Both the position numbers and the translations under genes were made by a program. DNA of 46,405 nucleotides, from IMG/VR virus record IMGVR_UViG_2687453454_000004. One strand, 5' to 3'. Positions 1 through 46,405 of the stretch are shown here, one piece after another. The notes beneath the pieces are model-generated. The model did not search any database. It saw nothing but the letters and a program-made list of their open reading frames with translations, and was not told the origin of the DNA. The stretch is from a virus. Lineage: Duplodnaviria; Heunggongvirae; Uroviricota; Caudoviricetes. The stretch's first letter is position 1. Each line of letters opens with the position of its first letter.

Positions 1-165
1 AAGAAATAGGGCTTCCACCTGGGAAGCCCTTTCTTTTTATAGTTCGGCTGTATGTAGGGTACAGCACGATGAATCTGTTAGAGGCGCAATAGTGACAGAT
101 TTGATTATCAATTCCTATTTTGTTCTAAGGATAAAACCTTAGGTTGTGATCATCCGCACAATCCC

Positions 166-408
166 TTAGTAACGCCAGCGGTCATAACGCTGATATTTCG
201 GCACTTTTGGTGCTTTAATCGCCTTAATAACCCACACCACCGCAATCGCCAGTAGTAACCACGGCAGCAACTTAATCATCAATGCCAGCATACCGCCGAG
301 GAACATAATGGCCGTCGCCACAACCAGCGCGGCGATAATGCCCAGCAACGAAACGCCGGTGACCATCAGCATGACAAAAAAGCCAATCACAAAAAGTAGT
401 TCCAGCAT
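166..408 (-). CDS. pspG: Phage shock protein G (host)
   Basis: 80-aa product from ATG at 406-408 (MLELLFVIGFF...KYQRYDRWRY), small membrane protein matching PspG from memory; the 150-aa ORF-track version is an in-frame upstream extension. Confidence 0.8.
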   Translation of the reverse strand: MLELLFVIGFFVMLMVTGVSLLGIIAALVVATAIMFLGGMLALMIKLLPWLLLAIAVVWVIKAIKAPKVPKYQRYDRWRY

Positions 409-541
409 GATGCTCTCCCAAATATGAAATCTCTTGCTGGCATTACAAGAATCATGCCAAAAATAATCTATTGATTTAACAGCAAAACGCCCCGCGACGG
501 TGCGCAGGGCGTGGTGAATTTGACTACTTTTTGGTGAAAAG

Positions 542-1579
542 TTAACGCTTATCCGCCACCAGTTTGAGCGCGTGTTCCAGCACATTAATGTCTGCACCCG
601 CTTTATGGGCATTTTCACTTAAATAACGCCGCCACTGCCGCGCGCCAGGAATACCCTGGAACAAGCCCAACATATGCCGGGTAATATGGCCGAGATACGT
701 CCCCTGGCTGAGTTCACGCTCAATGTACGGATACATGGCGCGCACTACCGCCACCGGATCGGCATCGGTATCCGAGGAACCAAAGATCTCCCGGTCTACC
801 GCCGCCAGAATACCCGGATTCTGATACGCCTCGCGCCCGACCATCACGCCATCCATATGTTGCAGGTGTGCTTTGGCCTCTTCCAGCGACTTGATACCAC
901 CGTTAATCGACATTGTCAGATGCGGAAAGTCACGCTTCAGTTGATACACACGCGGATAATCGAGCGGCGGGATTTCACGGTTTTCTTTCGGGCTTAACCC
1001 CGAAAGCCAGGCTTTACGTGCGTGGATGATGAACATCTCACACTCGCCTTTGCCGGAAACGGTATTGATGAAATCGCAGAGAAATTCATAGCTGTCCTGG
1101 TCGTCGATGCCAATACGCGTTTTCACCGTCACCGGAATCGACACCACATCGCGCATCGCTTTCACGCAGTCGGCAACCAGCTGCGCATTACCCATCAGAC
1201 ACGCACCAAACATGCCGTTCTGCACCCGGTCAGACGGGCAGCCGACATTCAGGTTGATCTCATCATATCCGCGCGCTTCTGCCAGCTTTGCACACTGCGC
1301 CAGCGCCGCCGGATCGCTACCGCCCAGTTGCAACGCTACCGGATGTTCTTCTTCACTGTACGCCAGATAATCACCTTTACCGTGAATAATCGCCCCTGTG
1401 GTCACCATTTCGGTATACAGCAACGTATTGCGGGAAAGCAGACGCAAGAAATAGCGGCAATGTCTGTCCGTCCAGTCGAGCATAGGAGCAATACTAAACC
1501 GAGAACTCCAGTAAGCGCCAGTTTTTTCAGGCATCACGCTGGTTTGATTAGTTTTCTGTGTTTCAGGATTATCGTGCAT
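542..1579 (-). CDS. dusA: tRNA-dihydrouridine synthase A; 5' end supplied by the prophage
   Basis: 345-aa ORF with TIM-barrel Dus signature (NLNVGCP...GGI); start codon at 1577-1579; first ~35 codons are about 80% identical to a displaced copy at 45232-45335. Confidence 0.9.
1476..1579. other. attL region (dusA 5' end, phage-derived replacement segment containing the crossover)
   Basis: Homologous to 45232-45335; longest identical block cagttttttcaggcat (1519-1534 vs 45275-45290); exact crossover point not resolvable by eye. Confidence 0.5.
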
Positions 1580-1612
1580 TTTTGAACATTTCAGGCTATT
1601 TTTCTCGCGTTA

Positions 1613-1647
1613 GGTTCCCGCACAGGTTCCCACGCTTTATGGGAACC
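1613..1647. repeat. Candidate integrase arm-type sites (AGGTTCCC x2 direct plus GGGAACC inverted)
   Basis: ggttccc at 1613-1619 and 1625-1631, gggaacc at 1641-1647, between the dusA start and int; related motifs at 45169-45188 on the other prophage end. Confidence 0.4.
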
Positions 1648-1667
1648 CGAAATAACGAGGTCGTGTA

Positions 1668-2765
1668 ATGGCGTACTATAACATAGAGAAACGACTAAAA
1701 TCCGATGGCACACCACGCTATCGCTGTAATGTGATTATCAAAGAAAAAGGTGTTATCACTTACAGGGAAAGCAAAACATTCCCTAAACATGCTCATGCCA
1801 AAACATGGGGCGCACAGAAAGTGATGGAATTAGATCTATATGGCATTCCATCATCAAATGCTGTTGACGGACTTACAGTCCGTGACTTACTACACAAATA
1901 TTTAAATGACCCAAATGCCGGAGGTAAAGCAGGCCGTACTAAAAGATATGTGCTGGAACTGCTTATGGATAGTGACATCTCCGCGATCAAACTATCTGAA
2001 CTGACAGAAAATGACGTAATTGAACATTGCAGGCTAAGAAACAACGCTGGTGCAGGCCCAGCAACAGTCAGCCACGATGTTAGTTATCTTGGCAGTGTTC
2101 TGGATGCGGCAAAACCTGTATACGGAATCAATTACACATCAAACCCGGCGAAAAGCGCTCGTCCATATCTACTTAAACTCGGTTTGATTGGTAAATCAAA
2201 CCGTCGTAATCGTAGACCAGCATCTGATGAACTGAACATGCTCATTGAAGGCCTTCAACAACGATCTACTCATAAATGCTCAAAAATTCCGTTCGTTGAT
2301 ATCCTCAAATTTTCTGTGTGGTCCTGTATGCGAATCGGAGAAGTATGCCGGTTACGATGGGAAGATCTCGACCAGGAACAAAAATCTATACTAGTAAGAG
2401 ACAGGAAAGATCCACGTAAAAAGGAAGGCAACCATATGAAAGTTGCCTTGCTTGGGGAAGCCTGGGATATCGTCCAGCGACAACCCAAAAAATCAGAATT
2501 CATTTTTCCATATAACAGCACTTCTGTTACCGCAGGATTTCAGAGGGTAAGAAGCAAATTAGGTATTAAAGATCTGAGATACCATGATTTGCGTAGAGAA
2601 GGGGCAAGTCGCTTATTTGAGGCTGGTTTTAGTATTGAGGAAGTCGCTCAGGTTACAGGGCATCGTTCATTAAACGTGCTATGGCAGGTATATACCGAAC
2701 TGTATCCGAAATCTTTACATAATCGTTTTGAAGAACTCCAAAGGAGCAGAAATAAGACCTCTTGA
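1668..2765 (+). CDS. int: Tyrosine recombinase / phage integrase (dusA-targeting type)
   Basis: 365 aa; ATG with GAGG RBS; C-terminal catalytic motifs (MRIGEVCRLRWEDL, HDLRREGASRL, VTGHRSLNVLWQVYT); adjacent to and divergent from the dusA 5' end. Confidence 0.9.
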   Translation: MAYYNIEKRLKSDGTPRYRCNVIIKEKGVITYRESKTFPKHAHAKTWGAQKVMELDLYGIPSSNAVDGLTVRDLLHKYLNDPNAGGKAGRTKRYVLELLMDSDISAIKLSELTENDVIEHCRLRNNAGAGPATVSHDVSYLGSVLDAAKPVYGINYTSNPAKSARPYLLKLGLIGKSNRRNRRPASDELNMLIEGLQQRSTHKCSKIPFVDILKFSVWSCMRIGEVCRLRWEDLDQEQKSILVRDRKDPRKKEGNHMKVALLGEAWDIVQRQPKKSEFIFPYNSTSVTAGFQRVRSKLGIKDLRYHDLRREGASRLFEAGFSIEEVAQVTGHRSLNVLWQVYTELYPKSLHNRFEELQRSRNKTS

Positions 2766-2793
2766 CACTGTTTATCCATACAGTTAAAAATAA

Positions 2794-2813
2794 TACTGTA
2801 TACAAATACAGTG
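2794..2813 (+). promoter_or_regulatory. LexA (SOS) box upstream of the dinI-like gene
   Basis: tACTGTatacaaatACAGtg fits CTGT-N8-ACAG consensus exactly; 13 bp upstream of the ATG at 2826. Confidence 0.65.
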
Positions 2814-2825
2814 TAGGGGACTTTT

Positions 2826-3074
2826 ATGCGTATTGAAATCTGCATAGCCAAAGAAAAAATGACTAAAATGCCAACCGGTGCTGTGGATGCGTTAAAGGAA
2901 GAATTAACCCGACGCATCAGTAAACGTTATGACGATGTAGAAGTGATCGTAAAAGCCACCAGCAACGATGGCCTTTCTGTTACGCGCACCGCTGATAAAG
3001 ATTCAGCTAAAACTTTTGTTCAGGAGACTCTGAAAGATACCTGGGAGTCTGCTGACGAGTGGTTTGTTCATTAA
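2826..3074 (+). CDS. DinI-family DNA damage-inducible protein (prophage copy)
   Basis: 82 aa, MRIEICIAK...[11 protein letters not shown] resembles DinI/MsgA family; AGGGGA RBS; preceded by LexA box. Confidence 0.75.
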
Positions 3075-3105
3075 GTTCATCATCTCTGGACACCATTCAC
3101 TTGTA

Positions 3106-3135
3106 TTGACTTTAAGATCATTAAATTGTAATAAT
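3106..3135 (+). promoter_or_regulatory. Putative sigma70 promoter for the RT module
   Basis: TTGACT (3106-3111), 17-bp spacer, TG-extended TAATAA (3129-3134); predicted start about 3142, just before the structured leader. Confidence 0.35.
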
Positions 3136-3140
3136 TCAAA

Positions 3141-3275
3141 GGGATGGGGCAGGTTTTTCCTCTTGCGCATGCAAGGGCGGCTCTGATAATGAACAGTAAT
3201 ATTTTACTGTTGAGCTTATGCTCACTGATCCTGCCGGGCAGGATGTTCAACGGTTCCAATATATCCTGCCCCTTC
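3141..3275 (+). ncRNA. Candidate structured leader / ncRNA of the RT module
   Basis: 8-bp inverted repeats ggggcagg (3146-3153) and cctgcccc (3265-3272) flank about 110 nt containing four hairpins (3162-3175, 3193-3210, 3212-3223, perfect 17-bp palindrome 3228-3244); no ORF. Confidence 0.25.
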
Positions 3276-3296
3276 CGCTTTTAAAAAGGATCTTTT

Positions 3297-3848
3297 ATGC
3301 ATGACAATATTTGGTTTACATATAAAGCACGTATCCAAGCGCACCATCGACTAGAATGGCTTGAAAAACACTCTCAATTTATCCTCGTTTGGTATGCTAT
3401 ATTGAGTGCGGTACTTTCAATTGTAACGTTGCGATTTCCAAAGGTTCTAGGAGATAATACAGATGTCGTTGCGGCGATACTTTCAGTGGCTCTACTGGGT
3501 ATTTCTCTGATCGTATCTAACCTAGATTTTCGTGGTCGAGCAATAGCCATGAGAAGGAATTATATTGCACTACAGCGACTCTATTTTGACATTACCACCA
3601 GTCAACAGTTATCTCTTGAACAGAAAGAAAAATATTTTAATTTGCTCAATGAGGTTGAGAATCACCGTGACATAGATGATAAAATTTCAAGGGTAACTCA
3701 AGTTGGACTTAAGACGAGGATCCCCACACAAAAAGAAAAAATAATTGTTATTTTATGGATATTACTTCGAATATTTATTACTGCCGCACTTTATATACTC
3801 CCATTAATATATCTTTGGATTGACTATGACTGCAAGCAGAATTTTTAA
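3297..3848 (+). CDS. Multi-pass membrane protein, SLATT-like putative pore-forming effector
   Basis: 183 aa; AAGGA RBS; hydrophobic helices at about residues 27-46, 57-76 and 150-176 with a soluble middle segment; 3' end overlaps the RT start; AT-rich; SLATT assignment is an inference. Confidence 0.6.
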   Translation: MHDNIWFTYKARIQAHHRLEWLEKHSQFILVWYAILSAVLSIVTLRFPKVLGDNTDVVAAILSVALLGISLIVSNLDFRGRAIAMRRNYIALQRLYFDITTSQQLSLEQKEKYFNLLNEVENHRDIDDKISRVTQVGLKTRIPTQKEKIIVILWILLRIFITAALYILPLIYLWIDYDCKQNF

Positions 3849-5196
3849 AAAGTCATTCTCGAAAAAAAATCTTCTAAAAGTATACTCTGAAAAAATCAAA
3901 GAATCAGGAGCGATTGGCATAGATCGGATTCGCCCATCAAAACTTGATTTGACAATAAAAAATGAGATCACTTTCATTTTTGAAAAGGTTAATTCTGGCA
4001 ATTACAAATTTACAGCATATAAAGAAAAATTAATATCTAAAGGCGCTAACTCTACACCCAGACAGATTTCCATACCAACTGCTAGGGACAGAATTACTCT
4101 TAGAGCTCTCTGTGAATGCCTTACGGAAATATATCCTAAGTCCAGATTAAAACTACCACATACAGTAATTGACTCATTGAAAGAAGCATTAAACAACAGT
4201 CTATATGCTGAATATGCAAAAATAGATCTTAAAAGTTTCTATCCTTCAATTGAACATAAATTGATAATTAATGCAATAAAAAATAAAATTAGAAAAAAAG
4301 AAATTAGACAGTTAATAACATCATCATTAATCGTGCCTACTGTAAGTGGAACCACAGGAAGCAAAGGTATCCCTAATAATACCAGAGGAGTACCTCAGGG
4401 ATTAGCGATATCAAACATTTTAGCTGAAATATCACTATCTAATTTCGATGATGAAATCAATAAAATGCATGACATATGGTACATGCGATACGTTGATGAC
4501 ATTCTTATTTTAACACCAAAATATCAAGCAACAAAAATAGCTTCTCATATCATTGATAAGCTTCAATCATTAAATTTAAACCCACATCCATTAAATGAAG
4601 AGAACTCAAAATCCAAAGTAGGCAGCTTGGATGAAAGTTTCAACTTTTTGGGCTACCACATAAAAAATCGAGAATTATTGATAAAACATGAGAGCATTCT
4701 TAGATTTGAGTCATCCTTAGCAAAAATTTTTACTGCATATAGACACGCTCTACTACAAGCTAAAAATAAGCGCGATAAAGAACGAGCTGTTGCATATTGT
4801 CAGTGGAAACTAAATCTTAGAATTACGGGATGTGTGTTTGAAGGTAAACGATTGGGATGGGTATCGTACTTCTCACAAATAACGTCAACAGCTCAACTTC
4901 GAGCTGTTAATCATACGATCAATAATCTTATCCGCCGATTCGGCCTTTCATCAGAAATAAAACCAAAGTCTTTGATTAAAACTTTCTATGAACTCCGCAG
5001 GGGTAGAGCGGAGACTTTTAAATACATACCTAACTTTGACAATCTACATATATCTCAGAAACGAGAAATTGTTTCTATGTGGATAGGGAAAGAGAATGAA
5101 AAAAAACTTAGCAATAGTGAAATAGAGAGAAAATTTAAATTTAAAATTGCGAAATCAGTAAAAGAGCTTGAAGAGGACATTTCAGGGATATCATAG
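3820..5196 (+). CDS. Reverse transcriptase (unclassified: retron-like or UG/Abi-like)
   Basis: 458 aa (ORF track starts at TTG 3820; first ATG at 3826); RT motifs RQISIPTARDR, KIDLKSFYPSI, GVPQGLAISNILAEISL, YMRYVDDILIL (YVDD), FNFLGYHI; about 150-aa C-terminal extension. Confidence 0.9.
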   Translation: MTMTASRIFKKSFSKKNLLKVYSEKIKESGAIGIDRIRPSKLDLTIKNEITFIFEKVNSGNYKFTAYKEKLISKGANSTPRQISIPTARDRITLRALCECLTEIYPKSRLKLPHTVIDSLKEALNNSLYAEYAKIDLKSFYPSIEHKLIINAIKNKIRKKEIRQLITSSLIVPTVSGTTGSKGIPNNTRGVPQGLAISNILAEISLSNFDDEINKMHDIWYMRYVDDILILTPKYQATKIASHIIDKLQSLNLNPHPLNEENSKSKVGSLDESFNFLGYHIKNRELLIKHESILRFESSLAKIFTAYRHALLQAKNKRDKERAVAYCQWKLNLRITGCVFEGKRLGWVSYFSQITSTAQLRAVNHTINNLIRRFGLSSEIKPKSLIKTFYELRRGRAETFKYIPNFDNLHISQKREIVSMWIGKENEKKLSNSEIERKFKFKIAKSVKELEEDISGIS

Positions 5197-5308
5197 ATAT
5201 GTAATCCATTAAATCCTTTATATATAAAGCAATAAACACACTATTTAAATTCACAAATCAGCCGCAGTATCCTGCCATGACAAGTTGCTGCGGCATATCA
5301 CAAAACGA

Positions 5309-5491
5309 TTACTCCATAACAGGGACCGCAGGCCACTCAATATCAGGTGCAGTTGATGTATCAACACGGTTCAGCAACACCCGATACTTTTTCCAGGCTT
5401 CCAGCAATGAGGTTTCTTCCTCCGTTGCGATCTCCAGCTCAACAACAGTCTGAACGTACCGGGAACAGCCTCCTTCAGAGCTTGAAGGATA
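5309..5491 (-). pseudogene. 3' remnant of a tail fibre assembly gene (tfa)
   Basis: Start-less frame encodes ...[42 protein letters not shown], matching the conserved Tfa C-terminus from memory; in frame directly after the stf stop codon. Confidence 0.65.
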
Positions 5492-8400
5492 TCAATGTTC
5501 GCTTCCTGTTAACTGCCGGACAAGTGCAACCAGTTCGCTTACCTGATTTTCCAGAGTGCTGATCCGGGTGTCTGCTGTTGCCAGATTTTGACGTAGCGTT
5601 GTGTTTTCCTCTTCCAGCGCGGTAACGCGATCATCTGTTTCACGGGCGACCTGGACAAGTAAACCAGTCACCGCCGCATAATCAACATTGAGGTAACGCG
5701 TTTCTTCGCGTAGCTCGTTGCCATCAATGGTCGGACCCTGCAATTCTTCACCGTAACGAGTAAACGATCCTACGGCTTCCGGTAGCGCCTCCATTACTTC
5801 CTGTGCAATAACGCCAGCATAAGGAAGGCCGTTTTCCTTGAGCGTGTAGGTGTACCCGTTCATTTTGCGGATTGCTTTCGTCGCGTCGCTGATAACGAGA
5901 ATATCGTCTTTAAGGTCGCGGTCTGATGACTGATTCAGCGTTGTGCAATTAATAGCGCCATTTACATCAAACAACTGGCCTGCTGGCGTTCTTTGCGCAT
6001 AAAACAGATACGCAGCAGACGTTCCAACCTCAAAAACGTTTTGTCGATCACTTGAACCCCATACACTGATGTTAAACGGTAGTTCTGCATTACCTGCGTT
6101 CTTTAAAACAAAACGATTGCCAGTCCCTGACTGTTTTCTAATTACTAAATCAGCAGTTGAGTTAACCTCATCTTTGTTGATGGTTAGCGCCTGTGCTGTA
6201 GCACCGTTGACAGTACCGCTTAGTAGTTGCACCGCGCCATCATCGCCATTTAACAGCACTTGAGCGCTGCTTCTGTGGTTTTTAAGGCACAACATTTTTC
6301 CCGTGTTTTCCGATGTACCTACTGACCACGCCGAATTGGTTCCAGTGCTATCAACACCGCGCACAGCACAATTCATACTACTGTAATCTGACGTACTCCC
6401 CAGCACATCAACACGCCCGCCGCCTAATTTTGATGGAGTCGTCGAGGTTAACGACCTGACGGTCACATCCTGATTCCATCCTGAAACAACATGCTCGCTC
6501 CATGCTGTCCAATTACCATTAGTAACAAAACGAACATGCACGCGTCCTTTGTCGCCGCTAATCAGCGTTTGCATGTTTATATAATCTGAATCACTAACCT
6601 TACGAATTGACTCTACACGAAGCAAAAAGTTGCCGCCTACGCCGTCAGGCTTATTGGTAATATTCGAACCGCCTCCGGCAGTTTTGCAGTGATAGTATTT
6701 AACTGAACCTTTATCCGTGAACTTAATGATAAGGTCATTAAGATCGATAGTCATGCCTTCAATGGCTTCCGGCTCGATAGGCCCAGACATACCTGCGTTA
6801 AATGTGGCAAGGTCAGAAAATGTTGTTTTGCCGCCTACCGTTACCCCGCTATCGAGTATTGCTTGTGTAATTACTTTGCTGTTTTTTGTGTGGTCAGAAT
6901 AACCACCAAAATACAAATCACCGTCACCGTATATGCCGAGATATTTTTGGTCAACGTCATCAACCTTAAACCCAATGGATAAATTTTTAATTGTGTTGTT
7001 GCGCGTTAAAACCAGAGGAGTATGCTGAGATCCTTTTATGCTTACCGTAGTATCATCGGATCTAGTGCTTGTGTTTGCAAATTCTGCTTTTGCGCCTTTA
7101 GTTTTACCCGCTAATGTGAGATCACGGGCTTCAACCATCCCGTCGTGACGAACAATAAAATCACCACTTGATTGACCTTTTGCGTTTTTAGCCCTGATGT
7201 GAACTTCGCCAAGCGTATCAGTATTTGTAGGCGCAAAAATAACGCCGCGTTCCGACTGATCCTCATTTTGGAACCATACATGGGCGGTTCCACTTTTTGA
7301 ACGCAGGAATAGTGAAGGTGTTGCTTTAGTGATCGACAGATTACCTGACATAATGTCGCCGGATTTTTTCACCTGCGCATCGTTAGTTACGTTACCAAGT
7401 CCAACATCCGATTTCGACGGCTTGTATTTGGTTCCGTATAGCTCATTTATGTTAAAAGTACCATTGTTGAGTCTATTATCGTTACTAGAGTAAATCTTTA
7501 CTCTACCGCTTTCGTAATCGATATTAATAGCTGACCACGTATCGCCGCACCGCGAGAATATACCAGAACCGTGGCTGAAAATTGTTGATTCGCTACCTGT
7601 TGGTTTTCCTGACCTCCAGAAACACCCACCTTTCGCCCTTAGCTCTTGTAGTAGTTCCTTATCGGTCATTTTACCATCCAAAACAAGACCGCTACCGCCA
7701 AGACCAAAAGCGCCTATAAGCATAGCATTAGAAAGGCCCAAATCTGCTTTAGTCGGCTTGTTTACCTGGTCGTAAATCCTTACAACGTTGCCTTCAATAT
7801 ATCCAGAAGGCGCGGCGGTTTGCTTAACAAATCCGTCTGGAATGTATAATTCTGTGTTTAGTGTTGTCTGCGCCAGCACCGCAACCTTTGCGTCGTTAAT
7901 AAACGCACCCTGGAATGCCCAAACCTCAATAAAGCCGTCACCTTTAACCAGGCCGTAACGCATCTGGTTGTTATCGGTCAGCCCGGTTGACCCTAAGCGG
8001 CGTATACTCAGATGACGAGAAACATTATCCGCACTAAGCAAAGAAGGCAGACCGCGCGCCGAGATCTCGATAAAGTCAATGTTTCCGTAAGGGGAGCCGT
8101 AGTTACCAGCGTTAGTAACCATTAGCGTTACATGACTTCTGCTGGTTCCAGGATCGGAAAGTTTCGCGATCTTGATGTAAAGAGACTCACTAGCAGTAAC
8201 AACAGGCCAATCGTATTGCGTCATCGGGCTGACGAGTCCCCCGACCTTGTCGAGATATTCTTTCGCCTTGTTCTCTGACGCTTTAGCGTTGGTTTCGCTG
8301 ACCTTTGCTGCTGACTCACTATTTTTCGCGTTGGTTTCTGATTTTTTGGCTGCTGTCGCGGAGTTTGCCGATGCAGTTTGTGAGTCTGCTGCCGCCTGTG

Positions 8401-9253
8401 CGCTGTTATCCGCATTCGTCTCAGACGTTTTTGCGGCCTTCGCGGAATTTCCTGCTGCCGTTGCCGAGGAAGCTGCACTGCCGGCGCTCGAGGCAGCGCT
8501 CGTTTCTGATGATTTTGCCGCCACTTTTGAAGCCGACGCATCCCGGGCTGAGGTGGCAGCTTCTGACGCTTTCGTGGTCGCGGTGGATGCAGATGTGGCC
8601 GCAGATTTTTGTGATGCTGCGGCATTCATTTCCGACGTTTTCGCTGCACCGGCACTGGTGGCTGCCGCGCTTTTTGAAGACTCTGCAGCGGCAGCACTTT
8701 TTGATGCTTCAGTAGCCTTTGCTGATGCCGTTCCTGCGCTGGAAGACGCTGACTGAGCCGACGACGCGGCCTGTCCGGCTGACGTGCTGGCTGCACGTGC
8801 TGAGCCTGCAGCATCAGTCGCACGGGTTGCCGCCTCACGGGCTGATGTGCCGGCATCGCTGGCTGACTTCTTCGCGGCTGCTGTGTTCTGCGCCACTGCG
8901 GACGCGTTACGCGCCACCTCTTCCACCATCAGTTCAAAGCGGCGCAGTGCCTCCGGACGGGCATCATCCTCCGTCATGGCACCGAGAAAATCATTCAGCG
9001 TACCGGGTCGGGAATCTTCATACACGGTGATGGTCCCGGCATGTGACGGCGGGAATCCTTCCACCAACAGAATAACGCTGTACTGACCGTACTCAACGTC
9101 CATGCTGTAACGCCCGGCTTCATCCGGATTTTCAGATGCCACCGTGTTCACCACCACCGTGGTGCTGTTACGTTTTGCTTTCAGCTGGATTGTGCAGTTC
9201 TGTACCGGTTTACCTGCACCGTCTTTCAGTACACCTGAAATCTTTACTGCCAT
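5492..9253 (-). CDS. stf: Side tail fibre with C-terminal intramolecular-chaperone domain
   Basis: N-terminus MAVKISGVLKDG... as in lambda Stf (ATG at 9253; track start 9259); Ala/Ser-rich repeat region; C-terminus (NQSSDRDLKDDI...YTYTLKENG...coiled coil) resembles the self-cleaving S74-type chaperone. Confidence 0.85.
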   Translation of the reverse strand: MAVKISGVLKDGAGKPVQNCTIQLKAKRNSTTVVVNTVASENPDEAGRYSMDVEYGQYSVILLVEGFPPSHAGTITVYEDSRPGTLNDFLGAMTEDDARPEALRRFELMVEEVARNASAVAQNTAAAKKSASDAGTSAREAATRATDAAGSARAASTSAGQAASSAQSASSSAGTASAKATEASKSAAAAESSKSAAATSAGAAKTSEMNAAASQKSAATSASTATTKASEAATSARDASASKVAAKSSETSAASSAGSAASSATAAGNSAKAAKTSETNADNSAQAAADSQTASANSATAAKKSETNAKNSESAAKVSETNAKASENKAKEYLDKVGGLVSPMTQYDWPVVTASESLYIKIAKLSDPGTSRSHVTLMVTNAGNYGSPYGNIDFIEISARGLPSLLSADNVSRHLSIRRLGSTGLTDNNQMRYGLVKGDGFIEVWAFQGAFINDAKVAVLAQTTLNTELYIPDGFVKQTAAPSGYIEGNVVRIYDQVNKPTKADLGLSNAMLIGAFGLGGSGLVLDGKMTDKELLQELRAKGGCFWRSGKPTGSESTIFSHGSGIFSRCGDTWSAINIDYESGRVKIYSSNDNRLNNGTFNINELYGTKYKPSKSDVGLGNVTNDAQVKKSGDIMSGNLSITKATPSLFLRSKSGTAHVWFQNEDQSERGVIFAPTNTDTLGEVHIRAKNAKGQSSGDFIVRHDGMVEARDLTLAGKTKGAKAEFANTSTRSDDTTVSIKGSQHTPLVLTRNNTIKNLSIGFKVDDVDQKYLGIYGDGDLYFGGYSDHTKNSKVITQAILDSGVTVGGKTTFSDLATFNAGMSGPIEPEAIEGMTIDLNDLIIKFTDKGSVKYYHCKTAGGGSNITNKPDGVGGNFLLRVESIRKVSDSDYINMQTLISGDKGRVHVRFVTNGNWTAWSEHVVSGWNQDVTVRSLTSTTPSKLGGGRVDVLGSTSDYSSMNCAVRGVDSTGTNSAWSVGTSENTGKMLCLKNHRSSAQVLLNGDDGAVQLLSGTVNGATAQALTINKDEVNSTADLVIRKQSGTGNRFVLKNAGNAELPFNISVWGSSDRQNVFEVGTSAAYLFYAQRTPAGQLFDVNGAINCTTLNQSSDRDLKDDILVISDATKAIRKMNGYTYTLKENGLPYAGVIAQEVMEALPEAVGSFTRYGEELQGPTIDGNELREETRYLNVDYAAVTGLLVQVARETDDRVTALEEENTTLRQNLATADTRISTLENQVSELVALVRQLTGSEH

Positions 9254-9264
9254 ATTCACCCCAC

Positions 9265-9290
9265 AAAAAAGCCCGCCTGAACCGGCGGGC
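9265..9290 (-). terminator. Intrinsic terminator-like hairpin between lom and stf
   Basis: gcccgcc-N6-ggcgggc with T-run on the minus strand. Confidence 0.5.
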
Positions 9291-9317
9291 TGTCATAACA
9301 CTGTGTTACCTGGCTAA

Positions 9318-9917
9318 TCAGAACTTATAACCGACACCCACGATGAACCCGTCAGTGCGCCAGTTGCCACTGCCGGAGCCTTCATAAGCGACATCAACGG
9401 CCACGGATTCGGTCGGGTTAAACTGCACGCCAGCTCCCCACGCCAGAGAGGTGTTACTGTGGCGAGCGTCATCACTTCCGGTCAGCACGTCGTGCGTTTT
9501 TCCCTTGTTGTCAGTTACGCGGAGATAATCCCCGGAAAAAGTCGACACACGGCTGTAAGCCACGCCTGCCATCGCATACGCGCTGAACCATTCATTCACA
9601 CGTACAGACGGCCCCGCCATCACGCTGAACCAGCGGTTACGCACGGAATCCTCATGCCAGCGGGTATCGCTGTAATGGGTCAGCTGGCGATTCTTGTCTC
9701 CTGCATAGCTGAATGACGTCACCAGCCCCAGTGTGTCCGTAAACTCATAACGGTATTTCACGTTAATCCCGTTCAGATCATCGCTGCCGGGAACGTTGGT
9801 CCGGGCATGAAGATACCCCGCGCTCAGCGTGGACTGATGTTCAGATGCCCATGCAGGCGCACCGGATACGGCCAGACAAATGGCTGCGGACAAAATGGCG
9901 GCATAAAGTTTACGCAT
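9318..9917 (-). CDS. lom: Outer-membrane protein Lom (Ail/Lom family)
   Basis: 199 aa with signal peptide and C-terminal ...GVGYKF beta-barrel end; GAGAGG RBS; lambda position between J and stf. Confidence 0.85.
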   Translation of the reverse strand: MRKLYAAILSAAICLAVSGAPAWASEHQSTLSAGYLHARTNVPGSDDLNGINVKYRYEFTDTLGLVTSFSYAGDKNRQLTHYSDTRWHEDSVRNRWFSVMAGPSVRVNEWFSAYAMAGVAYSRVSTFSGDYLRVTDNKGKTHDVLTGSDDARHSNTSLAWGAGVQFNPTESVAVDVAYEGSGSGNWRTDGFIVGVGYKF

Positions 9918-9986
9918 AATTACCTCTCGCTTTTCTGCAATAAAAAAGGCACCATTTCTGGTGCCCTTATATGGGTTATAACAACT

Positions 9987-12900
9987 TCAACGAATACTGA
10001 TGCCGGAAGCAGCTTTTTTGGTCACAATCACCGTACAGTCGGTGATATTACCTGCCCACTGATTGCCTTTATGGAAAACCTTAAACTCCAGAGTGACGCT
10101 TCCCCTGCCACTCGGCATATCAATAACCGCACTGTAGCTACCGGGAATGGCCCCTTTAGTTTCTCTGGATGCGATTAATACACCGTTTTTGCGAACTTCA
10201 AAACCATAACCCGTGTATCTTGTACCTCCCGGGTTATTACCACTTCCCGGATCGCTATACGCTATTCCGTTAAAGATAATGGGTGGAATAATGATTTGAC
10301 GGTCAAAGTTATGATCATCGCTGATGGTGACTGTAACCGTCCCGTTTGGTGTTTCCGTGTTACCCCACGTACCAGCCTGTTTCGGGAATGATTTGGATAC
10401 AGCTTTAACGAAGTCACCTCTGACCTGAGTCGCCTCCAGCATGCCCTTAATCGTACAGTTTTCATTTACCGTGACATTGTTGAGCGTCCCGGCGTTCGCA
10501 TTCACGTTACCGCTGATATCGGCATTTTTCGCCGTCAGCCGCCCGTCCGGTGTCAGGGAAAATACCGGAGGATTACCGCCGCTGGTAATGGTGGGAGCCG
10601 TCAGGCGTTTCAGGAACACTTCGTTCATGAATATCTGATCGCCCTGACCAACAAACATCGGCTTTGTGTTGCCATTCGCAGGATTAATCATCGCAATCCT
10701 GTCTGCCGCCAGCAGCACCTGACTCTGCATGCCGTCAGGGGTGTTCTCAATACCGGCACCAATACCCGCGATATAAAGGCGTCCGTCCTGCATCTGCTGC
10801 AGCTTCACAGCCCACATGCTGTTCAGGTTATTATTTGTATCAACCTGAACCTTCTGTATCTGCTGAATTGCCGCACTCTGGTCTTCCAGTTTCTTATTGA
10901 CGGTCTGTGTGATTTCATTGCTGACATCCGTAATGGATGTCCTGATTTCAGCCAGGTCAGGCGCAAGCTGACCGTTATCAATCTGCGTCCACAGCTCCTG
11001 AGCCAGATGGGTTTTCCCTATCTCGCCTTTGAAAAAATCCAGATAGCCGGATGCGTCATCACTCGGCTGACCAACAGCCTCCACGAATGCCGATTTGCCA
11101 ACGGTGTTCACACTGCGAACGTAAAAATAATAATTATGGCCCGGTTTGATATTGATACTGGCGGCTATCCAGTACAACGCCGTACCAAGATAGCGTGCTG
11201 TGGTTTCAACCTGCCTGATATCCGCAATCCGCTTTTCCGAGAACCAGAACTCAAACTGTACCGTCGGATCATAAACCGCAAGATGCGGCGTGGCGGTTAT
11301 CTGAAAATAGCCCGGCGTCAGCTCAATCCGCGACGGCGCTGCCGGTGCGGCAATCCGGAACGATACCGACGCCGGATCGCCCTGCTGTCCCCATGCATTT
11401 ACTGCCCGGACTGTCAGCCTGTAGTTCCCCAGAGCCAGTTGTGTGAAGCGGTAAGTGGTTTCCGTCGTCCGGGCCGTGCTGACCAGCCGCTCACTGCCGT
11501 CATCCGCTGCCACGGTCAGGCGAAGCATAAAGCTCACCCCCTTCACCACCTTCGGCGTGTCCCAGCGGGCCAGCACCTGGTATTCCCCGCTGTCTGCGGT
11601 GACTTCGGCGGTCAGATGCTGCACTGCTGGCGGCGTGACACCATTCACCGTGCCGCTCTGGTCGCCGTCAAAGTGCGCCCCGTTATCCACGATGGCCTCT
11701 TTTTCCGGTACATGCTGCACGGCGGTGATGGCATACGTGCCGTCATCGTTCTCACGGATACTCACGCAGCGGAACAGGCGCTGGCGCAGCGTCGGCAGCT
11801 TCAGCCCCCATACGCTGTATCCGGCAACGCCGTCAGGAACACGGCTCACTTTTACCTTCACGCCGTCGGTGACGGACTGGACCTCCACGCTGACCGGATT
11901 GCCACTTCCGTCAACCAGGCTTATCAGCGTGGTACCGGAAGATGGCAGCGTGATTTCACGGTCGAGCGTCAGCGTCCGGGTCTGGCTGTTTACCGCCAGC
12001 ACGCGCCCGCCGGTGCGGATACCGGCATAGTCATCATCGCAGATTTCAATGACATCGCCCGGTACATGGCGAAGCCCTTCGGCACCCACGCTGAAGTCCA
12101 CGGTCTGCGTTTCCAGCAGTTCTGTTTTAATCAGCCACAGCCCGGCGCGGTGTGCCTGCCCCCGGCTGGTACAGCCAAAAGCATCCATCTTCGTGACGTT
12201 ACGACCGTAACGGGCAATGGCCTGCGTGTCCTCCACAAGCTCTGTCGCCGTCTCCCAGCCGTTATTCGGGTCAATCCAGTTCACCTCAACGGCATTATGG
12301 CGGTCCTTCAGGGCGCTGAAGCTGTAGCGGAACGGCGCACCATCATCCGGCATCACCACATTACTGCGGTTATAGGTCCACACCTTATCCGACGGTCGGT
12401 CCTGCACGAACGTCAGCGTCTGCCCGTTCCATACCGGCATACAGCGCATCGCAGAGCAGAAATCACTGAGCACATCCCACGCCTTGCGCTGTGTGGTCAG
12501 GTACGCATTACAGGTGATGCGCGGCTCTGTGCCGCCAAAACCGTCCGGCACCGACTGATCGCAATGCTGGCCGATGACATACAGCGCCCATTTGTCCACA
12601 TCCGCCGCACCAAGACGTTTCCCCATGCCGTAGCGCGGATGGGTCAGCATATCCCACAGACACCAGGCCATGTTGTTGCTGTATGCTGGCTTAAACGTTC
12701 CGTCCCAGATACCGCTGTATTGCCGCGTCTGCGGGTTATAGTTCGACGGCACCTGCAGAATGCGCCCGCGCAGATGATAATTACGGCTCACCTGCTGGCT
12801 GCCGAACTGCTCCGAATCCACCTGCACGCCGACCAGTGCCGTGTTCGGGTAGCACTGTTTCACATCGATGATTTCGGTGTATGACGACCAGAGCGTTTTG

Positions 12901-13484
12901 TTCTGCAGCTGGTCTGTGGTGCTGTCCGGCGTCATCCTGCGCATCCGTATATTGAACGGGCGCGGCGGCAGGTTACCCACCACCACCGAGGCCAGATACT
13001 GCGAGGTGGTTTTGCCCTTAATGGTGATGTCTTTTTCCGTCACCCAGCCACCATTACGCTGGATCTGAACCAGCAGGCGGACTTCCGACGGATTCCGGTC
13101 CCCCTTTGAGGTGGTTTCCACCAGTGCCTGCACGCCGAAGGTAAAGCGCAGACGGTCGATGTTTGCAGACGTAATGGTGCGGGTGATCGGCGTGTCATAT
13201 TTCACTTCCGTACCCAGCACCGTCTCGGAGCCGGAGGATTCAAACCCCTCCGGCGGTGTCTGCTCCTGCTCACCGGCACGGAACACCACCGTGACACCGG
13301 AGATGTTGGTATTCCCCTCAGTGTCCAGCACCGGCGTACTGTTCAGCAGCACGCTTTTTAATCCATCCACCGGACCTTCAATCGGCCCTTCGCTGATGGC
13401 ATCGATCACACTCAGCAACTGCGTGGACTTCAGGTTGTCCTTCGCTTCGCGCGGGGTATGCCCCTTACTGCTACCTTTACCCAT
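9987..13484 (-). CDS. J: Host-specificity / tail tip protein J
   Basis: 1165 aa, N-terminus [22 protein letters not shown]... and length match lambda gpJ. Confidence 0.95.
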
Positions 13485-13550
13485 TCCTCACACTCCATAA
13501 ACAACAAAGCCGCCCAAAAGGCGGCTCATGAGTTACGGCAGGATTAACTA

Positions 13551-13889
13551 TTATTTACATGCATTAACACTATCAGCAAAAATTTTTGGCGTTAATGCTG
13601 GTACGCGTTCATAAAGAGTAAAACTACTGCCATTTCCTGCTTTTTTGATATCAAGCACAACATCATACCCACCCATAGCCTGTGGAACTAAAAGGCTTAC
13701 CCCATTCTCAATAGGAATGGATGTTATAGGTGTTCCATTACCAGCCCATTGTCTGGATATGCAGCCTGACAATTCATCAATATTTTTTAATGAATTACCT
13801 TCCATTACAGGCTTGCCGGATTTTACGTAATCCAAAGATTTACATCCTGTTAAGGCAATAATCGTGCAGAATAAAATCGTTTTGTTCAT
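13551..13889 (-). CDS. Predicted lipoprotein moron between I and J
   Basis: Signal peptide with lipobox (MNKTILFCTIIALTGC from Met at 13889; track start 13901); AT-rich compared with flanking tail genes. Confidence 0.6.
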   Translation of the reverse strand: MNKTILFCTIIALTGCKSLDYVKSGKPVMEGNSLKNIDELSGCISRQWAGNGTPITSIPIENGVSLLVPQAMGGYDVVLDIKKAGNGSSFTLYERVPALTPKIFADSVNACK

Positions 13890-13961
13890 ATAGCTAACCA
13901 ACAGAATAATTATCAGTGTTCGATATAAATATTAAATCAGTTAGAACATGAGTAAATAATA

Positions 13962-14603
13962 TTACCGCCCAATTACCACAACCTGACCACCATCCCCTTC
14001 ATCTGCCGTGCTGATCTCCTGAGATGCCACACGTGACCCAACGCGCATTTCACCGTACAGAACAGGCAGGACATTGCCCTGGGCAACCATGTTATCCAAT
14101 GAGGAAAAATAGGTATTTTGCTTACCGTTATCAGTGGCTGACACTTTAGGCGTTTTGGCTTTCGGTGCCAGCATCTGCGCAACACCGCCTAAAACCATAC
14201 CTGCCCCAAGAGAGAACATGAGATTACTTGCAACAATACTAAGCCCCGGCATCCAGATTGCCGTAGCAATTAGCGCCGCACCCAGCACTGCCTGAAAAAT
14301 ACCGCCACTTTTGGCACCCGCCAGACGCGGTACGATGTGGATCACGGCACCATTTGCCAGCGGCTCATTAAGACGGGCAGATAATTCGTTTTCGCCTGCA
14401 TCACGCCCGGAAATGCGCACCTGATACCAGCCCTCATTCAGTTTCTGGCGAAACGCCGGAAGCTGCGTGGCCAGCGCCCGGATGGCTTCAGCCCCCGTTT
14501 TCACACGAAGGTCGATGCGGCGACCAAATCGTTGTAAATCCCCGTAAAGGCAGATGCGTGCCATGCCCGGTGACGCCAGAGGGAGTGTGTGCGTCGCTGC
14601 CAT
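13962..14603 (-). CDS. I: Tail assembly protein I
   Basis: MAATHTLPLASPGMARICLYGDLQRFGRRIDLRVKTG... matches lambda gpI. Confidence 0.9.
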   Translation of the reverse strand: MAATHTLPLASPGMARICLYGDLQRFGRRIDLRVKTGAEAIRALATQLPAFRQKLNEGWYQVRISGRDAGENELSARLNEPLANGAVIHIVPRLAGAKSGGIFQAVLGAALIATAIWMPGLSIVASNLMFSLGAGMVLGGVAQMLAPKAKTPKVSATDNGKQNTYFSSLDNMVAQGNVLPVLYGEMRVGSRVASQEISTADEGDGGQVVVIGR

Positions 14604-15244
14604 TTGTCGGTATACCTCTCTCGTTTGCTCAGTTGTTCAGGAATATGGTGCAGCAGCTCGCCGTCACCACAGTAAATGGCGGCATGATTCGGCACCGATG
14701 AACCAAAACAGCACAGCAGCACATCGCCCGGCTGCGCCGCTGACAACGGCACCTGATACAGCCCTGTGGCCTCCAGATTATCCAGATAGAGATTCTGACC
14801 GTTACGCCACCAGTCATCCTCGCGATGAAAATCCGGCATCTCAATCCCCGCCAGATGGTAAGCATCCCGGAACAGCGTGTAACAGTCCGTCACCCCGTGC
14901 TCAAAGCGCCGCCCGGTAAGATGTGGCACACAGCGGAACTTGTAAATCGCCCCCCGGCAGACCAGCCACCACGGCAAATCACTCTGCACCTGCAGCCGCC
15001 GATCGGCCTCACTCAGCCAGGGCAGACCACCGGGGTGACTGTGGACCAGCGCCACAATCTCACCCTGCATTTCTGCCTGCAGCCAGTCCTCCGGAGACAT
15101 CCGGAAATACTCCTCCGGCTCACCGGAGATATTCACGCAGGGAAAATATCTTTCCCCCTCCGGCGTTCTCACCACGAAGCCGCACGACTCCGCTGGCGCA
15201 CATCGCCGGGCGTGCGCCAGAATCGCTGATTCTGTCTCTGTCAT
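14501..15244 (-). CDS. K: Tail assembly protein K (NlpC/P60 plus JAB/MPN-like)
   Basis: Lambda gpK-like (HSHPGG, LLCC motifs); likely start MTETESAIL at 15244 just after the L stop; ORF-track start 15286. Confidence 0.85.
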   Translation of the reverse strand: MTETESAILAHARRCAPAESCGFVVRTPEGERYFPCVNISGEPEEYFRMSPEDWLQAEMQGEIVALVHSHPGGLPWLSEADRRLQVQSDLPWWLVCRGAIYKFRCVPHLTGRRFEHGVTDCYTLFRDAYHLAGIEMPDFHREDDWWRNGQNLYLDNLEATGLYQVPLSAAQPGDVLLCCFGSSVPNHAAIYCGDGELLHHIPEQLSKRERYTDKWQRRTHSLWRHRAWHASAFTGIYNDLVAASTFV

Positions 15245-15248
15245 GGGA

Positions 15249-15947
15249 TTACTGCGAAAGTTTGTTAATGGAAAGGAAGCCGCCAAAGTTGCCGACGTTA
15301 TTGCGAAACTTACAGCCGCTCAGGCATTTGCTGCATTTATCCTTCGTGATATCGGACGTCGGCTGGTCATATTCATCCGCGACTGCCGGACCGTGATAAC
15401 CGCACTCATCACCGCGATAGGTCCAGGTGCAGGTGTTGGCCAGCATGATACGTCCCGGAAAAACAGCGCCATCCGTTTCCGTCGGTGTGGACAACACAAA
15501 GGAGGCACTGACCGCACTCAGTTCGCTGCACTGCTCGATGCGCCAGCGGCTGATCACCTCCTGCTCCGGATCGGCGTCGCTGTTTCCGTTGACGAAGTTC
15601 ACCGCATCCAGAAAACGGGCGTAAACCTTACGCCTGACCACCGTTCCGCCGACCAGACTCTGCAGGTCTTCCGCCATCCCGGTGACCATGCCGTGCAGGT
15701 TAGAAACCGTCAGTGTCGGACGGGCAGCACTGCCCTTGCCGTTCAGTTCAAATCCCGTCCCCTGAATGGGGTATGCCTGATACTGCCGCCCCTGCCAGGT
15801 AACCGGCTCACCTTTTTCGTTCTGCTCATTACAGAAAAAATAACGTTCACCACCGACCTCTGTCAGATCGATTTCCCAGAGCACCACCTGGGCTGACTGA
15901 GTGATGCGTGTCGTCTCATGATGTGTTTCCTGTGGAATATCCTGCAT
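15249..15947 (-). CDS. L: Minor tail protein L
   Basis: 232 aa, lambda gpL-like with C-terminal Cys cluster. Confidence 0.9.
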   Translation of the reverse strand: MQDIPQETHHETTRITQSAQVVLWEIDLTEVGGERYFFCNEQNEKGEPVTWQGRQYQAYPIQGTGFELNGKGSAARPTLTVSNLHGMVTGMAEDLQSLVGGTVVRRKVYARFLDAVNFVNGNSDADPEQEVISRWRIEQCSELSAVSASFVLSTPTETDGAVFPGRIMLANTCTWTYRGDECGYHGPAVADEYDQPTSDITKDKCSKCLSGCKFRNNVGNFGGFLSINKLSQ

Positions 15948-15956
15948 CAGAGCCTC

Positions 15957-16286
15957 CTATGCCACGACCTGTTCAAAATCTGCCGTTATGGTTACCCACA
16001 GCGCCCCCACGCTTGCCGACCATTTACGACAAACCACCCTAATCGGTTTCCAGTCATAAGGTGGCGTCCACTGAAATGCGCGGACGCCACCGTGCCGTTC
16101 CAGAAAGGCTTTTAAAGATGGGTGTTCACATTTACGAACACGTATTGTCACGCTGTAAGTCGACAACTGGTTATTCAGTCCCGCCGCACGACGCTGTTCA
16201 TAACCATCGCCCAGCTTCACTGTCACCACTTTCGGCTCTGATACCACATTCATATCCGGGCGCACTTTCCAGTGAAACGTCTCCAT
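15957..16286 (-). CDS. M: Minor tail protein M
   Basis: 109 aa, lambda gpM-like; lambda gene order. Confidence 0.85.
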   Translation of the reverse strand: METFHWKVRPDMNVVSEPKVVTVKLGDGYEQRRAAGLNNQLSTYSVTIRVRKCEHPSLKAFLERHGGVRAFQWTPPYDWKPIRVVCRKWSASVGALWVTITADFEQVVA

Positions 16287-19200
16287 TACCGATATGCTCC
16301 ACTTAACCGACCACCATCACGGGCCTGCTGTTGCATAAAGTCCGCTGCTGCTTTTTTCCCGAGGTCATAAACCACCTTCAGGGCAGCCGGACCTATCTGC
16401 CCGTTCGTGCCATCGTTATTGATCTCGATGTTGTACTGCGGGGCAAACATCGCCATACCTGAACCACCAATATCCGCCACAACCCCCAGCTTACCGTCAG
16501 CACCACGACGCAGAGGCAGAATGGCTTCAGGCCCAGCTTCCCCCATCACACCTGCACCTTTTGCAAAAGCAAAAAACGTCGGACGGTTAACCACCGTGCC
16601 ACTGTAGCGACTCAAATCAGCAGACTGATAAACACCACCATCAGCATTGGGCGTCACACTGGCAGTTGCTGCACTCCCCCAGCCAAACGCCGAACCAATC
16701 CCCTTAACTGCCTGCATCATGGACATCTGAGCCATGATTTTTGCCAGATCAGAAAGGAGCGAGGCGGTAAAAGATTTGAAGTTCAGTTTTCCGGTAGTAC
16801 AGAACGTTGCCAGTGCATTACCTGCACTGTTAAATGCCGCTGTAAGCATCTGCTCAGCAGTGCCTGCCGCATTATCCGCATCTGCCGTGAAATTCTGAAA
16901 CGCCCGCATAGCACCGTTTTTCCAGTTACCCTGAGCAATTTCAAGCTGTTGCCAATAACGGCGATTCTCATTCAGTTGTCGGTTCAGGCTCTCCGTCAGC
17001 GCCTGCTCGGCCTTTCTGTAGTCATCCGTGTTATATGTCCCTTTCTGCTCACTATCCCGCCTCAACTGCTCCAGCTGTTGCTGGTATTTCTGGCGAAGAC
17101 TCAGTTGTACCTGATATCGCTGCCTCTGCTGATCACCCATACCCACCGTGGCGATATCCAGGTCATGTTGCTGACGCTGAGCGCGCTCTTCTTCAGCCAG
17201 TTGACTGGTCAGCTGAATTGTTTTTTTCTTCAGCTCGTTGAGTGCCGTCTGTTTCTGAAGCTCCTGCTGTTTTACATCCAGCAGCGTCAGTGCCTGAATC
17301 AGTTCATCTTTACGGGCCAGCACACTCTTTTCATCTGCCGTCAGTTTTTTCCCGTCCAGGTCGCTGATGCGCTGCTGCAGAGCCAGAAGCTGTTTATGCG
17401 CTTCTGTCATCTTTTCAGTGGCAATGCCTGCTGACTGTCTTGCAGCAGCAATCTGCCCTTCCACCTGTGCCTGTTGCTGACTGTACTGCAGCAATAACCG
17501 GGTGGCCTCATCATTACGGGTTTCGCGTGTTTTTTTCTTACCGGATGCCAGGGCTTTCTCGTAACGTTCATTTTCACGTTGTATCGCCGCATCCCTGACA
17601 GCCTGGTCGGCGTACTGCATGGCATTAATACGCGCAATTTCACGCTGATGTCGTGCTGCTTCCGTTTCATTCATCCGGTTCAGTGCAGCATTTTCAGCAT
17701 TACGTCGTTTCTGTTGCTCCTGATAATTCCGCTCTGCCTGCTCTTTTGCATCCTGCAAATCCTTCTGGCGTTTTTTCTCCTGAAGATCGTTAAGACGCTG
17801 CTGATCGTATTCAACCTGAGAAGATGATGCCGTCCAGGGGAGTCTTTTCGCCCGCGACACTTTCTCCTGTAAAGCGGCAATCTGTTCATCCAGCGAGTCT
17901 TCACGACCAATATTCATGGCCGCATCCCAGAAACGACTCCACAAATCAGACAGATACTTCAGCGTACTGCCAAGCGCATTGAGGTTATTATCAATATCCG
18001 CAGTACGCCGACCGGTTTCCTCTGCCAGTGCAGACATGGCTATCCGTGCAGCATCACTGGACCGTCCCTGATCCCCAAGGACACGTATCTGCTCAAGCTG
18101 AGTGGCAGTAAGAAAATGCAGCTCATTGTCCAGAGCCTTCGCGGCATTTACAGGATCATCCTTCAGCCGCTTAAACTGATTTATGGTATCGCTGACCGAC
18201 TGGCCAACCGATCGCTCCATCTGTGCGGCAGCTCTCGCCACCATACCGATATCGTTTCCACGAAATGCACCACTCCCCACCACCTGAGCCAGCGCACCGG
18301 CTGCAGCATGTTGCGTGATACCATTCCCGGAAATAGCACGACTGAGCGTCCACAGCTGCCCGGCAGTGACTCCGGCATAATGCCCCGTCAGCGACAACTG
18401 GCGGTTAAATTCTTCCCCCTCCTTCTGACCATCATACCAGGCTTTACCCAGACCATAGACGGCCGCGGCAATACCGCCAATAACCCAGCCCAGCATCATG
18501 CCTTTCGGTGACATCAGTGTGTCTATCCATCCGGCACGGTTAGCCAGCGTTATCCCGGATCCCCTCAGCGCACCTAAATTGCCGCGAGCCAGTTCACCTA
18601 TCAGAACGCCTATCTCCTGGCGGGCCGCTGCACTTTTCAGACCCAGCGAATGCGTGGCTTTTCCTGCCTGCTCCATTTTGCGGATATACACTTCTGCAGC
18701 ACTGCTTACCCCCAGCTGGGCAGCCTTAGCACGAAGCAACTCAGAAGAAGAAAGATTCTGGCGGGTTGCCTGCTCTTTAAGCTGACGGATAAACGCCACT
18801 TTCTGTCGGGTAGCCTCTTCCTCAGCCTGTGTAAGAACACGAGTTTTCGCAGTAACCTCAGAAATCAGCGCCAGATAATCCTGCTGACCAATCCCGCCAC
18901 TGTTTCTGGCCTGTCGGATCTGCTGCTGAATACGCTGTAATTCCTGCAGCCCCGCACTGGCCTGTTTCACACTGTCAATCTGACGATAAAACGCAGCAGC
19001 CGCTTTATCCTGAGCCTCCGCCAGAGCCATGGCCTGCGCCTGTTCCTCGCGCATTTTCTGGCTCAGTGCCTCCATGCGCTGGCGGGTTTTCTCCACCTCG
19101 CGGGCCATGCGTTCATGAGCCTGTGCGTTCTTCTCCACCGTCTGCGCATGGACGGATGCGGCTGTTGCAGCCGAAGAAGCTGCCTGCGTTGTCTGCCGGG

Positions 19201-19390
19201 CGGCCTGAGTCTGACGCTCCATAAAACGCTGCATACGGGCAGAAGACCGTTCTGCATCGCTGGCTGCACCATTCAGAAGGTTTTTGATACGGGGAATTTC
19301 ATTTTTAAACTCTGCCGCATCAATCCCCAAATCAATGACCAGGTTGGCTATCTGGTCCATAACGCACACCTCCGGAAATACCTTCCCCAA
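16286..19390 (-). CDS. H: Tail tape-measure protein H
   Basis: 1034 aa, coiled-coil-rich, C-terminal ...INNDGTNGQIGPAALK... as in lambda gpH; true start may be an internal Met. Confidence 0.9.
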   Translation of the reverse strand: MGKVFPEVCVMDQIANLVIDLGIDAAEFKNEIPRIKNLLNGAASDAERSSARMQRFMERQTQAARQTTQAASSAATAASVHAQTVEKNAQAHERMAREVEKTRQRMEALSQKMREEQAQAMALAEAQDKAAAAFYRQIDSVKQASAGLQELQRIQQQIRQARNSGGIGQQDYLALISEVTAKTRVLTQAEEEATRQKVAFIRQLKEQATRQNLSSSELLRAKAAQLGVSSAAEVYIRKMEQAGKATHSLGLKSAAARQEIGVLIGELARGNLGALRGSGITLANRAGWIDTLMSPKGMMLGWVIGGIAAAVYGLGKAWYDGQKEGEEFNRQLSLTGHYAGVTAGQLWTLSRAISGNGITQHAAAGALAQVVGSGAFRGNDIGMVARAAAQMERSVGQSVSDTINQFKRLKDDPVNAAKALDNELHFLTATQLEQIRVLGDQGRSSDAARIAMSALAEETGRRTADIDNNLNALGSTLKYLSDLWSRFWDAAMNIGREDSLDEQIAALQEKVSRAKRLPWTASSSQVEYDQQRLNDLQEKKRQKDLQDAKEQAERNYQEQQKRRNAENAALNRMNETEAARHQREIARINAMQYADQAVRDAAIQRENERYEKALASGKKKTRETRNDEATRLLLQYSQQQAQVEGQIAAARQSAGIATEKMTEAHKQLLALQQRISDLDGKKLTADEKSVLARKDELIQALTLLDVKQQELQKQTALNELKKKTIQLTSQLAEEERAQRQQHDLDIATVGMGDQQRQRYQVQLSLRQKYQQQLEQLRRDSEQKGTYNTDDYRKAEQALTESLNRQLNENRRYWQQLEIAQGNWKNGAMRAFQNFTADADNAAGTAEQMLTAAFNSAGNALATFCTTGKLNFKSFTASLLSDLAKIMAQMSMMQAVKGIGSAFGWGSAATASVTPNADGGVYQSADLSRYSGTVVNRPTFFAFAKGAGVMGEAGPEAILPLRRGADGKLGVVADIGGSGMAMFAPQYNIEINNDGTNGQIGPAALKVVYDLGKKAAADFMQQQARDGGRLSGAYR

Positions 19391-19661
19391 GATGCATCAG
19401 TTCTTCGTCCGTTCGCTCCGGTATCCCGTTCTCTTCCGGTAAAAGGCTGAAATCAGCCACCGCAGCATCACTGCTACCGGACACCATTCTCACGATCAAT
19501 GCCTTCAGCGAGGCAAACTGCGCATCCATCCACACATCACTGAAGCTCTGCATCCGGAAATAATCGCCCCACTCACCAAGCTCAGTGGCCGACATTTCCG
19601 ACAGCATCCGCCGCCAGTCTGCCCGCCGGAACTCCCGGGCAAGCCGCATGACAAACTGCAT
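19332..19661 (-). CDS. T: Tail assembly protein T (frameshift extension of G)
   Basis: -1 frame relative to G; frame open upstream to 19694, overlapping the G 3' end. Confidence 0.7.
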   Translation of the reverse strand: MQFVMRLAREFRRADWRRMLSEMSATELGEWGDYFRMQSFSDVWMDAQFASLKALIVRMVSGSSDAAVADFSLLPEENGIPERTDEELMHLGEGISGGVRYGPDSQPGH

Positions 19662-19669
19662 TTCCCGCG

Positions 19670-20056
19670 TCAGGACTTTTCCGGCGTCAGCACCTCATGC
19701 TCCAAATCCCCGGCATTCTCAATGACTCCCATACCGCTCAGCGACAGAACCATCTCCGCCCCCGCTCCCAGGGCATCATACGACCATGTTGTAATAACGG
19801 ATGCGCAAAGCGTCTCAACATCCTGAGACTGTTCCGCATTCCACAGTGAGCGGGAAACCAGCCAGGCATTGATATCCATCCCCATCCGCAGAAAAGCAAT
19901 CTGTCGTTCAGCCTCCGGCAGTTCTCCCTCTTCGGCATCAAACTTTGCCGTTCGCTGCTGAACAAACGCCAGATATTCAATTCTCTGCAGCCCGGACAGC
20001 TCACTGAGCACCACGGACTGCTTTTCATAATTAAACGTGCCCTGTTTCAGAAACAT
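19670..20056 (-). CDS. G: Tail assembly chaperone G
   Basis: Likely start MFLKQGTF at 20056 (lambda G starts MFLK); track start 20098. Confidence 0.75.
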   Translation of the reverse strand: MFLKQGTFNYEKQSVVLSELSGLQRIEYLAFVQQRTAKFDAEEGELPEAERQIAFLRMGMDINAWLVSRSLWNAEQSQDVETLCASVITTWSYDALGAGAEMVLSLSGMGVIENAGDLEHEVLTPEKS

Positions 20057-20116
20057 CATGTTCTCCACCTGCAAAAAAGCCCCGGATAACCGGGGCAAAT
20101 GATGAGTATCGTCCTG

Positions 20117-20866
20117 TTAACCTGCGGCGCTGACAGCCACCGCAGCCACTGCCACAAAATCGCCGTCAGAAGTCATGCCCACAATGCTGACACTGCCCTG
20201 CTTCACGCCTTTCACCGTGGCCACAAGCCCGTTCAGGGTCACCGTGGCAGTCTGTGGATCTGTCGAATGCACACTGATCGCTTTGTCACTGGCTCCGTCA
20301 GGTTTTACTGTAAAGGTCAGCGTGGTGGTTGCTCCCACTTTTACACTGGCAGATGCCGGTGCCACCGTCAGCCCGGTAACGCTCACTGTTTCAGTGCCTT
20401 CCTCTGCCAGATACGGACGCCCCACACCGCTGATTTTCACTGTGCGGGTCATCACGTCTTTTGAGGCAATGGTTTTACCCAGTGAGCTCAGCCAGCCACG
20501 GAAAACATCAACAGTGCCGTTGGGATATTTGATACGAAACGCGCAGACTTCACCGGAGTCGAACAACTGAACCAGTTTTTTCTGCCCGCTGTCACCCGGA
20601 CGCCAGGCCAGCGTCGCCGAAGTATCACCAACGGATTTCTGCCCCTGGGTTGTCGTTTTCCAGTCTGCATCTTCATCATCGAGATAAGTGTCATCTTCTG
20701 CATCAGCGGTCATTTCGCCAGGTTGCAGATCCTTCACCATCGCAAGACGCAGCCAGTCAGTGTCCGATAAAGGGTTCGCAAACGCATCGCCCTTGCCGGT
20801 GTACATCCAGAACGTCGTTCCCGCACCTTTCGTTTTTGCCAGTGGATTTGGTGTGGTCATTGCCAC
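20117..20866 (-). CDS. V: Major tail protein V with C-terminal Ig-like domain
   Basis: 249 aa, lambda gpV-like. Confidence 0.9.
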   Translation of the reverse strand: MAMTTPNPLAKTKGAGTTFWMYTGKGDAFANPLSDTDWLRLAMVKDLQPGEMTADAEDDTYLDDEDADWKTTTQGQKSVGDTSATLAWRPGDSGQKKLVQLFDSGEVCAFRIKYPNGTVDVFRGWLSSLGKTIASKDVMTRTVKISGVGRPYLAEEGTETVSVTGLTVAPASASVKVGATTTLTFTVKPDGASDKAISVHSTDPQTATVTLNGLVATVKGVKQGSVSIVGMTSDGDFVAVAAVAVSAAG

Positions 20867-20871
20867 CTCCT

Positions 20872-21273
20872 TTAATTCGTGTACGTGATCTGGTACGTGA
20901 TTTCCGCCATCGCCCAGGTGGCCATCTCATTATCACGTTGATAGTTAAAACCGAGAGGGATCAGGGTGTCGATGAGTCCGGAAAGTGCCGGTATATCATT
21001 CAGGGCCGGGAAAATGGTGCTCTCCATCCACATATCCAGCTCTGAATCCGGTGCCTGTGCCCGGATGAAGACAGCAATATGCAGAACAGCCTGCCAGTCA
21101 TCTTCATCCGTCATTTTTCCGGTGTACTGAGCATCACTCAGCCACACCGCCACGGCAGGCAGTTCCTGCGCATCAATAAATGCCGGAAGCCCGTCAAAAA
21201 ACGTGGCGCTGTCTCCACACTGTTCCCGAAGGCGTGCCAGTACGGCCTGGCGGATTTGTGTATGTCGGTTCAT
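20872..21273 (-). CDS. U: Tail terminator protein U
   Basis: Lambda gpU-like (ATFFDG...AVAVWL...); likely start at the Met following the Z stop. Confidence 0.85.
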   Translation of the reverse strand: MNRHTQIRQAVLARLREQCGDSATFFDGLPAFIDAQELPAVAVWLSDAQYTGKMTDEDDWQAVLHIAVFIRAQAPDSELDMWMESTIFPALNDIPALSGLIDTLIPLGFNYQRDNEMATWAMAEITYQITYTN

Positions 21274-21848
21274 CGGGTCAGCCATAACCTCAGTTGTTGT
21301 TTCAGTGCATACCCCAGCTGTTTCGGCATTTCCGCAGCAATAATGCGGTCGCGGGCATCTTCAAATGCCTGTGTCAGCGGTCCGGACAGCGGGACTTTCA
21401 CCACATCAATGGGGTAACGATTTTTGCCATCAATACGCCGCATCACATGCCAGCGACCATTCGCCAGTTGCTGAATAAACGCATCCCGGAAAAGATATTT
21501 ACCCACCTTCAGCACACTGCCACGGTACTGCAGTTTTCCACCACGCCGGGCCAGTCTGACCCGGGCTGTCCCCAGCTTAATAGCGGGCAGATTGCCCCGG
21601 TTAACGCGGATCCTGGCCGTCATTTTTCCTGACGGACTGGCTTTAAACACCCGGACACGCTGACGTACCAGTTTCAGGGGGATCCCTTTCACCTGGTTAT
21701 CTCCCGCAACGGTATTCCCGGCAACCTGCCGGGTGGCGACCGAGACCGCTTTCTGTGCCACACGGTTTATCGCCCATGCGCTGGCCTGTGGCACCATACG
21801 GGTATCAAGGCTGTTCAGATTACGGATGGCATTCTCAAGCCCCTTCAT
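21270..21848 (-). CDS. Z: Tail completion protein Z
   Basis: 192 aa, same length and position as lambda gpZ. Confidence 0.8.
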   Translation of the reverse strand: MKGLENAIRNLNSLDTRMVPQASAWAINRVAQKAVSVATRQVAGNTVAGDNQVKGIPLKLVRQRVRVFKASPSGKMTARIRVNRGNLPAIKLGTARVRLARRGGKLQYRGSVLKVGKYLFRDAFIQQLANGRWHVMRRIDGKNRYPIDVVKVPLSGPLTQAFEDARDRIIAAEMPKQLGYALKQQLRLWLTR

Positions 21849-21859
21849 CCCACACCTCT

Positions 21860-22135
21860 TTACTCAATAAAGATCATTGGCTTACCGTTAAAACGTTCAT
21901 GCCGTGTGACCGTCCATTGTTGTCCGTCATAAACAACGCGATCCCCGCGCCGTGGGCGGTATCCCGAAGAAAACACCACCAGAGAGACCGCAGGTCCGGA
22001 CAGAGCATTCAGCTCTGCCAGTGTTTCTCCCGGGATCACAGTCATATCGACATCATTAATCGAGGCTGTCTTTCCCATCTTTCTAACCGTGATAGCATCC
22101 ATACGCGCTGCCAGCCGGGAAAAGGGATCAGACAT
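21860..22135 (-). CDS. Head-tail joining protein (FII position)
   Basis: 91-aa ORF between the DUF2190-like gene and Z; assignment by position only. Confidence 0.5.
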   Translation of the reverse strand: MSDPFSRLAARMDAITVRKMGKTASINDVDMTVIPGETLAELNALSGPAVSLVVFSSGYRPRRGDRVVYDGQQWTVTRHERFNGKPMIFIE

Positions 22136-22451
22136 TGAGTTTTACCGGCACTTCTTCTGCACTGGTTCCGGCATCTGCCCAGACAACCCCGACCAGCGGA
22201 TCAGAGCCGCTGTTAGTCAGCTGAACTTTTCCGGACTTCAGATAAACCTTCTTACCCGTTTTCATGTCATCCGTTTTCAGCTTAGGCAGCATAAACACAC
22301 CTTCGGTCATGCCGTCGCCTGTTTCACCCTGTGGAATATCGGTCAGCGCCACCGCAAAAACATCGCCCACCTGCACCAGATCTCCGCTGCTGATGGCTGC
22401 ACTGGCAACAATCGCCACCGTTTTTCCTTCTTCTACAAAATTCTTTGCCAT
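22128..22451 (-). CDS. Small phage head protein, DUF2190-like (tentative)
   Basis: About 107 aa from MAKNFVEEGK; sits directly after the capsid gene; family name from memory. Confidence 0.45.
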   Translation of the reverse strand: MAKNFVEEGKTVAIVASAAISSGDLVQVGDVFAVALTDIPQGETGDGMTEGVFMLPKLKTDDMKTGKKVYLKSGKVQLTNSGSDPLVGVVWADAGTSAEEVPVKLNV

Positions 22452-22537
22452 AACTGTCTCCGCACAGCCCCGTTCAGGGGCTGATTTCAGGTACAAAAAA
22501 AGCCCTTACGGGCCATCAGAGTTGTTGTCTGCGACGT

Positions 22538-24496
22538 TTACGCCGTACATTTCACCAGACCGCGGTGATCAACTGGCGCGACACCGGCGTCAATACGCAC
22601 TTTCGTTGTCACGCCATCCACACTGAAGCCCTCCATCTGATCAATATATGGCGTATCCACACCGTTGAGATAAGCCACTTCAATCGTATCGGAGCCTTTT
22701 GACGCAGCCAGGTAGAAGGTGGTCTGGCTGTTATCATCAAGACGAGGCTCTGCAATAACGGTCGCAAAATCTTTCACCGGGTTAATAATACCGGCGTTAA
22801 TGTCAGCCCCCTTGACACTTGAGGAGCGAATGACCTGGTTAGCAACAGACTCCATCGCCGTCGGTACCAGTACGAACGCAGGACGAATATTCAGATGACG
22901 CTCCCCCTCTTTCTGAACGCGCATCAACTGGCGGGCTTTATCCAGCGATGCCACGTCCATTGCAGCGCTCTCCAGTACGTTTGCATGTTTCGCTTTATCG
23001 AACAGACTTACATTATCTGTGGAGATTTTCGGGTTAGACGTCAGAATGGCATAAACCAGATCGGCAATAGTGGATTTCGCCGCACGGCCCAGTTTCATCG
23101 GGACATCGGTCAGCATATTCAGATCATCATTGATAATGGCCTGACGGGTGATACTGAACAGCTCGCCATAGGTCGCCAGTGCAATAGTGGCCTGTTTATC
23201 TCCGGTGGTGACGTATTTATATTCCGCCCCTTCACGCACCTGACGCAGAGCACTGAAGCCCCCCATACCCACACGATGGGCAATTTTAAAATCAGACAAC
23301 TGACCTTTCCGCGTCCACTGTTCATAGGTTTCAGGGGCATCTTCCCAGCCCTGCAGAATGGCTTTGTTCGCAACATCCAGCAGAATATTACCGAAGTCAG
23401 ACGTACTGTGTGTGAACGCCGCACCGACCATCTGCATCGGGTTATAACCGGAAACCCCAATACCCCGTTCAGTTAGTGACATACGGGCATATTCACGCAG
23501 GGTCATCCCGTTGTAGACATTATCACGTTCGTTTTTTTCAAATCCGGCACGCGCCATCAGCGCCTGGCGGATCCCGTCCCCCACAAAATTACCGTTACCG
23601 GCATAAATATGAGCCGGGGTATTTTTATTGGATGGCGTGGACTCGCGCCCCATCTCGTTCAACAGCTTTTCACGGGCCTGCTCCAGCGAACATTCAGGAT
23701 CGGCAAGACACTGGGCCTGCAGCATCTGATAACGCCCGCCAAACATGGCAAACAGATCATTAATACCGTTTACACGCGCTTTTTGCTCTGCCAGTACCTG
23801 CGCACGGATACTGTTTTCATCCACCACGGGTGCTGCTGCCTGCACTGGCGTCCGGGAGGCTGCAGGTTCATCATCCTGTACGCGTGGAGCACTGTTGCGT
23901 GGCGGAGTAATCATGTTTCGAATGGATTCCGGCATCTTTTTAAATTCCTCTGTACGTTTTGACTGAATACATGCCATTGCCTTAACGGCTGGTGTCACCT
24001 GATCAGCAAATCCCTGTGCCAGACATTCGGCACCGGACATCCAGGTCTCATCCGCCAGCATGGCAGCAATTTCATCGGTGGTTTTCCCGGTTTTCTGTGC
24101 ATAAGCGGGTAACAGAACCGCCTCAACTTTATCGAGCAGGTCGGCATAGGTGCGCATGTCCTCCGCATCACCGCCCGTAAAGCCAAATGGTTTATGAATC
24201 ATCATGAAGGTGTTTTCCGGCATAATGACCGGGTTTCCCACCATCGCAATGACCGACGCCATTGATGCCGCCACACCGTCGACATAAACGGTAATGGACG
24301 CACCATGTGTTTTCAGCGCATTAAAAATGGCGATGCCTTCAAAGACATCGCCACCCGGTGAATTGATATGGAGATTAATGTGGGTGATATCGCCCAGTGC
24401 ATTCAGATCACTGATAAACTGCTTCGCTGTAACACCCCAGAAACCAATCTCGTCATAAATATAAATATCCGCGTCACTCTGGTGACCAGCCTGCAT
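22538..24496 (-). CDS. ClpP-like prohead protease fused to HK97-fold major capsid protein
   Basis: N-terminal S14/ClpP-like region (DIYIYDEIG...INSPGGDVFEG...MIHKP) followed by a capsid-like C-terminal part; start uncertain (track gives TTG at 24757, overlapping the portal; Met at 24496 preferred). Confidence 0.75.
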   Translation of the reverse strand: MQAGHQSDADIYIYDEIGFWGVTAKQFISDLNALGDITHINLHINSPGGDVFEGIAIFNALKTHGASITVYVDGVAASMASVIAMVGNPVIMPENTFMMIHKPFGFTGGDAEDMRTYADLLDKVEAVLLPAYAQKTGKTTDEIAAMLADETWMSGAECLAQGFADQVTPAVKAMACIQSKRTEEFKKMPESIRNMITPPRNSAPRVQDDEPAASRTPVQAAAPVVDENSIRAQVLAEQKARVNGINDLFAMFGGRYQMLQAQCLADPECSLEQAREKLLNEMGRESTPSNKNTPAHIYAGNGNFVGDGIRQALMARAGFEKNERDNVYNGMTLREYARMSLTERGIGVSGYNPMQMVGAAFTHSTSDFGNILLDVANKAILQGWEDAPETYEQWTRKGQLSDFKIAHRVGMGGFSALRQVREGAEYKYVTTGDKQATIALATYGELFSITRQAIINDDLNMLTDVPMKLGRAAKSTIADLVYAILTSNPKISTDNVSLFDKAKHANVLESAAMDVASLDKARQLMRVQKEGERHLNIRPAFVLVPTAMESVANQVIRSSSVKGADINAGIINPVKDFATVIAEPRLDDNSQTTFYLAASKGSDTIEVAYLNGVDTPYIDQMEGFSVDGVTTKVRIDAGVAPVDHRGLVKCTA

Positions 24497-24542
24497 CCTG
24501 AACCAGGAATTATTCTTCGGACTGGTCGTCGGTGTACTGCGG

Positions 24543-26018
24543 CTACTGTCGTTTCGTTGCGGCACTGCTGCCTCCTTTATCACTGGCCGGATCGGTATCA
24601 AATACCAGGTCCAGCTTGCGGTTTTCATCAATTTCGGCCTTGCGCCGACGTTTGACATCATCCGGATTACGACCACCTGCACGTACCCAGTCTGATTCTG
24701 TCGCCGCTCCACCACGAATCTGGATTTTCCAGGCCTCAGCCTCCTTAACAGGGTCAATCCACGGCATCACCGGTCCGGAATACACCGCGGTATACAGTGA
24801 AGAACGGTCAAGATCGCGGGGTAGCCTGATAACACCGGATGCCACAGCCTGTTTCAGCCAGGCACGATACATCGGGCGGGTGACGGCACCAATAAACCAG
24901 TCCTGCAGGATCAGGTAGCCATCAGTGGATTCAACCAGCTCCTGACGCTGGGCGCTGTAAGTGCCGTTATAGTTGCGCGCTGTACTGGAAAAACTCAGAC
25001 GACTGCCCGCCGCCACGGCACGCAACTGAGCATTACGAAAAGTTTCAAGGTTAGGATTTGGGCGATCCGACTTCACCATTCCGATTTCTTCGCCGGGTTT
25101 CAGATCGTCGTAAATAATGCCTGGCTGAATGGTAAGCTCGCGTTCATTCTCCTTGCTGTCATTACCATCCGTTTCATAGCTCTGTCCGTCGCCTTTGCGG
25201 ATGTACATCCCCAGAGCAGCGGCGACCCTTGCTGCAGTCAGCTCAGAATCTTCATACTCTTTCAGGGCGCTGAGGCGGATCAGCACACCGGACAATAAAG
25301 ACGTCCCGCGCATCTGGTGCAGACGGCGAACAAATTTAAGATGCAGCATTCGCTCTGCATCCACTTCTTTGGTTTCCATCTGCCGCCCGGATACGGGACG
25401 GCTTTTATACACCAGATATTTTTCGGGACGCCCCCAGTCATCAACAAACACGCCCTGATTCAGCCTGTTGCTCTCATCACTGGTCATGGGAATAAAGTCC
25501 GGCTCGAGCGCCTCCAGCCAGAAATGAACACCGGCAGAAGGCGTCAGGCTGTTTATGCGCCCGGAAACCATCTGGGCAAACACCTCACCATCGCGCAGCC
25601 AGGTACGCAGCATCAGACGTTCCAGCATCGGACGGGTAAACTGCCCGGTGACTTCCGGACTGACAGACCATTCACTCCATCGGGTGCGTATCTCCGCTGC
25701 CAGATCACGGGCAATGGCCCCATTGCGTAATACCGGATGTGGCTCGACAATAATCCCGTTTTTCCCCACCACCCGTTCTTCCAGCTTGTCAAATACACCA
25801 ATGACCAGATCGTGGTTGTTATCAAGGTAACGGGCCTGCTCACGTAACGACACGGCCCCGTACTGGCTTAACTGGTCGGCAGTTCGGTTCTCCCGTCGGG
25901 CTTTGTGTGTCCGCGTCGTTTTTACGGCCTCATAAGCCTGAATCACCGCACGGGAACGCAGCCTTGCCGCTTTCCATCCTGGTGAAAAAACGCCAATCAC
26001 ATCATCAAGAATTGCCAT
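24543..26018 (-). CDS. Portal protein (lambda gpB-like)
   Basis: About 491 aa from MAILDDVIGVF; ATGA overlap with the W stop; track version starts at GTG 26090. Confidence 0.85.
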   Translation of the reverse strand: MAILDDVIGVFSPGWKAARLRSRAVIQAYEAVKTTRTHKARRENRTADQLSQYGAVSLREQARYLDNNHDLVIGVFDKLEERVVGKNGIIVEPHPVLRNGAIARDLAAEIRTRWSEWSVSPEVTGQFTRPMLERLMLRTWLRDGEVFAQMVSGRINSLTPSAGVHFWLEALEPDFIPMTSDESNRLNQGVFVDDWGRPEKYLVYKSRPVSGRQMETKEVDAERMLHLKFVRRLHQMRGTSLLSGVLIRLSALKEYEDSELTAARVAAALGMYIRKGDGQSYETDGNDSKENERELTIQPGIIYDDLKPGEEIGMVKSDRPNPNLETFRNAQLRAVAAGSRLSFSSTARNYNGTYSAQRQELVESTDGYLILQDWFIGAVTRPMYRAWLKQAVASGVIRLPRDLDRSSLYTAVYSGPVMPWIDPVKEAEAWKIQIRGGAATESDWVRAGGRNPDDVKRRRKAEIDENRKLDLVFDTDPASDKGGSSAATKRQ

Positions 26019-26236
26019 CAGAACCTCGCCAGCCGGTACCCGGGATGCCCCCGTCGTCGTGAAATCAGAGCCGCAAGGCGGCGCTCCCACTCCTGCCGTC
26101 CCTGCCGGATCTCAGATAAGTTTTCCATGGTCATCTGCTGACCATTAAAAGTGACGGATTTTCCGTCCAGCACCGCCATTTCAGCTTCCGTATAACGCTG
26201 AATCATGGCTTCGATATCATTCTGGTTCATAACCAT
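26018..26236 (-). CDS. Head-tail connector gpW-like
   Basis: 72 aa, between terminase and portal as lambda W. Confidence 0.7.
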   Translation of the reverse strand: MVMNQNDIEAMIQRYTEAEMAVLDGKSVTFNGQQMTMENLSEIRQGRQEWERRLAALISRRRGHPGYRLARF

Positions 26237-28326
26237 CCTCCGGAAGTCAGCCAGGGGTTAACATCGTCAGTTACTGTTTTCTTCCGTTTTTGTTTTTTAA
26301 CAGGCGTGGATACCGGTTCCGGTGTGGGTGACGGTTCGGTACTGTCCGGGACACACTCCAGCCAGGTTTCCCGGCTCGCCCACTCCGGTGCATCCGGCCA
26401 GCGGATCTTTTCGTATCCATGCAGAATGACCAGCGCCTCGGCATACACCATCAGGTCAAAAGCTTCGTTGGCACCGCGACCCGGCTTACTCCATTTCCCG
26501 TCACTGCTCCGCTCTTCATACGTCAGTTCGTCGTAAAACCAGCTCCCCAGCCAGTCAGGGAAATGCACATAGCCGGGACCTGGCGAGTCACGCCATAACG
26601 CGTTATTCACCCGGTCTTTCAGGGCATCCGTCTGAAGAAGCCAGAGCGGCACATCACCTGCGGCCTGCGCCCGTCGGCCCGTTCGTCCGGTGTTATCAGG
26701 GAATGTACGGGTGATCAGTTTTGCGCGCCGGATGCTGTCGCCCTTAAACAGGTAAATACGTTTACCAAGGCCATCACGACGGCAACGACGCCAGAATTTA
26801 TAGGCATTATCAGTGACCCCGTCTTCACCGCCGGAGTCCACCGCCATTGCCATCAGTCGCATTTGTTGAGAAGGATCGGAGGCCAGCGGCCAGCTTTTAT
26901 GAAAAACATCCGTCAGCAGGACATCCCAGTCTTCCGGATAGCTGGCCGGATCAATTCGCTGGCTCTCCCCGTCGCAGTCACTGCGCAATGACTGCGTGAT
27001 GTTGTAACGATCAATAATCCAGCGTTCGCCACGGCTGCCATAGCCCGTTACCTGAACCACAAAACGGCGATGACGTCCCGCCTGCACATCCACTGTCGCC
27101 ACAAGGAAATTAACGCCATCCGGAACACTGCGGGAAGGAACTGGCTCTGCCCGCTGCTCAAGCAGTTCACTTTTTCGTTGCTCCATGCTGGCACGAGGAA
27201 GATAAGGCAATCCCCAGTCGGTGTTGATAACCGCCCTGAGTGTTTCTTCGCTTCCTGTCGCTTCATACTCCTGTTCTGCAGTCAGTAATTTGTAAACCAG
27301 TTGCGCCCAGGTCTGATACGCAGCAGCTGGCCCTTCCATCCAGAAACTGGCGATACGGGAGCGGCGCGGTTCACCGGAAACGTTGCCGTTACGATCAATG
27401 ACCTGACCTTCACGCAACCAGACTCCTGCACTATTGAGCTCACGCTTTTTCTCCGCAGTGATAATGCCGCTGCAGTGCGGGCAAAGTAGATACGCCGCCT
27501 CACTGGCTTTAAAGGGATCCGGTTCATTACGGTAGCCGGTCATGGCATCCATGGCTGGCTGAAAATATTCACCGCAGTGCGGACATGGCCAGTACCAGCG
27601 GCGGCGGTCACCACGATTGTAAAGGGAAAGAATACCAGTCGTCGGTGGCGCTTCATGAGGCGACTTACGTCGCCATTTGCTGTCGCAGATGTCACGTCCC
27701 GGCGAGCTCTCCACCAGAGTCATCCCGGCGGACATAAATGTGGTGGTACGTTTTGAGGCCAGGGAGAAACCATCACCCTCGCTGTCGATATTCTCCGGAA
27801 AACGGTCGTAATCGGTTAAGGCGACAAACCGGTAATCCGACGACGACATAATGTTGACCGAGGGCCAACCAATTTTAAGGAACGAGCCATCCCTGAACGT
27901 CTTATCATGAACATTATTGTCGTTACGACGTGGACTCATTCTTTTCTTTACCGCCGCACTGCTTCTGAACGTTCTGTCGAGGCGCTTTTTAGAATGCTCG
28001 CGGGCCTTATCTTCGGTCATCTGCACAACGAGCATGTCCGAAGGATCGCAAACGATGGTATAGACAATCCATCCATCGATCAGACCAATGGTCTTCCCTG
28101 TTCGCGCAGGACCAACAAAAATCACCGCATCGTATTCACGCGATGCCAGGCAGTTCATGGGCTCAATGATGTAGGGTGTCAGTTCAGGATCCCATGGCAC
28201 CGAGTTACCAGCCCCCTTGGGAACACGCATGAATTTTTTAACAGCCTCCGAAATCGGCATGCGACGTGGTGGGGAAAATCCTGCCGATATGTCCCTTCCC
28301 AAATTTCGGGCTGATGAAAAACCCAT
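26227..28326 (-). CDS. Terminase large subunit (gpA-like)
   Basis: 699 aa with ATPase motif (VIFVGPARTGKT) and C-terminal nuclease region; GGAGG RBS. Confidence 0.95.
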   Translation of the reverse strand: MGFSSARNLGRDISAGFSPPRRMPISEAVKKFMRVPKGAGNSVPWDPELTPYIIEPMNCLASREYDAVIFVGPARTGKTIGLIDGWIVYTIVCDPSDMLVVQMTEDKAREHSKKRLDRTFRSSAAVKKRMSPRRNDNNVHDKTFRDGSFLKIGWPSVNIMSSSDYRFVALTDYDRFPENIDSEGDGFSLASKRTTTFMSAGMTLVESSPGRDICDSKWRRKSPHEAPPTTGILSLYNRGDRRRWYWPCPHCGEYFQPAMDAMTGYRNEPDPFKASEAAYLLCPHCSGIITAEKKRELNSAGVWLREGQVIDRNGNVSGEPRRSRIASFWMEGPAAAYQTWAQLVYKLLTAEQEYEATGSEETLRAVINTDWGLPYLPRASMEQRKSELLEQRAEPVPSRSVPDGVNFLVATVDVQAGRHRRFVVQVTGYGSRGERWIIDRYNITQSLRSDCDGESQRIDPASYPEDWDVLLTDVFHKSWPLASDPSQQMRLMAMAVDSGGEDGVTDNAYKFWRRCRRDGLGKRIYLFKGDSIRRAKLITRTFPDNTGRTGRRAQAAGDVPLWLLQTDALKDRVNNALWRDSPGPGYVHFPDWLGSWFYDELTYEERSSDGKWSKPGRGANEAFDLMVYAEALVILHGYEKIRWPDAPEWASRETWLECVPDSTEPSPTPEPVSTPVKKQKRKKTVTDDVNPWLTSGGWL

Positions 28327-28334
28327 TATTCCTC

Positions 28335-28874
28335 CTAGAGACTCTCTCCTTCCTCATCAGGAATTAATTCAGCAGCACAAGCCTCGTAGGATTTTTCCTG
28401 AAGAGTGTATCGCAGGTCATCAATGGCCTGCTGTACAACGCCGACGGCCTGAGGAGTCAGGGCGCAATCGCGTTCAAGAACATCCGGAATTGTCTCCAGA
28501 ACCTGGACGACAGCCTTTCTCATGGACGAATAGACGATGACTACTTCATCAACGGGGATGAGTTTTCGCTGCTCCTTTTCCAGCTTGATCCTTTCATTTT
28601 CAGACTGGTACCAGTCCTTTCTCTCTTTCGGCTCCATACGGGATGGATCATGAACAGAGTCTGCTGCCTCATGCCTCACACTAAACAGGGCAGGCCCGAC
28701 ATGCTGCAGGGCGTAAACGGGGTTCCCCCTGACAGTCGCAGCCACAGGAGTGTTGGCCGCGAGGAGCCGTTTTTTTACTGTGTCCCGGTGAAGCCCAAAG
28801 GCCTCGGCGATTTTAAAAACACTCCAGTAATAAGCATCACCGATCCCGCTCACATTTGACATAAGCAACTCCAT
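28335..28874 (-). CDS. Terminase small subunit (Nu1-like)
   Basis: N-terminal HTH-like region; directly upstream of the large subunit; about 180 bp from the cos candidate. Confidence 0.75.
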   Translation of the reverse strand: MELLMSNVSGIGDAYYWSVFKIAEAFGLHRDTVKKRLLAANTPVAATVRGNPVYALQHVGPALFSVRHEAADSVHDPSRMEPKERKDWYQSENERIKLEKEQRKLIPVDEVVIVYSSMRKAVVQVLETIPDVLERDCALTPQAVGVVQQAIDDLRYTLQEKSYEACAAELIPDEEGESL

Positions 28875-29046
28875 CTGGCAGGTAAAAATCAGGTTTATTT
28901 ATATATTTCAATTAATTGCAAACTGGTCTAATGACAGGGAGAAAAAAATATTGTACAGGTGAAAAGAGAAATAACTTTTAATTATCAATAAATTACCAAA
29001 CATGCTGCCGCCGCCATGGAAATGCAAAAACTAGCCTTTTTCCGCG

Positions 29047-46405: not shown

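Follow-up and report, generated by a model that had tools for sequence, protein, structure and literature searches.

Which protein reads the short GGTTCCC repeats that lie at both ends of a prophage inserted in dusA, and what do the repeats do? The window, the whole stretch of 46,405 nucleotides analysed here, is E. coli chromosome with a lambdoid prophage of about 43.8 kb inserted in dusA. The original prediction placed repeats of this type at both att junctions and proposed them as arm sites of the integrase. The coordinates are exact, with GGTTCCC at 1613-1619, 1625-1631 and 45171-45177 on the plus strand and at 1641-1647 on the minus strand. The left cluster lies between the start codons of dusA and int, and the right pair is separated by 43 bp from the end of the prophage. 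Based on comparison of sequences and predicted structures, we estimate a probability of about 80% that the five copies of the motif (Table 1) are arm-type sites bound by the prophage's dusA-specific tyrosine integrase (Int).

Attachment sites of the dusA prophage

The int module of the window is 97% identical at the DNA level to that of phage mEp460 and several other dusA-integrating phages, including the Stx phage 1720a-02. The start codons of dusA and int are 88 bp apart (1580-1667). As in dusA-associated integrase elements generally, int adjoins the dusA 5' end, the insertion lies there, a replacement 5' end is supplied and the core is conserved. A dusA 5' target, a replacement 5' end, a 7-base core, a divergent int and a PrtN-like recombination directionality factor (RDF) across attP are shared with the published dusA elements (PMC4482086, PMC8409611, PMC6328086). 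The gene next after int is dinI, and a LexA-box-like palindrome (TACTGTATACAAATACAGT) at 2778-2812, between the int stop codon and dinI, suggests SOS control of the phage dinI. In the early region, a C4 antisense RNA (82.8 bits) was identified with Rfam beside the isrK Hfq-binding RNA (59 bits) at 38395-38583 on the minus strand, both above the gathering score.

Table 1. Features of the attachment regions and the recombination module, with positions in the window
Feature	Position	Strand	Sequence and remarks
dusA	542-1579	-	Pfam Dus, E 8e-105; start codon CAT 1577-1579
attL core	1476-1487	+	Overlap TCGAGCA 1476-1482 and half-site TAGGA 1483-1487; from mEp460 attP and attB
Phage-supplied replacement dusA 5' end	1483-1579	-	97 nt; identical to mEp460 save 2 substitutions; between core and P' sites
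Four phased ATT(T) units	1568-1607	+	ATTATCGTGC ATTTTTGAAC ATTTCAGGCT ATTTTTCTCG, exact 10-bp phase; over the dusA start codon, to 4 bp before P'1
P'1, candidate arm-type site	1612-1619	+	AGGTTCCC; invariant in 7 E. coli and phage variants
P'2, candidate arm-type site	1624-1631	+	AGGTTCCC; 12 bp from P'1; invariant in the 7 variants
P'3, candidate arm-type site, inverted	1641-1648	-	GGGTTCCC read on the minus strand; 19 bp between its end and the int ATG
int, dusA-associated tyrosine integrase	1668-2765	+	365 aa; Pfam PF00589; ATG 1668; divergent from dusA
Int N-domain	residues 1-58		Evidence for Int as a whole: PF00589, AF2 and Foldseek
Int core-binding domain	residues 71-170
Int catalytic domain	residues 187-346
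rdfN-like RDF gene	43447-43728	+	PrtN/PyocinActivator family, PF11112, E 3e-23; across attP from int
P1, outer P-arm candidate arm-type site	45170-45177	+	AGGTTCCC; homology block shared with mEp460 begins here
P2, inner P-arm candidate arm-type site	45181-45188	+	AGGCTCCC, one mismatch; 11 bp from P1; identical in mEp460
attR core	45227-45238	+	Half-site TCCTA 45227-45231 and overlap TCGAGCA 45232-45238; from mEp460 attP and attB
Displaced native dusA 5' end	45239-45335	-	97 nt to the native ATG, left at attR; joined to 1330-1483 it is 100% identical to K-12 dusA

The intact attP of the mEp460 virion reads GGGTTCCCaatAGGCTCCC, 43 bp, TCCTA TCGAGCA TAGGA, a 97-nt dusA mimic, tAGGTTCCCgcacAGGTTCCC, 9 bp, GGGAACCC, 19 bp and the int ATG. 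Joining the window ends at TCGAGCAT produces an attP of the same type with five substitutions, none of them in a motif, and all five copies are intact in mEp460. The rebuilt attB (1330-1483 plus 45240-45420, 335 nt) shares 100% identity with the uninterrupted dusA of K-12 MG1655 and others. Because the mEp460 attP and the rebuilt attB fix the junction, the overlap is TCGAGCA, and in attP it is enclosed by TCCTA and TAGGA, a perfect 5-bp inverted repeat. The module of phage 1720a-02 is 96.7% identical to that of the window and contains the same 7-base core; deletion of int in this phage abolished attP formation (PMC6328086). The proposal that the motifs would flank the crossover of the circular attP like arm-type sites agrees exactly with the arrangement in mEp460, with a layout kept in relatives and with a motif that follows the N-domain of the integrase. 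The motif is repeated on both arms outside the crossover, and AGGTTCCC is unrelated to the core half-sites TCCTA and TAGGA, as is typical of arm-type sites.

The first 32 codons of the hybrid dusA are phage DNA. The replacement 5' end lies wholly within the P' arm, and the dusA 5' end is repeated at 45233-45345 with about 80% identity to the phage-supplied copy. In some E. coli lysogens (L094, L095 and L097: GF4, O157 strains), the first ~20 nt past the attL core read like the bacterial dusA allele (TGGTGCAACGCTAAACCGA) and not like the mEp460-type mimic at 1484-1510 in the window, suggesting either mimic alleles or conversion between the mimic and the host copy.

Over the whole window GGTTCCC occurs as often as expected by chance (5 observed, 4.91 expected), yet four of the five copies are at the att junctions; the fifth (28721) is deep inside the prophage, far from both. 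The 457-bp reconstructed attP holds all three exact AGGTTCCC 8-mers and five of the 17 window matches with at most one mismatch, against an expectation of 0.17. Four places in the window have at least three copies of any one 7-mer within 40 bp, whereas first-order Markov simulations average 0.21 such places per window. Although the global count equals expectation, a chance origin of the motifs is ruled out by their clustering, the match between both junctions and the family-wide conservation. Besides the LexA-box-like site at 2778-2812, the other triple clusters consist of three copies of TGACTGGTTC (37470-37508), which looks iteron-like, and three of ATTTTGG (33972-34002).

Of 5426 complete E. 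coli genomes, 741 carry the P' arm region at ≥90% identity. The stretch 45080-45239 is matched in 652 E. coli genomes, and 207 match most of it. In about 445 of the 652, a number estimated from a spread of the listed matches, the match starts at 45169-45171 (query 90-92), the outer edge of P1. Homology with mEp460, PhiR40_1, PhiR55_1 and 1720a-02 starts at the same positions, and this boundary is the same in five phage records. The cargo differs right up to P1, with a SocA/Panacea-domain ORF pair in the window and other genes in mEp460. Since the conserved block starts at P1 in the phages and in most of the 652 genomes, the recombination module ends at P1. No motif position varies among seven variants from E. 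coli and phages; the sole two variable positions of the 88-bp interval fall in the P'2-P'3 spacer, and substitutions accumulate in the dusA mimic. The cargo pair itself consists of overlapping ORFs at 43989-44977 on the minus strand, one with a SocA/Panacea antitoxin domain (E 2e-18). The corresponding slot between rdfN and the P arm holds unrelated genes in mEp460, which indicates a variable moron position just outside attP.

Layout and motifs in diverged relatives

The attPs compared come from phage genomes that are free or have defined ends, with integrases sharing 25-69% identity with the Int of the window. Ten diverged attPs were read by eye, and the layout is kept clearly in eight and weakly or at a non-dusA core in two. 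A direct pair lies beyond the core, followed by a direct pair and a third copy just before int, and each element has a motif of its own. Clear examples are CAGCACCCC in YeP2, AGTCTCCC / AGTACCCC in Salinivibrio SMHB1, the GGTGCCCCA family in Shewanella M16-3, TTGCTACA in Ralstonia YL4 and Pseudomonas E220, (T)GGTACA in Burkholderia DC1 and GTGTACCA in Marinobacter PS6. The motif of Rhizobium Y3_1 (GTACGAC) is weak. Klebsiella Kp4887-1 has AGGACCCC / AGAACCCC and CAGCACCCC, with NNACCCC variants, around a core that is not dusA-like. The P pair is located at -255/-244 from the int ATG in YeP2 and at -254/-243 in the window, and the equivalent of the P1/P2 pair is at the same place in YeP2 and SMHB1. 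The Int of Kp4887-1 (L088/L089) shares 52% identity with that of the window, the arms are arranged alike and a PrtN-like gene lies upstream. The ends of the record, presumed to be the core, are unlike the dusA core, and this element may have another target.

An automated scan allowing at most one mismatch recovered P-side copies in six of 11 attPs, the window and mEp460 included (13 matches, 3.5 expected). No P copies were recovered in the other five, where other repeats were picked or the P copies have more than one mismatch. In L003, L005, L006 and M16-3 the scan settled on other phased repeats, in Kp4887-1 it did not detect the P copies, which are diverged, and for these attPs the reading by eye was used.

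A wider survey covered 70 loci from a scan of species-representative genomes, using the 100 bp before int and 1190 control windows. An exact 8-mer direct pair at 10-13 bp spacing precedes int in 32 of the 70 loci (46%), compared to nine of the controls (0.8%). At 7/8 matches the pair is found in 87% of the loci and 14% of the controls. The spacing of the pair is mostly 11-12 bp among the loci. A clear third copy is present in 22 loci, inverted in 13 and direct in nine. The original prediction had named lack of conservation in related elements as the result that would speak against it. The outcome was favourable, with the layout kept across relatives and the motif sequence varying with the integrase. 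A conserved position combined with a sequence that co-varies with the integrase is what arm-type sites are expected to display among relatives.

Candidate readers of the motif

Identity of the Int N-domain tracks motif similarity when the rest of Int is controlled for (partial r 0.51; reverse 0.21; a value reached in 0 of 300 label permutations), a correlation over 40 loci and 780 pairs that is supportive rather than conclusive because the pairs are not phylogenetically independent. Four elements with CAGCACCCC share 80-94% identity in Int residues 1-62 and 68-78% elsewhere, while pairs with different motifs share 55-77% and 62-93%, respectively. Residues of the predicted strands vary by motif group, for example RYRCTVGVK..YIYRENRTF with CAGCACCCC versus RYRCNVIIKEKGVITYRESKTF in the Int of the window. 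The truncated Int (144 aa) of Erwinia tracheiphila L060 and the Mixta Int share 93% identity outside the N-domain and 74% inside it, with an arm motif of GTACACC in L060 and CAGCACCCC in Mixta, a possible exchange of an N-domain/arm cassette.

The AF2 model of Int, built with 116 database homologues (pLDDT 87), contains strands at residues 2-10, 16-26 and 29-38 and a helix at 41-58; a linker of low confidence then leads to a helical core-binding domain and the catalytic domain. The N-domain has a pLDDT of about 90 in this model, and the same three strands and helix were predicted for the isolated N-domain (pLDDT 89). Three strands and a helix are the topology of the arm-binding domains of lambda and Tn916 Int. 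In a Foldseek search with the Int model, full-length lambda Int (1z1g_A) aligns over 366 columns (E 4e-10) and lambda Int 75-356 over 296 columns (E 4e-8), and Tn1549 Int is also matched. Searched alone against the PDB, the N-domain has no significant Foldseek match, the best being generic small beta-alpha folds (E 0.04), and the lambda and Tn916 N-domains are absent among the top 50. Profile searches of PDB sequences retrieved no solved relative for the N-domain and only catalytic-domain matches for full-length Int. The commonest weak Pfam match, Arm-DNA-bind_4, was found in 13 of 63 N-domains (best E 2e-4, all below the gathering score), and the N-domain of the window itself has no Pfam match.

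In a lambda-Int-like mechanism, the N-domain (residues 1-58) would read AGGYTCCC, and the core-binding and catalytic domains would act on the core, which is unrelated in sequence to the arm motif. The excised circle would carry an attP of about 234 bp, running through P1 and P2, 43 bp, the core, the 97-nt dusA copy, the ATT units, the direct P'1 and P'2 and the inverted P'3. Int would bridge arms and core in the intasome. With such bridging, integration (attP x attB) and excision (attL x attR, with the PrtN-like RDF) would differ in structure, and the arm sites used may differ between the two directions.

The motifs might instead be binding sites of the PrtN-like RDF, a reading that we consider improbable. 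RdfN is the RDF of dusA-specific islands and is required for their excision (PMC8409611), and, as stated for Apl (PMC7498355), the direct repeats that RDFs bind are spaced by about one turn of the helix. The RDF also travels with the module, sharing 97% identity with mEp460 gp25, an 'excisionase', and 55% with the RDF of YeP2, whose motif differs. Because the RDF co-varies with the module in this way, co-variation with the element as a whole cannot single out Int. Motif similarity, however, follows the Int N-domain after control for the rest of Int. Moreover, int is the only gene always beside the repeats, and the layout is kept in distant family members that lack a PrtN gene next to attP (YL4, DC1, E220, PS6 and Y3_1). 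RDF sites, as known from lambda Xis, usually lie on one arm. The same is true of KplE1 TorI (PMC2951348), and instead of one-arm direct repeats at helical phase, the motif here occurs on both arms and in both orientations.

The phased ATT units fit an RDF better. Of the 70 related loci, 16 have three ATT in 10-bp phase, as against none of the 1190 control windows, and Vibrio and Colwellia relatives have TTGAATTnCG repeats at 10 bp in the same place. From their sequence, these units are candidate sites of the PrtN-like RDF or a candidate intrinsic bend. The IHF consensus WATCARNNNNTTR has four matches in the window, none in the att regions, and no exact match in attP; the phased ATT/A-tract units might stand in for an IHF-type bend, or be RDF sites.

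A purely transcriptional role is still less probable than RDF binding. Some regulator would bind the motifs as operators of divergent int and dusA promoters, with no part in recombination. P'1-P'3 do cover 37 of the 88 bp between the start codons, and P'2 and P'3 together make a 7-bp palindrome around 9 nt of spacer, resembling a dimer operator. However, the P pair lies about 1.4 kb downstream of rdfN, behind two convergent cargo ORFs and 43 bp from the crossover, where no gene starts. The start of the conserved block exactly at P1 in hundreds of genomes, the direct third copy in nine of 22 relatives and a sigma-70 consensus scan of 1400-1800 that found no promoter also argue against pure operators. 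A regulatory role added to recombination already belongs to the arm-site explanation.

A hairpin of P'2 and P'3 in RNA or DNA, serving as terminator, attenuator or stabiliser of int or dusA transcripts, can be set aside: GGTTCCC-N9-GGGAACC can pair and 1605-1667 has a minimum free energy of -16.7 kcal/mol, but this fold is no better than those of shuffled sequences (z = -0.39; equalled or bettered by 62 of 200 shuffles), the scan of 1400-1800 detected no terminator-like site, the loop in relatives ranges from 8 to more than 30 nt with a third copy that is often direct, and the motif sequence is kept in direct copies which, like the P-arm pair, a hairpin leaves unexplained. An Rfam search identified no RNA family at the att regions.

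Comparison with known modules and implications

Read as arm-type sites of Int, the repeats resemble those of lambda in several respects. There are five short copies unlike the core, two and three across the arms, with neighbours spaced by roughly one helical turn. As modelled, the integrase also consists of three domains, the N-terminal one small, and lambda Int 1z1g aligns end to end with this model. The span of about 234 bp is close to that of the lambda attP, which is about 240 bp. In lambda the P and P' sets are mutually inverted, whereas all copies in the prophage but P'3 point one way. The two P sites are adjacent here, compared with those of lambda, which are split by accessory sites, and the 5' end of int, not its 3' end, abuts attP. 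Further differences from lambda are the 97-nt host-gene mimic between the core and the P' sites, an attP with no IHF consensus, an RDF that is PrtN-like rather than Xis-like, and an N-domain with no detectable sequence similarity to that of lambda.

The IntS-TorI module of KplE1/HK620 is similar in another way. In both, int reads away from attL, the region upstream of int is attL with its P' arm sites, and the uncoupled RDF gene is found at the opposite end of the prophage. Panis et al. (2010, PMC2951348) described attL of KplE1, with its arm sites, as overlapping the promoter of intS, and Int there represses its own gene, a negative autoregulation in which the RDF also takes part. The 88-bp interval, with P'3 19 bp from the int ATG, resembles this geometry. 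KplE1 targets a tRNA gene (argW), whereas the target here is the 5' end of a protein gene, and the integrase belongs to another family.

Both 1580-1667 and the first 97 nt of dusA come from the phage, so any dusA promoter close by would have to come from it too, as the original prediction argued. The int promoter and any phage-supplied dusA promoter must lie in the 88-bp interval, which is mostly filled by the P' sites. By analogy with KplE1 IntS, bound Int probably represses int.

Earlier work on dusA integrases by Farrugia et al. (2015, PMC4482086), Durand et al. (2021, PMC8409611) and Balasubramanian et al. (2019, PMC6328086) established the core or 21-bp att repeats along with the RDF. The word 'arm' is absent from these three papers, and a full-text literature search for 'arm-type' with 'dusA' retrieved generic mentions only. 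The literature searched contained no arm-site description and no binding or mutational data for the dusA-integrase family. New for dusA integrases are the proposed arm sites and the way they co-vary with the N-domain, while the core and the RDF were known before. Integrases built in this way would be expected to have arm-type sites, and the result is conceptually unsurprising.

The full attP of about 234 bp with its five candidate arm sites would define the minimal substrate for integration vectors. It also gives precise prophage boundaries and would explain why mosaic exchange halts exactly at P1. The pairs of N-domain and motif variants offer a ready data set for work on how arm sites are recognised and on integrase/attP pairs that are orthogonal but share one chromosomal target.

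The module is also present in Stx-converting phages that insert in dusA. A more far-reaching proposal, which we regard as rather unlikely, is that the P' sites are a shared operator, with Int at P'1-P'3 modulated by the RDF at the adjacent ATT units, that represses int and sets expression of the hybrid dusA, and that the N-domain and the arms form an exchangeable specificity cassette across the family. If the shared operator is real, about 14% of complete E. coli genomes would have a tRNA-modification enzyme of the host linked to the prophage's recombination state.

Follow-up and report, generated by a model that had tools for sequence, protein, structure and literature searches.

The chromosomal dinI gene of Escherichia coli is an SOS gene regulated by LexA and, as established for E. 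coli DinI, the activities of RecA filaments are modulated by the DinI proteins that bind to them. Related genes are known from prophages and phages. The Salmonella prophages Gifsy-1, -2 and -3 carry LexA-controlled dinI-antirepressor-irsA operons, whose expression depends on the LexA site and is induced by mitomycin C (Lemire et al. 2011, PMC3121763). The dinI homologues of the Gifsy prophages are induced 4.5-23-fold by nalidixic acid, with a 14-fold induction of the Gifsy-2 gene (PMC8072944). The tum gene of coliphage 186 has a LexA-repressed promoter, and the C-terminal half of its product is DinI-like (discussion in PMC3121763). In one array study, a dinI-like gene of CFT073 followed the same course as sulA, umuD and recN.

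DRT10 is a reverse transcriptase (RT) system of the UG17-A type, in which an ncRNA is followed by the genes of SLATT, a pore-like effector, and of a protein-priming RT. Tandem-repeat cDNA synthesis and phage defence have been shown for Eco3DRT10, of which the RT is primed from Ser456 and the ncRNA is 137 nt in length (Tang et al. 2025, PMC12632851; Sanchez-Nieto et al. 2026 bioRxiv). Eco3DRT10 makes cDNA constitutively, and the ncRNA of a UG17-A homologue is made from its native promoter, independent of the flanking genes. Here, a prophage locus is described in which a dinI-like gene with two LexA boxes directly precedes a DRT10 module.

Organization of the left end of the prophage

The window, which is the whole 46,405-nt stretch of IMG/VR record IMGVR_UViG_2687453454_000004, corresponds to a lambdoid prophage of E. 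coli whose integration site is the 5′ end of dusA. The order at its left end is integrase, an 82-aa dinI ORF, a 222-nt non-coding stretch, SLATT_5, RT and the convergent tail-fibre genes (Table 1). A preliminary description of the region had placed the dinI-like gene next to int, and the tyrosine integrase gene is indeed located just upstream on the same strand, with its TGA stop codon inside the -35 hexamer of the dinI promoter.

Table 1. Features of the dusA-proximal end of the prophage (window coordinates)
Feature	Position	Strand	Evidence and details
dusA	542-1579	-	ORF listing
Tyrosine integrase, adjoins dusA	1668-2765	+	Pfam Phage_integrase, E=8e-21
dinI promoter-like site	2762-2791	+	Promoter scan, 10/12 matches; -35 TTGACA 2762-2767, 18-nt spacer, -10 AAAAAT 2786-2791
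LexA box 1, between the -35 and -10 hexamers	2766-2785		CACTGTTTATCCATACAGTT; core 2768-2783
LexA box 2, over the expected transcription start	2794-2813		TACTGTATACAAATACAGTG; core CTGT-N8-ACAG 2796-2811
Ribosome-binding site AGGGGA, 5 nt 5′ of the dinI ATG	2815-2820	+	Sequence read directly
dinI-like gene, 82 aa	2826-3074	+	Pfam DinI PF06183; PDB 1GHH; identity to mEp460
Spacer from the dinI stop to the DRT10 promoter, without terminator or stable structure	3075-3105	+	Scans and folding
Putative own promoter of DRT10	3106-3135	+	Promoter scan, 10/12 with TG; TTGACT, 18-nt spacer, TG-n-AATAAT (extended -10)
DRT10 ncRNA, ends approximate	3142-3278	+	Consensus structure of 9 sequences
SLATT_5 two-transmembrane effector of DRT10	3297-3848	+	Pfam SLATT_5, E=1.3e-28; PADLOC RTasSLATT, E=1.5e-56
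UG17 (DRT10) reverse transcriptase, 456 aa	3826-5196	+	PADLOC RT_UG17, E=1.1e-158, full length; Pfam RVT_1
GC-rich hairpin homologous to the post-dinI hairpin	5261-5294	+	Fold; aligned to the sequence 3′ of dinI in L045, L086 and L069

The assignment of the 82-aa protein to the DinI family, made earlier from the letters of the sequence, is confirmed by profile and structure matches. The Pfam DinI profile was matched over positions 1-63 of 63 (E=1.1e-19, 70.9 bits, cut-off 24.2), and the E. coli DinI structure 1GHH was matched over the full length (E=3.7e-13, 52.5 bits). The protein has a single domain and the size of about 80 aa that characterizes the family, and it has kept the C-terminal acidic helix by which the family contacts RecA, in which TWESAD-WFV is aligned to ETWESADDWFV of 1GHH. 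Family, length and acidic helix are thus shared with the chromosomal E. coli DinI. However, the prophage copy is clearly diverged, with differences in the central region, and it differs further in being prophage cargo and in having two operators. By analogy with E. coli DinI, it may bind RecA filaments and modulate their activities.

Comparisons with phage proteins showed 100% identity to the annotated DinI-like protein of phage mEp460 (JQ182728). In this phage, too, the integrase gene is the neighbour of dinI, and the promoter and both boxes are shared with the window, at 97% DNA identity. Its record annotates the promoter but no LexA boxes. The DinI of Gifsy-2 is only 42% identical to that of the window. 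The Tum protein of coliphage 186 is a 146-aa fusion with antirepressor activity that triggers induction, whereas the window protein is a stand-alone DinI domain.

Two LexA boxes at the dinI promoter

The preliminary description had reported a consensus LexA box 13 bp upstream of the dinI-like gene. The box (box 2) is real, and 17 of the 20 letters of its 20-mer agree with the consensus TACTGTATATATATACAGTA. The distance needs correction, as the ATG at 2826 is separated by 12 nt from the 20-mer and by 14 nt from the core. A second box (box 1), absent from the preliminary description, is located 28 bp upstream of box 2. It matches the 20-mer consensus at 15/20 positions, with a perfect CTGT-N8-ACAG core and a C-rich spacer (TTATCCAT). 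Box 1 overlaps the dinI promoter-like site, which is annotated as 'promoter' in mEp460, and box 2 begins 3 nt past the -10 hexamer.

The boxes were scored with a rough LexA weight matrix, assembled from a set of E. coli LexA sites and serving as a lead rather than as a curated resource. Box 2 scored 24.0 bits and box 1 scored 20.7 bits, and the sites of the set themselves score 15.4-27.7 bits. Elsewhere in the window the best score was 12.4 bits, apart from one site at 31957. The pattern CTGT-N8-ACAG was observed four times in the window against 0.63 expected from shuffles, and two of the four occurrences are the dinI boxes.

The block of promoter, boxes and gene (2757-3074) is present in 1852 of the 5426 complete E. 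coli genomes, about a third. It behaves as a discrete unit. Often the integrase is absent and the block supplies the final gene of a prophage at prfC or yecD, and the homology of these stand-alone cassettes begins at about 2757-2762. Of 80 viral contigs in IMG/VR that encode a nearly identical DinI, 56 extend upstream of the gene, and both boxes are kept in all 56. Across 20 distinct upstream variants, CTGT and ACAG are invariant, while the -35 hexamer and the inter-box bases vary. A more distant comparison covered eight phage dinI homologues of 41-100% identity from phages of E. coli, Klebsiella, Yersinia, Salmonella and Aeromonas. In seven of them, including that of Gifsy-2, a box that scores at least 17.9 bits starts 32-39 nt 5′ of the ATG. 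The box of the eighth is located ahead of a small ORF upstream of the gene.

The palindromes could in principle be chance matches or operators of another regulator, a reading to which the C-rich spacer of box 1 would lend itself. This is extremely improbable, as two perfect 16-mers stand here against an expectation of 0.63 for the whole window, both boxes score as known sites do, the half-sites stay constant amid variable neighbouring bases, and a box is placed equivalently in distant homologues, the proven Gifsy case included. High-scoring boxes over the promoter, invariant half-sites and the equivalently placed box of distant homologues, among them the LexA-dependent Gifsy genes, together give strong support to SOS control. 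A consensus operator, its overlap with the promoter and its conservation among orthologues are the sequence hallmarks of the LexA (SOS) regulon, and the dinI-like gene is very likely under SOS control, in agreement with the preliminary description. In undamaged cells, LexA dimers on the two operators would block the dinI promoter. Upon DNA damage, RecA-stimulated cleavage of LexA would free the promoter, and the 82-aa DinI homologue would be made.

The dinI cassette is in itself routine. LexA-controlled dinI genes of prophages are known from Salmonella, and the cassette is a widespread E. coli example with two operators. The likeness to the Gifsy loci lies in a dinI homologue behind a LexA box. 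The differences are that the Gifsy promoters have one box and the window promoter has two, and that the Gifsy dinI genes lie after the replication genes whereas the window dinI is located at the prophage end. The genes downstream also differ, a small antirepressor and irsA in Gifsy and a self-promoted DRT10 cassette in the window.

The DRT10 module downstream of dinI

The RT module downstream of dinI is assigned by sequence comparison to DRT10 (UG17-A: ncRNA, SLATT, RT), as a close variant of the published Eco3DRT10. The RT belongs to the UG17 clade, contains a YVDD motif and ends at residue Ser456, its start being taken from the RefSeq start site in an identical locus. E. coli O177:H21 (NZ_CP016546.1, 1962129-1965849) is one example of a strain with the identical locus. 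Its gene overlaps that of the SLATT_5 partner by 23 nt, and a structured ncRNA lies upstream of both. The layout of ncRNA, SLATT and RT, the 456-aa RT with YVDD and terminal Ser456, and the ncRNA of ~137 nt are all features shared with Eco3DRT10 and UG17-A. An RT with a two-transmembrane protein and a structured RNA could also be read as a retron. This reading was rejected, the best RT model being UG17 and no Rfam msr match being found. An Rfam search of 2600-5400 at a permissive threshold gave chance-level matches only, and no Rfam 15 model fits the DRT10 ncRNA.

The ncRNA is preceded by a strong promoter-like site that the preliminary description did not contain. Both hexamers are conserved in Xenorhabdus and Photorhabdus, where the similarity starts at the -35 hexamer and runs through the ncRNA, the sequences upstream being unrelated. 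DRT10 would be transcribed at all times from this promoter of its own.

The fold of the ncRNA was derived from nine homologues, from E. coli, Xenorhabdus, Photorhabdus, Buttiauxella, Stutzerimonas and Pseudomonas. The consensus has 32 pairs, of which 11 show compensatory changes. A basal stem (3146-3153 with 3265-3272) encloses four inner stem-loops and an unpaired template loop with the template CAACGGUUC at 3248-3256. This architecture agrees with that of the published DRT10 ncRNAs, and U110 of the Eco3DRT10 ncRNA falls in the template if the RNA of the window starts at 3142. The closing stem of the ncRNA is followed by CUUCCGCUUUU, which could stop part of the incoming transcription.

A copy of the cassette at the prfC site (L002, 97% identical) has CAATGATTC in the template loop, the exact complement of the 9-nt Eco3DRT10 cDNA repeat GAATCATTG. 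The template of the window reads CAACGGTTC, two substitutions from the published Eco3 template, and the predicted cDNA repeat of the window's DRT10 would be GAACCGTTG. Judging from the 9-nt template, Ser456 and the ncRNA length, Eco3DRT10 appears to be a copy of the window's cassette type. In the part of the supplements of Tang et al. covered by the search, there was no match to the RefSeq protein accessions of the locus, to 'dinI' or to the ncRNA sequence.

The junction between dinI and DRT10

The preliminary description had seen no convincing terminator between the dinI stop (3074) and the RT module. Two scans, one with a terminator tool and a separate one for hairpins followed by T-runs, likewise detected none on the + strand in 3075-3296. 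The tool scan missed the bulged hairpin of mEp460, which was confirmed by folding and by our own scan. For 3075-3145, the predicted fold is weaker than that of shuffled sequence (-5.3 kcal/mol, z=+1.7). No rut-like C-rich, G-poor stretch for Rho is evident in 3075-3296, the C/G ratio being below 1 over most of it. There is no Gifsy-like antirepressor ORF after dinI, and 3075-3296 is instead occupied by the promoter and the structured ncRNA with its covarying pairs. A dinI-antirepressor operon of the Gifsy type is thus ruled out.

Homology to cargo-free prophages such as mEp460 stops exactly at the dinI stop. In the cargo-free prophages, a GC-rich hairpin is located at +69 to +101 after dinI. 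That of mEp460, 69 nt 3′ of dinI, is a textbook terminator of a 12-pair stem followed by UUUUUCUUUUU (-19 kcal/mol, z=-3.8), and a side tail-fibre gene comes next. The hairpin is present in 74/74 standard IMG/VR loci, where the stems are kept by compensatory changes, and a T-run is present in 33. In the window, the homologous hairpin lies 65 nt past the RT stop codon and has a T-run on neither strand, and the 2.2-kb DRT10 cassette takes the place of the spacer before the hairpin. The cassette replaced ~57-67 nt between the dinI stop and the dinI 3′ hairpin. Since the homologous hairpin follows the RT gene, the cassette lies within the transcription unit of dinI.

Cargo is generally found at the position 3′ of dinI, a hotspot that elsewhere holds LRR effectors, an acyltransferase and other genes. 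The other cargo is located 3′ of the dinI hairpin, whereas the DRT10 cassette is located 5′ of it. No convincing direct repeats that would point to transposition were found around the cassette, the left junction having no more than a 6-nt GTTCAT repeat.

Linkage of dinI and DRT10 across genomes

The DRT10 cassette is present in 187 E. coli genomes, with many ST131-type and APEC genomes among them, and at least 180 of the 187 have the same dinI junction. The linked copies occupy three integration sites (dusA, prfC and yecD), beside different tail-fibre modules. In the one exception genome inspected, an IS5 is inserted at the dinI-DRT10 junction, and in a separate IMG/VR viral contig an IS2 lies between dinI and DRT10. 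The common junction of all E. coli copies makes the linkage explicable by a single ancestral insertion, and the linkage may be one old insertion inherited by descent.

Fourteen other species with a related SLATT-RT pair were compared over 3-4 kb of upstream sequence. A DinI gene is located upstream in none of them and a LexA box in only one. With neither dinI nor a LexA box upstream in 13/14, an SOS linkage general to DRT10 is ruled out. The exception is Buttiauxella, in which umuDC with a consensus LexA box is located directly upstream of DRT10 in the same orientation, with no terminator before the ncRNA. This single case among 14 is suggestive, not significant.

A frameshifted dinI with intact boxes precedes the cassette in ~54 genomes. 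This is an upper estimate, as it counts records of at least 99% identity to a query spanning the frameshift variant, with full-junction and dinI-only matches both included. The frameshift argues against a role of the DinI protein for DRT10 and is neutral for read-through. Coupling at the protein level would mean that the ssDNA made by DRT10 could load RecA and that the adjacent DinI damps the RecA co-protease, avoiding self-induction of the prophage. The DRT10 cDNA is ssDNA, constitutive and toxic without ExoI/SbcB, DinI binds RecA filaments, and the two units are tightly linked (180/187). Such coupling is nevertheless very improbable. Besides the pseudogene in up to ~54 of the DRT10-carrying genomes, the same dinI cassette is found in roughly 1650 genomes without DRT10, and DRT10 relatives in other species are without dinI. 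Furthermore, dinI would be LexA-repressed exactly while the basal cDNA is made.

Discussion

The locus as a whole is probably best explained by a LexA-repressed dinI cassette in whose transcription unit a DRT10 module was captured, with a likely run-on from one into the other. As nothing terminator-like lies between dinI and DRT10, SOS-induced dinI transcripts would probably run on into the ncRNA, SLATT and RT genes and add to their basal expression. In the Gifsy prophages, the genes downstream of dinI are co-transcribed with it, which provides a precedent. The preliminary description had suggested that DNA damage might raise transcription into the defence cassette, and this part of it stands only in a restricted form. 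The absence of a terminator and the displaced hairpin speak for it. However, the idea is weakened by the conserved promoter of DRT10 itself, by the constitutive expression of homologues and by the rarity of dinI or a LexA box near DRT10 in other species. SOS read-through is thus put forward as a hypothesis that the structure of the junction permits, and its contribution would be auxiliary. Some read-through RNA after induction is, on balance, to be expected, whereas a physiologically meaningful change in DRT10 activity through read-through seems doubtful. The sequence comparisons directly show the boxes, the promoter, the family assignments, the geometry of the insertion, the linkage and the conserved promoter of the cassette. 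From these we infer LexA binding, SOS induction, read-through and an effect of read-through, each with the strength given here.

The main rival explanation is a neutral juxtaposition. The dinI gene would be SOS-controlled, its transcripts would be ended or processed early by Rho, RNases or the closing stem of the ncRNA, and the promoter of DRT10 alone would set DRT10 expression. The arrangement would go back to a single insertion at a hotspot, spread by lambdoid recombination. It is consistent with the conserved promoter of DRT10, with the constitutive and independent expression of homologues, with the general cargo hotspot after dinI, with the one identical junction of all E. coli copies, which fits a single event, with the lack of such an association in other species, and with the tolerance of IS elements between dinI and DRT10. 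However, neither a terminator nor a rut-like C-rich stretch separates dinI from the ncRNA, and the cassette lies upstream of the dinI hairpin while other cargo lies after it. In addition, the Gifsy experiments showed co-transcription from a LexA-controlled dinI promoter into the downstream genes. Neutral juxtaposition is accordingly possible, if unlikely.

Induction could also act in the opposite direction. The dinI promoter fired by SOS might occlude the DRT10 promoter, and antisense late transcription might cross RT and SLATT, so that lower DRT10 expression would spare the lytic cycle of the phage. In lambda, late transcription is anti-terminated, and by analogy it would cross DRT10 antisense from the convergent tail genes during full induction. 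The two promoters stand in tandem at a distance of only ~345 bp, with nothing to separate them. The tail-fibre genes point towards the cassette, and the post-RT hairpin is without a T-run on either strand. But this interference is entirely inferential, occlusion normally needs a much stronger upstream promoter, and the -10 hexamer of dinI (AAAAAT) is weak. It is improbable.

Read-through from the LexA-repressed dinI cassette into the captured DRT10 is the reading preferred here, and a stronger form of it can be stated. An Eco3-type DRT10 would have been captured in a LexA-controlled unit, such that DNA damage or incipient induction raises the ncRNA, SLATT and RT above their constitutive level. 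It would be the first defence RT with an SOS-wired dosage, with umuDC-DRT10 of Buttiauxella as a second independent instance. This stronger form is rather unlikely to hold. Tang et al. 2025 (PMC12632851) and Sanchez-Nieto et al. 2026 make no mention of dinI, LexA, SOS or RecA in connection with regulation, and the placement of DRT10 inside an SOS transcription unit is unreported in the literature searched.

DRT10 is a newly characterised, telomerase-like system, the regulation of which has been described only as constitutive and the toxicity of which is balanced by a host ssDNA exonuclease. If SOS read-through changes the dosage of DRT10, clones of the system with "native flanks" would carry a hidden LexA-dependent input. 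Phage resistance, and possibly lysogen fitness, would then change under SOS-inducing antibiotics such as quinolones and mitomycin C. A system tied to ssDNA metabolism, through ExoI/SbcB and phage SSB-like triggers, would then be coupled to the ssDNA alarm of the cell.

Junctions of the dinI cassette

The -35 hexamer of the dinI promoter, TTGACA, supplies the TGA stop codon of the integrase gene, and the homology shared with the stand-alone dinI cassette starts at this same point (window 2762-2767). At the other side of the gene, comparisons of the 74 standard loci among IMG/VR L023-L102 showed a GC-rich hairpin with covarying stems at +69 to +101 past the dinI stop codon in all of them, with a counterpart at 5261-5294 in the window. 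The T-run is retained at the hairpin in only 33 of these loci. In the other 41, the similarity between prophages stops directly past the stem and is followed by variable cargo. Thus, besides being a possible terminator, the hairpin marks a boundary of recombination.

In the prophages at the yecD site (L003, L005 and L110), dinI is a pseudogene with a +1 frameshift that lacks its final 9 nt (GTTCATTAA), apparently lost by slippage between the GTTCAT repeats of the junction. The promoter and both LexA boxes are still intact ahead of the DRT10 cassette in this lineage. About 54 genomes match the yecD-site version at 99% identity or more, an upper estimate as matches were counted whether or not they reached the cassette. 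In a few genomes, IS5-like (ISKpn26 family) and IS2 elements have inserted precisely into the interval from dinI to the DRT10 promoter (L005, 2931-3911; L073), and these insertions uncouple dinI from the DRT10 unit.

Template of the DRT10 ncRNA

The template loop of the ncRNA (window 3248-3260) reads CAAC-GGUUC-CAAU, and that of the Eco3DRT10-type copy at the prfC site (L002) reads CAAU-GAUUC-CAAU. The A and A' segments of the window template have different fourth bases. The cDNA repeat predicted from this template is GAACCGTTG, and the template can also be read in an alternative 8-nt register, GUUC-AACG-GUUC. The CAACGGUUC form is common to Xenorhabdus, Photorhabdus caribbeanensis, Pseudomonas sp. 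GM84 and the yecD-site copy.

Other LexA-like boxes and small RNAs

Codons 3-9 of an ORF for a DNA methyltransferase (30932-31984, minus strand) overlap the third strong LexA-like box of the window. This box could be a genuine SOS operator of the phage methylase or a coincidental match inside coding sequence. Known examples of C4 and isrK RNAs come from the ant immunity of P1/P7 and the IsrK/AntQ control of Gifsy, and the two Rfam matches suggest a putative antirepressor or anti-Q module under RNA control in this prophage. A fourth CTGT-N8-ACAG (38825) lies close to these matches and scores poorly (6.8 bits). The partial IS009 match falls at the 3' end of the tail-fibre assembly gene, in a region that is conserved, and was below threshold in the Rfam search of the whole window.

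Additional features of the window and cargo genes of related loci
Feature	Location	Match or context
Third LexA-like box, CACTGTTTATTTTTACAGTA	31957-31976	16/20 to consensus; 21.3 bits on a rough matrix of E. coli LexA sites
C4 antisense RNA	38395-38482 (-)	Rfam, 82.8 bits, above gathering score
isrK Hfq-binding sRNA	38507-38583 (-)	Rfam, 59 bits, above gathering score
Partial IS009 match	5352-5400 (-)	Rfam, 42 bits, below gathering score of 117; truncated at end of searched range
ORF84, 'putative avirulence protein'	L105 (phage BP-4795)	Cargo downstream of dinI
Leucine-rich-repeat proteins	L090, L084 (IMG/VR contigs)	Cargo downstream of dinI

Other genes behind LexA boxes

In Buttiauxella sp. 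B2 (L009, 1396-3460), umuD-umuC is followed immediately by a DRT10 relative that has the same orientation, and CTGTATATAAATACAG at 1396 is a consensus LexA box. The umuC stop codon and the ncRNA are separated by 185 nt, in which no terminator-like site was found. Type III effector-like genes are positioned directly downstream of LexA-boxed dinI and co-directional with it in phage BP-4795 (248-1393) and in L090 and L084. Prophage effectors may be expressed in an SOS-linked manner from the dinI promoter.

Follow-up and report, generated by a model that had tools for sequence, protein, structure and literature searches.

The window analysed in this study, i.e., the whole 46,405-nt stretch of DNA, is a lambdoid prophage integrated at dusA, and an E. 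coli O25b:H4 prophage is broadly collinear with it. From its left end it carries dusA, a tyrosine integrase gene, dinI, a DRT10 cassette, and tail-fibre genes. The DinI-family gene (2826-3074) is separated by 222 bp from the next open reading frame, and this gap houses a promoter and a structured leader. A preliminary description of the sequence had placed the leader beside an RT operon, which is correct, but it overlooked that the gene directly downstream encodes a SLATT effector and that the RT gene comes second. The promoter and the two genes are as follows:

3106-3135, + strand: predicted sigma-70-type promoter (TTGACT, 17/18-nt spacer, TG-TAATAAT)
3297-3848, + strand: gene for a SLATT_5 two-transmembrane effector, 183 aa (Pfam, PADLOC, NCBIfam)
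3826-5196, + strand: gene for a UG17 (DRT10) RT, 456 aa from the ATG at 3826 (PADLOC RT_UG17; identity to OKX54664.1)

The effector was recognized as SLATT_5 by Pfam (E = 1.3e-28), as RTasSLATT by PADLOC (E = 1.5e-56), and by NCBIfam at 136 bits against a cut-off of 60. The RT matched PADLOC's RT_UG17 profile at 527 bits (E = 1.1e-158), with residues 3-458 of a 458-aa open reading frame aligned to profile positions 1-429. This frame opens at TTG 3820, while RefSeq relatives start at ATG 3826 (456 aa), and Tang et al. noted that the annotated start of OKX54664 adds two residues, its S458 being their S456 (10.1101/2025.10.16.682844). With ATG 3826 as the start, therefore, the last residue of the window RT is S456, the published priming serine. 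The RT gene overlaps the SLATT gene by 23 nt (SLATT stop, 3848; RT ATG, 3826). The window RT carries YVDD at residues 222-225 as well as R371, K385, Y388, and the C-terminal S456; R371, K385, and Y388 were invariant in 12 homologues, the window RT among them, down to 59% identity, and S456 was at least 90% conserved. A PDB sequence search with the RT returned only distant RTs (group II intron, Drt3a, and Drt2) and no DRT10 entry. UG17 and SLATT together constitute DRT10, a tripartite module of ncRNA, SLATT, and RT (10.1101/2025.10.16.682844; 10.64898/2026.04.29.721553; 10.64898/2026.06.29.735271), and close homologues of both proteins are marked "ncRNA associated = TRUE" in the supplementary tables of Tang et al. 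(10.1101/2025.10.16.682844).

As a dinI-linked defence moron, the DRT10 cassette occupies the integrase end of the dusA-integrated lambdoid prophage. When window 1668-3074 was compared with loci L001-L004, the dinI-ncRNA-SLATT-RT cassette was seen in two settings. In the first (window 1668-3074), it sits beside a dusA-specific integrase (window, AR434, and O25b:H4); in the second, it lies directly beside prfC, without an integrase, and dinI is frameshifted in some strains. A search of phage records with the cassette, at megablast sensitivity, matched only dinI, the SLATT-RT module being absent from deposited phage genomes. Elsewhere in the prophage, the interval from the RT stop to the tail-fibre gene holds an Rfam IS009-like match (5352-5552, - strand; 95.3 bits, E = 3e-21, below the gathering threshold of 117), and the stretch 5197-5500, which overlaps this match at 5352-5500, matches DNA annotated elsewhere as a tail fibre assembly protein or fragment. 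In the prophage early region, C4 antisense RNA (38395-38482, - strand; 82.8 bits, gathering threshold 45) adjoins isrK (38507-38583, - strand; 59 bits, gathering threshold 50), and the two look like the usual anti-repressor control pair of lambdoid or P1-like prophages. Near the far end, collinearity with the annotated O25b:H4 prophage points to a candidate gene for a Panacea domain, a toxin-antitoxin-associated domain (~44405-44977, - strand). The right end of the window (45100-46405) matches a DUF2713 gene and a dihydrouridine-synthase fragment, and it is consistent with the attR side of an element integrated at dusA whose insertion duplicates or replaces the 5' end of dusA; over its last ~1.1 kb (45248-46405), no segment of 300 bp or more matched the compared part of O25b:H4.

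The leader itself consists of the following parts, numbered by reference to the ncRNA of Eco_3_DRT10:

3142-3278, + strand: putative DRT10 ncRNA, 137 nt, with boundaries transferred from the RIP-seq-defined Eco_3_DRT10 ncRNA (nt n = window 3141+n)
3142-3153, + strand: SL1 basal stem, 5' strand GGAUGGGGCAGG, with its partner at 3265-3276; 75% GC
3154-3157, + strand: UUUU spacer of 4 nt between SL1 and SL2
3158-3180, + strand: SL2, with three covarying pairs and two invariant U-G pairs
3181-3191, + strand: Loop A CUCUGAUAAUG, with G44 at 3185, mapped from 10.64898/2026.06.29.735271
3192-3211, + strand: SL3 AACAGUAA/UUACUGUU, with three covarying pairs; 25% GC
3212-3223, + strand: SL4, GAGC-UUAU-GCUC (fold), with two covarying pairs
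3228-3244, + strand: SL5, the 17-nt palindrome AUCCUGCC-G-GGCAGGAU (fold, inverted repeat, and covariation analysis)
3248-3256, + strand: putative template A-B CAACGGUUC, nt 107-115 (alignment with Eco_3)
3257-3260, + strand: putative A' realignment site CAAU, nt 116-119 (published landmarks)
3261-3264, + strand: 3' linker AUAU, after A'
3265-3276, + strand: SL1 basal stem, 3' strand CCUGCCCCUUCC, with GC and then a U-run (3279-3282) after it
3185, 3227, 3245, and 3246-3247, + strand: Eco_3 landmarks G44, G86, G104, and U105-U106, at offset 3141
3248, 3251, and 3257/3258, + strand: Eco_3 landmarks C107, the U110 position, and C116/A117, at offset 3141
3260 and 3261-3264, + strand: Eco_3 landmarks U119 and A120-U123, at offset 3141

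OKX54664 was named as the Eco_3_DRT10 RT by Tang et al. (10.1101/2025.10.16.682844), and an exact-sequence look-up traced OKX54664.1 to the E. coli IHE3034 RT, of which it is the 458-aa form; it agrees with the IHE3034 gene at 456/456 residues. The window RT is identical to OKX54664.1 at 446 of 456 residues (97.8%), the SLATT proteins of the window and Eco_3 differ at 4 of 183 residues, and window 3076-3296 (221 nt) shares 98.2% identity with the intergenic region of IHE3034. This region of IHE3034 contains GTTCAATGATTCCAATATAT, in which CAAU lies downstream of the published Eco_3 template, CAAUGAUUC, and the measured Eco_3 cDNA motif, GAATCATTG, is the reverse complement of that template (10.1101/2025.10.16.682844). 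With a single offset (n = window 3141+n), all of the nucleotides that the papers name fall on matching bases. Since these landmarks all agree at one offset, the RIP-seq-defined 137-nt RNA would correspond to window 3142-3278. The GC contents of SL1 (75%) and SL3 (25%) and the 4-nt spacer between SL1 and SL2 also agree with the published description of Eco_3. We are thus highly confident, judging from sequence, that 3142-3278 (+) encodes the ncRNA of the DRT10 anti-phage system and is a natural allele of the Eco_3_DRT10 ncRNA. The 5' and 3' ends, the repeat sequence, and the defence activity that we ascribe to the window allele are extrapolated from this 98%-identical system. Searches of Rfam 15 over 3100-3300 gave no match at E <= 1 or at gathering thresholds, no family covered the element when the whole window was searched, and no annotated feature lay under the ncRNA in the 40 E. 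coli genomes listed of 187 carriers (RefSeq). As the ncRNA is unannotated in RefSeq and without an Rfam family, genome scans can be expected to keep rediscovering the element.

The preliminary description had reported an 8-bp inverted repeat (ggggcagg/cctgcccc) enclosing four hairpins, one of them a 17-nt palindrome at 3228-3244. The repeat is real and extends to 12 nt with 92% complementarity (3142-3153/3265-3276), and the fold and an inverted-repeat search placed all four hairpins, the palindrome included, where they had been described; the base of SL5 is flanked by G3227 (G86) and G3245 (G104). Among 200 dinucleotide shuffles, at -42.9 +/- 3.6 kcal/mol, none folded as well as the + strand, at -59 kcal/mol (z = -4.54). 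Since the reverse strand gave a fold of similar quality (z = -4.65), the strand was set by the invariant U-G pairs and by covariance-model hits, which fell on the + strand only. The comparison across homologous loci that had been suggested along with the hairpins was based on 44 UG17 loci gathered from one genome per species, in which the SLATT N-terminus was located and the upstream 190 nt folded. The architecture was shared by Xenorhabdus, Photorhabdus, Buttiauxella, Pseudomonas, Stutzerimonas, Stenotrophomonas, Bordetella, and one proteobacterial MAG. The covariation alignment comprised 25 sequences, one from each of 25 loci in eight genera, and its consensus held 35 pairs in five helices, 18 of which had changes on both sides. 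Consensus pairs were paired in 97.1% of cases, vs. 48-55% when partners were slid by 1-3 columns, and not one of 500 shuffles reached the observed covariation score, number of compensatory pairs, or percentage paired. In the SL1 basal stem, 9 of the 11 consensus pairs were compensatory. The Loop A region, GGCGGYUCUGAUAAU, was nearly invariant across genera.

A covariance model built from the 25-sequence alignment gave one + strand match directly upstream of SLATT in 28/28 gamma/beta-proteobacterial loci (108-152 bits) and a single match in the window, at 3139-3284 on the + strand (128.5 bits, E = 2e-28). It found no match in alpha-proteobacterial UG17 loci (RT identity 31-34%), in agreement with the published finding that ncRNA models are confined to single subtypes (10.64898/2026.04.29.721553). 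The proposal, made from sequence alone, that the leader is a discrete, structured ncRNA with its own promoter and part of the RT module was right. A rival reading takes the hairpins as DNA-level palindromes, i.e., a recombinase or repressor site or a REP-like element near the prophage end, or the region as a minus-strand open reading frame (3080-3259, 59 aa). The element does lie ~300 bp from the integrase-dinI block at the dusA attachment end, the reverse strand folds as well as the forward strand, and minus-strand open reading frames exist. However, the element travels with SLATT-RT in non-prophage contexts and different integration contexts across eight genera, its substitutions preserve RNA pairs, including G-U, and the model matches the + strand only; read from the opposite strand, the two invariant U-G pairs of SL2 and numerous G-U intermediates would turn into A-C mismatches. 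In addition, the systems of Tang et al. defended as before when the tyrosine recombinase was deleted (10.1101/2025.10.16.682844). We therefore regard this reading as having a vanishingly small probability, and both the DNA palindrome and the minus-strand small open reading frames were rejected on account of covariation, G-U pairs, and strand-specific model matches.

In the preferred reading, the RNA is the DRT10 ncRNA and carries the template. Published work shows that RT and ncRNA alone, when supplied with dNTPs in vitro, suffice to make protein-primed, kilobase tandem-repeat DNA (10.1101/2025.10.16.682844; 10.64898/2026.06.29.735271). In Eco_3, synthesis is primed from the C-terminal serine, S456, and a 9-nt loop segment is copied repeatedly (10.1101/2025.10.16.682844; 10.64898/2026.06.29.735271). 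The template is the A-B portion of an A-B-A' pattern in the loop after SL5, and the 3' end of the cDNA re-anneals to A' after each copy (10.1101/2025.10.16.682844). The 5' boundary of the template is set geometrically by the SL5 anchor (G104-R371) and its 3' side by contacts of SL1 with K385 and Y388 (10.64898/2026.06.29.735271). SL5 of the window would likewise be the 5' template-boundary element, a role that comes from experiments on Eco_3 with SL5 truncation and R371A (10.64898/2026.06.29.735271). Two RT monomers bind each pseudo-symmetric RNA, and Loop A yields only short, abortive products (10.64898/2026.06.29.735271). By homology, Loop A of the window would be a second, non-repetitive template loop that is bound by the second RT monomer. 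A direct repeat, GGGCAGGUUUUUC / GGGCAGGAUGUUC, is present at 3147-3159 and 3236-3248, where the 5' strand of SL1 plus the spacer mirrors the 3' strand of SL5 plus the linker; here the sequence itself bears the mark of the pseudo-symmetry that Ramirez et al. described for the two halves of the ncRNA (10.64898/2026.06.29.735271).

The A-B-A' pattern is conserved in the homologous loci. A search anchored 3 nt after SL5 found it in 26/27 loci with a period of 9-11, and CAA recurred 9-11 nt past the first CAA in 25/27. The same rule recovered the measured Eco_3 motif, GAATCATTG, from IHE3034. The sole homologue without A-B-A' at the expected offset after SL5 was that of Pseudomonas crudilactis (locus L008, 1810-1952; loop CACACUUUCUCUAAUCU). 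In the window, the pattern begins 3 nt after SL5 and reads CAA(C)-GGUUC-CAA(U), so that A and A' are CAAC and CAAU and are unlike at the fourth base.

The resemblance to retrons that had initially been proposed must be considered here. If the leader were a retron msr-msd RNA, its terminal inverted repeats would be a1/a2, priming would be from the 2'-OH of a branching G, and the product would be single-copy msDNA. A terminal inverted repeat does enclose stem-loops beside an RT gene, and some database records label homologues "retron-type reverse transcriptase." However, after UG17 the second PADLOC family for the RT was Drt3a (130 bits), and NCBIfam's retron_St85_RT scored 58.4 bits, below its cut-off of 235. 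Furthermore, the effector is a SLATT protein, the gene order is ncRNA-SLATT-RT, and the Eco_3 RNA, which is of the identical class, templates protein-primed 9-nt tandem repeats and not 2'-5' branched msDNA. A retron RNA is therefore extremely unlikely. What held of the initial proposal was an ncRNA of the RT module with paired 5' and 3' ends, a multi-hairpin domain, and a template role; the likeness to msr-msd did not hold.

We also examined how the DRT10 ncRNA and the genes behind it might be expressed. The promoter noticed in the preliminary description is present: TTGACT (3106-3111) is followed by an 18-nt spacer and AATAAT (3130-3135) with TG upstream, matching the consensus at 10 of 12 positions, and a 17-nt spacer with TAATAA is an equivalent reading. 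Promoter-like sites of such quality are not rarer in the region than chance predicts (13 found vs. 11.1 expected), so the match by itself required comparative support, which was supplied by positional conservation in homologous loci. Nearly all of 26 homologous loci have a -10-like hexamer (TAGAAT, TAAGAT, TATAAT, and similar) that precedes the basal stem by 5-8 nt, those of enterobacteria retain the -35 (TTGACT/TTGATT), and 3106-3135 is invariant in five E. coli alleles. The ncRNA would start 7 nt past the -10 hexamer and end just before the U-run (3279-3282). Thus, 3106-3135 is predicted to drive the ncRNA, and a native promoter was used for the related UG17-A ncRNA (10.64898/2026.04.29.721553). 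It is probably the promoter of the whole ncRNA-SLATT-RT transcript as well. Only 18 nt (3279-3296) separate the inferred 3' end of the RNA from the SLATT ATG, and no promoter-like site was found on the + strand between 3136 and 3296. Since the gap is short, lacks a promoter-like site, and begins with a U-run, the SLATT-RT mRNA probably reads through the element, and the two genes are probably co-transcribed with the ncRNA by such read-through.

The same observations would suit a 5' leader that acts purely in cis, like an attenuator or riboswitch, to regulate translation or transcription of SLATT-RT and has no template role. Against this, the Eco_3 RNA is a discrete 137-nt species that is bound by the RT and suffices, with RT and dNTPs, for synthesis in vitro, and the related UG17-A ncRNA accumulates in trans from its native promoter (10.64898/2026.04.29.721553). 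Moreover, an attenuator would leave the conserved A-B-A' pattern unexplained. A purely cis-acting leader is therefore very unlikely, yet the "leader" aspect may be partly valid, given the probable read-through into SLATT-RT, and the DRT10 ncRNA may also have a regulatory side-role.

Taking the mechanism from the published work, the window cassette would operate as follows. The ncRNA would be transcribed from 3106-3135, and SL1 would close a domain of SL2-SL5 and two single-stranded loops. Two RT monomers would assemble on the pseudo-symmetric RNA, and the monomer at Loop B, by homology to Eco_3, would prime from the hydroxyl of its own S456. It would then copy the 9-nt segment CAACGGUUC (3248-3256) until the SL5 anchor (G104-R371) halts it at C107 (3248). 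The 3' end of the nascent strand, ...GTTG, would unpair and re-anneal to CAAU (3257-3260), and in the window allele the fourth position of this pairing would be a G-U wobble. Repeated cycles would yield kilobase-length, single-stranded DNA made of GAACCGTTG repeats. This cDNA, the level of which host ExoI/SbcB and phage SSB-like proteins modulate in a related system, would control the SLATT membrane effector and thereby abort infection. SLATT is required for defence (10.1101/2025.10.16.682844), and in the related system it is SbcB and a phage SSB-like protein that control the amount of cDNA (10.64898/2026.04.29.721553). The papers conflict as to whether cDNA rises or falls on infection.

The template of the window, CAACGGUUC, differs from that of Eco_3, CAAUGAUUC, by U110C (3251) and A112G (3253), and the predicted cDNA repeat is 5'-GAACCGTTG-3' instead of the GAATCATTG of Eco_3. 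Tang et al. found that U110A was tolerated, that repeats followed the altered template, and that the B segment was freely mutable (10.1101/2025.10.16.682844). Considering these results, in which the substitution at this position was U110A and not U110C, the window template would be expected to function. To determine how common each allele is, we searched complete E. coli genomes with exact 40-nt words. The window allele was present in 153 genomes and the Eco_3 allele in 34, i.e., the former was ~4.5 times commoner, and the two accounted for all 187 carriers among 5426 genomes. The template of Xenorhabdus santafensis is the same as that of the window. Hence, the laboratory Eco_3 template is the minority allele, and the window's CAACGGUUC predicts a different repeat product. 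We think it unlikely, however, that U110C/A112G is more than a neutral variant, i.e., that template polymorphism tunes the sequence or fidelity of the product, the threshold of SLATT activation, or phage evasion.

Together, U110C and A112G also create a perfect GUUC...GUUC repeat at an 8-nt offset (3245-3248/3253-3256), where Eco_3 has GUUC...AUUC; this repeat overlaps G104, the 5' linker, and the template. Were the RT sometimes to read past the SL5 boundary, an alternative 8-nt register (CGTTGAAC) or mixed-register products could result. We set this register (GUUC-AACG-GUUC) aside, as the papers define the boundary by its geometric distance from SL5 and place the stop at C107, leaving G104 and U105-U106 untemplated. 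Since the 8-nt register needs read-through into this untemplated linker, the 9-nt register is far more likely.

Several known systems can be compared with the window cassette. Retron msr-msd RNAs are similar in that a structured ncRNA with paired 5' and 3' ends lies beside an RT gene and belongs to a defence system with an effector, but they differ in RT clade, priming chemistry, product, and template length. The authors of the DRT10 papers have drawn the likeness to telomerase RNA (TER) and TERT, which share with DRT10 a short internal template, a downstream realignment sequence, a helix as template boundary, and repeat-addition processivity. In contrast to TER/TERT, however, DRT10 is bacterial, serves in defence, forms a complex of RT and RNA at 2:1, and is primed by protein, not by a chromosome end. 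DRT9 (UG28) and DRT2 (UG2), too, are Class 2 UG RTs whose internal template for repetitive cDNA is provided by a structured ncRNA lying upstream, and the DRT10 papers state that the fold of the DRT9 ncRNA resembles that of DRT10. Nonetheless, DRT9 makes poly-dA from a U-tract, while DRT2 copies ~120 nt by rolling-circle synthesis to build a gene, and neither has a SLATT partner of the DRT10 kind.

Within the ncRNA-SLATT-RT class itself, the UG17-A ncRNA described from Escherichia sp. E3659 also has a promoter of its own and produces tandem-repeat cDNA, and its basal SL1 is essential for RNA stability (10.64898/2026.04.29.721553). It differs in having ~143 nt, six predicted stem-loops, and a 7-nt repeat, and by this description it is set apart as a separate sequence lineage. 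Eco_3_DRT10, finally, has the same 137-nt architecture (SL1-SL5, Loop A, and Loop B), gene order, promoter, and SLATT/RT overlap as the window, and all of the named contact nucleotides and RT residues are identical. The differences are three substitutions within the 137-nt RNA, i.e., U110C, A112G, and one in SL2 (C3166 vs. U), and the location of the cassette, which in the window is in a dusA-integrated lambdoid prophage and in IHE3034 is in a prfC-dinI context. The system was already described in 2025-2026, and the window, as a natural allele of it, leaves the understanding of that system unchanged.

Follow-up and report, generated by a model that had tools for sequence, protein, structure and literature searches.

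A cassette carried by an E. coli prophage, within the window (the whole 46,405-nt stretch of viral DNA analysed here), is in all likelihood a DRT10 (UG17) defence system that is complete and belongs to the Eco3 type, the SLATT gene preceding the reverse transcriptase (RT) gene. Judged by its sequence, this copy of DRT10 is intact, and it belongs to an already known family. It consists of three parts, namely an ncRNA, a SLATT_5 membrane protein and an RT; by analogy with tested relatives, the ncRNA is to be regarded as the third, required part.

A preliminary description of this DNA had depicted a two-gene, abortive-infection-like RT defence system with a membrane effector. The profile matches to RT_UG17 and SLATT_5 agree with such a system, and the two overlapping genes are indeed there; the third part had been missed, namely the ncRNA (3142-3278) and the promoter predicted for it. 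Moreover, the suggestion that the RT might represent an unclassified or new defence family does not hold: the RT is a UG17, matched over its full length (526.6 bits), and DRT10 has already been published.

Classification of the cassette

The RT matched the PADLOC model RT_UG17 with 526.6 bits (E 1.1e-158) over profile positions 1-429 of 429, the runner-up PADLOC family being Drt3a with 130 bits; its partner matched RTasSLATT, the PADLOC model for RT-associated SLATT proteins, with an E-value of 1.5e-56. The profile searches that had been proposed as a check on both proteins thus assigned them to UG17 (526.6 bits) and SLATT_5 (136 bits). The pairing of UG17 with SLATT, whose definition dates from 2020-2022, was reported by Mestre et al. 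2022 (PMC9226505). The name DRT10 comes from two preprints of 2025 and 2026, which showed it to act as a defence system (Tang et al. 2025, 10.1101/2025.10.16.682844; Sanchez-Nieto et al. 2026, 10.64898/2026.04.29.721553). The dataset of Tang et al. 2025 contains E. coli proteins near-identical to those of the window.

Phage defence requires the RT, SLATT and the ncRNA in Eco3_DRT10 (10.1101/2025.10.16.682844) and in the E3659 system too (10.64898/2026.04.29.721553). We infer a defence role for the cassette of the window from the identity of about 97-98%, in all three parts, with an allele having the Eco3 template. Concerning the subtype, the SLATT-then-RT order with overlapping genes and the Pseudomonadota host are UG17-A features that fit the locus; the placement in UG17-A, based on gene order and host phylum, is tentative. 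The UG17-A model system has another ncRNA type.

The SLATT membrane protein

3297-3848, + strand: SLATT_5 membrane protein, presumed effector, 183 aa (Pfam, NCBIfam and PADLOC matches, hydropathy)

The SLATT_5 assignment relies on the Pfam model (E 1.3e-28; 100 bits, cut-off 29.5) and on the NCBIfam one (E 8.5e-40; 136 bits, cut-off 60); in identical loci, the existing annotation labels the gene as a SLATT domain-containing protein. Hydrophobic helices were found at residues 27-45, 55-73 and 149-177 (Kyte-Doolittle 19-mers >= 1.6), that is, two N-terminal and one C-terminal, as had been described. An AAGGA, resembling a Shine-Dalgarno sequence, lies 6 nt 5' of the ATG. Both open reading frames lie on the + strand where they had been placed (3297-3848 for the 183-aa protein, 3820 (TTG) or 3826 (ATG) to 5196 for the RT), and the previously noted overlap of 23-29 nt corresponds to 23 nt counted from ATG 3826 and 29 nt from TTG 3820. 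Such an overlap of the two genes occurs in relatives as well.

The reverse transcriptase

3826-5196, + strand: UG17 / DRT10 reverse transcriptase, 456 aa (PADLOC RT_UG17 E 1.1e-158, Pfam RVT_1 E 7e-21)
4489-4500, + strand: catalytic YVDD (motif C), Y222-D225, invariant in 24 homologues
5191-5193, + strand: codon of Ser456, the last RT residue and presumed protein-priming nucleophile, invariant in 24 homologues

Translation of the RT more likely starts at ATG 3826 (456 aa) than at the in-frame TTG 3820, because the former is the start chosen by PGAP (NCBI) in an identical locus, because all the aligned homologues (23 out of 23) begin at the equivalent Met, and because a GGA lies 6 nt 5' of this ATG; residues are numbered from it. 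The search retrieved 1973 RT homologues at E <= 1e-20. The RT motifs previously recognized (RQISIPTARDR, A, B with its QG, and C with YVDD) are all present and invariant among 24 homologues: R79-QISIPT-A-R87DR89, D134 (motif A), Q191 G192 (motif B) and the YVDD of motif C, whose change to YVAA in Eco3_DRT10 abolishes defence (Tang et al., 10.1101/2025.10.16.682844).

The C-terminal Ser456 is likewise kept in the 24 homologues, down to an identity of 59%. In Eco3_DRT10, S456 is the priming residue, and S456A leads to the loss of both cDNA synthesis and defence (Tang et al., 10.1101/2025.10.16.682844); by analogy, Ser456 is presumed to act as the primer in the RT of the window. The AlphaFold model of the RT (mean pLDDT 84) has group II-like RTs and DRT9 as its closest solved folds; a sequence search of the PDB and a fold search retrieved general RT relatives only and no DRT10 structure among the solved ones.

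The ncRNA and its predicted promoter

3106-3135, + strand: predicted sigma-70 promoter of the ncRNA (TTGACT, 18-nt spacer, TG-extended AATAAT)
3142-3278, + strand: DRT10 ncRNA, Eco3 type, 137 nt (covariance model, compensatory changes, MFE fold)
3142-3153 with 3265-3276, + strand: SL1, basal stem (consensus structure)
3160-3177, + strand: SL2 (consensus structure)
3192-3211, + strand: SL3 (consensus structure)
3212-3223, + strand: SL4 (consensus structure)
3228-3244, + strand: SL5 (consensus structure)

The ncRNA sits just upstream of the SLATT gene, outside the 3297-5196 region. A covariance model built on 20 relatives, all of them non-E. coli, gave one match in the 46-kb window, at 3140-3279 (127.1 bits, E 8.5e-33), a score as high as those of the relatives. 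The pairing is satisfied in 94.9% of the cells, compared to 46-57% in slid controls, and none of 500 shuffles matched the observed values; compensatory changes affect 18 of the 34 pairs, and all five helices are backed. The MFE structure of the isolated 137-mer shows the same five helices (-57.2 kcal/mol). The ends of the ncRNA follow from the allele having the Eco3 template, onto which the published base numbers (U110, C116, A117, U119) were fitted.

Two alternative pairings were rejected. When the whole 3075-3296 region was folded, a helix enclosing the template formed between the 3' arm of SL5 and the 3' strand of SL1; this fold was discarded because it is only 62.8% paired in the comparative counts and the isolated 137-mer gives the consensus. 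RNAalifold proposed a helix 44-48/82-86 instead of the SL4 hairpin; SL4 was kept because that helix varies one-sidedly, whereas SL4 has an A-U to G-C exchange. The Rfam families gave no match in 3075-3300 at E <= 1, and the sole real match in 2700-5600 at the same threshold was IS009, downstream and below threshold. The alphaproteobacterial relatives (31-34% RT identity) did not match the Eco3-type covariance model and were left out.

As for the promoter, the consensus scan gave 10 matches out of 12 plus the TG motif, predicting a transcription start near 3142; a TG-extended -10 element lies at an equal distance from the first stem in the relatives from Serratia, Klebsiella and Pseudomonas. 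In a different UG17-A system, the ncRNA is transcribed independently (Sanchez-Nieto et al., 10.64898/2026.04.29.721553), and, by analogy, the 3106-3135 element probably drives the transcription of the ncRNA at this locus. The span 3106-5196, suggested for cloning in the preliminary description, covers the ncRNA as well as its predicted promoter.

The template loop and the predicted cDNA repeat

3245-3264, + strand: template loop GUUCAACGGUUCCAAUAUAU (positional homology to the Eco3 template)
3248-3251, + strand: template A, CAA(C) (telomerase-like A-B-A' pattern)
3252-3256, + strand: template B, GGUUC (telomerase-like A-B-A' pattern)
3257-3260, + strand: template A', CAA(U) (telomerase-like A-B-A' pattern)

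The consensus structure leaves the loop unpaired, and the A-B-A' element (3248-3260) starts three nt past SL5. A (U)CAA...(U)CAA repeat occurs at the equivalent position in 22 of the 23 relatives, with a variable B segment, and the position of the window's template is homologous to that of the Eco3 template, CAAUGAUUC-CAAU. The template of the window, CAACGGUUC, differs from CAAUGAUUC by two bases (C110 and G112). Its A and A' segments match in three of four bases, the fourth forming a G:U; according to Tang et al. (10.1101/2025.10.16.682844), a mismatch is tolerated at one template position. The cDNA repeat predicted for this allele is 5'-GAACCGTTG-3'. The window allele and several relatives additionally have a GUUC...GUUC repeat of 8-nt period, which, in this allele, could yield a second register or imprecise repeats; the product with the 8-nt period would be CGTTGAAC.

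The Eco3 template is found verbatim in three E. coli alleles (L027, L040 and L041). The E. coli allele with this template shares with the window 97.6% of the RT, 97.8% of SLATT and 134 of the 137 ncRNA bases (97.8%); two of the only three ncRNA differences fall within the 9-nt template. The identity of the template, the base numbering and S456 suggest that this allele corresponds to Eco3. The template of the window, in turn, was found in the two commoner sequence classes among the E. coli genomes, and also in Xenorhabdus, Klebsiella and Erwinia. The window thus carries a natural template variant of Eco3_DRT10, with two overlapping repeat registers. If the repeat sequence were important for SLATT activation or for the evasion of phage counter-defence, the two E. 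coli alleles could reflect selection on the cDNA product, and the window allele might make mixed or different repeats with a different phage range; this is a rather improbable idea. The commonest E. coli allele, whose template is two bases off the studied one, is a ready natural variant with which to examine the importance of the repeat sequence.

A possible mode of action

The following scenario draws on two sources: RNA binding, serine priming, tandem repeats, the A-B-A' rule and defence are from 10.1101/2025.10.16.682844, whereas SbcB, the SSB-like trigger and the subtypes are from 10.64898/2026.04.29.721553. The 137-nt ncRNA would be made from its own promoter directly after dinI, as shown in a related system, and would be bound by the RT, as shown for Eco3_DRT10. 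The hydroxyl of the C-terminal Ser456 would then prime the copying of CAACGGUUC, just 3' of SL5; priming by Ser456 has been shown for Eco3_DRT10, and positional homology points to this template in the window. At the 5' template boundary, the nascent ...GTTG-3' would unpair and re-anneal to the downstream CAAU, through three Watson-Crick pairs plus one G:U, and the template would be recopied. This telomerase-like cycling, a mechanism shown by homologues, would give a long ssDNA of tandem 9-nt repeats, predicted as (GAACCGTTG)n, covalently attached to the RT. Protein-linked tandem-repeat cDNA was obtained from Eco1-3 and six other systems (Tang et al., 10.1101/2025.10.16.682844) and from E3659 (Sanchez-Nieto et al., 10.64898/2026.04.29.721553); by analogy, the synthesis of protein-linked tandem-repeat cDNA is predicted for the window locus.

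The repeat DNA would be made constitutively, its amount being restrained by the host 3'-5' exonuclease ExoI (SbcB), as shown in a UG17-A system and, genetically, in a UG17-B one. Infection would upset single-stranded-DNA metabolism, for instance through a phage SSB-like protein, and alter the amount or the state of the repeat DNA; the co-translated SLATT would then be activated and the infected cell halted, as proposed in both DRT10 papers.

The two papers disagree on the fate of the cDNA upon infection, which falls according to Tang et al. (10.1101/2025.10.16.682844) and rises according to Sanchez-Nieto et al. (10.64898/2026.04.29.721553). Tang et al. observed that the cDNA of Eco3_DRT10, the closest tested relative of the window, dropped after infection with Bas18, and proposed that the repeat DNA is antitoxin-like, keeping SLATT off in healthy cells until infection lowers the cDNA and frees it. 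We consider this unlikely, if worth weighing: the drop is correlative and might be a side effect of infection, first-strand cDNA goes up on infection in the UG17-A system, and in the same system removing ExoI, expected to increase the cDNA, is lethal, this lethality requiring the RT, the ncRNA and SLATT. The activation of SLATT by an altered repeat DNA is the scenario that we favour.

Prophage context and distribution

3075-5290, no strand: cargo cassette comprising the promoter, ncRNA, SLATT, RT and about 90 nt of 3' flank (similarity breakpoints)
2826-3074: DinI-like gene (Pfam E 1e-19)
5492-9259, - strand: tail-fibre gene (phage_tail_N E 5e-72)

The cassette occupies a variable cargo slot of lambdoid prophages, from dinI to the tail-fibre genes. 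In prophages with dinI and without DRT10, the similarity with the window ends at 3074 and restarts at 5286, while the DRT10-carrying alleles of other prophages diverge from 5294. The location previously assigned to it, between a dinI-like and a tail-fibre gene, was borne out by the profile matches, as was its description as cargo in a prophage hotspot by the variability of the slot among prophages. The same applies to its AT-richness, with a GC content of 0.29-0.37 in 3400-5400 compared to 0.40-0.46 in the adjacent stretches; the values climb further in dusA, which reaches 0.55, and in the tail-fibre gene, with 0.52. The cassette is present in 188 of 5426 E. coli genomes, and at least 15 complete ones match the queried 2.1 kb with 100% identity.

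Beside the cassette, the tail-fibre-assembly gene is a remnant only, and dinI is frameshifted in some alleles. These two traits would fit a decayed, non-functional copy passively carried on the prophage. This is very improbable, however, given that both open reading frames are full length with all the invariant residues, that the ncRNA scores at the level of the relatives, and that identical copies occur in many unrelated strains. In other strains, the slot between dinI and the tail-fibre genes holds unannotated genes, maybe better targets for discovery.

Other possible affiliations of the RT

That the cassette is another class 2 UG system (DRT3, DRT9 or DRT2) rather than DRT10 is extremely unlikely. 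The RT does give weaker PADLOC scores with Drt3a (130 bits), Drt2 (85) and Drt9 (69), and its fold recalls the DRT9 RT-ncRNA complexes; all these scores, though, are far below that of UG17 and below the NCBIfam cut-offs (Drt3a 112.6 against 200, Drt2 76.5 against 390, Drt4 26 against 450). Moreover, the locus has no second RT (Drt3b), and its template is neither a U-run, as in DRT9, nor an ACAC repeat, as in DRT3.

A retron, whose RT would make multicopy single-stranded DNA from an msr/msd RNA and work, like Retron-Ec48-like systems, together with an effector of two transmembrane segments, has a negligible probability: some databases do call homologues "retron-type reverse transcriptase", the combination of an RT and a membrane protein recalls some retron types, and Rousset et al. 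originally termed one UG17 locus a putative retron, but the RT lacks retron signatures, as already noted (no NAxxH or VTG in the translated sequence; NCBIfam retron_St85_RT 58 bits against a cut-off of 235, with 526 for UG17), Rfam gave no match in 3075-3300 at E <= 1, and the conserved RNA, a closed structure of five helices whose short template lies between repeats, differs from the msr/msd layout. A group II intron-type RT/maturase or its remnant, without a defence role, can be practically dismissed, since the match to TIGR04416 (E 4.5e-42, residues 16-374) reaches 144 bits against a cut-off of 300, the group II and group II-like RTs that are its best solved-structure relatives reflect a general resemblance among bacterial RTs, no intron RNA was found at E <= 1 in 2700-5600, and the RT gene is always accompanied by SLATT_5 and the ncRNA across genera.

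The locus is, in all likelihood, a DRT10 whose defence call from the raw sequence was correct, and whose biology has already been described, a near-identical allele having been tested. A precise annotation is now feasible: ncRNA 3142-3278, RT start 3826 and the presumed priming Ser456.

Comparison with known systems

Eco3_DRT10 (10.1101/2025.10.16.682844) resembles the window in the order ncRNA, SLATT, RT, in the ncRNA (137 nt, folded into a basal stem and four small stem-loops, with a template loop of 20 nt), in the 456-aa RT with YVDD and the C-terminal Ser456, and in the adjoining tyrosine recombinase. It differs in the template, CAAUGAUUC, with the repeat GAATCATTG, compared to CAACGGUUC and the predicted repeat GAACCGTTG in the window.

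The E3659 system (Escherichia sp., the UG17-A model, 10.64898/2026.04.29.721553) shares with the window the tripartite ncRNA-SLATT-RT organization with overlapping genes and a template between short repeats, its ncRNA being transcribed independently, 5' of SLATT. However, its RNA is about 143 nt long with six predicted stem-loops, its template is ACUUAUUACU with the 7-nt repeat AGTAATA, and its RT gene measures 1,338 nt (about 445 codons); nothing in the ncRNA of the window corresponds to the published E3659 probe sequence. The data on SbcB and the SSB-like trigger come from this system, which is not of the Eco3 type.

The RT-SLATT locus of H120 (Rousset et al. 2020/2021), which renders sbcB essential, is, like the window, a prophage-borne UG17 RT plus SLATT_5 of E. 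coli. We considered whether it is the same system and rejected this: its RT precedes SLATT, and Sanchez-Nieto et al. (10.64898/2026.04.29.721553) put it in UG17-B, so that it is a relative of another type.

DRT9 (UG28) is also a protein-primed class 2 UG RT with a related fold (Foldseek E ~1e-10), and Tang et al. (10.1101/2025.10.16.682844) describe its ncRNA as similar in its closed, multi-hairpin shape. It has, on the other hand, a U-run template, a poly(dA) product and a tyrosine primer, and the PADLOC Drt9 score here is 69 bits.

Lastly, telomerase (TERT plus telomerase RNA) resembles DRT10 in recopying a short template through the realignment of the product on a flanking repeat, and in the stem 5' of the template acting as boundary; the profile of the window's RT family also picks up TERT chains (E 7e-8). 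DRT10 is protein-primed, whereas telomerase is primed by the chromosome end, and it is bacterial with a defence role; an evolutionary link between the two is claimed by Tang et al. (10.1101/2025.10.16.682844).

Gene content and family assignment

This locus is an intact and unremarkable example of the known DRT10 family, in which a non-coding RNA (ncRNA), a SLATT membrane protein and a reverse transcriptase (RT) act together. The protein-coding part of the cassette and its neighbours are as follows:

2826-3074, DinI-like gene, flanking the cassette
3297-3848, + strand, SLATT_5 membrane protein ORF, 183 aa
3820 (TTG) or 3826 (ATG) to 5196, + strand, RT ORF, overlapping the SLATT ORF
5492-9259, - strand, tail-fibre gene, flanking the cassette on the other side

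The preliminary description had placed two overlapping ORFs in an AT-rich cassette between the dinI-like and tail-fibre genes; both ORFs were found on the + strand at these coordinates, the stretch has a GC content of 0.29-0.37, and both neighbours were located. The helices claimed for the first product correspond to three hydrophobic stretches (residues 27-45, 55-73 and 149-177), and its SLATT_5 matches exceed the curated cut-offs of both Pfam (100 bits vs 29.5) and NCBIfam (136 bits vs 60). The second product matches Pfam RVT_1 (E 7e-21) and, according to an alignment of 24 homologues, keeps all the RT motifs attributed to it (RQISIPTxRDR, the motif A aspartate, the motif B QG and YVDD). Its most likely start is the ATG at 3826, giving 456 aa, because this is the NCBI annotation of an identical locus, all the aligned homologues begin at this Met and a GGA lies 6 nt upstream.

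In PADLOC, the RT aligns to RT_UG17 over the full length of the model (E 1.1e-158, 526.6 bits; the runner-up, Drt3a, scored 130 bits), and the membrane protein matches the PADLOC RT-associated SLATT model (E 1.5e-56). Other families fell below their curated cut-offs: Drt3a (112.6 bits, cut-off 200), group II intron RT/maturase (144 bits, cut-off 300), the St85 retron RT (58 bits, cut-off 235) and Drt2 (76.5 bits, cut-off 390).

UG17 and its SLATT partner were described, and a defence role predicted, by Mestre et al. 2022 (PMC9226505); the name DRT10 and phage protection by three E. coli systems come from Tang et al. 2025 (10.1101/2025.10.16.682844), whose dataset includes E. coli proteins nearly identical to those of the window. 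According to the same authors, defence depends on SLATT, on the RT active site and on an ncRNA encoded ahead of SLATT; the primer is the RT's own C-terminal serine (S456 in Eco3_DRT10, one of the E. coli systems tested); and the product consists of kilobase-long tandem repeats copied from a short, repeat-flanked template (A-B-A'). Sanchez-Nieto et al. 2026 (10.64898/2026.04.29.721553) distinguished the UG17 subtypes A, B and C, found the ncRNA to be independently transcribed, and connected the system with SbcB, a host exonuclease, and with a phage SSB-like trigger. The family is therefore not new, and the suggestion of an unclassified or novel RT family has to be abandoned; the defence function proposed for the module stands, whereas its reduction to two parts does not, the ncRNA being the third.

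An AlphaFold model of the RT, built on a 24-sequence alignment, has a mean pLDDT of 84, and among solved structures it is closest to group II-like RTs, DRT9 RT-ncRNA complexes, a DGR RT and DRT2; a sequence and fold search of the PDB retrieved no DRT10 structure. The RT-family profile also detects telomerase RT chains (E 7e-8), which agrees with the link proposed by Tang et al. and does not constitute a test of it.

The ncRNA upstream of SLATT

For comparison, the sequence preceding SLATT was gathered from relatives at 22 other loci, comprising E. coli alleles and sequences from Serratia, Xenorhabdus, Klebsiella, Pantoea, Erwinia, Photorhabdus, Pectobacterium, Buttiauxella, Proteus, Pseudomonas and Stutzerimonas. 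These regions align well despite an RT identity of just 58-83%. In a five-helix structure 94.9% of the cells are paired, against 46-57% with the partners slid; both sides have changed in 18 of the 34 pairs, and none of 500 shuffles came up to the observed values. A covariance model derived from the 20 non-E. coli sequences only has a single match in the 46-kb window (3140-3279, + strand, 127 bits, E 8.5e-33). The transcript would begin just downstream of the following element:

3106-3135, promoter-like site (TTGACT, 18 nt, TG-AATAAT), which puts the transcription start at about 3142

The minimum-free-energy fold of the isolated 137-mer (3142-3278) has the same five helices. In the window allele, GCAGG/CCUGC is common to the stems of SL5 and SL1 (the basal stem), and because of this sharing a longer transcript (3075-3296) prefers an alternative fold, pairing 3148-3153 with 3230-3235 and 3236-3244 with 3263-3271 so that a hairpin closes around the template; this fold (-66.6 kcal/mol) is not conserved in the relatives (62.8% paired).

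The alphaproteobacterial loci L015-L021 harbor UG17 relatives with 31-34% RT identity; in two of them a SLATT relative was detected upstream of the RT. The Eco3-type covariance model matched none of these loci, in agreement with the published statement that ncRNA models work within subtypes only.

Prophage context

A lambdoid prophage adjoining dusA makes up the window; it encodes an integrase (1668-2765) and the DinI-like gene, followed by J, Lom, the tail fibre, terminase and a CI-like repressor. At least 15 complete E. coli genomes share the segment 3075-5200 at 100% identity, and it is present in 188 of 5426, chromosomal every time; the carrier prophages occupy at least three attachment sites (dusA, prfC and yecD/aspS). 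Similarity to dinI-bearing prophages without DRT10 ends at 3074 and restarts at 5286. In such prophages the slot is empty or variously occupied: by EspM2 and EspW, two type III secretion effectors, in E. coli O157:H7 (L037, 4311-6871); by an invertase and duplicated tail-fibre-assembly genes in O68:H12, which has the same dusA integrase (L039, 3954-5387); by a DUF4760 protein; or, in the prfC prophage of E. coli UTI89 (L038, 4257-6148), by two proteins (344 and 252 aa) that lack annotation and are candidate unknown cargo. Across the 5426 genomes the dinI segment was located 3403 times, in 1737 of them, and DRT10 accompanies it at 190 of these 3403 places. Such varied contents, with the breaks at 3074 and 5286, support the location in a moron hotspot.

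In two prophages, at prfC and yecD/aspS (L026 and L029, 2234-2453), the dinI-like gene is annotated as frameshifted beside intact DRT10 genes; DinI is thus probably dispensable for DRT10.

On the other side of the cassette, about 150 nt (5286-5437) are left of a tail-fibre-assembly gene (tfa), a remnant 92-97% identical to the tfa 3' end in two prophages without DRT10 (L036 and L037); no intact tfa follows it in the window. The tail fibre (1255 aa) combines a prophage tail-fibre N-terminal domain with a C-terminal Peptidase_S74 intramolecular chaperone domain, a possible reason why the phage can do without a separate assembly protein here. A match to the Rfam family IS009 (RF02111) at 5352-5552 (- strand, E 7e-22), whose 95.3 bits fall short of the gathering score of 117, overlaps the tail-fibre 3' end and the tfa remnant, and may therefore merely reflect conserved prophage coding sequence. 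Near the far end, about 4 kb past the CI-like repressor gene, 44405-44977 (- strand) encodes a protein of 190 aa in which a SocA/Panacea antitoxin domain was recognised (E 1.8e-18); it may belong to another toxin-antitoxin or defence cargo.

Possible mode of action

As shown for close relatives, the RT would bind the ncRNA, prime from Ser456, copy the template and realign the product on A', and protein-linked tandem-repeat single-stranded DNA would be made constitutively. The 3'-5' exonuclease SbcB would restrain this DNA, as in other UG17 systems, where SbcB loss is lethal in a manner dependent on RT, ncRNA and SLATT and a phage SSB-like protein is required for activation (10.64898/2026.04.29.721553). 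Accumulated or altered cDNA would then activate SLATT. Whether cDNA rises or falls on infection is a point on which that study and Tang et al. disagree, and for the Eco3 type a role of the cDNA as antitoxin is a live rival, a fall having been observed in Eco3 itself. Activation by accumulated or altered cDNA is nevertheless favoured, since the SbcB genetics is causal.

Comparison with Eco3_DRT10

The template loop of the window (3245-3264) is GUUCAACGGUUCCAAUAUAU; that of the E. coli allele found in other prophages (L027, L040 and L041) is GUUCAAUGAUUCCAAUAUAU, which includes the published Eco3 template CAAUGAUUC exactly, followed by CAAU. With position 1 at 3142, the published mutants U110, C116, A117 and U119 land on the right bases, and the 456-aa RT of the window terminates in S456 as in Eco3_DRT10. 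For these three reasons the Eco3 type is taken as the direct reference for the window. Identical positions between the window and the Eco3-template allele number 445/456 for the RT, 179/183 for SLATT and 134/137 for the ncRNA; two of the three ncRNA differences, C110 and G112 (3251 and 3253), fall in the 9-nt template.

By positional homology, the window template would be CAACGGUUC with CAAU as realignment site, and the predicted product is (GAACCGTTG)n. The mismatched realignment-site base is expected to pair with the nascent DNA as a G:U; mismatches at that position are tolerated (Tang et al.). The arrangement (U)CAA...(U)CAA with a variable middle occurs in 22 of 23 relatives. GUUC is found twice, 8 nt apart, in the window allele and, in our own reading, could offer a second register; a comparable cryptic site is reported in Eco1 (Tang et al.).

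Of the 188 genomes, 82 match the window exactly over the 60-nt region, and one more class departs from it in the SL5 loop only. E. coli has two template alleles, CAACGGUUC and the Eco3 one, the former being the commoner; what mild interest the locus holds beside Eco3_DRT10 is limited to this natural two-base template variant and the possible second register.

Follow-up and report, generated by a model that had tools for sequence, protein, structure and literature searches.

A probable recombination scar of receptor-binding-module exchange in the side tail fibre locus of a lambdoid prophage

The stf locus of the lambdoid prophage in IMG/VR record IMGVR_UViG_2687453454_000004 (46,405 nt, hereafter the window) combines a lambda-type fibre N-terminus, a distal tip that carries its own Peptidase_S74 chaperone domain, and the orphaned 3' end of a tail fibre assembly gene, tfa. 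We consider it very probable that this locus is a recombination scar, left when receptor-binding modules were exchanged in the side tail fibre of a lambdoid phage. The junction is single, ancestral and old, neither specific to this prophage nor recent in it. The arrangement is ordinary and already known: it is common in Escherichia coli, in about one in seven complete genomes, and stands in public annotation, RefSeq/PGAP already recording both the S74 fibre and a truncated tfa pseudogene. The features on which the argument draws are collected in Table 1.

Table 1. Features of the stf-tfa locus and of the adjoining cargo, in window coordinates
Feature	Position	Strand	Extent and basis
stf, side tail fibre gene	5492..9259	minus	uninterrupted ORF, 1255 aa from GTG; ORF list
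Lambda-type N-terminal anchor and Ala/Ser-rich repeat shaft	8413..9259	minus	aa 1 to ~283
Further repeat shaft	8280..8412	minus	common to mEp460 and PhiR70_1, not lambda; blastn, protein alignments
Central module	6461..8279	minus	aa ~328-933; nucleotide and protein comparisons
Distal tip before predicted cleavage site	5927..6460	minus	aa ~934-1111; mEp460 alignment, tblastn
Intramolecular chaperone domain (Peptidase_S74, PF13884)	5495..5926	minus	aa 1112-1255; predicted coiled-coil end
Spacer	5456..5491	minus	36 nt, no tfa homology; alignments
tfa 3' remnant, pseudogene	5309..5455	minus	48 codons and TAA; Tfa residues 147-194 of 194
Hairpin GCCGCAG...CTGCGGC after tfa	5261..5294	minus	RNA folds, alignments
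DRT10 defence cassette, not part of fibre	3075..5196	plus	convergent with stf
Candidate ncRNA	~3138-3281	plus	upstream of SLATT gene
SLATT gene	3297-3848	plus	PADLOC RTasSLATT 1.5e-56; Pfam SLATT_5
UG17 reverse transcriptase	3820/3826-5196	plus	PADLOC RT_UG17 1.1e-158 over full profile; Pfam RVT_1

The preliminary description of this locus held that stf starts like its lambda counterpart, and every comparison agrees. Pfam phage_tail_N (PF08400) matches Stf aa 3-136 (5.4e-72), the alignment with lambda Stf residues 1-284 runs at 86% amino acid identity, and the lambda tail fibre N-terminus in PDB 9e7m matches the same region at 3e-51. The gene order is J-lom-stf (J at 9987-13484, Lom at 9318-9917), with stf following J and lom as in lambdoid late operons; this location and the phage_tail_N domain identify a lambda-type Stf. 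The ATG equivalent to that of lambda lies at 9253 and the TGA stop at 5492-5494. The stf stretch of E. coli YJ3 shows zero differences from the window; the PGAP split of stf in that genome into a pseudogene and an S74 protein is an annotation artefact, since a single unbroken ORF spans both features. A scan of fibre and remnant against NCBIfam gave no meaningful match.

Beyond the shaft, the fibre is a composite. The central module, which is exchangeable and probably has a part in binding the receptor, is present in Ayreon and in three E. coli loci (L007, L010 and L011), is missing from mEp460 and PhiR70_1, and is of a type found in approximately 16 of 51 IMG/VR contigs; a weak match to the tail fibre of phage SU10 (7z47) covers aa 509-592. 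The distal tip shares 82% amino acid identity with mEp460 starting at aa 931, and by tblastn the distal 330 aa of Stf resemble, at 35-65% identity, the lateral fibres of virulent coliphages, T5-like and rV5-like phages among them.

That Stf ends in an intramolecular-chaperone-type domain, a second element of the preliminary description, was borne out by a domain search. Peptidase_S74 matches aa 1112-1163 at 2.4e-12 and 47.4 bits (curated cut-off, 22 bits), and the alignment begins at profile position 1 with S1112. The domain thus opens on S1112-D-R-D-L-K1117, a catalytic-type serine with a lysine five residues on. The Stf motif SSDRDLK aligns with SSDRRIK of S16 gp37 (6f45_A), and its Ser-x4-Lys spacing equals that of Ser1264 and Lys1269 in T5 pb1, whose chaperone domain undergoes autoproteolysis at Ser1264 with Lys1269 (PMC4690869). 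We predict, on this basis, that the scissile bond of Stf is Ser1111-Ser1112 and that Lys1117 is the general base. PhiR70_1 homology starts at 5935, that is, at the S74 motif, and across module variants no part of Stf is better conserved than the chaperone domain. An AlphaFold2 model of aa 334-1255, computed from a shallow alignment of 10 close homologues (all homologues found were E. coli proteins at 84-97% identity), had a mean pLDDT of 34, with only the terminal helices reaching 74-83, too low to confirm the fold expected of such chaperones, a trimeric coiled coil flanked by an alpha/beta part and tentacle hairpins. By analogy with T5 pb1 and the K1F endosialidase, this Stf would have no need for Tfa. 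The sister prophage of strain fS58a, which has a different S74-type stf in the same dusA prophage backbone and zero tfa sequence, strengthens that proposal.

Downstream of stf lies what is left of tfa. A start-less, in-frame 3' remnant encoding the conserved Tfa C-terminus had been described here, and such a remnant is what we found, although its bounds had been drawn slightly short, at 5309-5440. When the window was searched by tblastn with lambda Tfa, the only match was to residues 147-194 (5455..5312, 90% identity), and no other tfa was found in it. The remnant matches profile positions 86-130 of 131 of Caudo_TAP (1.7e-20); it lacks the first 146 codons and a start codon, where a member of the Tfa family would be full-length (~190 aa) with a start codon of its own, and we therefore treat it as a pseudogene and not as a Tfa. 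PGAP labels 5309-5443 'tail fiber assembly protein, incomplete, missing N-terminus'. The hairpin beyond the remnant sits where lambda and Ayreon have a stronger one, and lambda homology stops inside it, near 5280.

Comparison with relatives locates the breakpoints. In blastn, lambda aligns with the window at 9398-8412 (86%) and again at 5454-5280; mEp460 at 9400-8280 (95%) and 6460-5332; and PhiR70_1 at 9400-8280 (95%) and 5935-5331. Together with Ayreon and PhiR29_1, these alignments put the crossover on the right-hand side within tfa, close to 5455. They support the earlier proposal that a swap of the receptor-binding module truncated tfa, with the qualification that the event is an old and shared one. 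Of 5426 complete E. coli genomes, 802 (about 15%) carry the very same junction. It also recurs in nine further loci examined and in three phage isolates, Ayreon, mEp460 and PhiR70_1, and at least three different central modules accompany it. The spacer, identical in all junction-bearing loci apart from two linked variants, presumably came in together with the S74 module. A 29-nt spacer pattern retrieved 51 IMG/VR contigs, all 51 of which carry junction and tfa remnant, and none of which shows the spacer continuing into non-tfa sequence as a donor would; a nucleotide search of a phage collection returned only Ayreon, mEp460, PhiR70_1 and vB_EcoS-640R1. With no donor context found, we infer the origin of the S74 module solely from its protein-level relatives at 35-65% identity.

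Downstream of the remnant, in a variable cargo slot after tfa, sits a cassette of low GC content (0.31-0.34). It encodes a UG17-class reverse transcriptase with a YVDD motif and an adjoining SLATT protein, the combination that defines DRT10. The region 3100-3296 folds into a long stem with several small stem-loops (z = -3.84), and the DRT10 ncRNA has been described as a long stem bearing several small stem-loops (PMC12632851); Rfam holds no family for the candidate. Other loci carry Avs2, a SAM methyltransferase, a nucleotidyltransferase with SLATT, pinQ, or nothing before dinI in the same slot, and mEp460 has 138 bp in place of window 3075-5331.

This low-GC, foreign cassette directly adjoins the remnant, and its insertion might be blamed for the truncation in place of a fibre-module swap. 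The geometry is wrong, however: the cassette borders the 3' end of tfa, which is intact and keeps stop codon and hairpin, and the missing part is the 5' end, on the stf side. Many E. coli loci, as well as mEp460, Ayreon and PhiR70_1, show the same truncation without a DRT10 cassette, and the cassette is also found with a different stf and no remnant. We regard this explanation as refuted, with next to no chance of being right. Another explanation is a remnant that is still expressed and functional, supplying the conserved C-terminal part of Tfa either by read-through of Stf past its in-frame UGA or as a 32-aa peptide from a TTG at 5407 with GGAGG 11 nt upstream. The 61 codons after the TGA (5491-5309) are in the stf frame, 57 of 58 loci keep the remnant as an open frame, and the five changes that separate it from lambda tfa between LEIAT and the stop are without exception synonymous. 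Shared frame, however, has a chance of 1 in 3, relatives share it by common descent, and we discarded it as meaningful; GGAGG and TTG also occur in intact tfa genes and are no adaptation of the remnant. Three quarters of Tfa is gone, we found no conserved start codon, a read-through extension would be attached to a chaperone domain that is itself predicted to be cleaved off, and the S74-type stf of the fS58a sister prophage has no remnant. Private substitutions, moreover, are mostly nonsynonymous (6, against 4 synonymous), and one locus is frameshifted. Repeated copying from functional tfa alleles would itself yield an open frame and synonymous differences. The 58 loci hold 32 remnant haplotypes. 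Middle-block and tip combinations of remnant alleles (a1, a2, c2, c3, b3, b1) form a closed cycle that requires recombination inside the remnant. To judge from these allele blocks, the remnant still recombines with intact tfa alleles, which explains, though it does not prove, its open frame. The remnant behaves as a scar under relaxed constraint, and we hold continued function to be very improbable.

That Ayreon and mEp460 form plaques counts for little, given that lambda-type side fibres are dispensable (lambda PaPa has none) and that the cryptic prophages of E. coli K-12 hosts contain tfa genes. The S74 domain might be degenerate or insufficient, with Tfa supplied in trans by other prophages (most E. 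coli genomes hold several tfa copies, the junction query hitting a median of 2 places per genome), or the fibre might be non-functional cargo, lambda side fibres being dispensable (PMC7291167). Against this stand a 1255-aa ORF that is unbroken in this prophage as in hundreds of genomes (84-97% identity), an S74 match far over its cut-off with the catalytic Ser and Lys conserved, and the degree of conservation of the chaperone domain across module variants, which is what would be expected if it were needed. We judge this reading unlikely. Similarly doubtful is the idea that the tfa 3' fragment and hairpin are selectively kept as a homology 'landing pad', by which lambdoid prophages would trade receptor-binding cassettes of the self-chaperoning kind at one flank and, at the other, defence cargo (DRT10, Avs2, nucleotidyltransferase with SLATT), or that the fragment encodes a small Tfa-derived peptide still in use.

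In the module-exchange scenario that we favour, a lateral fibre tip of the T5/rV5 kind, ending in a Peptidase_S74 intramolecular chaperone, would have taken the place, in an ancestor, of the distal part of a lambda-type stf together with three quarters of tfa, counted from its start. Residues 1112-1255 would drive trimerisation and folding of the fibre tip, and a correctly formed trimer would cut itself at Ser1111/Ser1112 through the Ser1112-Lys1117 dyad, leaving a mature fibre of ~1111 residues. A separate Tfa would then be superfluous and the leftover 48 codons a pseudogene. Three conserved pieces, namely the N-terminal part of stf, its chaperone domain and the 3' end of tfa together with the hairpin, would still offer homology for recombination among co-resident lambdoid prophages. 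Such recombination would have spread the junction widely, and would keep reshuffling the central receptor-binding module on the upstream side and, downstream, the accessory or defence cargo.

Distal modules of Stf help decide which E. coli strains a phage adsorbs to, and this locus is a clear example of lambdoid host-range change by cassette exchange between conserved flanks. A self-chaperoning tip would mean that the cassette need not travel with a chaperone gene, a property useful for engineering chimeric lambda fibres. Nothing here is new in principle, although our literature searches brought up no paper that expressly describes a lambdoid Stf of the S74 type next to a tfa remnant. RefSeq names the prophage relatives 'pyocin knob domain-containing S74 family peptidase' or 'prophage tail fiber N-terminal domain-containing protein'; PGAP annotates the remnant in E. 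coli genomes, whereas the Ayreon and mEp460 records leave it unannotated.

Ayreon (MF807953) matches the whole 4.1-kb stretch of stf and remnant at 98% identity, has the J-lom-stf order and carries different genes after the remnant. mEp460 (JQ182728, NC_019716) has in common the N-terminus, distal tip, chaperone domain, spacer and remnant, as well as the J-lom-stf order and the dinI-int module, but differs in its central module and has no DRT10 cassette. Ur-lambda Stf/Tfa shares the N-terminal 284 residues (86% identical), the position after lom, and the last 48 tfa codons with the hairpin. Its fibre, however, ends in a T4 gp37-like tip, and lambda Stf assembly requires Tfa (PMC7291167); here an S74-bearing tip stands in place of that tip and the first 146 tfa codons. 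With T5 pb1-type S74 fibres the likeness lies at the other end of the protein, in the C-terminal S74 domain, the Ser-x4-Lys dyad at its start and the predicted helical coiled-coil end, and Stf is expected by analogy to fold, trimerise and self-cleave as they do. Identity to the T5-like and rV5-like lateral fibres is, however, no more than 35-55%, and the T5 fibre attaches through T5 p132, whereas this Stf attaches through a lambda-type N-terminus. Receptor-binding domains of T5-like phages, with their chaperone domains, have been exchanged horizontally among Tequintavirus, Gordonclarkvirinae and Wifcevirus (BASEL collection, PMC11990801). The same kind of module moves between unrelated phage backbones in both cases, but the recipient here is a temperate lambdoid siphovirus, and a fragment of the displaced chaperone gene has been left visible.

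Predicted domains assign the N terminus of the side tail fibre to the lambda Stf family and its C terminus to the Peptidase_S74 family of intramolecular chaperones. Pfam places phage_tail_N at residues 3-136 of Stf (5.4e-72), and residues 1-284 share 86% identity with lambda Stf and match the solved lambda tail-fibre N terminus (9e7m; 3e-51), which bears out the lambda-like start proposed in the preliminary description. The domain search of the C terminus suggested there recovered Peptidase_S74 at residues 1112-1163 (2.4e-12; 47.4 bits against a cut-off of 22). The profile begins at S1112 of the motif SSDRDLK, giving a Ser1112/Lys1117 pair spaced like Ser1264/Lys1269, the catalytic pair of T5 pb1 (PMC4690869); the motif aligns with SSDRRIK in the C-terminal part of S16 gp37 (6f45_A). 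In NZ_AP023226, PGAP records stf as two features, a "pseudogene" for the N-terminal part (8276-9253) and an S74 protein of its own (5492-8224). Because the sequence is uninterrupted, this split is artefactual and probably stems from the repetitive shaft. Between lom and the stf start lies a strong hairpin (9270-9291, minus strand) that resembles a terminator, carries a T-run and is also annotated in Ayreon and mEp460; stf expression would thus need antiterminated late transcription.

The 61 codons past the stf stop (5491-5309) continue in the frame of stf and, from residue 13 onward, match positions 86-130/131 of the Tfa profile family Caudo_TAP (1.7e-20). In tblastn, lambda Tfa aligned only through residues 147-194 (5455-5312; 90% identity), with no second match elsewhere in the window, so the start codon and codons 1-146, three quarters of tfa, are absent. 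PGAP labels 5309-5443 in E. coli YJ3 "tail fiber assembly protein, incomplete, missing N-terminus". These results uphold the earlier reading of an in-frame, start-less tfa 3' remnant after stf; its proposed extent needed adjusting, since the fragment reaches slightly further, to 5455. It does not qualify as a functional Tfa.

Features of the fibre region and of the adjoining defence cassette
Feature	Position	Strand	Remarks
Candidate ncRNA	~3138-3281	+	predicted to be structured, upstream of SLATT, z = -3.84
SLATT gene	3297-3848	+	DRT10 partner
UG17 reverse transcriptase	3820/3826-5196	+	YVDD
tfa 3' end, past stop into hairpin	5454-5280		lambda (93%)
36-nt spacer	5456-5491		without tfa homology
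stf stop TGA	5494-5492	-
stf	5492-9259	-	single unbroken ORF, 1255 aa from GTG; lambda-equivalent ATG at 9253
Chaperone domain, spacer, most of remnant	5935-5332		in PhiR70_1 as well (90%)
Distal tip	6460-5936		in mEp460 as well (86%)
Central module	8279-6461		only Ayreon and some E. coli prophages
Further repeat shaft	8412-8280		common to mEp460, PhiR70_1 (95%)
N-terminal anchor and repeat shaft	9400-8412		common to all lambda-type stf (86% nt identity to lambda)
lom	9318-9917	-	between J and stf
J	9987-13484	-	upstream of lom and stf

Alignments and blastn searches against related phages resolved stf into blocks, whose boundaries show that the right-hand crossover of the original swap fell within tfa, in agreement with the earlier proposal that a module swap truncated the gene. 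The homology boundary with PhiR70_1 at 5935 coincides with the predicted cleavage motif, so that the chaperone domain forms a unit of exchange in its own right. Lambda and Ayreon have a stronger hairpin after tfa than the window does.

A 351-nt probe spanning the junction, from the end of the chaperone domain through the spacer to the remnant, was found at a coverage of at least 80% in 802 of 5426 complete E. coli genomes, and the whole of stf plus remnant, at the same coverage, in 403. The same junction is present in mEp460 and PhiR70_1, and Ayreon, isolated on E. coli K-12, carries the entire 4.1 kb of stf and remnant at 98% identity. A scan of IMG/VR for the spacer returned 51 contigs, all of which run on into the remnant, and thus yielded no context that would identify a donor of the S74 module. 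All of these contigs share the chaperone domain and junction; the window-type central module occurs in ~16 of the 51, the others having mostly an mEp460-type or a third central module. The junction is one ancestral event that has since spread, rather than one particular to this prophage. Junction-bearing fibres occupy several chromosomal sites (dusA, near potB, near bioA/ybhB and at ydfJ).

The remnant itself, represented by 32 haplotypes in 58 loci, varies mostly in blocks also found in intact tfa alleles. Three middle-block and three tip alleles combined as a1, a2, c2, c3, b3 and b1 form a closed cycle, which requires recombination inside the 146-bp remnant. Its usually open frame might speak for a function, through read-through of the stf stop or as a small peptide, but copying from functional tfa alleles explains that frame, and the private substitutions in the 58 loci (six nonsynonymous to four synonymous, with a frameshift in one locus) fit relaxed constraint better than purifying selection, although the numbers are small. 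A functional remnant is therefore unlikely. That selection keeps the remnant, whether to anchor recombination or to encode a small peptide, likewise has a low probability.

Divergence between the window and mEp460 begins inside the remnant (left boundary, 5332) and ends at the dinI stop (right boundary, 3074), so the remnant tip and the downstream cargo were exchanged together. That cargo may be DRT10 (in the window), Avs2, a SAM methyltransferase, a nucleotidyltransferase with SLATT, the invertase gene pinQ, or no more than 138 bp before dinI, making the slot a hotspot of variable cargo (loci L007-L011 and L004). In the window, an apparently complete DRT10 defence system with a GC content of 0.31-0.34 fills 3075-5196 (plus strand) between remnant and dinI, and its cassette recurs in 187 complete E. 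coli genomes. Insertion of this cassette as the cause of the tfa truncation is refuted: it borders an intact tfa 3' end, and the same truncation occurs without it. Recent work showed that DRT10 synthesises tandem-repeat cDNA in a manner resembling telomerase (PMC12632851).

Lambda-type fibre tips need Tfa (PMC7291167), and S74 chaperone behaviour is well studied in T5 pb1 and the K1F endosialidase (PMC4690869). From these precedents, the S74 domain with its catalytic residues and strain fS58a, we infer that the fibre would do without Tfa. Strain fS58a (locus L012, 1320-4991) combines the window's dusA prophage backbone and DRT10 cassette with a different S74-type stf (1113 aa; S74 1.4e-13), 3' of which no tfa sequence was found; at the remnant's place stands an unrelated small ORF, membrane-protein-like and disrupted by an internal stop. 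A fibre that is inert, or for which Tfa must be supplied in trans, has a low probability. The viability of Ayreon or mEp460 is no test of independence from Tfa, because plaques form without side fibres and tfa genes are present in laboratory hosts; a structure model of the fibre was of too poor quality to contribute.

The window holds a complete lambdoid prophage of the mEp460 type, inserted at dusA, and is colinear with E. coli YJ3 (NZ_AP023226), from which it differs by 59 substitutions, none in stf. At least 47 of the 59 (47 of the 50 among the differences listed) fall within 1.4 kb of J (11940-13332), which suggests that this central tail fibre gene contains a recombination tract, the two prophages being otherwise near-identical. 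The int gene (1668-2765) beside dusA and a short duplicated dusA fragment marking the right attachment site (45231-45335) delimit a prophage of ~43.6 kb. Rfam matches to C4 antisense RNA (38395-38482; 82.8 bits) and isrK (38507-38583; 59 bits), both on the minus strand and above the gathering score, overlap an annotated ash-family gene in the early region. Near the right prophage end, a Panacea domain-containing protein (43989-44977, minus strand) adjoins a small hypothetical gene, with which it may form a toxin-antitoxin pair.

The fibre mosaic, the self-chaperoning principle and the horizontal exchange of tips are established knowledge. RefSeq already annotates this exact sequence and both features, the S74 fibre and the tfa pseudogene, and published phage genomes contain the arrangement. 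Our literature search found no paper explicitly discussing the tfa remnant, a gap in detail that does not make the locus something new in kind. At the protein level, the last 330 residues of Stf resemble the lateral fibres of T5-like, rV5-like and other virulent coliphages (35-65% identity), a likeness that fits the "T5-like RBD with IMC" modules whose horizontal exchange has been described for BASEL phages (PMC11990801).

Follow-up and report, generated by a model that had tools for sequence, protein, structure and literature searches.

Phage lipoproteins and the morons of tail operons are known to bring about superinfection exclusion and lysogenic conversion. One of these lipoproteins, Bor, acts in serum resistance. 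The families that have been put to the test are few and comprise gp15, Cor, Llp, the mEp Lpps and Bor. The tail-operon moron gp15 of HK97 mediates exclusion (PMC3594210). [quoted passage not shown] Llp, Cor, Lpp021 and Lpp010 are encoded beside the receptor-binding gene or the 3' end of J, and they match the receptor of their phage (PMC9586334, PMC11893012). Ltp of Streptococcus phage TP-J34, likewise a lipoprotein of a prophage, stops infection at a step after adsorption (PMC3952083).

The window, by which we mean the whole 46,405-nt stretch of IMG/VR virus record IMGVR_UViG_2687453454_000004 (Caudoviricetes), has on its minus strand a tail operon of lambda-like type in the order T-H-M-L-K-I-J, followed by lom just downstream of J and by a side tail fibre gene. 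A first-pass annotation of this DNA had placed a small lipoprotein gene between I and J, and the open reading frame is indeed present there on the minus strand (13551..13901), with the base composition and lipobox that had been ascribed to it. Nested within its 116-aa TTG form is a 112-aa ATG form beginning at 13889, and the ATG is favoured because homologues begin at the equivalent Met and the RefSeq entry WP_153274582.1, a "hypothetical protein", has 112 aa. Two plus-strand open reading frames that overlap the gene (13645..13830 and 13730..13861) found no support. The Pfam domains of J are FNIII-A_GpJ, Phage-tail_3, Ig_J, Phage_Tail_Tip and Ig_GpJ_C. The features of the locus are as follows.

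13551..13889, minus strand: lipoprotein coding sequence, 112 aa, PHROG 914; ATG at 13889-13887, stop TAA at 13553-13551
13842..13889, minus strand: predicted signal peptide and lipobox L-T-G-C; Cys16 codon TGT at 13844-13842
13890..13961, minus strand: AT-rich 72-nt leader from the I stop to the lipoprotein start, with a weak Shine-Dalgarno
13529..13961, minus strand: accessory segment, ~430 nt in place of ~20 nt in empty-site prophages
13497..13527, minus strand: terminator-like hairpin, GAGCCGCC-TTT-GGGCGGCTT then TGTTGTTTAT, directly before the J Shine-Dalgarno
9987..13484, minus strand: J, tip attachment protein, right flank of the slot (Pfam domains as above)
13962..14603, minus strand: I, tail assembly protein, left flank of the slot (Pfam Lambda_tail_I, E=1.7e-23)
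14501-15286, minus strand: K, tail operon
15249-15947, minus strand: L, tail operon
15957-16286, minus strand: M, tail operon
16286-19390, minus strand: H, tail operon
19332-19661, minus strand: T, tail operon

Elsewhere in the window, the prophage adjoins dusA (542-1579, minus strand) and pspG. A SLATT_5 protein gene (3297-3848, plus strand) and a reverse transcriptase gene (3820-5196, plus strand) lie between the integrase (1668-2765) and the side tail fibre gene and form a defence-associated reverse transcriptase pair, with a match to the PADLOC 'RTasSLATT' DRT model (E=1.5e-56).

Comparison of I-J junctions showed that the gene is an insertion where lambda has I and J adjacent, as had been proposed. 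In the alignment, the I-J spacer is only ~60 nt long in lambda and in two empty-site E. coli prophages (STEC309 and ATCC 25922), all three without the gene, and in the window ~20 nt of it are replaced by the ~430-nt segment. The lower GC reported for the gene was also borne out: the segment has ~37% GC and the gene 0.36-0.39, against 0.57-0.60 in I and J, and in the window and eight other enterobacterial phage loci the cassette lies 8-20 points under its flanks. Lambda, HK97 and the majority of E. coli prophages lack the gene. Among 5426 complete E. coli genomes, the I/J flanks were matched in 4283 and the cassette in 336 (~6%; 348 places, all at ≥95% identity), spread over many pathotypes and sources, a distribution unlike that of a structural gene conserved in all relatives. 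Across 59 IMG/VR E. coli loci, the cassette is 97.7-100% identical while the adjacent I varies from 85 to 99.8% (median 87.8) and J is ~95-96% identical, which argues that the cassette moves among mosaic backgrounds. Judged by its sequence, 13889..13551 on the minus strand is a functional accessory gene in the I-J moron slot of a lambda-like prophage.

The predicted prolipoprotein would be cleaved between MNKTILFCTIIALTG and CKSLD. Its N-terminus, MNKTILFCTIIALTGC, conforms to the PROSITE PS51257 lipobox rule (a positive residue in the first 7 aa, an uncharged h-region, [LVI][ASTVI][GAS]C, and Cys at 15-35) through K3, the hydrophobic stretch LFCTII and A-L-T-G-C16. The lipobox recurs in 122 of 133 family members by a PS51257-type pattern check, with Cys16 invariant, so that the assignment as a lipoprotein with an LTGC lipobox stands. 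Residue +2 is Lys in the window protein and A, S, T, K, V, G, E, L or M among the 122 lipobox relatives, with D in none. Since +2 is Lys and not Asp, the Lol rule predicts an outer-membrane lipoprotein. Exactly two further Cys are found in 118 of the 122, as would be expected if these outer-membrane lipoproteins each had a single disulfide in the periplasm, a bond that is itself inferred. The product would thus be exported, lipidated at Cys16 and cleaved by signal peptidase II (Sec/Lgt/LspA/Lnt/Lol pathway), and Lol would deliver it to the inner leaflet of the outer membrane, where the mature 97-aa part would form a compact domain, probably locked by a Cys43-Cys111 disulfide. It should not be a virion protein, because an exported product cannot join tail assembly in the cytoplasm.

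The protein belongs to a family that is already catalogued, without name or function, and the kind of element it represents is known. The HMM of PHROG 914 ("unknown function") is matched over the full length (residues 1-112, E=5.7e-33), and is also matched by relatives from phage Fraca, a Klebsiella phage, Enterobacter, Dyella and two further loci (L086 and L075). An exhaustive profile search gathered 116 relatives at the 50%-identity cluster level, nearly all of ~112 aa, with homologues reaching down to ~24% identity; one match, the 1047-aa repetitive protein P0030, was set aside as compositional. Cys16, Cys43 and Cys111 are invariant across 30 divergent members, and P27, K35, W48 and G63 are nearly so. 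Related subfamilies occur in phages of Enterobacter, Citrobacter, Klebsiella, Kluyvera and Pseudomonas. Relatives were present in just a handful of the ~50,700 sequenced phage isolates searched (Fraca, LMessi, two Klebsiella phages and phiAH14a), all of which appear temperate or prophage-derived, and the remaining matches are on prophage or viral contigs. A single genome-contig scan returned one Kluyvera locus, and IMG/VR scans with the distant members P0016, P0019 and P0033 returned no close relatives. The exact protein is found on at least 1000 contigs, annotated as hypothetical every time.

Within E. coli, the copies are intact in 56 of 59 loci, and polymorphic sites number 11 synonymous against 6 non-synonymous, a pattern indicating that the gene is under purifying selection. 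Together with the PHROG 914 match, the distant homologues and the invariant Cys, this argues that the gene is real and more than a chance open reading frame. The three other loci (L061, L062 and L063; proteins P0002, P0007 and P0013) carry frameshifts, so the gene is occasionally decaying in cryptic prophages.

Searches for function gave little. Scans of the window protein and 30 relatives against Pfam, NCBIfam and PADLOC yielded only lipobox or signal-peptide matches, with no Pfam match at an E of 1 or below and merely chance-level 2TM/4TM matches to PADLOC defence models in 2 of the 30 members. Among PDB sequences, a profile search hit signal peptides and nothing else, and literature searches for the family, the accession or PHROG 914 found no paper. 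An AlphaFold2 model built from a 7-sequence alignment had a mean pLDDT of 84, with most 10-residue blocks of the mature domain at ~90 or higher (range 80-97), and showed a compact beta-alpha-beta4-alpha topology. With this model, the best Foldseek match was the Francisella lipoprotein Flpp3 (E=9e-3, TM 0.52), T5 Llp was not retrieved, and the sole BFVD match was an uncharacterised homologue from Pseudomonas phage phiAH14a. The model resembles Flpp3 (DUF3568), the BamC N-domain and the KA1/TBP-like and DUF302 folds at 5-13% identity and without Pfam membership; as modelled, the fold similarity is generic and carries no functional assignment.

Relatives at 24-58% identity occupy other slots of the same operon. 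In a census of 162 phage loci, whose sampling is biased by the three query subfamilies, 91 genes lay between K and I, 58 between I and J and 7 between T and H, so that 156 of 162 fall inside the H-to-J tail-tip module. The K-I slot is used in phage Fraca, Klebsiella phage ST846-OXA48phi9.1, Kluyvera and several metagenomic phages, and the T-H slot in HK97-like prophages of Enterobacter and Citrobacter. Two distant members are found at the ends of prophages, behind lysis genes or beside integrases. Others are chromosomal, in Dyella solisilvae and similar contigs (L074, L083, L084, L085 and L176), and are always convergent with a GspH/FimT-type pseudopilin gene. The conserved chromosomal order is TonB-dependent receptor, receptor-like barrel, PpnN and lipoprotein gene, then convergent GspH and UvrB; three of the four contigs compared (Dyella solisilvae and three like it) share this order, and the fourth has only the convergent GspH in common. 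In four of the five loci the lipoprotein gene lies one gene downstream of two TonB-dependent receptor genes.

Some K-I loci hold additional cargo, including DUF6414, DUF4760, Arc, Bro-N, KilA-N and HTH genes and a second lipoprotein, and guilt by association with these genes gave no functional lead. In locus L064 (2311-5898) the K-I slot has expanded to 4 kb, and the lipoprotein gene is preceded there by Arc-like, Bro-N, KilA-N and cI-like HTH genes. Cargo of a regulatory or antirepressor type can thus build up in this slot. Fraca (L002) has two consecutive lipoprotein genes in this slot (5647-5994 and 6001-6336). The first, MRKFLSILACSLIIVGC..., belongs to phrog_2320, of unknown function, and its annotated start (5725) is too far downstream, hiding the signal peptide; the second is the PHROG 914 homologue. 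In HK97 (L174), the K-I gap of ~320 bp has no annotation in the record except a putative terminator. At 5061-5159 it contains a 32-aa open reading frame with one hydrophobic (transmembrane) helix, MYTVGFGWIFVGIFIGLILWFFINRASVRANR, and a good Shine-Dalgarno upstream, which may be a small membrane-protein moron.

The gene had been called a moron at first pass, and under the Juhala/Hendrix definition (PMC3594210) it shows the defining marks of extra DNA between genes that are adjacent in related phages and of deviant base composition. The insertion, the low GC, the accessory distribution and the position in the slot of HK97 gp22/gp23 all sustain that name. No convincing promoter of its own was found, and the terminator belongs to the slot. 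Since its relatives occupy the classical HK97 slots, with others at prophage ends or in chromosomes, the moron reading is well supported except for promoter and terminator ownership.

The hairpin at 13497..13527 has homologues in the empty I-J spacers of lambda, STEC309 and ATCC 25922. A GC hairpin and T run before the next Shine-Dalgarno end the slot in lambda (empty), HK97, Fraca, locus L073 and the window, and a hairpin with a T-rich tail is found in 7 of 9 phage cassettes. Because it is present at empty slots and with the other cargo of HK97, we conclude that the terminator belongs to the slot and that cargo is exchanged upstream of it. That the terminator is a part of the cassette had been considered and was rejected after the lambda, empty-site and HK97 comparisons. 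The slot-end pattern, in K-I and I-J and in filled or empty slots, reads CCRCC-loop-GGYGG-TTTTTATGGRG; the HK97 hairpins are at L174:5295-5330 and 6605-6635, and the window hairpin differs from that of the lambda I-J spacer (L004) by one compensatory G-C to A-T change.

A sigma-70 promoter scan of the minus strand found no site scoring at least 9/12 upstream of the window gene; the best hexamers by eye in the leader score 8/12 (TTTACT-16-TAATAT and TTTAAT-16-GATAAT). The same scan of the Enterobacter T-H cassette gave none at 9/12 or above, and the Fraca K-I region gave four hits, near the shuffled expectation, with none directly upstream of its two-gene cassette. In K-I cassettes the gene starts 30-40 nt after K with a good Shine-Dalgarno, leaving no room for a promoter. 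In the Enterobacter T-H locus L076 (7970-8000), the Shine-Dalgarno GGAGG can pair with CCTCC 8 nt upstream (aaCCTCCttacttctGGAGGtgtgaaaATG), a pairing that suggests possible translational control. Expression of the window gene from the Q-antiterminated late transcript is certainly possible, and a weak promoter within the 72-nt leader might also drive it in the lysogen, with the slot terminator ending that transcript before J.

We then considered how the cassette relates to the receptor-binding domain of J. The first-pass annotation had pointed to the blocking of an outer-membrane receptor, a model that predicts covariation with this domain, and none was seen. Where J is complete, in 36 E. coli loci, a single allele (97.7-100% nucleotide identity) accompanies at least four J C-terminal types (24/7/3/2/1 loci), which are 51-54% identical or unalignable; none of them is the lambda type. 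The J type of the window occurs in 2081 genomes against 336 with the cassette, six times more, and thus mostly without it. The cassette also lies at the 5' end of J, away from the receptor-binding end, and phage Fraca carries cor together with a PHROG 914 homologue. Since J types vary, the location is at the 5' end and Fraca has cor as well, a lipoprotein that masks the receptor of its own J, or blocks its own receptor, is disfavoured.

Taken together, we hold with high confidence that the gene encodes an exported, lipidated outer-membrane lipoprotein with a compact domain, which is not part of the virion and can be transcribed with the late operon. As to what this protein does, our main reading, drawn by analogy, is phage exclusion at the level of the envelope, to which we give a probability of roughly 0.4. 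Acting from the periplasmic side, the protein would bind some component of the envelope and so make the lysogen, or late-infected cells and their debris, resistant to infection by phages. It would work on the same principle as Llp, Cor or mEp Lpp010, but as an unrelated protein whose target is not dictated by the J receptor-binding domain of its own prophage. We favour exclusion because of the precedent of gp15, Llp, Cor and Lpp010, the near-exclusive carriage by temperate phages and the environmental hosts. The environmental Pseudomonas and Dyella-type contexts also argue against a mammal-specific virulence role. The syntenic chromosomal homologues of the Dyella type suggest a bacterial envelope function, which need not concern phages.

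These chromosomal homologues, in conserved neighbourhoods one gene from two TonB-dependent receptor genes, are also among the observations that speak for a lysogenic-conversion factor unrelated to phages, of the Bor/Iss or Lom kind. Such a factor might act in serum or antimicrobial-peptide resistance, in the import of colicins or contact-dependent toxins, in TonB-dependent nutrient uptake or in stress signalling. Lambda-type phages carry such cargo, with lom lying downstream of J here (PMC3594210), the best structural match is a Francisella virulence lipoprotein, Flpp3, and the gene is under purifying selection in many E. coli pathotypes and sources. We consider a fitness role of this kind credible but unlikely.

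The census bears instead on a block acting after adsorption, in which the periplasm-facing lipoprotein would bind emerging tail-tip or tape-measure proteins (H, I, L, M or the N-terminus of J) and stop DNA delivery, analogous to Gram-positive Ltp and, in effect, to HK97 gp15. The 156 of 162 phage loci inside the H-to-J module, and not beside the J receptor-binding end or the side fibres, would fit such a target, as would the subfamilies at just 24-35% identity that are still in the K-I slot, the independence from J domain type and the coexistence with cor in Fraca; the Enterobacter T-H slot is moreover the slot of the injection blocker HK97 gp15 (PMC3594210). Slot occupancy may, however, merely reflect intergenic sites that tolerate cargo, members are also found at prophage ends, and the syntenic chromosomal Dyella-like homologues are hard to reconcile with a phage-protein ligand. 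We regard this mechanism as doubtful. We know of no Gram-negative example of a post-adsorption block by such a lipoprotein mechanism. That PHROG 914 might be the first Gram-negative family of periplasm-facing outer-membrane lipoproteins to block infection after adsorption through the tail tip or tape measure is a long shot. If true, tail-tip targeting would explain the travel with the H-K-I-J(N) module, the three slots and the 24-100% sequence divergence.

A purely late lytic helper, made from the late transcript only and aiding release through outer-membrane remodelling or lysis timing, would have no role in the lysogen. The position inside the late operon and in its orientation, the K-I cassettes with their short distance to K, good Shine-Dalgarno and lack of promoter room, and the failure to find a convincing promoter in the window are all compatible with it. 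We nevertheless judge it very improbable: most close relatives of the prophage do without the gene, the window has a separate lysis cassette, the handful of phage isolates that carry relatives among ~50,700 appear temperate, and a terminator straight after a late-only gene lacks an obvious purpose. A tail structural or assembly gene, or a non-functional open reading frame, as the site between two essential tail genes and the annotation as "hypothetical protein" everywhere might suggest, is scarcely credible given a family-wide signal peptide and lipobox that take the product out of the cytoplasm, where tails assemble, its absence from lambda and most relatives, and the purifying selection with 56 of 59 copies intact.

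The PHROG 914 family is common, under purifying selection and confidently modelled in its fold, and it is a candidate for a new exclusion family or conversion factor. For the annotation of accessory genes in prophages, it is useful that the tail operons of lambdoid phages offer three fixed slots for cargo, with a conserved terminator closing each. There is little here to surprise a specialist unless the tail-tip-directed mechanism is true.

For the preferred reading of envelope-level exclusion, the described lipoproteins provide the nearest counterparts. No relation in sequence was found when the window protein was compared with Cor of Fraca, Lpp021 and Lpp010, and it has no sequence or fold similarity to the Cor, Llp or mEp Lpp exclusion lipoproteins. 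Lambda Bor/Iss is likewise a ~100-aa prophage lipoprotein carried as a moron, but Bor lies elsewhere in the genome and the window protein has no match to Pfam Lambda_Bor. Ltp is a Gram-positive surface lipoprotein; it is unrelated in sequence and serves as the model for the tail-tip-directed alternative. Lpp021 and Lpp010 of mEpimmI also lie within the structural cluster of temperate siphophages with a lambda-like K-I-J (PMC11893012), but they have 72-82 aa, are unrelated in sequence and are encoded directly after the J 3' end on the opposite strand. T5 Llp and Cor (phi80, N15, HK022 and T1) are, like the window protein, small periplasm-facing outer-membrane lipoproteins of phages encoded in a tail gene region, and they too have two further Cys, which form a disulfide in Llp and Cor (PMC9586334); the mature parts of Llp, Cor, Lpp021 and Lpp010 have ~60 aa against ~97 aa here. 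The cargo of HK97 is unrelated, gp15 being an inner-membrane protein and gp22 lacking a signal peptide, and gp15, unlike the present gene, has demonstrated promoter activity and prophage expression. The HK97 morons gp15 (T-H), the K-I cargo and gp22/gp23 (I-J) nonetheless occupy the same three slots as PHROG 914 (PMC3594210), and the deviant GC and the pattern of presence and absence are common to both and fit the definition of a moron (PMC3594210).
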